Notes under the pieces: generated by a model | What the model saw: only the letters and a program-made list of their open reading frames with translations | Databases searched by the model: none | What the model was told of the DNA's origin: nothing | Source of the DNA: Rickettsiales bacterium | GTDB lineage: Bacteria > Pseudomonadota > Alphaproteobacteria > Rickettsiales > UBA1997 | Reading direction: 5' to 3' | Length of the DNA: 36,489 nucleotides | Assembly: GCA_031284025.1 (NCBI GenBank) | Contig: JAITAR010000109.1 | Location: 1-36,489, forward strand | Position numbers and translations under genes: made by a program | Part shown: positions 1-36,489 of the stretch, piece after piece | How positions within the stretch are numbered: the stretch's first letter is position 1 | How the letters are laid out: each line of letters starts with the position of its first letter

Positions 1-987
1 ATTTCCAATCAGACGCAGACCATTGTTGAATTCTATAGATGCGCTGTAATAGGCATAGATGGCTCCTCCATTGCCTCTGCTACTGTTGTTTTCAAAGGTT
101 GCTAGTCCTCCAAAGGTTATTGATGAATTCCAGATGTAGATAGCTCCACCTTCACCAATGACGTTTCCAGTGGCGCTATTTCTCACAAAGGTAGCATTTC
201 CTTCAAATTCCAAAATATTTTTGTTATTGACATTTATTTCCCAGGAACGGATGGCTCCACCATGGCCAACAGAATTATTTCCTATGAAAACTACATCTCC
301 GCCGAAAGTCAGTTTTGTACCAAAGTGACCATAGATAGCTCCACCACCCTTCGTGCTACTGTTGCCTTCAAAGGTTGCTAGTCCTCCTCCAAAGGTCAGC
401 GTTGAATAGCAAGCAAAGATAGCTCCACCATTGCTATCAGTTCCAATAGTTTTGTTTCCGTCAAAGGTGGTTTCTCCCGTGAAATTTAGGCTATTTCTGT
501 TGTTGTTGTCGGTTCCCCAGGAGTAGATAGCTCCTCCTTGGAATTTAGTCTGATTACCGCTGAAAATAAGGTTTTCTAGGTTGACTACTACTCCTGCGTC
601 CAGATTAATAGCACCACCACCAATTCTGTAATCAGATTCATTCCCACTACTGCCATTCTTCAGATGTAGATTATTCAGTGAAATATTCTTTGCATTTTTT
701 CCAAATATGAAAAATTTATAGCTGCTATTTCCATCCAAAAGACCCGGTGCATTTTCGCTAGGTCCAGAGATGACCATGTCATTGCAGTTGATCACTGGTC
801 CATTGGCGGTGAAATCTATAGTGTTTTTTATTACTATTTCTTTTTCGCTCCTATTGATGGCATCTTTCAGTTCATAAAAATCATTCACCTCGGTAGGTTC
901 AGCTCCGGCCACCGTCACGACAGCGAAAATAGCTACCAATGCTAGACTAGAGCGAAAAATGAAATTTGTCAGTTTAGTCACAGTCAT
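1..987 (-). CDS. Pmp-repeat (polymorphic membrane protein-like) autotransporter, N-terminal part; the gene continues past the left edge
   Basis: Not in the ORF track because it has no stop in the window. I checked all 329 codons on the minus strand by hand and found no stops. ATG at 987..985. The N-terminus MTVTKLTNFIFRSSLALVAIFAVVTVAGA looks like a signal peptide. At least 7 GGAI motifs (GGGAINL, QGGAIYS, NGGAIFA, GGGAIYG, HGGAIRS, EGGAIYI, NGGAIYA) alternate with FxxN motifs (FSGN, FDGN, FEGN, FIGN, FVRN, FENN). Confidence 0.8.
   Translation of the reverse strand, partial: MTVTKLTNFIFRSSLALVAIFAVVTVAGAEPTEVNDFYELKDAINRSEKEIVIKNTIDFTANGPVINCNDMVISGPSENAPGLLDGNSSYKFFIFGKNAKNISLNNLHLKNGSSGNESDYRIGGGAINLDAGVVVNLENLIFSGNQTKFQGGAIYSWGTDNNNRNSLNFTGETTFDGNKTIGTDSNGGAIFACYSTLTFGGGLATFEGNSSTKGGGAIYGHFGTKLTFGGDVVFIGNNSVGHGGAIRSWEINVNNKNILEFEGNATFVRNSATGNVIGEGGAIYIWNSSITFGGLATFENNSSRGNGGAIYAYYSASIEFNNGLRLIGN
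78..387 (-). repeat. Internal direct repeat within the Pmp gene: 34-nt copies at 78..111 and 354..387
   Basis: tgctactgttgYYttcaaaggttgctagtcctcc occurs twice with 2 mismatches. The offset is 276 nt (92 codons, in frame). It encodes the LATFE(N/G)NSS repeat module. Confidence 0.85.
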
Positions 988-1099
988 ACTTCTCTTAAAA
1001 AATTAAAAACTATGGACAGAGGATAGTATGCTTTTTTGTAATTGCAAGCGAACATTTGGAATAAAGGTTGTCCCACATGCTAGATCATCTGAAATATGG

Positions 1100-3175
1100 T
1101 TAGAGTAACAGATCCAGAGTGATGGCAAGGGTGCCACCGACTAAATTCTTTGAATAGGTTTCACCGTAGTGAATTCCCACAGAAACATCATTTAGACTAT
1201 AGCTGATGCCTAGACCAACCTCAAAAGCAACTCGAGGGATACTTCCAATGTTGGCTATGTTGTAGCTATGTCCATTGACTAGTGTGACACTATAAAATTT
1301 GTCACTGTAATCTAACAGAGTGTAGAGAAAGGCACAGCGAACATCGATGCTGGGTCGTCTACTTCGACCTGGGATACGATAGCGAAAGCCAAAGGCAGAG
1401 GTCAGTATCTTCCCTTCAACACTGGCTATAGAGCCACCGAGGCCATTGCTATAGCTGGCACTAAACGTTGAAGAATATCTTAGACTAACTTCATGGATCA
1501 GATTTTTAATTTTTGTCAGACTATAGCTGGCTGTGAAGTTTAGCTGCAGTGCATTGCCTCCATAGTTGAGTTTGCCTTCACTGCTGCTGGAGAAACCATA
1601 GCCAATTAAACCACTCAGCTGTAGATTGGGATCATTGCTGTGTCTAATGTGTACGGCGAAGGCATTCGTTACCATTTTACCGTTTCTCTCTGAAAAATTA
1701 TTGCTGTTTAGTATATAAACTATGTCAGCTGTAGAATTATTTCCAACTTTGTGACTAAAGCCACTGACAATACCTCCCAGATCTGCCATAGAACCTCCCA
1801 ACCCTAAATAACCACCGAAAGTTGATAGCCAAAGGCCGTCATTCCTACTTTCCAACACATTTCTATCCTCTAGCAGCTGAGATGCTACTTTCAGAGGGGC
1901 TAGAGCTATTCCTATGTGAAAGGATAGGTTAGAATCGGGATTATGATCTCGGTAGAACTTCTCCAGAGATTTAGCATCGACATTCTTCACATAGCTCTGT
2001 ACCTCGGGATTTGTCTCTATAGTTGAGTTGATAAATTCGGTCATTCCTACTAAATTCCAGCTATTCATAATATTATTCAATGTGCTCTGATCCAAAGCTC
2101 TCCGAAATATTAGCGTTCCGTAGTTGACTAGCCCATTTTTTTCCTCAAAGGTAATTTCTACATCGCCATTGGCGGGAGCAATCGTTGGTCTGTAGGAATC
2201 CAGATTAGCCGATTCTTGAATGTATCTATATCTTCCAGTTCCTTTCTTGGCCAGTTCAGCCATTAGGGACTCTGAAATTACCGGTTTCAGAACTGGACTG
2301 CCAACTACTCGGCTACGAATGTCCATGCGACCACCGGCTCCCGTTGTAGAACCACTGGACTCATCAAATTTGGTGGGAGTAAAAATAAGAACTGGATTTT
2401 CCCCATTCATAGCCACAAAATTTATATCTGTTTGGTTCAGAGTACTACTCCCCATATCAAATTTAATCGGTCCAGTTACTGTGATGACGGTGCCACTGAA
2501 AGTACGTCCCAAAATTCCCCCATCTATTTTAAAGGTACCTCTGCCCACTATATTTAGCGAACCGAAGTTAACTATGTCATTTTTCTCCGCAGCAGATCTA
2601 TTGTTTTCGAATTTAGCAAGAGAATCGTCACCATCCAAATAGAAATTTATAGTTTTTCCATTGTAATTATATATTGCTCCTCCGGCATAGGGATCACCGC
2701 TAGTGTTGTTTGAAAAAGTTGAATTTCCTCTAAAACTTGCAGTACCATTGTTATAGAAAGCTCCACCATATAAAGTCGCTCTGTTAGAGGAAAACAAAAT
2801 TGGGCCTACAAAGGCTACATTTCCCCCATCATTATACAGGGCGCCACCATTTTCTGATGCGAAATTGTTAGTCAAGGTTAAATTGTTTGCGCTGACAGTT
2901 CCTTTGTTGTGGATAGCGCCACCATCGAGATTTGTGCTGTTGGCCATAAATTTGACGTTGTTTAGTTCTATTGTTCCCCCTTCCCTAACTTCAACGACTC
3001 CACCTTGTAAATTAGAAGTACTGTGGTCGGTGAAATTATTATCATTAAATGTAACAGTCGATCCAGAACCAACCACGGTCCTTCCGTTATTCGATGCTGT
3101 AGCGTTGGTTGATAAATTTAGTAGACAGATAAGGTATGTCACTATAGGAAAATATCCGCATTTGATCTTTAGCAT
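1100..3175 (-). CDS. Pmp-repeat autotransporter, complete (691 aa): signal peptide, GGA[ILV]/FxxN passenger, C-terminal beta-barrel-like region
   Basis: ATG at 3175 and a hydrophobic N-terminus (YFPIVTYLICLLNLSTNATA). Motifs DGGAIHN, NGGALYN, YGGAFYN and AGGAIYN are interleaved with FMAN, FSSN, FSNN and FENN. The C-terminal ~280 aa has alternating hydrophobic, Gly/Ser/Tyr-rich beta-strand character typical of autotransporter barrels. It lies in tandem upstream of the partial paralog at 1..987. Confidence 0.85.
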   Translation of the reverse strand: MLKIKCGYFPIVTYLICLLNLSTNATASNNGRTVVGSGSTVTFNDNNFTDHSTSNLQGGVVEVREGGTIELNNVKFMANSTNLDGGAIHNKGTVSANNLTLTNNFASENGGALYNDGGNVAFVGPILFSSNRATLYGGAFYNNGTASFRGNSTFSNNTSGDPYAGGAIYNYNGKTINFYLDGDDSLAKFENNRSAAEKNDIVNFGSLNIVGRGTFKIDGGILGRTFSGTVITVTGPIKFDMGSSTLNQTDINFVAMNGENPVLIFTPTKFDESSGSTTGAGGRMDIRSRVVGSPVLKPVISESLMAELAKKGTGRYRYIQESANLDSYRPTIAPANGDVEITFEEKNGLVNYGTLIFRRALDQSTLNNIMNSWNLVGMTEFINSTIETNPEVQSYVKNVDAKSLEKFYRDHNPDSNLSFHIGIALAPLKVASQLLEDRNVLESRNDGLWLSTFGGYLGLGGSMADLGGIVSGFSHKVGNNSTADIVYILNSNNFSERNGKMVTNAFAVHIRHSNDPNLQLSGLIGYGFSSSSEGKLNYGGNALQLNFTASYSLTKIKNLIHEVSLRYSSTFSASYSNGLGGSIASVEGKILTSAFGFRYRIPGRSRRPSIDVRCAFLYTLLDYSDKFYSVTLVNGHSYNIANIGSIPRVAFEVGLGISYSLNDVSVGIHYGETYSKNLVGGTLAITLDLLL

Positions 3176-3454
3176 TTGATTAGTTAAGCCTCATAACTGG
3201 TTCTATCGCTATAATTATACAATAATACACAGTATGTAACAGATTATAAAAATAAAAAGCAAATATAAAGTAAAAGTCTGTCTAGTCCATCTTTGATAAT
3301 AGCTCAGATAGGTTGCGAAACACAGCTGTTCGGAGGATAGAAAGACTGGAGGAATAAATCTGAGGGAGTATTATTTTTCCATAGGTGGAAGAAAGCGAGT
3401 TATGTTTAAAAAAGTTTCATATGCTATGAACTTATACGCAGCATATAATTGGAC

Positions 3455-3483
3455 TTGACATTAAAAAACATGGAGCTGATAAT
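3455..3483 (+). promoter_or_regulatory. Putative sigma-70 promoter for rho (TTGACA-17 nt-GATAAT)
   Basis: Perfect -35 TTGACA at 3455..3460, an exact 17-nt spacer, and -10 GATAAT at 3478..3483. It lies about 125 nt upstream of the rho ATG. Confidence 0.45.
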
Positions 3484-3612
3484 CCCTAGCGATTGAAGTT
3501 TCCTGAGAAAAATATCCACCTAGATTTTATAGTTTTGGCTTGTCCTACAGCCTATTGGCAAAGGTGGATGGTGTCCTACGGGTATTGTTATAGCTTATTT
3601 TAATATGCAAAT

Positions 3613-5211
3613 ATGAGAAAGAAATTAACCTTAAAAAGGAGCGATCCAGTTGCCGATGGCAACAACTATGAGATTTTGGAAGAAGACGAAGAAAATATGA
3701 CATCGGTAGATACTAACTCTGGCCTAAACCAGAGAGAACAGAGCTATGAAATAGCAGAGGATGACGGTGTCGAGCCTATAAATTCTGCGGTAGATATGGC
3801 TAGTCTAGATGTAGATAGCATTTCTAGCGAATTTTCCAACGACAGCTATGCTGAGAGGACGCCCAAAAAAGATCTTGACCAAATTCTTGAAGAAATTATC
3901 AGAGAAGAACAACTTAAAAAACATACGCCCAGGGAGTCTATAGAGCTTAATTTTCTTAAGGCAAAGACCCCTCTGGAATTGGTAAAGTATGCCAGTGATA
4001 ATGGCATAGATGATATTGACGATATGCATAAGCAGGATATGATTTATGTGATATTGAAGAATTTCTCAGATAAAAATCCTGAAAATACGATAATAGGCGA
4101 AGGAGTCTTGGAAACCCTGCAAGATGGCTTTGGTTTTCTCAGGTCATCCGATTCGAACTACGTAGCTGGTCCAGATGACATATACGTATCTCCAACCCAG
4201 GTAAAAAAATTTGGGCTGAGAACTGGCGATGTGATAAGAGGCCATATTAGAGCTCCGAAAAAAGGAGAAAAATATTTTGCTCTGCTAAGATTAGATACAA
4301 TCAACGGTTTTGCTATGGATCAAATTAGACACAGAGTTCGCTTTGATGATCTAACTCCTCTATATCCCCAGGAAAAATTGAAAATAGAAAATATAGAACT
4401 TTTTTCCAAAAAAAAGGACGACAGTTGCAGGATATTGGATATAATAGCTCCTCTGGGAAAAGGGCAGAGGGCCATAATTGTGGCTCCACCAAAAACTGGC
4501 AAGACGACTCTTATTCAGAATATAGCATATTCCATAGCGTCTGCTCATCCAGAGATAAATTTGATTGTGTTGCTGATAGATGAGAGACCGGAAGAGGTAA
4601 CCGACATGGCCAGGTCTGTAAAGGGTGAGGTGATAAGTTCAACATTTGATGAGCCAGCAATCAGACATGTTCAATTAGCTGAAATAGTTATAGAAAAGGC
4701 AAAGAGAATAGTGGAAACTGGACATGATGTGATCATTCTGTTGGATTCTATAACCAGGCTTGCCAGAGCCTATAATAATGTTGTGCCCTCATCGGGAAAG
4801 GTTTTGACCGGAGGTGTCGATGCTAATGCTTTGCAGAAACCTAAGAGATTTTTTGGAGCCGCAAGAAATATAGAAAATGGTGGTTCTTTGACTATAATAG
4901 CTACCGCACTGATTGAAACTGGTTCTAAGATGGATGACGTTATTTTCGAGGAATTTAAGGGAACGGGTAATAGCGAAATAGTTTTGGATAGAAAAATATC
5001 AGATCGCCGCATATTCCCGGCCATTGATATTGTGAGATCTAGCACCAGAAAAGAAGAATTACTGCTTGAGAGGGTAATTCTTTCAAAGACATGGATGCTC
5101 AGAAAAATTTTATCCTCCATGGATCCGGTGGGCGCTATAGAATTCATGAAGGAGAAGATTGATGCTACGAAAACGAACGCAGAATTTTTCGAATCTATGA
5201 ACAGAATGTAG
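3613..5211 (+). CDS. rho: Transcription termination factor Rho with an acidic N-terminal extension of about 110 aa
   Basis: From about residue 112 onward the protein is colinear with E. coli Rho: [18 protein letters not shown], Walker [62 protein letters not shown]. Confidence 0.97.
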
Positions 5212-5229
5212 CATCTAGCTAGAGTTTTT

Positions 5230-6093
5230 CTATTGGAGGATTTTGCTGATTATTACAACAAAATTCAGAGAACCTAGGTCTGAGTTTACCCTCACGCCCC
5301 ACTTTTTTCCCATTCTGACCACCTTACCAATCAGAATTCCCTCCTGAAGTAGATTACCATCATCGGAGGTGTAGACATTTTCATCGGCAACAATGTTTTG
5401 TTCATTATTGAAGAAATAGTTTATATCTAAAATATTGCTCCCATTTCCTCCGAGAATTACCTTGATACCGCTATTTTCCAGCCTAGCTGGTATTTTTGAC
5501 ATGTAGTCGGATATAAGTAGAATTTCAGCTGTCCCTTTTGATGTATTTATTACTCTACCAACCAAATCACCATATTTGTCCAAAACCAGATCATGTTCGA
5601 GTATGTTGTCATTCTCACTTAGAAAAAGTTGTACATTGTGAGCTATACCACTACTGCCTACCGTATTTATCTTCTTGATTACATAGCCGCTGCTGTAGCG
5701 TTTGCTAACAAGGCTAAGTATTCCCTTCAGTTCACTGTTTTCATTTTTTACGAGTTCAAATTCAAGCAGTTTTAATCTTAGATCAAAATTTTCTCCCCGA
5801 AGTTTGGTATTTTCTTTTCTCAGTAACCATAGAGAAACGAATTCATCCATACCATTCTCTAACACTGAAGATATACCCCTGGACACGAATAAAAATGGAC
5901 GAATCTGATAGGCTATGACACTTTTTATTTTGGCGCTAAGATTAAATCCATTCCTACTATAGAATAACAAAAAGAGACTAAAAACAAGCAAAAAACCATA
6001 CGACAGCCTACTACCAATTACCCTCAGGTAATAGCCCATTGACCAGTGAAAATTAAAGCGTCCTAATTTTCTTTCATAATCAAATCTTGCCAA
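5230..6093 (-). CDS. mreC: Rod shape-determining protein MreC
   Basis: Immediately downstream of mreB. It has an N-terminal TM segment (LSYGFLLVFSLFLLF), a coiled-coil stretch (ENTKLRGENFDLRLKLLEFELVKNENSELKGIL) and a beta-rich C-terminal part. TTG start at 6093 is preceded by a G-rich SD-like ACGGGGGA. Confidence 0.85.
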   Translation of the reverse strand: MARFDYERKLGRFNFHWSMGYYLRVIGSRLSYGFLLVFSLFLLFYSRNGFNLSAKIKSVIAYQIRPFLFVSRGISSVLENGMDEFVSLWLLRKENTKLRGENFDLRLKLLEFELVKNENSELKGILSLVSKRYSSGYVIKKINTVGSSGIAHNVQLFLSENDNILEHDLVLDKYGDLVGRVINTSKGTAEILLISDYMSKIPARLENSGIKVILGGNGSNILDINYFFNNEQNIVADENVYTSDDGNLLQEGILIGKVVRMGKKWGVRVNSDLGSLNFVVIISKILQ

Positions 6094-6139
6094 TTATCCC
6101 CCGTATTTTGTCTTTTCAAGATTAGCATAGGAAAATACA

Positions 6140-7180
<1,041 letters not shown>

Positions 7181-7625
7181 TCAAAAATATGTATATAATC
7201 TAGGATCGATATACCGAAAATTATATTTTTCAATAGAAAGTTAATGAGTGCAAGGTCTAAACCAAAAATAAAAATCACCGACCTAGGCAAATAGATATTT
7301 ATACCATTTATAGTTTTTAGCTGGTTCGAAGAGATAGTTATTTGACGTGCCACAGCGAGAATTTTGAGTATTCCGGTATATTTTACAATAGTTTTTTACA
7401 GAAAATTGCCAGCTGGGCTACTGTTGATTGATTACTATATGCCATCAATCCTATTTTTACAAATTATTGTAACAATCTTATTGACATCTGGCATATCTAG
7501 GAAGTTTTATGGGTAGGTCCCATTTTCATAGAGAATTACTTGATTTATTAACATGTCGCTCTATATTGCCTCTAGCCTGGCTGTGAGGCACTGGGTGTTG
7601 TTATTAACTAATAAAACGGATAGAT

Positions 7626-7952
7626 ATGCATAAAATTGACATAATAAAGGCGATATCAGAGCAGACCGGTTGTCTACAAAAGGATGCTAGTTTGCTGATA
7701 GATTCTTTTATAGAAGTTGTAAAGAATGCCATAAAAAAGGGTGATAAAGTTACTCTGATAGGTTTTGGTACCTTTAGCGTTGTGGACACCAAAGCGAAGA
7801 CCGGTAGAAATCCACAAACGGGTAAAGAAATCAGAATCCCCGCCTCTAAAAAGATTAGATTTTCTGTAGGGAAAAATCTGAAGGAGGAAATTAAGGGATT
7901 GGTAAATAGTAAGAAAACTATTGTTCCTAGCAAAACTCCTGGTAAAAAATAA
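7626..7952 (+). CDS. hup: HU/IHF-family DNA-binding protein with a short Lys-rich C-terminal tail
   Basis: Shows the HU signature: FGTFSVVDTKAKTGRNPQTGKEIRIPASKKIRFSVGKNLKE. The 108 aa include about 18 extra C-terminal residues (SKKTIVPSKTPGKK). Confidence 0.9.
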   Translation: MHKIDIIKAISEQTGCLQKDASLLIDSFIEVVKNAIKKGDKVTLIGFGTFSVVDTKAKTGRNPQTGKEIRIPASKKIRFSVGKNLKEEIKGLVNSKKTIVPSKTPGKK

Positions 7953-7976
7953 AATAATAAATTTATTTAATAAATG

Positions 7977-8017
7977 GACTTCCATATGAGGCGATGGGAG
8001 TCATTTTTTGCTTTTTT
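7977..8017 (+). terminator. Candidate intrinsic terminator after the HU gene
   Basis: Stem GACTTCC (7977..7983) pairs with GGGAGTC (7996..8002): 7 bp including one G-U, with a 12-nt loop. It is followed by ATTTTTTGCTTTTTT. Confidence 0.45.
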
Positions 8018-8127
8018 ATCATCTACCGTTAGAGATGGTGGCGCTTGTGAATTGCATAACGCCGAGGGCGTTGGTTAGTTTATCTGGCATTTAGCATAGT
8101 TCACTATTTCCGTTACCCACATTTGAT

Positions 8128-8940
8128 ATGTTTCAACTACTGCTTCCCGCATTCAATCCGAATTTTATAGCATTAGGTCCTCTGAGAATAAGATGGTATT
8201 CGATGGCCTATATCTGTGGGGTTGCCATAGGATATAAGATGATCAGTCATCTAGACAAAAAGTATAGACTAGGCCTGGAAATTATAAGTTTCTACGACGA
8301 TTTCATATTTTACATGGTGCTTGGCATAATATGTGGTGGCAGGATAGGTTACGTTCTATTCTATGAGATAGGGTATTTTCTAGCGAATCCTCTGACAATT
8401 TTTTTTCTATGGCGTGGTGGCATGTCGTTCCACGGTGGATTTCTAGGAGTGTTTGTGGCTGCACTATTTTTGGCCAAGAAATATAAGCTAGATAAATTAT
8501 TAGTATTTGATCTGTTAGCGGTGGCTAGCCCAGCAGGAATTTTTTTGGGTAGAATGGCGAATTTCATAAATCTCGAGCTGTATGGCAGACCGACAAAATT
8601 GCCTTGGGGAATGGTCTTCCCGACAGCTGATAATTTGGCTAGACATCCCAGTCAACTCTATGAGGCATTTTTCGAGGGCGTGGTGATATTGGCGGTAATG
8701 CTATGGTTGACAAAGACCAAGCAATTTAGAATGAGAGGTCTAAATTCTGGCGTATTTCTAATTCTCTATAGTCTATCTAGGATTTTTCTGGAAACACTAC
8801 GAGAACCGAATTTCCGATTCGATGGTGCACTGAGATGGGTAACCATGGGTCAAATTTTATCGATTCCCCTACTATTGGGTGGAATTATACTGCTCTGTAA
8901 CCGAAAAATCGTAGCTAGTCCAACCTTTGACGGTGGATAG
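8128..8940 (+). CDS. lgt: Prolipoprotein diacylglyceryl transferase
   Basis: Polytopic membrane protein with Lgt motifs: IRWYSMAYICG, WRGGMSFHGG, GRMANFINLELYGRPT, PWGMVFP, HPSQLYEA. Confidence 0.93.
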   Translation: MFQLLLPAFNPNFIALGPLRIRWYSMAYICGVAIGYKMISHLDKKYRLGLEIISFYDDFIFYMVLGIICGGRIGYVLFYEIGYFLANPLTIFFLWRGGMSFHGGFLGVFVAALFLAKKYKLDKLLVFDLLAVASPAGIFLGRMANFINLELYGRPTKLPWGMVFPTADNLARHPSQLYEAFFEGVVILAVMLWLTKTKQFRMRGLNSGVFLILYSLSRIFLETLREPNFRFDGALRWVTMGQILSIPLLLGGIILLCNRKIVASPTFDGG

Positions 8941-9094
8941 CCAGTAGCTATTTGTCGTTTGTTCTCGGAGAGACAGGTGTATGTTTCATTATATTTTCCT
9001 CCATGGATGAATAAGAAAACTACATCTAGAAAATAATCTATGAAAAATATACCGCGGGTTCTGTTTGCGGTCTTTACTTTCAATAGAAATTATC

Positions 9095-9122
9095 TTGACA
9101 TGATCGTTTTCTTATTTATTAT
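9095..9122 (+). promoter_or_regulatory. Putative sigma-70 promoter (TTGACA-16 nt-TATTAT) for the deaminase gene
   Basis: TTGACA at 9095..9100 and TATTAT at 9117..9122, about 30 nt upstream of the ATG at 9151. It lies inside the over-extended track ORF that begins at 9040. Confidence 0.4.
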
Positions 9123-9150
9123 TATGATAATCGTCAGAAAACAGAAAAAA

Positions 9151-10059
9151 ATGAAAGATTTGCATCTCCATCTTTCGGGGGGAACATCACAGGCACTTCT
9201 ATTCGAGATACTTAATGAATCTGGCAGAAAAATAAAGACGAAATCCTATAGGAAATTCGTTGAAATGCTGACCATGAATCCAAGTAGAATTAAAAATGTA
9301 GAAGATTATCTGGAAATAAATCATATAGTGGATGAAACCCAGAGTTCGCCAAGAGCTGTGGAATTATCGGTCTACGATGCCTTTAAAAATTCATTTTTGA
9401 GTGGCTGTGACTACCTAGAGCTAAGATGGAACCCCTATAAAAGAAGCCAGGATTTCAAAATAGATCTGGACAGACTGATTGTTGCAGCGAGAAGCGGCTT
9501 TGAAAAAGCAAATTCTGTGTTCGGCATAGATGGCTCCATGATTTTCTGCATGGGTAGGGATTGTAATGAGGAGCAGAATGAGAGTATATTCAAAAAGGCC
9601 ATACAATACTCTCGCAGAGGAGTTGTGGGTCTGGACGCTGCGGGACCAGAGGTCAAAGTGCCAATAAAACCAGAATTCGAGCAGTACTACAAAATAGCTA
9701 ATGCCGTCGGGCTAATCACCACCATACACTGCGGAGAACCATTTTACGACGGAGTGGAAGATACACTGGCCACAGTATTGGAAAAATATAAACCCAAGAG
9801 AATTGGCCATGGGGTACAAATTCACAGATTTCCAAAGCTTATGAAATTGGCTTCAAGCATGGGTGTGGTATTTGAGATATGCATATCGAGCAATCTCATG
9901 ACCAAAGTTGTTAGCTCGAAGAGAGAATTTTTTGATATTTTCAAGACATTTGAAAATTATCAGATAAAATACGTAATTTGCACCGACGCTACTTTCCCAC
10001 TAAATACAAATATAACACGGGAACACGAAATATATAAAAATATCACCAATTATAGCTAA
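9151..10059 (+). CDS. Adenosine/adenine deaminase-family amidohydrolase
   Basis: Metal and catalytic motifs appear in order: LHLHLSGG (HxH), IHCGE, RIGHGV, EICISSN, CTDA. I take the start at the internal ATG 9151 (MKDLHLHL). The 37 upstream residues of the track ORF are hydrophobic filler and overlap a promoter-like site and a hairpin. Confidence 0.7.
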   Translation: MKDLHLHLSGGTSQALLFEILNESGRKIKTKSYRKFVEMLTMNPSRIKNVEDYLEINHIVDETQSSPRAVELSVYDAFKNSFLSGCDYLELRWNPYKRSQDFKIDLDRLIVAARSGFEKANSVFGIDGSMIFCMGRDCNEEQNESIFKKAIQYSRRGVVGLDAAGPEVKVPIKPEFEQYYKIANAVGLITTIHCGEPFYDGVEDTLATVLEKYKPKRIGHGVQIHRFPKLMKLASSMGVVFEICISSNLMTKVVSSKREFFDIFKTFENYQIKYVICTDATFPLNTNITREHEIYKNITNYS

Positions 10060-11720
10060 TCGACTCTGGCAACGCTGAGTCCATCTTCGATGCGCCTAAG
10101 AACCTTATCTCTTCCCATTATATTCATTTGGCTATACAGATCTGGACCTTGTTCTCTACCCGTCAGTAAAATTCTAATAATTCTTGTAACGTCTGAAATG
10201 CTACCGCTAAATTTTTCGGGTTGCTCTTTAAAATCTCTGTTGTTATCCGCATAGTTACACTCTCTCGCTATAATTTTCATTTTTTCAAACCACTCTTCTT
10301 TAGAATCTTTATCATTGTAAATCTCCAAAAATAGCTGGCCTATTTTAGCTACGTCATCTTTATCTGTGTTGTCCAGGCTACTTTTTACAGTCTTCCCATC
10401 CAACTCAAAAAAATATATAATTTCATTTCTGACTTCACTCCATTTCGCTATGTCCTTTCTAGTTTTACCATTTGTGTCTCGTTCGATGCTGAATATTTTC
10501 ACTGCCAACTCTCTGTTGCTGGTAATTGTTCCCAACAGATCCGGATCATATTTTCTAGCCCAGACTGTGGTATTTTCATAGATTTCTTCCGCTGACATTT
10601 TACCTATAACATTTTTGCTAACACTGTCTAGTTTTACAAAATCGAAAAGAGCTCCACTAACGTTCATTTTTTTTATGTCAAAGGGAAATTTACTATGATG
10701 TACCTCTGGATTTTGTTTTCGCCAGTTTTCAAAGTTAGAATTTGCAACATTTATCAGATACTCTTTAACACTGTCCCTTGGGTAGCCAGCTCTATCGAAA
10801 TACTCCACATCGGCTTCGGGATCTTTTCTTTTACTAAGTTTTCTTCTGATGTTGCCGTCCATTTTCATCAGTGGAGATATGTGAGCATAGCGTGGAGCCT
10901 TCCATTTCATAGCTTGGAATAGCTGTATGTGTATGGGTAGCGAAGGCAGCCATTCGTCACCTCTCACCACAAGATTTGTGCCCATTAGAAAATCGTCAAC
11001 GATGTGGGCAAAATGATATGTCGGTAGAAAATTTTTTTTCAGTATGACTATATCTAAATCATTCTCCGGAAATTCCACATTACCTCGTAAAATATCATTG
11101 ACAACAATTTTTCTGTTGAAATTACCCGGGGATTTGAACCTAACCACGTACTCCTCTCCTTTTTCAATTTTTCTAATGGATTCTTCAGCGGGATAATTTC
11201 TGTAGCTAGCCCAACTGCCGTAGTAGCCAAGTCTCCTACAGCCATTATTTTTCTGTCTATTTGCTATTTCTTCCAATTCCTCTTCGCTGCAAAAACATGG
11301 GTAGGCTAACCCTCTTTCAACTAGGCTCTTTGCAAAAACTTTGTATATTAGCTTTCTTTTACTCTGCACATAGGGTCCATATACTCCAAAGTCGACAGCA
11401 TTCCCAGGGCCCTCATCATACCTAATGGCAAAATAGTCAAGAGTGCTGATTATTTTATCAACGGCTCCTGCCACTTCCCTTTTTTCATCGGTGTCCTCAA
11501 TTCTCAGAAAAAATATACCATCCGAACTATGGGCGACTCTTTCGCTGACCATTGCTGAATATAAATTTCCAATGTGCATGAAACCGGTAGGGCTTGGAGC
11601 GAATCTTGTTATTTTTTTGCTACCATTGAGATCTCTCGCTTGATATCTGTTAAAAATGTCCTCCACCGCCAGCACGTCTTCGGTAAAAATTTTCTTTGCC
11701 AATTCCTCATTTGGTTCCAT
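10056..11720 (-). CDS. gltX: Glutamyl-tRNA synthetase (long form, 554 aa)
   Basis: Class I motifs: RFAPSPTGFMHIGN (HIGH region), LRIEDTD, PTYHFAHIVDD, VVRGDEW, KLSKRK (KMSKS). Its stop overlaps the convergent deaminase stop by 4 nt. Confidence 0.92.
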   Translation of the reverse strand: MEPNEELAKKIFTEDVLAVEDIFNRYQARDLNGSKKITRFAPSPTGFMHIGNLYSAMVSERVAHSSDGIFFLRIEDTDEKREVAGAVDKIISTLDYFAIRYDEGPGNAVDFGVYGPYVQSKRKLIYKVFAKSLVERGLAYPCFCSEEELEEIANRQKNNGCRRLGYYGSWASYRNYPAEESIRKIEKGEEYVVRFKSPGNFNRKIVVNDILRGNVEFPENDLDIVILKKNFLPTYHFAHIVDDFLMGTNLVVRGDEWLPSLPIHIQLFQAMKWKAPRYAHISPLMKMDGNIRRKLSKRKDPEADVEYFDRAGYPRDSVKEYLINVANSNFENWRKQNPEVHHSKFPFDIKKMNVSGALFDFVKLDSVSKNVIGKMSAEEIYENTTVWARKYDPDLLGTITSNRELAVKIFSIERDTNGKTRKDIAKWSEVRNEIIYFFELDGKTVKSSLDNTDKDDVAKIGQLFLEIYNDKDSKEEWFEKMKIIARECNYADNNRDFKEQPEKFSGSISDVTRIIRILLTGREQGPDLYSQMNIMGRDKVLRRIEDGLSVARVD

Positions 11721-11767
11721 ATTTTATACTCCGCTCAGAAGGTTGAGGTTGATCTACAATTATACAT

Positions 11768-14665
11768 TTACACACTTCTGTTTAGCCCGTTCCAGAGATA
11801 TTCCGCAGTGAAAGGAGCAAGAGAGGCTATGGCCCTGATCATTGTCACCAGGACAGTGTACAGCACATTGTAAGCGTTTTTTCTATCTAGGATGTTCTTT
11901 GATTTCCAAAAACGATTCCTATTTCTTCTTATGTACCAATTGTTGAGAATTTCAAAGAATTCTTCGGACTCTCGGCAGGCACTGCCAAAATCATAGCTGT
12001 CCATGGCAGCCTCTATCTTTTCGACTGCCTTCTTTAGCTTTGATAGAATATATATGTCCATGCCATTATCTATAAAATTACTACCAAAAGAGTAATTTCT
12101 TTTTTTCAGCTCTTCAATCGAGGCCGACATTTTTACATGTTTTATGCCAACTTCCTCAAATTCTTCACCAATACTTCTAAAGCCCATGCTTTCGTAGAAA
12201 ACTCTCAGCTGAGCTTGAGCATCGAATTCTATTTTCTCTATGCCATCCATTGAAAACGAATCTACTATGAAAAATTTAATGAGCTGTTTAGCAACATATC
12301 TGCCTCTAAATTTTTTGAGAATAGAAAATCTCTGGGGCTTCAGGCAATTGTTTTCCAAACGAACTCTGAGGGTAGCGATGGGCTCATTCTTTTGATATAC
12401 CACGTAGTGCAGCGTGCTGGGATCAAAATCATAGCTATCGGCTTCCTCCTTCGCACTAATGTTTTGTTCTTCCACAAAAACAACTCTTCTGACACTTTTT
12501 GCATTGTCAATTATTTTTTTGTTTCTACCTTTTCTGAGGACGAAAATATCATCGTTCTGCAATATATCTTCGCCTTTTAGGCCACTGCCATTGGCATAGA
12601 GACAGAAAAAATTATAGGAGTTCATTATGGGCTTCAGAGCTAATCTCATGGTTTCTCTGATATCTCTTCCATCTTTGCTGATTCTGAATTCCTCTCCCAC
12701 TAAAGCTGGAGACTTAAGCATGAGCCATCTGACAGAGTCACTTCCGTAGCTATCGAAGGCTTCGTAGGGATCAACATAATTTCTCAGTCTTTTTGATAGT
12801 TTTTTTCCATTTTCGTCGATTATGGTGCCGAAAGATATGCAATTTTTAAATGGATTTACATCAAATAGAGCTGTGGATAGAACCAGTAGAGTGTAGAACC
12901 AACCTCTCACCTGTCCGTCCCCTTCGGCTATGAAGTCAGCAGGGAAATTCTTTTCAAAATAATCTCTATTCTCGAATGGATAGTGCAGCTGTGCGTAGGG
13001 CATTGCTCCGCTCTCAAACCAGCAGTCCAAAACTTCAGGAACTCTCACCATCATAGATTTGCCACTAGGATCGTCGGGATTTTTCCTTGTTAAACTATCT
13101 ATAAATGGTCTATGTAGATTTTTTGGGCGTATGCCAAAATCCCTCTCTATTTCATCCAATGAGCCATAGACATCAATCCGTGGATATTTTGGACTATCAC
13201 TTTTCCAAACGGGAATTGGACAGCCCCAAAACCTGTTTCTGCTTATAGACCATTCTCTTGCCCCCTCCAGCCACTTCCCAAATCTTCCATTCTTCAGATG
13301 GGCTGGGATCCAATTTATACCTTTATTGTTCCTGATGATTTTCTCTTTGATTTTAGGCACATCGACAAACCAGGAGGACATAGCTCGATATATCAGCGGC
13401 GTATCTGTCCGCCAGCAGTGGGGATAGTTATGTAGATACTGTTCCGTTTTAAACCAACCGCCTTCTTGTTTCAATTTAATTATTATCTGCTCGTTCGTAT
13501 CAAATACCTGTTGGCCCTCATAGTCATACACTATGCCTGTGAAACATCCGGCATCATCGATGGGGCATACAACGGGTATTCCAGCATTTTTACAGGCTAT
13601 TTGATCATCTTCTCCAAATCCCGGAGCCATGTGAACAATACAAGTTCCGTCTTCGGTAGTGACAAAATCACCCTGAAGTACGGTAAAACAATTTTTTGAA
13701 TTCTTGACTTCAGCTATAGCTGTCATGTAACTAAACAGAGGTGTGTATTTCAGGCCAAGCAGATCAGTTCCCTTGAGAATTTTAATTAGATTCATTCTGC
13801 CATCTTTATCTACTAGTTCCTTCTCATATCTATTCAGTGTGCTCTCTCCAATTAGGTAGTAACCATCATCACGGTGAACAAGCGCATAGTTAACCCGACT
13901 GTTAACCGCGATGGCTAGATTAGACGGAAGTGTCCAAGGTGTTGTGGTCCAAACTAGAAGATAAACACTATCCATGGCCAATTCTTCTATAAATCCGGGT
14001 AACTGTTCAAGTTTGAATCTGACCGTTATCGCTCTGTCGGCTCGCTCTCTGAAGGAGTTATCCATTCTAGTTTCCATATTGGATAGAGGAGTTTGGCATT
14101 TCCATGAGTAGGGCATAACTCTGTAGTCCTCATAGAGTAAATTTTTGTCGTAGAGCTGTTTGAATACCCAAAGCACCGATTCCATATAATTCAGATCCAT
14201 AGTTCTGTAACCATTGTCAAAATCTACCCATCTGCCAGATCTGGTTACATGTTTTTTCCAGTCGTTTACGTATCTAAGGACATCCTCACGGCAATAGCTA
14301 TTAAATTTTTCTATGCCATACTCTTCGATGGCTTTTCTGCCTCCTATGCCCAGGACATTTTCAGCACTTTGTTCTGCCGGAAGCCCGTGGCAATCCCATC
14401 CAAATCTTCTAAGAACTCTTTTCCCCTTCATCGTCTGGTATCTCGCCACCGTATCCTTAATGTATCCAGCTAGAAGGTGCCCATAGTGTGGTAGACCATT
14501 GGCAAAGGGCGGTCCATCGAAAAATACAAAATTATTGTCTAGATTTCTTTCTAGAGACAGTTCAAATATATGTCTCTCATTCCAAAAATTTATTACCCAC
14601 TCTTCCAATTCTTTGAAACTCAAACTATTATTTACTTCGGGGTAAAATTTCTTTGCATTGGTCAT
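11768..14665 (-). CDS. ileS: Isoleucyl-tRNA synthetase (type-2-like) with an embedded GNAT domain and no extended C-terminal domain
   Basis: PPFANGLPHYGH (HIGH), WDCHGLP, TTTPWTLPSN (editing CP1), WRTDTPLIYRA, WSISRNRFWGCPIP, KLSKRL (KMSKS), NNWYIRRNRNRFW. See the separate feature and findings for the insertion. Confidence 0.95.
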   Translation of the reverse strand: MTNAKKFYPEVNNSLSFKELEEWVINFWNERHIFELSLERNLDNNFVFFDGPPFANGLPHYGHLLAGYIKDTVARYQTMKGKRVLRRFGWDCHGLPAEQSAENVLGIGGRKAIEEYGIEKFNSYCREDVLRYVNDWKKHVTRSGRWVDFDNGYRTMDLNYMESVLWVFKQLYDKNLLYEDYRVMPYSWKCQTPLSNMETRMDNSFRERADRAITVRFKLEQLPGFIEELAMDSVYLLVWTTTPWTLPSNLAIAVNSRVNYALVHRDDGYYLIGESTLNRYEKELVDKDGRMNLIKILKGTDLLGLKYTPLFSYMTAIAEVKNSKNCFTVLQGDFVTTEDGTCIVHMAPGFGEDDQIACKNAGIPVVCPIDDAGCFTGIVYDYEGQQVFDTNEQIIIKLKQEGGWFKTEQYLHNYPHCWRTDTPLIYRAMSSWFVDVPKIKEKIIRNNKGINWIPAHLKNGRFGKWLEGAREWSISRNRFWGCPIPVWKSDSPKYPRIDVYGSLDEIERDFGIRPKNLHRPFIDSLTRKNPDDPSGKSMMVRVPEVLDCWFESGAMPYAQLHYPFENRDYFEKNFPADFIAEGDGQVRGWFYTLLVLSTALFDVNPFKNCISFGTIIDENGKKLSKRLRNYVDPYEAFDSYGSDSVRWLMLKSPALVGEEFRISKDGRDIRETMRLALKPIMNSYNFFCLYANGSGLKGEDILQNDDIFVLRKGRNKKIIDNAKSVRRVVFVEEQNISAKEEADSYDFDPSTLHYVVYQKNEPIATLRVRLENNCLKPQRFSILKKFRGRYVAKQLIKFFIVDSFSMDGIEKIEFDAQAQLRVFYESMGFRSIGEEFEEVGIKHVKMSASIEELKKRNYSFGSNFIDNGMDIYILSKLKKAVEKIEAAMDSYDFGSACRESEEFFEILNNWYIRRNRNRFWKSKNILDRKNAYNVLYTVLVTMIRAIASLAPFTAEYLWNGLNRSV
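12068..12589 (-). other. In-frame YjcF/ElaA-type GNAT acetyltransferase domain inserted in IleRS (residues ~693-866; core 12122..12520)
   Basis: The insert reads VRRVVFVEEQNISAKEEADSYDFDPSTLHYVVYQKNEPIATLRVRL..QRFSILKKFRGRYVAKQLI..EFDAQAQLRVFYESMGFRSIGEEFEEVGIKHVKM. This is colinear with the pattern I recall for B. subtilis YjcF (VREEVFVKEQNVPAEEE.D..E..S.H.VVYDGEKPVGAGR.R...LERICVLKSHR..GVG..I..NAQTQAVPFYKKHGYRV.S.KEFLDAGIPHLQM). Both junctions are in frame with no stops. Confidence 0.8.
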
Positions 14666-14703
14666 AACTTTAAAAATAGATAGTCATAAACACATCTCTG
14701 CTA

Positions 14704-14731
14704 ATTATGTTTATTGGTTTTGTTTAGTCAA
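14704..14731 (-). promoter_or_regulatory. Putative promoter for ileS (TTGACT-16 nt-CATAAT on the minus strand)
   Basis: The plus-strand agtcaa at 14726..14731 gives the -35, and attatg at 14704..14709 gives the -10. It lies about 40 nt upstream of the ileS ATG at 14665. Confidence 0.3.
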
Positions 14732-14879
14732 TTATCAAAATTACTAATGTGCAATGGACTGTTTCCAGCACAAACCTTGATTTGACAATACTTTAATCAG
14801 TTGTCCACCAGGGGTCTAATGTACTTCTCCACTTTTTGGAGAAAACTAATCTATTTTCTATAGGAGTAACAGGAAACGG

Positions 14880-15938
14880 TCAGACCACGCGCCAGCGACA
14901 TTGCAAACTGTAGTAGAATAATGTGAAAGCTACAACACAGCAGAGAAAACTTAAGAGCCACAGAAACATCACTATTCTTTTTTCGGACCAACCAATTTTT
15001 TCCAAATGATGGTGAAATGGTGCCATTTTTAACAGCCTTTTACCTCCTGTAACTTTAAAATATGTGACCTGCGCCGTTGTAGAAAGTATTTCTACCACAA
15101 AAAGCAGGGCCATTAGAGCGTATAGAATTTCTACCTTCAGTAGTATTGCTGTATAACAGAGGAGAACACCGATCATAAGGCTGCCTACATCCCCCATAAA
15201 TATTTTAGCTGGATGTTTGTTGTATATAAAAAATCCGCTAAATGCGGCTATTACTGAAATCATGACTATAATTATGTCATGCAACACTTTCTCGCTAGGA
15301 AGTACATTACTGTAGCTGCAGCCATTTGACATTAATATTGTTATAGCCATAAGTGTAGTGGATATCATAATTACAGGAATTGCCAGTAGGCCGTCTAGAC
15401 CATCTGTAAAATTTGCAGCATTCGACGAACCACACAGTATTAACACATAAAATGCTGGAGTTAACACTCCCAGGGGCACCTTTGCGTTGAACACTGGCAG
15501 TGTTATTCCCGTATCTAGATAGTTCGTGTCTCTATAGCAGAGATATATTATTCCGATAGCTGTCAAAAACAGCTGTAATATTAGCTTATAGCTACCTCTA
15601 AAGCCATTGGCACTGTTGCAGAATACCTTTATAATATCATCCACCAGACCTATAGTAGAAAATACCATTAGCAAAAATAAAGCCACTGCCATGTGAGGAG
15701 AATTTAGATCGCAGAATAGCAAAATATTAAGTGCTATGGCCATAGTCACGGCTACACCGGCCATCGTTGGCGTTTTTGCCTTTTTTTGGTGGGTTTCCGG
15801 TCCATCCATTCGGATTGGCTGGAATTTTCTATGTTTTTTCATCAGAAATACGAGCAACTCTATGCTAAAAAAACAGACCGCAAATGGCAAAGTAAAAAAC
15901 AGCAGAAGCTTTTTTATTTCCAAACCCTGGTAAAACAT
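14880..15938 (-). CDS. mraY: Phospho-N-acetylmuramoyl-pentapeptide transferase
   Basis: NAANFTDGLDGL, PAKIFMGDVGSL and MAPFHHHLE are present in a polytopic membrane protein. The motifs look intact. Confidence 0.95.
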   Translation of the reverse strand: MFYQGLEIKKLLLFFTLPFAVCFFSIELLVFLMKKHRKFQPIRMDGPETHQKKAKTPTMAGVAVTMAIALNILLFCDLNSPHMAVALFLLMVFSTIGLVDDIIKVFCNSANGFRGSYKLILQLFLTAIGIIYLCYRDTNYLDTGITLPVFNAKVPLGVLTPAFYVLILCGSSNAANFTDGLDGLLAIPVIMISTTLMAITILMSNGCSYSNVLPSEKVLHDIIIVMISVIAAFSGFFIYNKHPAKIFMGDVGSLMIGVLLCYTAILLKVEILYALMALLFVVEILSTTAQVTYFKVTGGKRLLKMAPFHHHLEKIGWSEKRIVMFLWLLSFLCCVVAFTLFYYSLQCRWRVV

Positions 15939-15944
15939 TTGCCT

Positions 15945-17093
15945 CTACTTCTCAAAGGATGATTTTTTGGGAAACAATTCGCCGAGGAATTTGCTGGCTT
16001 CGCGTCTATCGGTCTCCGAAGATTCTGAATCATCGCTAAAGCAAAATAGTGGAAACTTTTCCTGTCTCAGCCAACTCTTTTCCTTCTCAAATTTTTTAAA
16101 TTGCTCGGTATTTTTGGCATTAAAATATGTCAGCGATCTGTGTAGTGAATCCTGACATTTTGTCAGAAAATGGAATTTACGCAATAGTGGGCTATATTTA
16201 GGCCTAACGTATTTTATAGTTCCCCTCTTTTTCGCGTAGTCCACATATGATATGATAATTCTCTGCAGAGTGCTTTTTCTTCTAGAGGAATGACTGAAGG
16301 TGTAGTCGTATTCTTTTTTAAAGGTTAGCAGTGTGTCTTCCACATAGCTCTTTCTGTAGGCATCTATATTGTGATGGGGAAAAATGTCGGGGGCATTTTT
16401 GAATTTCTTCATCACTAGGTTTAGAGAATAGAATATCGTCTGATTATATATTTTATTGGTATTTTTAACATATTCTTCCAAATTTTTTTTCTTTTTGGAG
16501 AATCCAATAATTTTGAAACCTCTAATTACAGGGTTACTTTTTCTGTCGAAGAAAAACCACGGATTAACCTTCGAGCCAAAAAACATGTCATCATTCGCGT
16601 AGAGAAAATGTTCCGACAAACTAGGTATTTTGTGCAGATAGAACTCTACCGCCGAGAAACTAAACGGGGAAGAAGATTTATGTTTCTTTGGCATGATTTG
16701 ACTCTGGCTGACTACCGTTATTTTTCCGCTCTTAGTATTTAGCCACGATGGCACATGACTATTGGTAACTATGAATAGGTGGTTAATCCAGGGGGCATAT
16801 TTTTCAAGAGAACGTAGCGAAAATTTAAGTCTTTCGCTGCTATTGAACTTACTCCGTGAATTAGGCTTATTTTTTTTCGCTTCTTCAGCTTCAGTGGCAG
16901 CCGTCTGCCCCTTTTTTAGGGGAGCAAAATCGCCGTCGTCGGACCATAGATACACAATATCTACCTTAAGTTTTTTAACTTTCCATCTGCTGTAGATGAC
17001 AACTCCCTCTCGTAGAAGCAGCAGAATAATTGCAATACAATATCCTAACCTTAAAATATTCCTTTTCTTTTGCAGTGGGCGACTTTCTCCCAT
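15945..17093 (-). CDS. Stealth-family (CR1-CR3) hexose-1-phosphate transferase-like protein with an N-terminal membrane anchor
   Basis: CR1 is DIVYLWSDDGD, CR2 is ERLKFSLRSLEKYAPWINHLFIVTNSHVPSWLN, and CR3 is PFSFSAVEFYLHKIPSLSEHFLYANDDMFFG. Its stop is 6 nt from the mraY ATG. Confidence 0.85.
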   Translation of the reverse strand: MGESRPLQKKRNILRLGYCIAIILLLLREGVVIYSRWKVKKLKVDIVYLWSDDGDFAPLKKGQTAATEAEEAKKNKPNSRSKFNSSERLKFSLRSLEKYAPWINHLFIVTNSHVPSWLNTKSGKITVVSQSQIMPKKHKSSSPFSFSAVEFYLHKIPSLSEHFLYANDDMFFGSKVNPWFFFDRKSNPVIRGFKIIGFSKKKKNLEEYVKNTNKIYNQTIFYSLNLVMKKFKNAPDIFPHHNIDAYRKSYVEDTLLTFKKEYDYTFSHSSRRKSTLQRIIISYVDYAKKRGTIKYVRPKYSPLLRKFHFLTKCQDSLHRSLTYFNAKNTEQFKKFEKEKSWLRQEKFPLFCFSDDSESSETDRREASKFLGELFPKKSSFEK

Positions 17094-17373
17094 AGATTTT
17101 ACATTTAAAAATAGGTAATCAAATTAATATAAAAACAATTTATTTTATCAATAGCTTTTTCAATTTACTTTAACCTCTTTTTCTTTGCTTATCATTTCAC
17201 ATCTATTTCGTTGGGAAGCGAAGGGGAAAATGGCCATAGCACATTCACTACTCCGAAAAATAGAAATTTACAGATGAGAAAATAAAAAGAAGCTTGACTA
17301 GTTCACTGTTGGCAATAGGGTCATATTCTATGGCGTTGGGTGAAAATGTTTTGATAATTAAAGGGCAATAGAG

Positions 17374-18543
17374 TTGTTCTCCAGAGATAATCTGAAATTT
17401 TTCCAGAAAAGTTGGCTATCATTAGATAAAAAATTGTTTTTCCTGTTTGTGCTTCTACTGACCCTAGGTTGTCTGTTCAGTTTTAGTATGAGCATAGTGG
17501 TGGCAAATCTTATCAATCTTAGTAGATACTATTTTTTTAGACGTCATTTGATGTTTGTTGCCGTATCTTTAGTCATTGCGTTTTTTATGTCATTTATGGA
17601 TACCACTGTGGCGAAAAATAGTGCTCTGCTGCTGTTCTGCGTTAGTATGATTTTACTTGTTCTGGTGCAATTCATTGGCTTCCAGACCAAAGGGGCTCGA
17701 AGATGGCTATACATCGCCGGAATATCATTGCAGCCTTCGGAGTTTATAAAACCCTCGCTAATCATACTTAATGCCTATCTACTGGATAAATTTCTAAAGA
17801 CTAGAAATTTTGGCAATCTACTGGTTTCCACAGCTGCCTATGGAGGTGTCGCCCTGTTTATCCTGAAGCAGCCAGATATAGGCACTTTTTTGCTAATTAG
17901 CTTGGTTTTTTTTACACAAATATTTCTGATGGATTTTTTTAGACTAAAATATTGTTTATATGTGTTATTAGCGTCAGTTTGTCTATTGATATTGATATAT
18001 ACCAGCTCTTCCCATGTTTCGGAGAGAGTGGATAGTTTTTTAGCTGGTTTCGGCAACATAGAGAAGGCAAATTATCAAGTAAAAAGATCTCTAATGGCCT
18101 ATGAAAATGCAAACTGGCTTGGCAGAGGGTTTTTAGAGGGAGAAATTAAAAACCACATACCTGACGTTCACACGGACTTTTTGTTTCCCGCAATAGCCGA
18201 AGAATTTGGATTTTTGATAGCAGCTGTGATATTATTTGCATATTTCTACCTGTCTATGAGGGTTCTTTTAGCCGCTCGACAAAAAAATAGCAATTTTGAA
18301 TTTTTGGCTCTAAATGGGTTAGTATTGCTGGTGTATATACAGACATCCATAAACCTCTGTGTTTCTCTTAATTTGGCGCCTACCAAGGGTATCACATTGC
18401 CTCTACTGAGCTACGGTGGTTCATCTATGATAGGTACTGCTATAATTTTTGGCTATATTTTTGTTTTTCTCAAAAAGGATTTTGGTTTCTATACATCTAA
18501 GGCTAAAGTTATAGATATTAGAAACCTAGATGATGAGCAATAA
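17374..18543 (+). CDS. ftsW: SEDS-family peptidoglycan polymerase (FtsW/RodA family); I call it ftsW from its dcw-like context
   Basis: LQPSEFIKP, PDVHTDFLFPAIAEEFG and TKGITLPLLSYGGSSM. TTG start. I cannot separate FtsW from RodA by eye. Confidence 0.8.
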   Translation: MFSRDNLKFFQKSWLSLDKKLFFLFVLLLTLGCLFSFSMSIVVANLINLSRYYFFRRHLMFVAVSLVIAFFMSFMDTTVAKNSALLLFCVSMILLVLVQFIGFQTKGARRWLYIAGISLQPSEFIKPSLIILNAYLLDKFLKTRNFGNLLVSTAAYGGVALFILKQPDIGTFLLISLVFFTQIFLMDFFRLKYCLYVLLASVCLLILIYTSSSHVSERVDSFLAGFGNIEKANYQVKRSLMAYENANWLGRGFLEGEIKNHIPDVHTDFLFPAIAEEFGFLIAAVILFAYFYLSMRVLLAARQKNSNFEFLALNGLVLLVYIQTSINLCVSLNLAPTKGITLPLLSYGGSSMIGTAIIFGYIFVFLKKDFGFYTSKAKVIDIRNLDDEQ

Positions 18544-18693
18544 TTTTGGTATTTATATTAGCTAGATTAAGGATAGAAAAAATACTGGAAAGATAAATTT
18601 TTCCTATTATTTACTGGCATTATGTAAATATTGGTCGGTCGGAAAGCCAACCACAGGTTTGACTATGGCTGGCTTATAGGTGAATTGGATGAA

Positions 18694-20064
18694 ATGTGTA
18701 GAAAAAGTAGACAGATGATTTTTGTCATATTCCTGAGCACTTTAGTTTTATTTTTCCCTTTATTCCTGAAAGAATCTGATAACTATAAATGCAAGGATCT
18801 GTATGGGTATGTTGAGACCAGTTCTCTAGATTACTGGAGAAATAAAAGAAACTATAGCACGGCTACAATAGCTGGTGTCGAAGAAATAGAAAGAATTAAC
18901 GCCGCCATAGATTCTAAAATGATTGAATTCTATAGGAATAAAGGTGTTTCTAGAGAGTTAGCAACATATAATCTGTTGAACTATGAAATCTATCTAGCTA
19001 AAGAGACTATAGTTAACATGATCAAAGCTGTTGCCGATAAATTTTTTCAACATATTCCTGATGAAAACTACTATAATTTCGATTCTCTGGCGGAGAAGAA
19101 TGAAATTTCCTATGCTATAGTTACAGAAAAATCGGATATTAAAACAATACCAATCGATCTATGTGCTTTTTGTGACAAAAATATGGATGAGATGCAGATC
19201 ACCACCGTCAGATTTGGTGAGCCACTAATTGTTCTGCACAGAACTGTGGACAACGGCTGGTCCTTTGTGCGGACCTACAACAATGTTATGGGATGGCTAG
19301 AAAGCAAAAATATTGCTATAGCTGACAGAGATGAATTTACTAACTACATTAATATGAATGACTTTTTGATAGTAATTTCCAAAAATGAATTGATTGGCAA
19401 CAGCTATCTTGACATGGGAACTAAACTAGCTCTGAAAAATGAAAAGAAAGAGTCCTACATTATAAAATTCCCTATTAGAGATAGAAAAAATGGGCTTATT
19501 CACTATAGGGATGTAGAGATTAAAAAAAATCCTGGTTTGCATAGAGGCTATCTCACCTACAGTGAAAAAAATATTGTAGAGCAGGCCATGAAGTACCACG
19601 GAACGCTATATGCCTGGGGTTCCGCTAACAATGGAATTGATTGCAGTGGCCTAGTTATGAATGTTTACAGTGTATTTGGTCTTAGACTGCCGAGGAACTC
19701 CCAGGAACAGCAAGCTCTGGCAAAAAATTTAGAATTTTTTAGTGGTAGTGATAGTGGAAGTGGCAGCGGGAGTAGAAGTATGTATTTTGGCAAAGGACAA
19801 ACTATGAAAGTAAATAGAGCTCTGGATAGCGCAAAAATCGGCAGTATTTTATTTTTCCCCGGCCATGCGATGCTCTATCTAGGAAAAGTTGCCAATAGGC
19901 ACTATGTGATACATTCAATTTTTGCCTGTAAAAAAAATAATGGCCATGGAAAATATGAGAAATACTATCCCAGACAGGTTATGATCTCTGCTCTAGAAAA
20001 TTTAAAAAAATTTAGCGGGGTATCTTTTATAGATTCTCTGGTCTCAATCGCGACTATTGAATAG
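18694..20064 (+). CDS. SH3b-NlpC/P60 (C40) cell-wall peptidase, YkfC-like architecture, secreted or anchored
   Basis: The catalytic Cys context is YAWGSANNGIDCSGLVMNVYSVFGLRLPRNSQEQ, with His residues in FFPGHAMLYLG..HYVIHS. An SH3b-like segment reads GEPLIVLHRTVDNGWSFVRTYNNVMGWLES. I chose ATG 18694 (MCRKSRQMIFVIFLSTLVLFF, a signal-like sequence, with AGGTGA 10 nt upstream) over the track TTG at 18631. Confidence 0.8.
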   Translation: MCRKSRQMIFVIFLSTLVLFFPLFLKESDNYKCKDLYGYVETSSLDYWRNKRNYSTATIAGVEEIERINAAIDSKMIEFYRNKGVSRELATYNLLNYEIYLAKETIVNMIKAVADKFFQHIPDENYYNFDSLAEKNEISYAIVTEKSDIKTIPIDLCAFCDKNMDEMQITTVRFGEPLIVLHRTVDNGWSFVRTYNNVMGWLESKNIAIADRDEFTNYINMNDFLIVISKNELIGNSYLDMGTKLALKNEKKESYIIKFPIRDRKNGLIHYRDVEIKKNPGLHRGYLTYSEKNIVEQAMKYHGTLYAWGSANNGIDCSGLVMNVYSVFGLRLPRNSQEQQALAKNLEFFSGSDSGSGSGSRSMYFGKGQTMKVNRALDSAKIGSILFFPGHAMLYLGKVANRHYVIHSIFACKKNNGHGKYEKYYPRQVMISALENLKKFSGVSFIDSLVSIATIE

Positions 20065-20087
20065 CTGACAGTTTATTTTCGTTGTAG

Positions 20088-20124
20088 AAATTTACTTTCT
20101 CTGGAGAAGAAAGTAAATTTGTTT
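20088..20124 (+). terminator. Intrinsic terminator-like hairpin after the NlpC/P60 gene
   Basis: A perfect 13-bp stem, AAATTTACTTTCT (20088..20100) with AGAAAGTAAATTT (20108..20120), and a 7-nt loop. It is followed by GTTTC, which is only a short T run. Confidence 0.55.
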
Positions 20125-20240
20125 CATGATCGTCTGGTTGTCTCCATTGTGGGATATTTCTATTGCATAATAATTATTGTAATTTACTTTTATTAATTAA
20201 AGTATTAATAATTTTTTAAGACTGGTGTAAGAAAAAAATT

Positions 20241-21068
20241 ATGCATTGCAGACAAAAATTTAGGCATATTTTCATCTATTTGACTTTGTTATTTCTAGCC
20301 AATCTGTTTCCACACCTGATAAAATGCGTTAACACTGCCAATGCCTCCGTGATCATAGTTTTACCCGATGGCCTTGAAACCAGAGAAATAAACGGGGATA
20401 AATATAGAAAATTAAGAAATCGCTATAGTGATGTTGGCCAGATAAATAATCAGTATAAGGGTGAACTAGTCTATAGGCCGGACAATAATGGAGTTATTAC
20501 CTACAGAGATGGAAGATTTTACGTATCCGCTTGTTTTTCTGCAAAAAAATTCTCCGTAAAGGAAATAGAGGATTCTAACGGAATTATTTCCACCGTTGAT
20601 CCAGACAAATATAGATTTTCCTATTTTGGATCATTTGGCTACTATTTCAATAGAAGCATGGCTGTTGAATTTGAATATTTTGACTACATTGATTCGCTAG
20701 CTGCCATAGCGCCAAATATATTTAATAATATTGGAGAATTTAGTATAAATACAAAAAATTATATGGCTAATTTTCTGATGGAGATTAATGAAACTAAACT
20801 CGTTCCATTTTTTGGGGTTGGTCTGGGATTAGCCAATAGTAGCTATAGTGGCTACAATAAAGCGAACAACCCCGTAATAGTGGGTAAAATTGAGCCATTG
20901 TATCAGATCATTCTGGGTATAGAGTTTGCCGTCACTCAAGAACTGTTGTTTGATATCAGAGGTAAATTACATAGAACGTTTTCTGATCAAAAAATTAATG
21001 GTGGCGAATATAAAATAAGGTATAATAACCGCTATTCTTTCGGTCTGGGTTTTAAATACATATTGTAA
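20241..21068 (+). CDS. Small outer-membrane beta-barrel protein (OmpA-like/opacity/surface-antigen type)
   Basis: Signal peptide (IFIYLTLLFLANLFPHLIKCVNTANA). Alternating-hydrophobic strands are rich in G, Y and F (FGSFGYYF, VEFEYF, FFGVGLGLA, ILGIEFA). The C-terminal strand is YSFGLGFKYIL. Confidence 0.65.
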   Translation: MHCRQKFRHIFIYLTLLFLANLFPHLIKCVNTANASVIIVLPDGLETREINGDKYRKLRNRYSDVGQINNQYKGELVYRPDNNGVITYRDGRFYVSACFSAKKFSVKEIEDSNGIISTVDPDKYRFSYFGSFGYYFNRSMAVEFEYFDYIDSLAAIAPNIFNNIGEFSINTKNYMANFLMEINETKLVPFFGVGLGLANSSYSGYNKANNPVIVGKIEPLYQIILGIEFAVTQELLFDIRGKLHRTFSDQKINGGEYKIRYNNRYSFGLGFKYIL

Positions 21069-21152
21069 GTAGGCTGCGAACAAAGAGCCGACGTCGCTAT
21101 GGCATCAGCCCACATTTAGATAGATATCACACCGTAGGGAGGAGGTAGAATA

Positions 21153-22163
21153 CTAACCATTTTCTCTATTCTTTTCAATCCCTAGATGTTTGTAGGCAGT
21201 TTCAGTCAGTATTCTGCCTCTAAAAGTTTTATTCACGAAACCACACTGTATCAAATATGGTTCTATAGTATCTTCGATCGAATCTCTCTCCTCCGAAAGT
21301 CCAGCTGAAATTGTGTCTATGCCAACGGGGCCACCACAATAGCTGCGTGCTATAAAATTTAGATATTTCAGATCGGAGCTATCCAGACCCACTTTATCTA
21401 TACGCAATCTGTCGAGTGATAGATCTACAATTTCTTTGTCTATAATATTCTTCCCCCCCACCAGAGCGAAATCCCTAACTCTCTTTAGCAGTCTTATTGC
21501 TATTCTAGCAGTACCTCTGGACCTTTTTGAAATCTCTCTGGCTCCCTCCGCACTAATTTTTATCCTCAGTATAGCACTATCCCTCATCACTATGCCCATT
21601 AATTCCTCAGGCTCATAGAAATTCAGCTTCAACGGGATGCCGAACCTATCCCTTAGAGGACTCGATATCAGACCAAGTCTTGTAGTGGCGGCGACCAGCG
21701 TAAATCTGGGTAGATCTATTTTTATGGTTCGGGCTGCCGGTCCCTCTCCTATTATTATATCTAGTTTAAAATCTTCCATTGCCGAATAGAGTATTTCTTC
21801 GACAGCGCTGTGTAATCTGTGAATTTCATCTATGAACAGCACATCGTTTGGCTGTAGATTTGTTAAAATAGCTGCCAAATCTCCAGCTTTAGACAGAATT
21901 GGACCCGAAGTGCTTTTAAAACCAACTCCCAATTCATTGGCTATTATGTGTGAGAGAGTTGTCTTACCGAGTCCCGGAGGGCCGTAGAACAACACATGGT
22001 CAAGGCTACTTGCTCGTATTTTTGCAGATTTGATAAATACCTTTAAATTACTCTTTGTTCCCTCTTGGCCAATGAAATCATTGATGTTTACTGGCCTTAG
22101 AGAATTCTCCACAGCCACATCCATTTCTGTCTTCTGTATATTTTTGACTATATCATCCGCCAT
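21153..22163 (-). CDS. ruvB: Holliday junction branch migration helicase RuvB
   Basis: LRP..INDFIGQ, Walker [10 protein letters not shown], Walker [34 protein letters not shown] prefer ATG 22163 (MADDIVKN) because its spacing to LRP matches E. coli RuvB. The track start at 22193 is a TTG that overlaps the upstream ORF. Confidence 0.95.
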
Positions 22164-22170
22164 AGCAGAT

Positions 22171-22485
22171 TTATTTATTAGAGATGTTATCAATTATCCC
22201 GGACAGATCAACTTTCGCCGTACTGCCATCATCGACCAGTTCCTCCATATCAAATTCAAATTCCTCTCTGGTTTTTAAATTGATAGTTTTCATTTCCTCT
22301 TCCTTCTTGCTCAATTTGACTAGGTCATCATCCAAAAATTCAGGATTACTTCTGCTGTCATTTAGCGCACAATACAAATCTATATGCTTCTTATCAATTT
22401 CTTCAAATTGCTCGTAGTCAATGGATGCGAAGTCTATCGAATCCAACTTAGACTTGTCTTCCTCTTTCCGCTCTTGTTCTACCAT
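22171..22485 (-). CDS. Hypothetical small acidic protein (104 aa) directly upstream of ruvB
   Basis: A 315-nt open frame in AT-rich DNA, with ATG at 22485 and a stop 7 nt before the ruvB ATG. It is strongly acidic (many D/E residues) and I recognise no motif. Confidence 0.45.
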
Positions 22486-22683
22486 AGCTAAGATAAATTA
22501 TTTTTTCGTCCATGATAGAAAAACAAAGTAAATAAACAAGAAGTTTGATAGGGGATAACACTCTATTTTCTAATGGATGAAGAGTAGACAGAAGAATTAT
22601 CTTTACCAATTCTAGAAAAGCCAGCATTCACCAAACCGCCATTGTCCTAAATTTTCATCCATGAAAAACGAACAGACCTCAGA

Positions 22684-23316
22684 CTATTCGAAAAATAGTT
22701 TTATTTTTTCTCTGATTTCCCCAGATAGATCTTCTATGGAGGCGTCGGCTACATCAATTTTAATGCAACGCTCGGCATTGTTTCTATAAATATAGTCGAA
22801 ACCATCCTTCACTCTTCTATGGAACTCCAAAGTCATACTTTCGTACCTATTTTTTCCTCCGCCGCTGCACGATCTATCTAGTCCTACTTCCGTATCTATA
22901 TCCAGTATCACGGTCAGATCTGGCCTAAAATCACCCAGAACGATGTGTCTTAGAGTATTTATTTCGGATATTGGCAAATTATGGCCAAATCCCTGATAGG
23001 CCAAACTGGAGTCGAAATATCTATCTGAAACCACTGTAATATTTTTAGCTAGCAGTGGTTTTATTTTTCTCTCCGTATGCATTCTCCTTGCTGCGTAGAG
23101 CAAAAGTAATTCTGTAATTCCATCCCATTTATTCACTTCGCCTTTCAGGAGCAGCTGTCGTATCTCCTCCGCCTCATTGCAGCCGCCCGGCTCTCTACTC
23201 CAAACGGTCTCTATACCATTTCTGTTTAAATATTCGACGAATAGTTTCGATTGGGTACTTTTGCCCGCTCCCTCTCCGCCTTCAAATGTTATAAATTTAC
23301 CTCTAAGCCTTTCCAT
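22684..23316 (-). CDS. tmk: Thymidylate kinase
   Basis: FITFEGGEGAGKST (P-loop) and DRYFDSSLAYQG. ATG 23316 has GGAGGG 8 nt upstream and lies 1 nt after the upstream gene's stop. The longer track start at 23373 would overlap that gene by 56 nt. Confidence 0.93.
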   Translation of the reverse strand: MERLRGKFITFEGGEGAGKSTQSKLFVEYLNRNGIETVWSREPGGCNEAEEIRQLLLKGEVNKWDGITELLLLYAARRMHTERKIKPLLAKNITVVSDRYFDSSLAYQGFGHNLPISEINTLRHIVLGDFRPDLTVILDIDTEVGLDRSCSGGGKNRYESMTLEFHRRVKDGFDYIYRNNAERCIKIDVADASIEDLSGEIREKIKLFFE

Positions 23317-23317
23317 T

Positions 23318-24712
23318 CTATAAACCCTCCACAAGTTTTTTAAATTCATCGCCATAGCTACTGTAGTAGACATTATTCATTTTATCAATGAACATTGGAC
23401 TCAGCAGAACTACTATTTCGTCCTCTATGCCATTCTCGGTTACGTAATCAATAATCTTGGCTAAAGCATCCCTAACATTGTCAATTTTTTCAATTTTAAC
23501 ATTATTTCCACAACTCTCCGATGGATCATCTACTATCCCCAGTACATCGATAAGAAATGATAGTTTTATATTATCCCTATGGTTTTTTAGCCTGATAAGA
23601 TCACCGCCAGTTCTACTGTCAACTACAAAAATAGCAAATATGTTGCTATACATTTCAAAGGGAGATTCTATCAATTTTACCGTATCAGCACAGGAGTTAT
23701 CAATAAATACAATATTTTTATCGTGTCTTAGGCATTCCATGTTGTGGGCAAGCCCCCTGAAAGTCCCAAGATTTGCCATAATTATCTGAGAGTCTAAATC
23801 AAGAGTACTAGCTATAACAAACGACGACAACAGTGATAATTCGTTGAGATTACTAGCCACAAAATTGCTATTGTTCAGATCATAGGATAGGTTGGAATTA
23901 TGGTAATTGTATATGGTGCCATTAACATAGGAGTAACCGTTTTCAACCATTTTTTCCACGGAAATTGGCATGATTCTAATGCCACCATTATTTGTCAGAG
24001 CAAAATTTTCCTGAAAATCCTTAAATATGGGATTATCAATATTTACCATCAACACGCCATTTCCATTCTGTTTTGCCAGAAAGTTTCTAACTAGATGGAG
24101 TTGTTCCTCCTTTTCTAGGTTCAGCAAAGCTGTAACGTCAAAACTGAGATTTTTAAGGTAGTCCATTTCTAGTGCGGCTAGATCTAGCACAAATATATTA
24201 TTCTCTCTCAAATTCAAATTGCTAATTGATTTTCCATCGCTGTAGCTATCTTCGGTCGGTAGAGTTGCGGGTCCAATGACATTAGTCTGTCTATCGCCGA
24301 ATATGTAGCTGAGAGCAGAACAGATTATTTTTCTGTAACTTTTTCCAAAAATCGCTACGAATTTATTCTCCGGAAATAAATCTTTTATAATTGCCGCAGC
24401 CAGAAACACTTTGTCTGCTAACTGACTAATTTTTTTTGCTATGTTGCTTCCTAGACCATGGTCATCGAGGGACAAATTTTGTCCAAGGATGATAAGGTCA
24501 ATGGAATCTAAATGGTAGCTATTTATATCTCTAACAATTTCCATGGCAAATTCACTATCTCCGCGATAGATTAATGATGGATCTGAATTTGGGCAGTACA
24601 GTGAAACTTCATTGCCATATTCTCTGAGCAGTTCGCCCAGAGCGAAACTAATGTGGTCTGTTCCCAATACAATAATTGTCTTTCCACCGTCTTTAACGCT
24701 ATTGATTATCAT
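23318..24712 (-). CDS. MurD-like Mur-ligase homolog with substituted catalytic motifs
   Basis: Colinear end to end with E. coli MurD: GKTIIVLG vs GKNVVIIG, FVAIFGKSYRKII vs IVAITGSNGKSTV, VLDLAALEMD vs VLELSSFQLE, LLNLEKEEQLHL vs ILNVTEDHMDRY, FRGLAHNME vs FTGLPHRFE, FIDNSCADT vs WINDSKATN, VVLLSP..YGDEFKKL vs MVLLSP..RGNEFARL. Confidence 0.7.
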   Translation of the reverse strand: MIINSVKDGGKTIIVLGTDHISFALGELLREYGNEVSLYCPNSDPSLIYRGDSEFAMEIVRDINSYHLDSIDLIILGQNLSLDDHGLGSNIAKKISQLADKVFLAAAIIKDLFPENKFVAIFGKSYRKIICSALSYIFGDRQTNVIGPATLPTEDSYSDGKSISNLNLRENNIFVLDLAALEMDYLKNLSFDVTALLNLEKEEQLHLVRNFLAKQNGNGVLMVNIDNPIFKDFQENFALTNNGGIRIMPISVEKMVENGYSYVNGTIYNYHNSNLSYDLNNSNFVASNLNELSLLSSFVIASTLDLDSQIIMANLGTFRGLAHNMECLRHDKNIVFIDNSCADTVKLIESPFEMYSNIFAIFVVDSRTGGDLIRLKNHRDNIKLSFLIDVLGIVDDPSESCGNNVKIEKIDNVRDALAKIIDYVTENGIEDEIVVLLSPMFIDKMNNVYYSSYGDEFKKLVEGL

Positions 24713-24715
24713 ATG

Positions 24716-25549
24716 CTAAAATTTGTTTATAAAATCATCCAGCTGTTCCAAAGAATTGAATTTGATACCTATAGTACCGCTATCATTTTCCTCATCATAA
24801 TTTATTCTACATTTCAAACCAGTTTTTTTTGATAGTTCATCTACCCTAGCTTCTACCAAATCCGCTGTTGATTTTCGGACTTTTTCTGCTGGCAGTTTCG
24901 TCTTTTCTTTTTTCACTAATTTTTCAACATCCCTAACGGACAACCCATCATCGATGATGTGGTTGACTATTTTATCGGCAAAGGCACAGCCAATCAATGC
25001 CCTAGCGTGGCCCATATCAATTTTTCCTTCCAGTAGCTGTTGTTTTACACCAGCCGGAAGATTCAATAGTCTCATGAGGTTTGTTACATGACTTCTGCTC
25101 TTGTTGGCAATTTCTGCTATTTCCTGTTGACTGTATCCGCAGCTGTCAGCCAGATATCTGTAGGCTTCAGCCTCCTCTATGGGATTCAGATCTTTTCTCT
25201 GTACATTTTCTACTATACTTAGACTAAATGCCTCCACATCATCAAACTCCCTGACTATGGCTGGAATGGTTTTAAGGTTGGCCAATCTAGCTGCTCTGTA
25301 TCTCCTCTCTCCTGCGACAATCTCATAGTTATCCTTTAATTTTCTCACTAGGATTGGTTGCAAAATTCCGTATTTCTTCACAGATTCCACAAGTTCAGCC
25401 ATACTTTCGTCATCAAAATTTTTACGTGGCTGGTTACTATTGGCTGTGATTTTATCCACATCGATGTCACTCCTTGTGCCCACTAGTGAGAAATTTCTAT
25501 CTCCAAGTAGAGATGATAAACCTTTTCCAAATTTCTTATTTTCTATCAT
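24716..25549 (-). CDS. parB: Chromosome partitioning protein ParB
   Basis: FGKGLSSLLG, ILQPILVRK, YEIVAGERRYRAARLA, and an HTH region (GYSQQEIAEIANKSRSHVTNLMRLLNLP). Confidence 0.93.
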   Translation of the reverse strand: MIENKKFGKGLSSLLGDRNFSLVGTRSDIDVDKITANSNQPRKNFDDESMAELVESVKKYGILQPILVRKLKDNYEIVAGERRYRAARLANLKTIPAIVREFDDVEAFSLSIVENVQRKDLNPIEEAEAYRYLADSCGYSQQEIAEIANKSRSHVTNLMRLLNLPAGVKQQLLEGKIDMGHARALIGCAFADKIVNHIIDDGLSVRDVEKLVKKEKTKLPAEKVRKSTADLVEARVDELSKKTGLKCRINYDEENDSGTIGIKFNSLEQLDDFINKF

Positions 25550-26312
25550 GTTTTCTAATCATTTCTTCCACAAAACTAATATAGGCAAACGAACCACTGC
25601 AACTCGGGTCGTATATCACAGTTGGAACACCAAAGGACGTTGACTCCGCCAATTTAACATTTCTGGGTATAACATTTCCGTACACTAGCTCGCCGAGACA
25701 GGTGCGGACGTCATTTTCCACCTGTTCGGTCAATTTATTTCTTCTGTCGTACATAGTCAACAAAATACCGTCTATATGAAGATCGCCGTTAAAGTTAGTT
25801 TTTATCCGCTCTGCCACCTCCATCAGATGGCTAAGACCTTCTAGGGCAAAAAATTCACACTGCAAAGGTATTAGAATAGAATTGGATGCTACCAGAGAAT
25901 TTATAGTGAGTAGGCCCAGAGATGGGGGACAGTCAACTATCACATAGTCATATCTTCCCTTTATTTTACCTAACATTTCGGATAGAACATATTCTCTTTT
26001 TTTTACCTCTGCCATTTCTACTTCGAAGCCAGCCAAATTCATATCTGCTGCCAAGATTTCTAAATTATCTATTCTAGTGCTGACTATGGAACTAGCCAGA
26101 TCGGCGGTACCGGATAGTACATCATAGATGGTTTTTATTTCGCCTTTTCTCACTTCGATGCCAAAACCAGAACTCATATTACCTTGGGGATCAAAATCTA
26201 TGGCCAAAACTTTCTTACCAACTTTAGCCAAACTTGCACTGACATTCAACACTGTGGTAGTTTTACCGACACCACCCTTTTGATTTACAATCGATATTAC
26301 CTTTGTTTCCAT
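25536..26312 (-). CDS. parA: Chromosome partitioning ATPase ParA/Soj
   Basis: Deviant Walker A IVNQKGGVGKTTT, then DFDPQGN and DYVIVDCPPSLG. I prefer ATG 26312 (METKVISIV). The track start at 26378 would translate the parS palindrome as VSRET, which is a known signature of over-extended ParA models. Confidence 0.92.
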   Translation of the reverse strand: METKVISIVNQKGGVGKTTTVLNVSASLAKVGKKVLAIDFDPQGNMSSGFGIEVRKGEIKTIYDVLSGTADLASSIVSTRIDNLEILAADMNLAGFEVEMAEVKKREYVLSEMLGKIKGRYDYVIVDCPPSLGLLTINSLVASNSILIPLQCEFFALEGLSHLMEVAERIKTNFNGDLHIDGILLTMYDRRNKLTEQVENDVRTCLGELVYGNVIPRNVKLAESTSFGVPTVIYDPSCSGSFAYISFVEEMIRKHDRK

Positions 26313-26321
26313 AATAGCTGT

Positions 26322-26337
26322 TGTTTCACGTGAAACA
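26322..26337. promoter_or_regulatory. parS: parS centromere-like site, a perfect 16-bp palindrome TGTTTCACGTGAAACA
   Basis: An exact match to the canonical chromosomal parS consensus (tGTTNCACGTGAAACa), 10 nt upstream of the preferred parA start. Confidence 0.9.
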
Positions 26338-26436
26338 TTTATTTGGACTTGATTAGACGTATTATACAGATTGTTCATTTATTTTCAAGGACTGAAAAAT
26401 TTATCGAGAACTATTTCTTGTTCTTACTTTTGTCTT

Positions 26437-26445
26437 TGTGGATAA
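26437..26445 (-). promoter_or_regulatory. DnaA box, perfect consensus (TTATCCACA on the minus strand)
   Basis: The plus strand reads TGTGGATAA, in the AT-rich glmU-parA intergenic region. Confidence 0.5.
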
Positions 26446-26480
26446 TTTAATGTCTCTATATTTATTTCATTTGCTCTATT

Positions 26481-26489
26481 TGTGGAGAA
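26481..26489 (-). promoter_or_regulatory. DnaA box-like site with one mismatch (TTCTCCACA on the minus strand)
   Basis: The plus strand reads TGTGGAGAA. It has the same orientation as the perfect box at 26437, with starts 44 nt apart. Confidence 0.35.
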
Positions 26490-26535
26490 ATGTTGTCTGC
26501 TGAATGTTAGCGAAAAAATTAAAAACTGCTGATGG

Positions 26536-27882
26536 CTAGAGATCTTGTTTTTCGCGTTTTTTTCTGTATTTTAGCATTCCATTGGGAATAATCTTCTGCT
26601 CTGCCCTAGCTATGGCTAGAGAATTGGCTAAAACATCTTCTGTTATTACGCTGCCAGCGGCGATTAGAGAATTTTCACCGATTTCTACAGGAGCAACAAG
26701 TATGGTATTGGATCCAATGAATGAATTGTCACCTACCTTTATCTCAAACTTTGAATAGCCATCGTAGTTACAGGTTATAGTGCCAGCACCTACATTAGTA
26801 TCGGCTCCTATATCGCTATCCCCTATGTAGGACAGGTGACTTATCTTCGTGTTGCTGCCAATTCTGGATTTTTTAATCTCGCAAAAATTTCCAATTTTTG
26901 AATTTTTCTCCAAAATGCTACCGGGTCTTAGCCGTGCAAAAGGTCCCACTGTAACACCACTTCCTACTTCACAGCCCTCAAGATAGGAAAAAGATTTGAT
27001 TGTTGCACCTCTGTCTATTTTAACACCAGTCATAAATATGACATTCGGTTCGATAATAACATCGCTAGCTATCTCGGTGTCATAGGAGAAAAATGTTGAT
27101 TTGGGGTCCACAAGAGTAACACCCTTGGCCATGAACTCTTCTCTTTTTGAATCTTGGAATATTTGTTCGGCTGACGATAGTTCCTTTCGAGAGTTTACTC
27201 CGACCACTTCATTTTCATCCGTTATTATACAGCCGCATTCTAGACTGTTTGTCGCTGCTAACTCTACTATATCCGTCAAATAGTACTCTCTAGCTGCGTT
27301 ATTGTTTTTCACTAGATCCAGAAGCTGACTCAATATTCCAGGATTTCTGGCTATATACACTCCGGCATTACATAGAGTACTTTTCCTCTGAAGATTATCA
27401 GCGTCCCTATACTCTATGATTTTTTCCAACTTATTTTTTTTATTTAGCACCAGCCTCCCATACCTGTTTTCTATATTTTTTGTATGGAACCCCAGAGTCA
27501 CTATTGAATAATTGCTGTTAGCAATATAGTTTATCATTTTCTCATAGGTTCCTTTCTTTATGAAAGGAACATCTCCATAGGTCACTAGCACAGCATCATC
27601 CATATTTTCTAATGCTCCCAGACCAATTTTGGTAGCACTACAGGTGCCGCTTATATCTGTCTGGACCGCCATTTTTATATCTTTGGCACTAATATTTTCC
27701 ACAGCCGCTCTATTGTCCGGAGATACCACGAGAATAATTTCATCGCTGTTAACCGATTTAAGGGTATTTACCACGTGATTAATTATTTCCAAATCACCGA
27801 TTCTGTGCAAAATTTTTGACTTGCTAGACATCATTCTTAGGCTTTTTCCAGCGCACAACACTATTGCGGTTAGGTTGCTCAT
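26536..27882 (-). CDS. glmU: Bifunctional GlcNAc-1-P uridyltransferase / GlcN-1-P acetyltransferase
   Basis: The N-terminal motif is AIVLCAGKSLRM..SKILH. The C-terminal left-handed beta-helix has hexapeptide repeats (IGDSDIGADTNVGAGTITCNYDG...VGDNSFIGSNTILVAPVEIG). Confidence 0.95.
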   Translation of the reverse strand: MSNLTAIVLCAGKSLRMMSSKSKILHRIGDLEIINHVVNTLKSVNSDEIILVVSPDNRAAVENISAKDIKMAVQTDISGTCSATKIGLGALENMDDAVLVTYGDVPFIKKGTYEKMINYIANSNYSIVTLGFHTKNIENRYGRLVLNKKNKLEKIIEYRDADNLQRKSTLCNAGVYIARNPGILSQLLDLVKNNNAAREYYLTDIVELAATNSLECGCIITDENEVVGVNSRKELSSAEQIFQDSKREEFMAKGVTLVDPKSTFFSYDTEIASDVIIEPNVIFMTGVKIDRGATIKSFSYLEGCEVGSGVTVGPFARLRPGSILEKNSKIGNFCEIKKSRIGSNTKISHLSYIGDSDIGADTNVGAGTITCNYDGYSKFEIKVGDNSFIGSNTILVAPVEIGENSLIAAGSVITEDVLANSLAIARAEQKIIPNGMLKYRKKREKQDL

Positions 27883-27911
27883 AATAATTATATTTATCCT
27901 TGAATAACTAA

Positions 27912-27936
27912 ATATTTCTTATAAAATAAGAAATAT
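27912..27936. promoter_or_regulatory. 25-bp palindrome (11-bp perfect arms, 3-nt centre) in the 73-bp divergent glmU / poly-Glu-gene spacer
   Basis: ATATTTCTTAT aaa ATAAGAAATAT. The arms are exact reverse complements. Confidence 0.3.
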
Positions 27937-27955
27937 GTATCCACTAATGTAAGCT

Positions 27956-29041
27956 ATGTTAATTTTGTTTTCAAGTATATTCCTTATTTTTCTAGTTCTC
28001 ATAGTTTTGGAACTAGATTTTTCCCGCAGATCTCTTAATAAAAATTCTAAAAAATCTGGCGACTCAAAGGATATTGGTGGCAAAGCTGATCCCGCAGTTG
28101 GTAAAAATATTTCCGCCGATGCCACTGCCGCTAAGCTAGATGATATTCTCAAGTTGTTAAAATCCAGTAAAACTGATGAGCTGGTGGTTGAAATGGATGT
28201 GTACATAAAAACACTGATTAATGATATGGGAGCACTCAAGAAAGTACTAATCGGCAATTCTTCCGATTCCAATAAAGACATGTTGCCCACAATGGCTAAA
28301 GATATAGGAGTGTTGGAGGAAAATATTTCTTTCCTTAGAAAGGATGTGCAAACTTTAGCTAGCAAAAAAATATCGGAAATTCTGGATAGAATTTCGGATC
28401 TGGAACAAAAACTTTATATAAAACTTGAGGAATCTGCTAACTATCCATTGGCTGATGATTACAGCGATAAAGAAGAAGAGGTGGAAGACAGGGATGAAGA
28501 ATATAAAGAAGAAGGAGAAAACGAAGAAGAGGAAGAAGAAAATGAGAAAGAAAATGATGAAGAAGAAGAAAAAGAAGAAGAAACGGAAGAGGAGGAAGAA
28601 AATGAAGAGGAAGAAAAAGAAGAAGAGGAAGAAAAAGAAGAAGAGGAGGAAGAAAAAGAAGAAGAAACGGAAGAGGAGGAAGAAAAAGAAGAAGAAACGG
28701 AAGAGGAAGAAGAAAATGAGGAAGAAACGGAAGAGGAAGAAGAAAATGAAGAGGAAGAAAAAGAAGAAGAGGAAGAAGAAAATGAAGAGGAAGAAACGGA
28801 AGAGGAGGAAACTGCGGAAATAGATGAGACGTTTAACCCCCCAGAAATAGAATTTGATGAAAATGCAATTGTAGAGGAAAAAAGCGAAGATGATAGTTCA
28901 GAAACCGAAGATGAATTTTCAGATGCTAGTGAATCTGAAGAAAAAGGTAGCCAGAAGAAAAAAGGACTTAGGGATAGTGAAGAACTTATGGAAAAGATAA
29001 AAAAACTCAAAGAAAAACTCAATAGTGGGGATTCTAAGTGA
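27956..29041 (+). CDS. Membrane-anchored, extremely Glu-rich protein (single N-terminal TM, coiled-coil-like middle, acidic tract of ~120 aa)
   Basis: MLILFSSIFLIFLVLIVLEL is followed by basic residues (RRSLNKNSKKSGDSK), so the C-terminal part is predicted to be cytoplasmic. The tract DKEEEVEDRDEEYKEEGENEEEEEENEKEND...EEEETEEEETAEIDE follows. The gene ends in tandem stops TGA TAA, 25 nt before the ATPase start. Confidence 0.7.
   Translation: MLILFSSIFLIFLVLIVLELDFSRRSLNKNSKKSGDSKDIGGKADPAVGKNISADATAAKLDDILKLLKSSKTDELVVEMDVYIKTLINDMGALKKVLIGNSSDSNKDMLPTMAKDIGVLEENISFLRKDVQTLASKKISEILDRISDLEQKLYIKLEESANYPLADDYSDKEEEVEDRDEEYKEEGENEEEEEENEKENDEEEEKEEETEEEEENEEEEKEEEEEKEEEEEEKEEETEEEEEKEEETEEEEENEEETEEEEENEEEEKEEEEEENEEEETEEEETAEIDETFNPPEIEFDENAIVEEKSEDDSSETEDEFSDASESEEKGSQKKKGLRDSEELMEKIKKLKEKLNSGDSK
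28466..28812 (+). repeat. GAA-rich polypurine tract with imperfect 30-nt tandem periodicity
   Basis: The plus strand is almost pure purine for about 350 nt. The unit aaagaagaagaaacggaagaggaggaagaa occurs at 28571..28600, at 28655..28684, directly adjacent at 28685..28714 (1 mismatch), and as a variant at 28715..28744. Confidence 0.9.
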
Positions 29042-29066
29042 TAACGCTAACAAAAAGGAGGTTATT

Positions 29067-31688
29067 GTGGATAATAGGATAGATTTAAATTTGGTGGATA
29101 GGGTTAATGGTTTGGATGAAATCACAGCCATGGAAAAACTCAAAACGTTTGGCTACAACAGGCTACCGTCGTCGAAGAATAAAAATATAATTTTAATCTT
29201 TCTTAAACAATTCTGCGACCCGCTTATATACATATTACTAATTGGTGCATGTTTTTCTATTTTTTTGAAAGAATACTCAGATGGTATATTTATATTTTCG
29301 ATTCTAGCTGCGAATTCGCTGATAGGTTGCCTGCAGGAGTATTTTGCTCAAAAGTCGGTTAATTCACTGAAAAATATGGTTAAATCAAGGGTGGTGGTTA
29401 TTAGAGAGGGAGCTGAGAAGGAAATAGATTCCGAATATCTGGTAGTTGGAGATTTAGTTTTTGTGAAAGGTGGGACAAAAATTCCGGCTGACATAATTCT
29501 TCTGGAGAGTGAAAATTTAGAGGTGAATGAGTCTATGCTGACTGGGGAATCTGATGCCGTCAGAAAAGATGCTGGCTATAGACAGAAGGAAAACTGTCAA
29601 ATTCAGGACAAATTTAATGAAGTTTTTGCTGGAACTATAGTTACCAAGGGAATTTTTAGAGGTGTTGTAAAAGCTACTGGGCTAGATACGGAGATGGGTA
29701 AAATAGCTTCTAAAATTAACCAGGAGACCGGGGTAAAAACTCCTCTGCTGATAAGAATGGGAGAATTTTCCAAATTATTTGCCATTTTCATAGCGGTGGC
29801 TATAGCTGTCATAGCTGCTATAACAATTATGAAAGGGGGAAATGTCAGAGATGTACTTATGATGTCGATTAGTCTGGCAGTGAGTGCTATACCTGAAGCT
29901 CTACCGATAACGATAACTATAGCTTTGGCTATAGGCGTGGTGAAAATGGCAAAAAAGAATATGATAGTAAAAAATCTCTCTGCCGTTGAGGCTCTGGGTT
30001 CCTGCACGATTATAGCCTCCGATAAAACTGGCACTCTAACCCAGAATGAAATGCAGGTTATTGGCATATGGGACCAAAGCAGCAAGGATATCACGTCAAT
30101 TGAAGGTGCTGGGACAAAAATCATAGATAAAAATAACTGTAAAAATTTTTCTATAGAACAATATTTGGTATTATCTAGCGTACTAGCTAACGAGGCTGGG
30201 GAAAATGAGGGTAAATTCTTTGGAGATAGTGTGGATATAGCTTTCCTAAAGTATGTGAAAAGCCAGGGATATGATTTTAGGACAATTTTGAAGGATTTTC
30301 CGAAAAAAAAGATGCTTTACTACACGTCCGAGTCTAAGTACTCTTCAGCTTTCGTTGAAGTTGATGACCAGGCTCTCGTTTTGGTAAAAGGAGCCCCAGA
30401 GATAATTCTCGAAATGTGTCGGGGAGATGATAGGAAAGCTATAGAAATAAAACTGCAGGAATTGTCGGAGAATGGCATGAGAGTACTGGCCGTAGCTCAG
30501 AGAGCTATGGATAGAAAGCCGGATGGCGACTATAGCACCACTGATCTGAAGAACATGAAATTTCTAGCTCTCGTTTCTCTGCTGGATCCACTGCGGGAAG
30601 AGGCTAGGACATCCATTGTAAAGTGCCTGGGGGCTGGCATTGGGATTGTGATGATAACCGGAGATAGTACAAAGACTGCCTATACCATAGCAAAACACCT
30701 AGGTTTCGTCGAAAATGTAAATGAGGTGAGATCCGGCCTTGACATTAGAGAAGTTCTAGTAAAAGGGACTGCTGCAATGGATGAACTGACAAAGAATGCT
30801 AAAGTGTATTCCAGAGTAGAGCCGATACAAAAGTTGGAGATAGTGCGATCGTATATAAGAAATGGAAATTTTGTTGCTGTGACCGGAGATGGCATAAACG
30901 ATGCTCCAGCGCTCAAAAATGCTAACGTTGGCATAGCAATGGGGAAATCTGGCACCGATATAGCCAAGGAAAGTGCTGACGTGATTTTGCTTGACGACAA
31001 TCTTGCCTCCTTAGTAAATGGCATAGAGGAGGGAAGAATAGTCTACAGCAACATAAGGAAACTTATATTTTTCGTTGTCTCTTGCAATATACCGGAGGTT
31101 GTAATATACATATTTGCAGCCCTTCTCAATCTGCCAGCTCCCTTTAGTGCTACCCAATTGCTATGGCTTAATGTTATAACGGAGGGTGTGCAAAATATAT
31201 TTCTCGCCTTTGAAAAAGGAGAGGGGGAAGAAATGGCTAGTCCTCCTAGGAAACCCGAGGAATCTATATTTGATAGTATTATGAAGAGACGGTGTCTTTG
31301 TTCGATAGTTGTGATGAGTTTGCTGTACATTGGATTCTATTACGTTTCCCTAAAAATAATGAATACAGAGCGGACCAAGGCCGTAAGTCTTCTGATGCTG
31401 CTATTTGTTTTTATCCAGAATTTTCAAGTGTTTAATAGCAGATCCGAAACCAAATCAATTTTTAGGCATAGCATCAGAGAAAATAAAAAACTTCTGTTTG
31501 GAGTACTGGTGGTTGCTGCTATCCATCTACTGATTTCAGAAAATGTGGCGGCAGGCAAAATACTTAAAATAGAACCATTGGCGCCCAGAGAAATTCTATT
31601 TGTATTCCTATGTGCGAGTGTGGTTGTATTTGTAAACGAGATAGAAAAAATTCTAAGAAATCTAAAAACCGCAAAAATGCGCAGCTGA
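29067..31688 (+). CDS. P-type cation-transporting ATPase, P2A (Ca2+-ATPase/PacL-like)
   Basis: DKTGTLT, MITGDS and TGDGINDAPALK. TM4 is IPEALP, TM5 is SCNIPEV and TM6 is NVITEG, which keep the acidic and amide positions of SERCA-type Ca sites. A strong SD AAGGAGG (29055..29061) lies 5 nt before GTG 29067, so I prefer that start to the track GTG at 29025. Confidence 0.92.
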   Translation: MDNRIDLNLVDRVNGLDEITAMEKLKTFGYNRLPSSKNKNIILIFLKQFCDPLIYILLIGACFSIFLKEYSDGIFIFSILAANSLIGCLQEYFAQKSVNSLKNMVKSRVVVIREGAEKEIDSEYLVVGDLVFVKGGTKIPADIILLESENLEVNESMLTGESDAVRKDAGYRQKENCQIQDKFNEVFAGTIVTKGIFRGVVKATGLDTEMGKIASKINQETGVKTPLLIRMGEFSKLFAIFIAVAIAVIAAITIMKGGNVRDVLMMSISLAVSAIPEALPITITIALAIGVVKMAKKNMIVKNLSAVEALGSCTIIASDKTGTLTQNEMQVIGIWDQSSKDITSIEGAGTKIIDKNNCKNFSIEQYLVLSSVLANEAGENEGKFFGDSVDIAFLKYVKSQGYDFRTILKDFPKKKMLYYTSESKYSSAFVEVDDQALVLVKGAPEIILEMCRGDDRKAIEIKLQELSENGMRVLAVAQRAMDRKPDGDYSTTDLKNMKFLALVSLLDPLREEARTSIVKCLGAGIGIVMITGDSTKTAYTIAKHLGFVENVNEVRSGLDIREVLVKGTAAMDELTKNAKVYSRVEPIQKLEIVRSYIRNGNFVAVTGDGINDAPALKNANVGIAMGKSGTDIAKESADVILLDDNLASLVNGIEEGRIVYSNIRKLIFFVVSCNIPEVVIYIFAALLNLPAPFSATQLLWLNVITEGVQNIFLAFEKGEGEEMASPPRKPEESIFDSIMKRRCLCSIVVMSLLYIGFYYVSLKIMNTERTKAVSLLMLLFVFIQNFQVFNSRSETKSIFRHSIRENKKLLFGVLVVAAIHLLISENVAAGKILKIEPLAPREILFVFLCASVVVFVNEIEKILRNLKTAKMRS

Positions 31689-31903
31689 ACTGAATATTTT
31701 GCTTTAAAAGTCCTAGAAAAATTTTCCCATACAACTTATTTTAATAACGGTTTAGTAGAAGTTTATTCGAGTAATTTCGAATATATTGCATGTAAGTTCC
31801 TTATAAGACAGATTTTTTGGACTATTTAGCTATACAAACTAAAAATTGTATAGTATTGCAAATTACACTTTTTAGTTTAGACTGCGGGTGCCTCCTTTAT
31901 AAA

Positions 31904-31927
31904 GGGCCATCCTGGTGGGGATGGCCC
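31904..31927. terminator. GC-rich hairpin between the convergent ATPase and lpxI genes; candidate bidirectional terminator
   Basis: GGGCCATCC (31904..31912) pairs with GGATGGCCC (31919..31927), giving a 9-bp perfect stem and a 6-nt loop. CATTTCTTT follows on the plus strand and TTTATAAA on the minus strand, 23 nt after the lpxI stop. Confidence 0.6.
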
Positions 31928-31949
31928 CATTTCTTTGGCAATGATGGTA

Positions 31950-32768
31950 TTAGGCCTCCAGGCCGTAGATGAAAATACCGAAATTCGTAGCTTTTTCTAT
32001 GACTCTATCTTTTGCTATTACCAGACAGTTTTTATAATCTATGGCTATTCCTGCGAAGCCGGAGCGGTGTAGTTGCTCTATGGTATCGGGTCCTATCGCT
32101 GGAAGATCCATTTTTCTGGTTTGTTTTGTTTTTTTAATTTTTACTAGCACAGGTTTGTTGCCACTGCTATACTTTAGGCCATTTACTCTTTCTATTAGAC
32201 TTGCCGTACCCTCAACACACTCGATGCCCAGAACAATTTTTTGCTGCACGGCCACCGTTTGTCCCACATCAAAGTCGCTCAATTCTTCTAGGAGATTTTT
32301 ACCTATATTTATATCTTCTAGGTAACTGCGGCTACATTTTATTTTTCCATTGAATCCGGCTTCAAGTTTCAGATTATTTAGTATTGAATCCACCTCTAGA
32401 ATCTGAAAGTCATGTTTTCTGAAGAAGTCGGCAACAATTTCCAATACGGAATTATCACCGAGTAATTTGTTTTTAAGGATATTTTTTATCAGAGACAATC
32501 CGCCCAAATCAACCTTTAAAAAACTAAAAGCTGGTTTTCTCACACCGCCGGCGAACACTAGATCGCCAACGTCATTCTTTCTAAAAAAACTTATCGCTTC
32601 GCCGACACAGCCAATATCCACCTCTATAAAACTAACATCTGAGTAGTTCATGGCATTGGCAAAGGGTTTTATGAGTACACAAAACAGCTCGATTTTCGAG
32701 TTTTTGCAGTATTCGACTAATGCAGAGGGGAGTTCCCCGGAACCAGCTATAAGACCAAGCTTTTTCAT
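31950..32768 (-). CDS. lpxI: UDP-2,3-diacylglucosamine pyrophosphatase LpxI (DUF1009 family)
   Basis: The N-terminal motif is LGLIAGSGELP, the length is 272 aa, and the ATG lies 1 nt after the lpxA stop. This matches the lpxA-lpxI arrangement known from alphaproteobacteria. Confidence 0.85.
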   Translation of the reverse strand: MKKLGLIAGSGELPSALVEYCKNSKIELFCVLIKPFANAMNYSDVSFIEVDIGCVGEAISFFRKNDVGDLVFAGGVRKPAFSFLKVDLGGLSLIKNILKNKLLGDNSVLEIVADFFRKHDFQILEVDSILNNLKLEAGFNGKIKCSRSYLEDINIGKNLLEELSDFDVGQTVAVQQKIVLGIECVEGTASLIERVNGLKYSSGNKPVLVKIKKTKQTRKMDLPAIGPDTIEQLHRSGFAGIAIDYKNCLVIAKDRVIEKATNFGIFIYGLEA

Positions 32769-32769
32769 A

Positions 32770-33642
32770 TCATTTTAGTCCAGATATAATATACCTATCT
32801 GATTTTTTTGATAGAAATTCTATAACTTCGCAGACAACTCTAGAATTTTCGTACCTGTCTCGAAGATCTTCAACAACTCCGCGCATATCGCCGCTGGAAG
32901 ATTGAAACACATCTCTGTAAAAATTTCGCAATTCATTTATGTCTTTTCTGGAAAAATTTCTTCGTTTCAAACCTATAATATTAACTCCCTCAAGGTTAGT
33001 GGTTCTAGCCTCGGCAACGACTCCATAGGGCACCACATCTCCCGCAACGGCTGTCATACCTCCTATCATTGCATGCCTGCCGATGCGAACCTTTTGATGT
33101 ACCGCAGACAGACCTCCGATGACGGTGTAGTCGCCTATGCGCACATGACCACCCAAAGCAACGTTATTGGCCAACACGCAATTGTTTCCTAGAACACAGT
33201 CGTGGGCGATGTGAACGTTGATCATTAGTAGGTTGTTGTTTCCAATTTCGGTCACCATCATGTCGCCCTTTGTACCAGGGTGTATTGTGCAATGCTCCCT
33301 TATTCTATTATTGTTACCTATTCTGATGGATGACTCCTCCCCCTCGTATTTTAAATCCTGTGGCTCCTGTCCTATAACTGCAAACGAAAATATCCTATTT
33401 CCTCTCCCCATAACCACATGTCCATCCACAATAACATGGGGCTTTAGTTCGCAGCCATTACCTATGGTTACATGTGGTCCTACCACACAATAGGGACCAA
33501 TTTTAACATTGTCACCTATCCTTGCGTTTATATCAACTATCGCTGTTGGATGAATCTGACTGTTACTTCCAATGCGGCCGTAATTCCTAAAAACACTAGC
33601 GTTGTCCTGCCTATTTTCGAAAATACCCTGTTGTTTATACAT
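32770..33642 (-). CDS. lpxA: UDP-N-acetylglucosamine O-acyltransferase
   Basis: IHPTAIVD..IGDNVKIGPYCVVG, hexapeptide repeats, HDCVLGNNCVLANNVALGGHV, and a helical C-terminal domain. I prefer ATG 33642; the 20 residues upstream in the track ORF look non-native. Confidence 0.92.
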   Translation of the reverse strand: MYKQQGIFENRQDNASVFRNYGRIGSNSQIHPTAIVDINARIGDNVKIGPYCVVGPHVTIGNGCELKPHVIVDGHVVMGRGNRIFSFAVIGQEPQDLKYEGEESSIRIGNNNRIREHCTIHPGTKGDMMVTEIGNNNLLMINVHIAHDCVLGNNCVLANNVALGGHVRIGDYTVIGGLSAVHQKVRIGRHAMIGGMTAVAGDVVPYGVVAEARTTNLEGVNIIGLKRRNFSRKDINELRNFYRDVFQSSSGDMRGVVEDLRDRYENSRVVCEVIEFLSKKSDRYIISGLK

Positions 33643-33876
33643 AAAGCAAATGTATCCAAGTAAAACTTGCTTATAGTGTAATACAATGTTAAATATAATC
33701 AAATCATTTTTTATTACAAAATATTACATTAAATCGATAAATTTCGGAGAATACAAATTTCAAGAATTCAATTCCCGGTATCGGAATTCCGGGGAAAAAC
33801 TTTATGGAGCAAACACGCAGAATACGTGAGCATTCAAGAGATTCTACCTGTTTGTCTTGTGACGAAGAAATTAATT

Positions 33877-36489
33877 CTAGAAACTATAGTTTATACCAAA
33901 GTCGGCTACGGTTGATTTGTATTTGCTAGAAAATTGGTAATCAACTCTCAGGCTAAGGAGTAGACTTCTAGTCAGTTTATAGCTGAAACCCGTAGCTAGA
34001 AGGCCAAATAGTCTATCAACTTCTGTACCGATGCTTTTGAATTTATGATTTTGATAGTTTGCAAAACTAGCCGAAACCTCTGGTCTACTAAACGATAGCA
34101 GATATCTGGCTCCTAGTCCGACAAACGGTCTGAACTTGGTAAAATTCAGAGTTAGATCTAAATTAAAATCACTAGCAGTCAAATGATAACTGTTCTTATC
34201 TACCATCAAATTCAGTATTTCTCCATTTTTTTCCACAAATTCATCGTTAGTTAGCCAGAGAAGGTGTACTGCCACTGATGGAGTTACTGTCAGATAGTTT
34301 TTAACTATTAGTTTTTTTTCTATGGCTGTAGACATGCCAAATACATTGGTGGAAAAATCAGATTTCGCAATTGCATCTAATTTTTCTATACTTCTATCTA
34401 CTGCATAGTTATTTTTCCTATAGGATAGATCAAAAGCTATATTAAACTTACTAGCGGTATTAATTTCCAGCTGAAAAGCTATAGTTTTTTCTAAGATATG
34501 AGCTTTGCTGCCCTGATTTTCTCCGAAAGAATGGCTATCTAAGGTTCCACGAAATCCAACATTAATACTTCCGAACTGTTTAACAGCTTTTATTGAACCA
34601 CCCATGACATTATCTGCCATTCCATTGGCCAGTCTATTACCTATAAAATGTGGCTCTAGAACTATGGTATTCAAAGGAATATTTTCACTAATTTTTTCTC
34701 TGCGGCTGGAGAGTAGACTGTGAGTTATAGCGTCAGCTATAAATTTGGCGGACATTTGAGTCAGCGCTGTTTTTATATCATCATGGCTGCTGAATTTCTC
34801 AATGCGATTTAGTAAATCATCTATATTTTCATCATCTGGATTAGCTATTTTGATATCTGTCAGCACATTGTCAACACCCTTTTGATTTTCGTCCAGATAA
34901 TTTATAAAAGAAAATAAATTCATCTCTTCTAAATTATCCTCTATGATACTTTTTCTCGTAACGGTTATTGTGTAGATTTTTTTATCCAGAGAAAAGCCTC
35001 CTTTGATTTTCAGATTTTTTTGAGATTTTACTAGCTTGATATTTGCACCCTTGCCGATGACAATGGGGCTATCCGATACTAGAATGTCATAGCTTTTTCC
35101 CTCACCGTAGGTTCCCCGGGCAGCAACTATATCCAGAACAGTTCCCTGCTCCAGGATTATCTTTTTCGCTGTAATTTTATCACATTTATCTGGAAGTATC
35201 TCAAATCTGACTGTGCCAGAATTTGTGAAGTTAACCAGATCAATCTTAGTAGCTTCTGCACCAATTAGACTTAAATTTCCTCTGTTGACCAGGTTGACGT
35301 TTCTTATGGAACCGCCCTTTTCCAGCCTGAACCATCCTCCTGTGCCCTCTATGGTTACAATGCCATCACAATAATTTATTGTGTTAGGACGACCGTCATC
35401 GTCAAAATTATTTTCTACCTTCCCTTCTATAACATCGAAAACATTAACATTACCTCTTTCTAATTTAAAATTTAGCCGTGCACCATTTTCCATGTAGAAA
35501 GCATTTTGTCTACTTCCATCAATTGATCTATTCCCCCTGAATTCAGTCGATCTGTTTTGATCATTTTGTACTATAGTTACAATGGCAAGTTTTTGATTAA
35601 TTAACCCCCCTCCTATAACCATAGCTCCACTAATTATTGGATGGTTGTTCATTGAAGAGTTGTTTTCACTGACACTATCAATATTATTAACCAAACTAAG
35701 ACCTTTTTCAAAAATTACGTTTACATTACCGTAAACACAGATTGCGCTACCTTCATGTGCCCGATTGTCTTCAAATGTGGCCCATTCTTTAAATTTAGCA
35801 GTTAATCCTTGATTAACTTCATCGCACGCCATATAAATGGCTCCTCCGAAAGGTGAGATATTTTTAATAAAAATTGCCTCTTTTTCAAAAGTTAGTGATG
35901 ATTTTTTGAAAATAAATATGGCTCCTCCACCTCCCTCATCTGCCATAACCCACTTGCCAGGTTTTCTATTAGCATCGAATCTAGCTATTTTGTTATCCCT
36001 GAAGGTAACCTTTTTTTCAAAGGTCAATGATTTTTGATTTCCATCACCATAACTATATCCAGTAAAGCAAATAGCTCCCCCATGCCTAAGGGAGCTATTA
36101 CCTTCAAAGTTTGTCTCCTCTGCGCCAAAAATTAAATCCATGTTCTCGATGAAGATGGCACCACCACCATGACCTTTGCCGGCTTCACTGTTATTCCAAC
36201 TGAAGGTGGTAACTTTACCCCTGAAGGCTAGAACTCTATCTCCACTAGCATAGATCGCTCCTCCACTGAATACGCTATTGTTTTTTTCGAATTTGACATC
36301 TTCTAGTGTAATGTTTGTTCGTTCAGATGAGAAATTGATAGCTCCCCCACCTCTCCTCATATCATAAATTATATTATCATCAACAATTACGTTATTGCCA
36401 TTCATGAAACGTAAATTTTTCAAGGTAACATCATAAACTTTCTCGCTGCTATTATCGATCCTTGCGAATTGGAAAAGACCTATGTTTTG
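33877..36489 (-). CDS. Pmp-repeat autotransporter; the 5' end is outside the window
   Basis: The frame stays open for all 22 codons between the track TTG (36423) and the window edge, and no signal peptide is present, so the gene is truncated by the window. Motifs GGGAINF, SGGAIYA, GGGAIFI, HGGAICF, GGGAIFI and FGGAIYM occur with FEKN, FSWN, FEGN, FRDN, FIKN and FEDN. The C-terminal barrel ends in INYSF. Confidence 0.85.
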   Translation of the reverse strand, partial: QNIGLFQFARIDNSSEKVYDVTLKNLRFMNGNNVIVDDNIIYDMRRGGGAINFSSERTNITLEDVKFEKNNSVFSGGAIYASGDRVLAFRGKVTTFSWNNSEAGKGHGGGAIFIENMDLIFGAEETNFEGNSSLRHGGAICFTGYSYGDGNQKSLTFEKKVTFRDNKIARFDANRKPGKWVMADEGGGGAIFIFKKSSLTFEKEAIFIKNISPFGGAIYMACDEVNQGLTAKFKEWATFEDNRAHEGSAICVYGNVNVIFEKGLSLVNNIDSVSENNSSMNNHPIISGAMVIGGGLINQKLAIVTIVQNDQNRSTEFRGNRSIDGSRQNAFYMENGARLNFKLERGNVNVFDVIEGKVENNFDDDGRPNTINYCDGIVTIEGTGGWFRLEKGGSIRNVNLVNRGNLSLIGAEATKIDLVNFTNSGTVRFEILPDKCDKITAKKIILEQGTVLDIVAARGTYGEGKSYDILVSDSPIVIGKGANIKLVKSQKNLKIKGGFSLDKKIYTITVTRKSIIEDNLEEMNLFSFINYLDENQKGVDNVLTDIKIANPDDENIDDLLNRIEKFSSHDDIKTALTQMSAKFIADAITHSLLSSRREKISENIPLNTIVLEPHFIGNRLANGMADNVMGGSIKAVKQFGSINVGFRGTLDSHSFGENQGSKAHILEKTIAFQLEINTASKFNIAFDLSYRKNNYAVDRSIEKLDAIAKSDFSTNVFGMSTAIEKKLIVKNYLTVTPSVAVHLLWLTNDEFVEKNGEILNLMVDKNSYHLTASDFNLDLTLNFTKFRPFVGLGARYLLSFSRPEVSASFANYQNHKFKSIGTEVDRLFGLLATGFSYKLTRSLLLSLRVDYQFSSKYKSTVADFGINYSF

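Follow-up and report, generated by a model that had tools for sequence, protein, structure and literature searches.

Mycobacterial LysX, a LysRS-MprF fusion, combines an aminoacyl-tRNA synthetase (aaRS) and a GNAT-fold domain in one polypeptide. The same kind of pairing is seen in fungal ErdS (AspRS-DUF2156), where the product of the synthetase feeds the appended domain (PMC8913301). In both, a double-GNAT DUF2156 transferase, with aminoacyl-tRNA as its donor, is fused to a terminus of the synthetase. A different connection is provided by MccE and RimL, GNATs that confer immunity by acetylating the warhead of an aaRS inhibitor. In the MccE C-terminal domain, RimL and TfxH, the link between GNAT and aaRS runs through alpha-amine acetylation of an aminoacyl-mimicking warhead, and GNAT immunity to aaRS-targeting antibiotics has been described as warhead acetylation (bioRxiv 10.64898/2025.12.02.691738). 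The ItaT, AtaT and TacT toxins belong to the same GNAT superfamily as the domain described here, and ItaT acts on Ile-tRNA(Ile). To our knowledge, the ElaA family of GNATs has no established physiological substrate. Proteins of the ElaA/YjcF/SACOL1063 type (PF13673; 5JPH/5JQ4, 1Q2Y, 5Z6N, 3EFA, 1XEB) stand alone at ~140-150 aa, and SACOL1063, the closest characterised homologue of our domain, acetylates free amino acids (PMC10267138).

Here, we analyse an isoleucyl-tRNA synthetase (IleRS) gene in a window of 36,489 nucleotides, the whole stretch of contig JAITAR010000109.1 under study, in which a GNAT of this last type lies inside the synthetase. Unlike ErdS and LysX, this IleRS has a single acetyl-CoA-type GNAT that is internal and beside the anticodon pocket. 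Its GNAT is ElaA-type, whereas MccE, RimL and TfxH are separate proteins. An IleRS with a GNAT domain has already been catalogued as the curated NCBIfam family NF040702 (ileS_w_GNAT); we found no paper describing the present architecture.

A truncated IleRS with an inserted GNAT

By sequence, the window gene encodes a minimal, eukaryote-like IleRS, the housekeeping enzyme of an uncultured Rickettsiales bacterium. The ileS ORF (11768..14665, minus strand, as are all features below; stop codon 11768-11770) encodes 965 aa without interruption, scores 814 bits against TIGR00392 (cutoff 621), and carries Pfam tRNA-synt_1 at aa 25-655 and Anticodon_1 at 870-959. We assign it to type 2 on its top PDB sequence matches: the cytosolic IleRSs of human and yeast, the T. 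thermophilus enzyme, and P. megaterium IleRS2 (PmIleRS2) are matched at E=1e-180 to 1e-200, type 1 only at 1e-93. The HIGH signature, read from the sequence, is H60-Y-G-H63 (14477..14488), with P59, H60, G62, and H63 at least 90% conserved in the alignment. In the KMSKS loop, K622-L-S-K-R626 (12788..12802), K622, S624, K625, and R626 are invariant; the sequence-only reading had recognised this KLSKR correctly but numbered it 621-625. The CP1 editing-domain motif WTTTPWTLPSN (aa 239-249, 13919..13951) and a second motif, GTCIVHMAPGFGEDD (aa 340-354, 13604-13648), both of which we take to be IleRS editing-site motifs, are mostly invariant across 18 aligned sequences, and from these motifs the editing function looks intact. 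The protein ends after ARD1: the Anticodon_1 profile is covered only at positions 1-91 of 148, ARD2, INS, and ARD3 are all missing, the Pfam search gave no match to the PF19302 C-terminal domain, and neither the rest of the window nor the retrieved loci encode a separate C-terminal IleRS piece. The genes surrounding ileS are ordinary housekeeping genes with no biosynthetic cluster among them, and the GluRS next to it has no GNAT insert of this kind.

Alignment with insert-less relatives delimits an inserted segment of aa 705-865 (12071..12553), comprising an ElaA/YjcF-type GNAT (fold proper aa ~708-849, 12119-12544) and short linkers. It is flanked by FFCLYANGSGLKGEDILQN and NGMDIYILSKLK, where insert-less relatives have just ‘SFKS-KN’; in the close ones (~805 aa, ~73% core identity) this spot spans about 6 residues. 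Profile, sequence, and predicted-fold matches all identify the segment as a complete ElaA/YjcF-family GNAT spliced in frame into an ARD1 loop, between the Pfam catalytic and anticodon-binding domains, as the sequence-only reading had claimed. The interval flagged in that reading, 12068-12589 (aa 693-866), when scanned separately, matches Acetyltransf_10 (53 bits, E=3.5e-14), Acetyltransf_7 (E=3e-9), and Acetyltransf_1 (28 bits, cutoff 20.7), and the Pfam scan of the GNAT gave no match to PF13302. Full-length sequence matches were obtained to SACOL1063 (5JQ4, E=3.5e-19), the best solved homologue, to B. subtilis YjcF (1Q2Y, E=1.5e-13), and to E. coli ElaA (5Z6N, E=6.9e-9), with 39 bits against the ElaA equivalog model PRK10314 (cutoff 171). 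In AlphaFold2 predictions the insert takes a canonical GNAT fold, whether modelled as part of the full protein (pLDDT 73-94 across the insert) or by itself (pLDDT 88, pTM 0.84). The predicted fold superposes on SACOL1063-CoA with TM 0.85 and rmsd 2.0 Å, on 3EFA with TM 0.91, and on ElaA with TM 0.86, the range for structures of this type being TM 0.85-0.91 and rmsd 1.6-2.0 Å.

The ElaA-type signatures RxxVFxxEQ, EFxAQ..FY..GF, and GIxHxxM are all present. In nine insert-bearing IleRSs whose cores are 62-93% mutually identical, 28 GNAT positions are invariant, including RxxVFxxEQ, the motif-A Arg, EFxAQ, the FY tyrosine, and KH. The beta5-alpha4 motif, E813-F-D-A-Q ... F-Y824 (12194..12229), contains a candidate general-acid Tyr and aligns with NAQCHAIPFYESLNF of SACOL1063; its E, F, A, Q, L, and Y are invariant in 9/9 intact inserts. 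The C-terminal motif of the ElaA family, G840-I-K-H-V-K-M846 (12128..12148), corresponds to ‘GIEHIEM’ in SACOL1063 and ‘GIPHIGM’ in ElaA, with K842, H843, and M846 invariant among intact inserts. Motif A, the acetyl-CoA pyrophosphate loop, is R787-G-R-Y-V-A792 (12290..12307), with Tyr in place of the usual Gly at position 4, and this Tyr, along with the internal position in an aaRS, distinguishes the domain from its stand-alone relatives. More distant insert-bearing IleRSs have canonical RGKGLG, RGKGIA, or RRRGIA. The loop had earlier been read, rightly, as RGRYVA, but its atypical character falls within the range of the ElaA family, since ElaA itself has RGEKVG, likewise non-Gly at position 4.

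An artefact, whether a chimeric assembly or a frameshifted pseudogene fusing two genes, is hardly credible. Its one support is that the NCBI pipeline split the gene, calling a separate 235-aa ‘GNAT family N-acetyltransferase’ (MDR2778615.1, 11768..12475). This call marks no true gene boundary: the product (P0121) spans aa 731-965, its initial Met being a GTG codon, and its start falls within GNAT helix alpha1 (aa 716-733 in the AlphaFold2 model), whereas the JGI gene call on the same contig gives the complete 965-aa protein. The ORF is uninterrupted, both junctions are under purifying selection, and about 15 independent contigs from various samples and assemblers have a similar insert at the same site, the intact ones sharing conserved linkers. 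Because independent JGI, ENA, Logan, and NCBI contigs share the architecture, misassembly is excluded in practice, and a domain insertion rather than a neighbouring gene, as first read, is borne out.

Where the insert sits was judged from PmIleRS2, in which N647 and F651 contact anticodon bases A35/U36, the anticodon loop is held in the ARD1-ARD3 cleft, and G34 is read by ARD3, with R964A causing a 1000-fold loss (bioRxiv 10.64898/2026.02.03.703510). In a phmmer alignment to 8C8U/8C8V, the equivalents of N647 and F651 are N682 and F686, on the first ARD1 helix (aa 667-694, 12584..12667, AlphaFold2 model), and those of S713 and R721 are N908 and R916 in NNWYIRRNRNRFW, which lies in the remainder of ARD1 (aa 866-965, 11771..12070). 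The insertion point is 18 residues past N682/F686, and hence the insert adjoins the anticodon pocket and not the synthetic site. Given its place at ARD1, the GNAT is, on geometry, unlikely to act in cis either on Ile-AMP or on the acceptor end of the tRNA bound to its own enzyme. The loop at this site varies naturally in length, having about 6-25 residues in other IleRSs.

Distribution, decay, and GNATs at other sites

The insert, for which the sequence-only reading knew of no described counterpart, is present at the same site in about 15 database IleRS proteins from independent Rickettsiales metagenome assemblies (JGI, ENA, Logan, and NCBI), several of them from lower-termite guts. Insert identity correlates with core identity (r=0.90), so the insert is old and has co-diverged with the enzyme. 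Its dN/dS is 0.05-0.14 (window against P0002 and P0003, with dS saturated), an estimate that indicates purifying selection on it in the lineage of the window, and the linkers around the GNAT are conserved across intact insert-bearing lineages. In a bootstrapped core tree (neighbour-joining only), insert-bearing sequences fall at at least 5 separate places, with nearest neighbours that are insert-less (support 71-100). Two alleles with 98% protein and 97.5% DNA identity, P0010 (979 aa) and P0083 (816 aa), differ by the presence of the insert. The catalytic motifs have been lost twice, in P0004/L009/L010 and, separately, in L013, with the decayed inserts kept at full length in both lineages. Because the domain has decayed in some lineages and is cleanly absent in many close relatives, including a near-identical allele, the GNAT is dispensable for tRNA(Ile) charging. 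This distribution marks the insert as a long-standing, lineage-specific accessory module, which relatives keep, degrade, or lack.

Three other Rickettsiales IleRSs (L014, L015, and P0077), with the same truncated IleRS2 backbone, have GNATs at four further sites, equivalent to window aa ~267, ~290, ~380, and ~448 in CP1/the catalytic body and thus different from the ARD1 site. L014 and L015 each pair one ElaA-type GNAT, 27-29% identical to that of the window, with another assigned to PF13302 (RimJ/RimL type). P0077 has a single GNAT, of this latter type; PF13302 is the Pfam family of RimL and MccE as well. Pfam Acetyltransf_3 GNATs thus stand alongside ElaA-type ones at IleRS sites other than the window's, and non-GNAT insertions also occur in this clade. 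NF040702 is, from its scores and coordinates, a different family: the window protein reaches 306 bits where the cutoff is 1999, below its ValRS-model scores, and the HMM coordinates would place ~150 extra positions in CP1, in the stretch that corresponds to window aa ~275 to 327, the profile being continuous through the window's insertion site.

Possible roles of the inserted GNAT

What might a GNAT be doing in this synthetase? We tentatively favour a dispensable, tethered N-acetyltransferase of amino-acid-like amines that possibly protects the IleRS. One competing option is a tRNA-directed module, in which the GNAT docks next to the A35/U36 pocket where ARD2, INS, and ARD3 have been lost. It could work without catalysis, adding a wall to the anticodon cleft and so aiding tRNA(Ile) binding or wobble-base discrimination, or it could act catalytically on an anticodon-loop amine such as the free alpha-amine of lysidine-34. 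The insertion 18 residues past the N647/F651 equivalents and about 45 before those of S713/R721, the missing counterpart of the G34-reading ARD3, and the full-length but catalytically decayed inserts of two lineages would all suit such a module. We nonetheless consider it doubtful, as many close relatives, including the 98% identical allele, are equally truncated yet insert-less, nine lineages conserve catalytic residues that a purely structural role would not require, the net charge of the insert (-5 to +5) is not consistently basic, the GNATs at the other four sites are far from the anticodon, and RNA is not among the known substrates of ElaA-type GNATs. Also rather unlikely is that the IleRS is a mere carrier, the GNAT having settled in a tolerant surface loop of a constitutively expressed, essential gene in a genome-reducing endosymbiont lineage and doing the ordinary job of a free-standing YjcF/ElaA protein, unrelated to IleRS. 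Thousands of free-standing ~140-150 aa homologues exist, the loop tolerates different lengths and the clade non-GNAT insertions, and the domain, besides being dispensable, has often decayed or disappeared. At least 5 GNAT insertion sites and two GNAT families in the IleRS of one order are, however, hard to explain as accident, the more so with an unrelated NCBIfam IleRS+GNAT family, linkers conserved between lineages, and an adjacent GluRS free of such inserts.

Self-regulation, in which the GNAT acetylates lysines of IleRS or of bound partners according to acetyl-CoA levels and so tunes aminoacylation to metabolism, would suit any surface site and is consistent with multiple insertion sites; moreover, E. 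coli aminoacyl-tRNA ligases are mostly lysine-acetylated, some enzymatically (PMC6199490). We judge it improbable, given that lysine acetyltransferase activity is not known for any ElaA/YjcF-type protein, that ElaA overexpression in an E. coli screen simply blocked growth (PMC6199490), that SACOL1063 acts on free amino acids, and that the insertion site is probably far from KMSKS and the synthetic site. The same growth inhibition might instead recall ItaT, as might the acetylation of aminoacyl-tRNAs by GNAT toxins, with Ile-tRNA(Ile) preferred by ItaT (PMC7367177). Yet N-acetylation in cis of the enzyme's own Ile-tRNA(Ile) or Ile-AMP, one of the options raised in the sequence-only reading, is very unlikely: the insert would lie at the anticodon end, tens of angstroms from the acceptor end, and an enzyme that constitutively acetylated what it makes would poison translation. 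The window GNAT, unlike ItaT, AtaT, and TacT, has no antitoxin; it shows no specific relationship to these toxins or to MccE/RimL, none of them appearing among the PDB sequence matches at E<=1 or the best 50 fold matches.

Several observations also weigh against the tethered acetyltransferase that we favour. Its motif A has Tyr where most GNATs need Gly and, because the decayed sister lineage shares this Tyr (RDRYIA), the window copy could be heading to inactivity. Retention of decayed domains in two lineages is consistent with a non-catalytic role, the site beside the anticodon pocket fits a tRNA-directed role at least as well, and a diffusible inhibitor would be detoxified just as well by an untethered GNAT. 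We know of no isoleucine-mimicking inhibitor from this habitat. As a tethered acetyltransferase, the insert would still be acetyl-CoA-dependent and probably act on small amino-acid-like amines, like SACOL1063. Tethering to IleRS, and not a fixed channel to the active site, would be what counts, because the GNATs of related IleRSs belong to two families and sit at four surface sites other than this one. Protection of the IleRS would then be the most parsimonious selective reason: the alpha-amine of isoleucine-mimicking inhibitors or of near-cognate amino acids would be acetylated, following the immunity paradigm of MccE, RimL, and TfxH, which in this lineage would be inherited together with its target.

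An acetyltransferase domain within IleRS

Here, we report that the isoleucyl-tRNA synthetase (IleRS) gene of the window, ileS, contains a bona fide GNAT domain of the ElaA/YjcF type, for which acetyl-CoA binding and acyl transfer are predicted. The sequence-only reading had placed a YjcF/ElaA-type GNAT in frame within IleRS at 12068-12589 (aa 693-866), and our analysis bears out both its identity and its frame, as ileS (11768..14665 (-), 965 aa) is one uninterrupted ORF across the insert. Searched alone, this interval scores above the gathering thresholds of three Pfam GNAT models: PF13673 Acetyltransf_10 (53.3 bits, cutoff 23.6, E=3.5e-14), PF13508 Acetyltransf_7 (37.5 bits, cutoff 27, E=3e-9) and PF00583 Acetyltransf_1 (28.0 bits, cutoff 20.7). 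In PDB sequence searches the insert matches Staphylococcus aureus SACOL1063 (E=3.5e-19), Bacillus subtilis YjcF (E=1.5e-13) and Escherichia coli ElaA (E=6.9e-9), each over its whole length, and a profile of nine inserts sharpens these matches to 8e-28, 1e-20 and 3e-15, respectively. AlphaFold2 predicts a canonical GNAT fold both within the full protein (mean pLDDT 86.6; 73-94 over the insert) and for the segment modelled alone (pLDDT 88, pTM 0.84), with a predicted order of secondary-structure elements that would fit beta1-alpha1-alpha2-beta2-4-alpha3-beta5-alpha4-beta6. The nearest solved folds to this model found by Foldseek include SACOL1063 with CoA (TM 0.85, rmsd 2.0 A), Lactobacillus plantarum 3EFA (TM 0.91) and ElaA (TM 0.86), along with YjcF and PA0115, these five being the top matches of the insert by sequence and fold combined. 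The ElaA/YjcF motifs RxxVFxxEQ, AQ..FY..GF and GIxHxxM are present in the window insert and invariant in the nine inserts. The insert scores 39.1 bits against the ElaA equivalog model PRK10314 (NCBIfam), below its cutoff of 171; it thus belongs to the same Pfam family as ElaA, yet is no ElaA equivalog.

Motif A, the acetyl-CoA pyrophosphate loop, reads R-G-R-Y-V-A in the window, keeping the Arg and Ala of the consensus Q/R-x-x-G-x-G/A and replacing its Gly with Tyr. More distant insert-bearing IleRS have a canonical motif A (RGKGLG, RGKGIA or RRRGIA), while R-x-R-Y-[VI]-A is common to the window's subclade (RGRYVA) and a sister clade with decayed inserts (RDRYIA). Since ElaA itself has RGEKVG, with Lys where the window has Tyr, substitution at this position is tolerated in the family. 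Judged from the loop, the unusual motif A nonetheless calls for caution as to whether the window copy would be an active acetyltransferase.

Inserts with intact GNAT motifs occur at the same site in further database proteins (P0002, P0003, P0005, P0006, P0009, P0010, P0011, P0026, P0388 and the fragment P0127) and in L011, the near-identical GTDB representative of P0009. The assemblies behind the insert-bearing IleRS are from JGI, ENA, Logan and NCBI, and the census of these IleRS is a lower bound because the word-indexed profile search missed full-length IleRS proteins. Every named source is a "Rickettsiales bacterium" MAG; Gsp477 and Roe453, which appear as isolate prefixes, stand for metagenomes from the guts of lower termites (Glyptotermes and Roisinitermes). 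With an intact ORF and agreement between independent assemblies, misassembly and frameshift are ruled out. An intein or mobile element is likewise ruled out, as N867 after the insert is also invariant in insert-less relatives; the insert has no splicing motifs and no notable terminal direct or inverted repeats. Recent foreign acquisition is not supported, given that the insert (GC 36.6%, against 41.3% in the core) co-diverges with the core. We set aside a 1066-aa IleRS-like protein with a C-terminal GNAT (P0241), which looks chimeric and also has transposase and phosphatase domains.

In public databases these sequences are annotated merely as IleRS, and NCBI splits at least three of the genes, producing a spurious "GNAT family N-acetyltransferase" of 235-254 aa with an anticodon-domain tail. 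The window's example, MDR2778615.1 (11768-12475 (-), 235 aa), starts at a GTG inside GNAT helix alpha1 of IleRS. Two related contigs show the same split (MDR2760333.1, MDR0423191.1), and JGI gene calls give a full-length IleRS on all three.

The gene content of the window is that of an ordinary chromosome (rho, mreBC, lgt, add, gltX, ileS, MraY-like, rodA and ruvB, with tmk, parAB, glmU, a P-type ATPase and an autotransporter). On the same strand as ileS and 47 bp downstream lies gltX (10056-11720 (-), 554 aa), which is unusually long between its catalytic and anticodon domains, is without a GNAT, and overlaps by 4 nt at its 3' end with a convergent adenosine-deaminase gene (9040-10059 (+)). 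Scans of the 36.5-kb window gave neither a tRNA or tmRNA gene nor an Rfam match at the gathering threshold. The defence-system scan of the window was empty, and neither the insert nor the whole IleRS matched any PADLOC anti-phage model. A GAA-rich tandem array of about 300 nt (28472-28810 (+), periods 15-51) inside the ORF 27956..29041 encodes a poly-Glu/Lys low-complexity stretch and is what makes the 28-29 kb bin so extreme in purine skew. Three ORFs have no Pfam match at E<=1e-5: 1100-3175 (-) (691 aa), 20241-21068 (+) (275 aa) and 23318-24712 (-) (464 aa). Related contig L006 has a 463-aa ORF, with no Pfam match on record, at the equivalent position beside parAB.

A shortened type 2 synthetase and the insertion site

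The host protein scores 814.4 bits against the IleRS model TIGR00392 (cutoff 621.4), with Pfam matches to tRNA-synt_1 (aa 25-655) and Anticodon_1 (aa 870-959). It carries the HIGH signature as HYGH (aa 60-63), the KMSKS loop as KLSKR (aa 622-626), and the CP1 editing motifs WTTTPWTLPSN (aa 239-249) and GTCIVHMAPGFGEDD (aa 340-354). Its PDB sequence matches to the cytosolic IleRS of human and yeast, the Thermus thermophilus enzyme and Priestia megaterium IleRS2 (PmIleRS2) reach E=1e-177 to 1e-200, while IleRS1 structures match less well (E=1e-76 to 1e-93), and a fold search gives the same order, ranking IleRS2 and eukaryotic enzymes above IleRS1. By its catalytic (HUP) domain, the window IleRS is therefore a eukaryote-like type 2 enzyme.

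The C-terminus departs from the type 2 organisation of ARD1-ARD2(-INS)-ARD3: nothing follows ARD1 in the protein, and ARD2, INS and ARD3 are missing. Only positions 1-91 of the 148 in Anticodon_1 are covered, and PF19302 is absent in the Pfam scan. Rickettsia IleRS keeps the PF19302 domain, and one Rickettsia protein (P0107) is ~280 residues longer. Throughout the Rickettsiales IleRS clade of the window (~800-aa core; window 11768-12070, P0007-P0104, L009-L015), the protein ends right after ARD1 at "...EYLWNGL", without the second half of Anticodon_1 and without PF19302. Neither the window nor the fetched loci yielded a separate gene for the missing domains. In PmIleRS2, the ARD1 residues N647, F651, S713 and R721 recognise anticodon bases A35/U36, and the ARD3 residue R964 is assigned to recognition of G34, for which it is essential (bioRxiv 10.64898/2026.02.03.703510). 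Our finding thus reveals an IleRS clade without the ARD3 pocket that PmIleRS2 needs to recognise G34.

Where does the GNAT sit with respect to this pocket? Alignment to insert-less relatives of ~805 aa (~73% core identity) bounds the insert at aa ~705-865 (window 12071-12553), where those relatives link "FFCLYANSDGIKA" to "MDIYILSKLK" by only about six residues ("SFKS-KN"). In a direct alignment, PmIleRS2 N647/F651 correspond to window N682/F686, and S713/R721 to N908/R916. By this mapping the GNAT is lodged in an ARD1 loop 18 residues past F686, and the insertion point falls between both anticodon-reading helices. From the alignment to these residues, we infer that the domain would flank the anticodon pocket and that tens of angstroms would separate it from the synthetic and editing sites.

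Conservation, decay and recurrent capture

In the window's lineage, the domain is under selection. Among nine intact inserts, whose IleRS cores are 62-93% identical, 28 GNAT positions are invariant, including RxxVFxxEQ, the motif-A arginine, EFxAQ, the FY tyrosine, GF and KH..M. Between the window, P0002 and P0003 the insert has a dN/dS of 0.05-0.14, a rough value since dS is saturated. Insert identity follows core identity (r=0.90), which indicates that the insertion is old and has passed down mostly by vertical descent.

The domain is at the same time dispensable for aminoacylation. In a bootstrapped neighbour-joining tree of the cores, insert-bearing sequences fall at at least five separate places with insert-less nearest neighbours, including the pairings P0005 with P0055 (support 84), P0009/P0011 with P0081 (94), P0010 with P0083 (100) and L013 with P0094 (71); the window's subclade and its decayed sister (support 100) are together sister to an insert-less clade (100). 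In one of these pairs, P0010 (L001:2196-5135, 979 aa, with insert) and P0083 (L003:1682-4132, 816 aa, without) share 98% identity as proteins and 97.5% as DNA; a 489-nt insert sets them apart, and substitutions are concentrated no more than about 12-25 nt from either junction. Their homology runs from 75 bp ahead of the start codon up to the stop codon, and their neighbouring genes differ. This looks like a recent exchange or transfer of an ileS allele or cassette by recombination. The P0010 insert is unusually divergent, being 55% identical to that of P0026 although the cores are 93% identical.

Inserts have decayed in two independent lineages, one being the sister of the window's subclade (P0004/L012, L009, L010) and the other L013. 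They keep their length (~155-160 aa) and site, the EQ, AQ, FY and KH motifs are gone, and Pfam detection is lost or marginal. In P0004, dN is 0.65-0.75 in the insert against 0.14 in the core.

GNATs have also entered IleRS elsewhere. The L014 (L014:3098-6688, 1197 aa) and L015 (L015:3185-6667, 1161 aa) enzymes each carry two, inside CP1 or the catalytic body: an ElaA-type domain (aa ~300-430 and ~297-424, respectively) and an Acetyltransf_3 (RimJ/RimL-type) domain (aa 542-677, 76 bits, and aa 621-770). L014 has an additional ~75-aa insert. P0077 (981 aa) has no ElaA-type domain and one Acetyltransf_3 (PF13302) GNAT in CP1. In window numbering, this gives five insertion sites (aa ~267, ~290, ~380, ~448 and 704/866) and two GNAT families.

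To our knowledge, it is rare for a bacterial aminoacyl-tRNA synthetase to acquire an entire catalytic domain. LysX is a known synthetase fused to a GNAT-fold domain. The sequence-only reading knew of no IleRS with this architecture, and its suggestion of novelty holds in part: our literature search for a GNAT inside IleRS or an IleRS-GNAT fusion found no paper describing one, and a 2026 preprint on IleRS domain evolution makes no mention of a GNAT or acetyltransferase (bioRxiv 10.64898/2026.02.03.703510), but IleRS with a GNAT is already curated as NCBIfam NF040702 (ileS_w_GNAT), a different family. Membership of the window IleRS in NF040702 is rejected on score (306.5 bits, cutoff 1999), and P0077 (350), L014 (280) and L015 (281) also fall below the cutoff. 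In profile coordinates, NF040702 has its ~150 extra positions in CP1, flanked by the counterparts of window aa ~275 and 327, as opposed to the window's own site. The P0077 GNAT alone does not match NF040702, and hence is placed by profile coordinates only. Given this curated category and the known fusions of synthetases to GNAT-fold domains, which besides LysX include ErdS (PMC8913301), novelty is limited to the variant level.

Possible roles of the domain

In light of IleRS functioning with and without a GNAT, what might the domain do? GNATs recurrently confer immunity to antibiotics that target synthetases by N-acetylating an aminoacyl-like warhead, MccE and RimL among them. TfxH is a further example (bioRxiv 10.64898/2025.12.02.691738), and SACOL1063, the closest characterised homologue of the insert, acetylates free amino acids (PMC10267138). 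By analogy, our preferred reading, held tentatively, is that the domain protects IleRS from isoleucine-mimicking amines: the GNAT would N-acetylate them and so shield the enzyme. What would count is the tether to IleRS, in an accessory function selected intermittently. Such a function fits the several insertion sites with different geometries and two GNAT families, the presence or absence of the insert between near-identical alleles, its repeated decay or loss, and the different genomic contexts of ileS. The window insert differs from MccE/RimL-type GNATs, which are PF13302, in having no PF13302 match at E<=1, though P0077, L014 and L015 do carry such domains. That the insert is simply a passenger in IleRS seems somewhat unlikely, and self-regulation of IleRS through lysine acetylation more doubtful still.

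One alternative, somewhat unlikely in our estimation yet backed almost as well as protection, is a tRNA-directed module, in favour of which are the geometry of the window's own insertion site, the absence of ARD3 and the fact that catalytically dead copies have been kept. When a tRNA-binding charge signature was sought, the inserts had a net charge of -5 to +5, against -4.5 +/- 5.3 in free-standing homologues. A specific form of tRNA-directed action, which we consider improbable, is framed on the loss of ARD2-ARD3, which normally read the wobble base: the GNAT of a minimal IleRS, beside the A35/U36 pocket, might read the anticodon loop on its wobble side or acetylate it there, one example of a target being the free lysine alpha-amine of lysidine-34 in tRNA(Ile2). 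If so, charging would be coupled to the modification status of the anticodon loop, and repeated GNAT capture in termite-gut Rickettsiales would represent an undescribed functional partnership of IleRS and acetyltransferase. For the window's site, it is very improbable that the GNAT would work in cis at the acceptor end to acetylate Ile-AMP or Ile-tRNA. The ItaT/AtaT/TacT toxins are not found among the insert's PDB sequence matches at E<=1, profile matches or top 50 fold matches, and they pair with an antitoxin, whereas the neighbours of ileS are gltX and a glycosyltransferase gene, with no antitoxin.

The interest of our finding rests mainly on how one synthetase has captured GNATs repeatedly and in a polymorphic manner: in one essential enzyme of one bacterial order, acetyltransferase domains have been captured at at least five sites. 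Together with the intact, decayed and absent states at the window's site, this pattern suggests that selection acts on IleRS in particular; candidate sources are natural inhibitors that mimic isoleucine, the need to recognise tRNA(Ile) once the C-terminal domains were lost, and metabolic control. The paired alleles with and without the insert offer a natural experiment on the effect of a GNAT in cis upon its synthetase.
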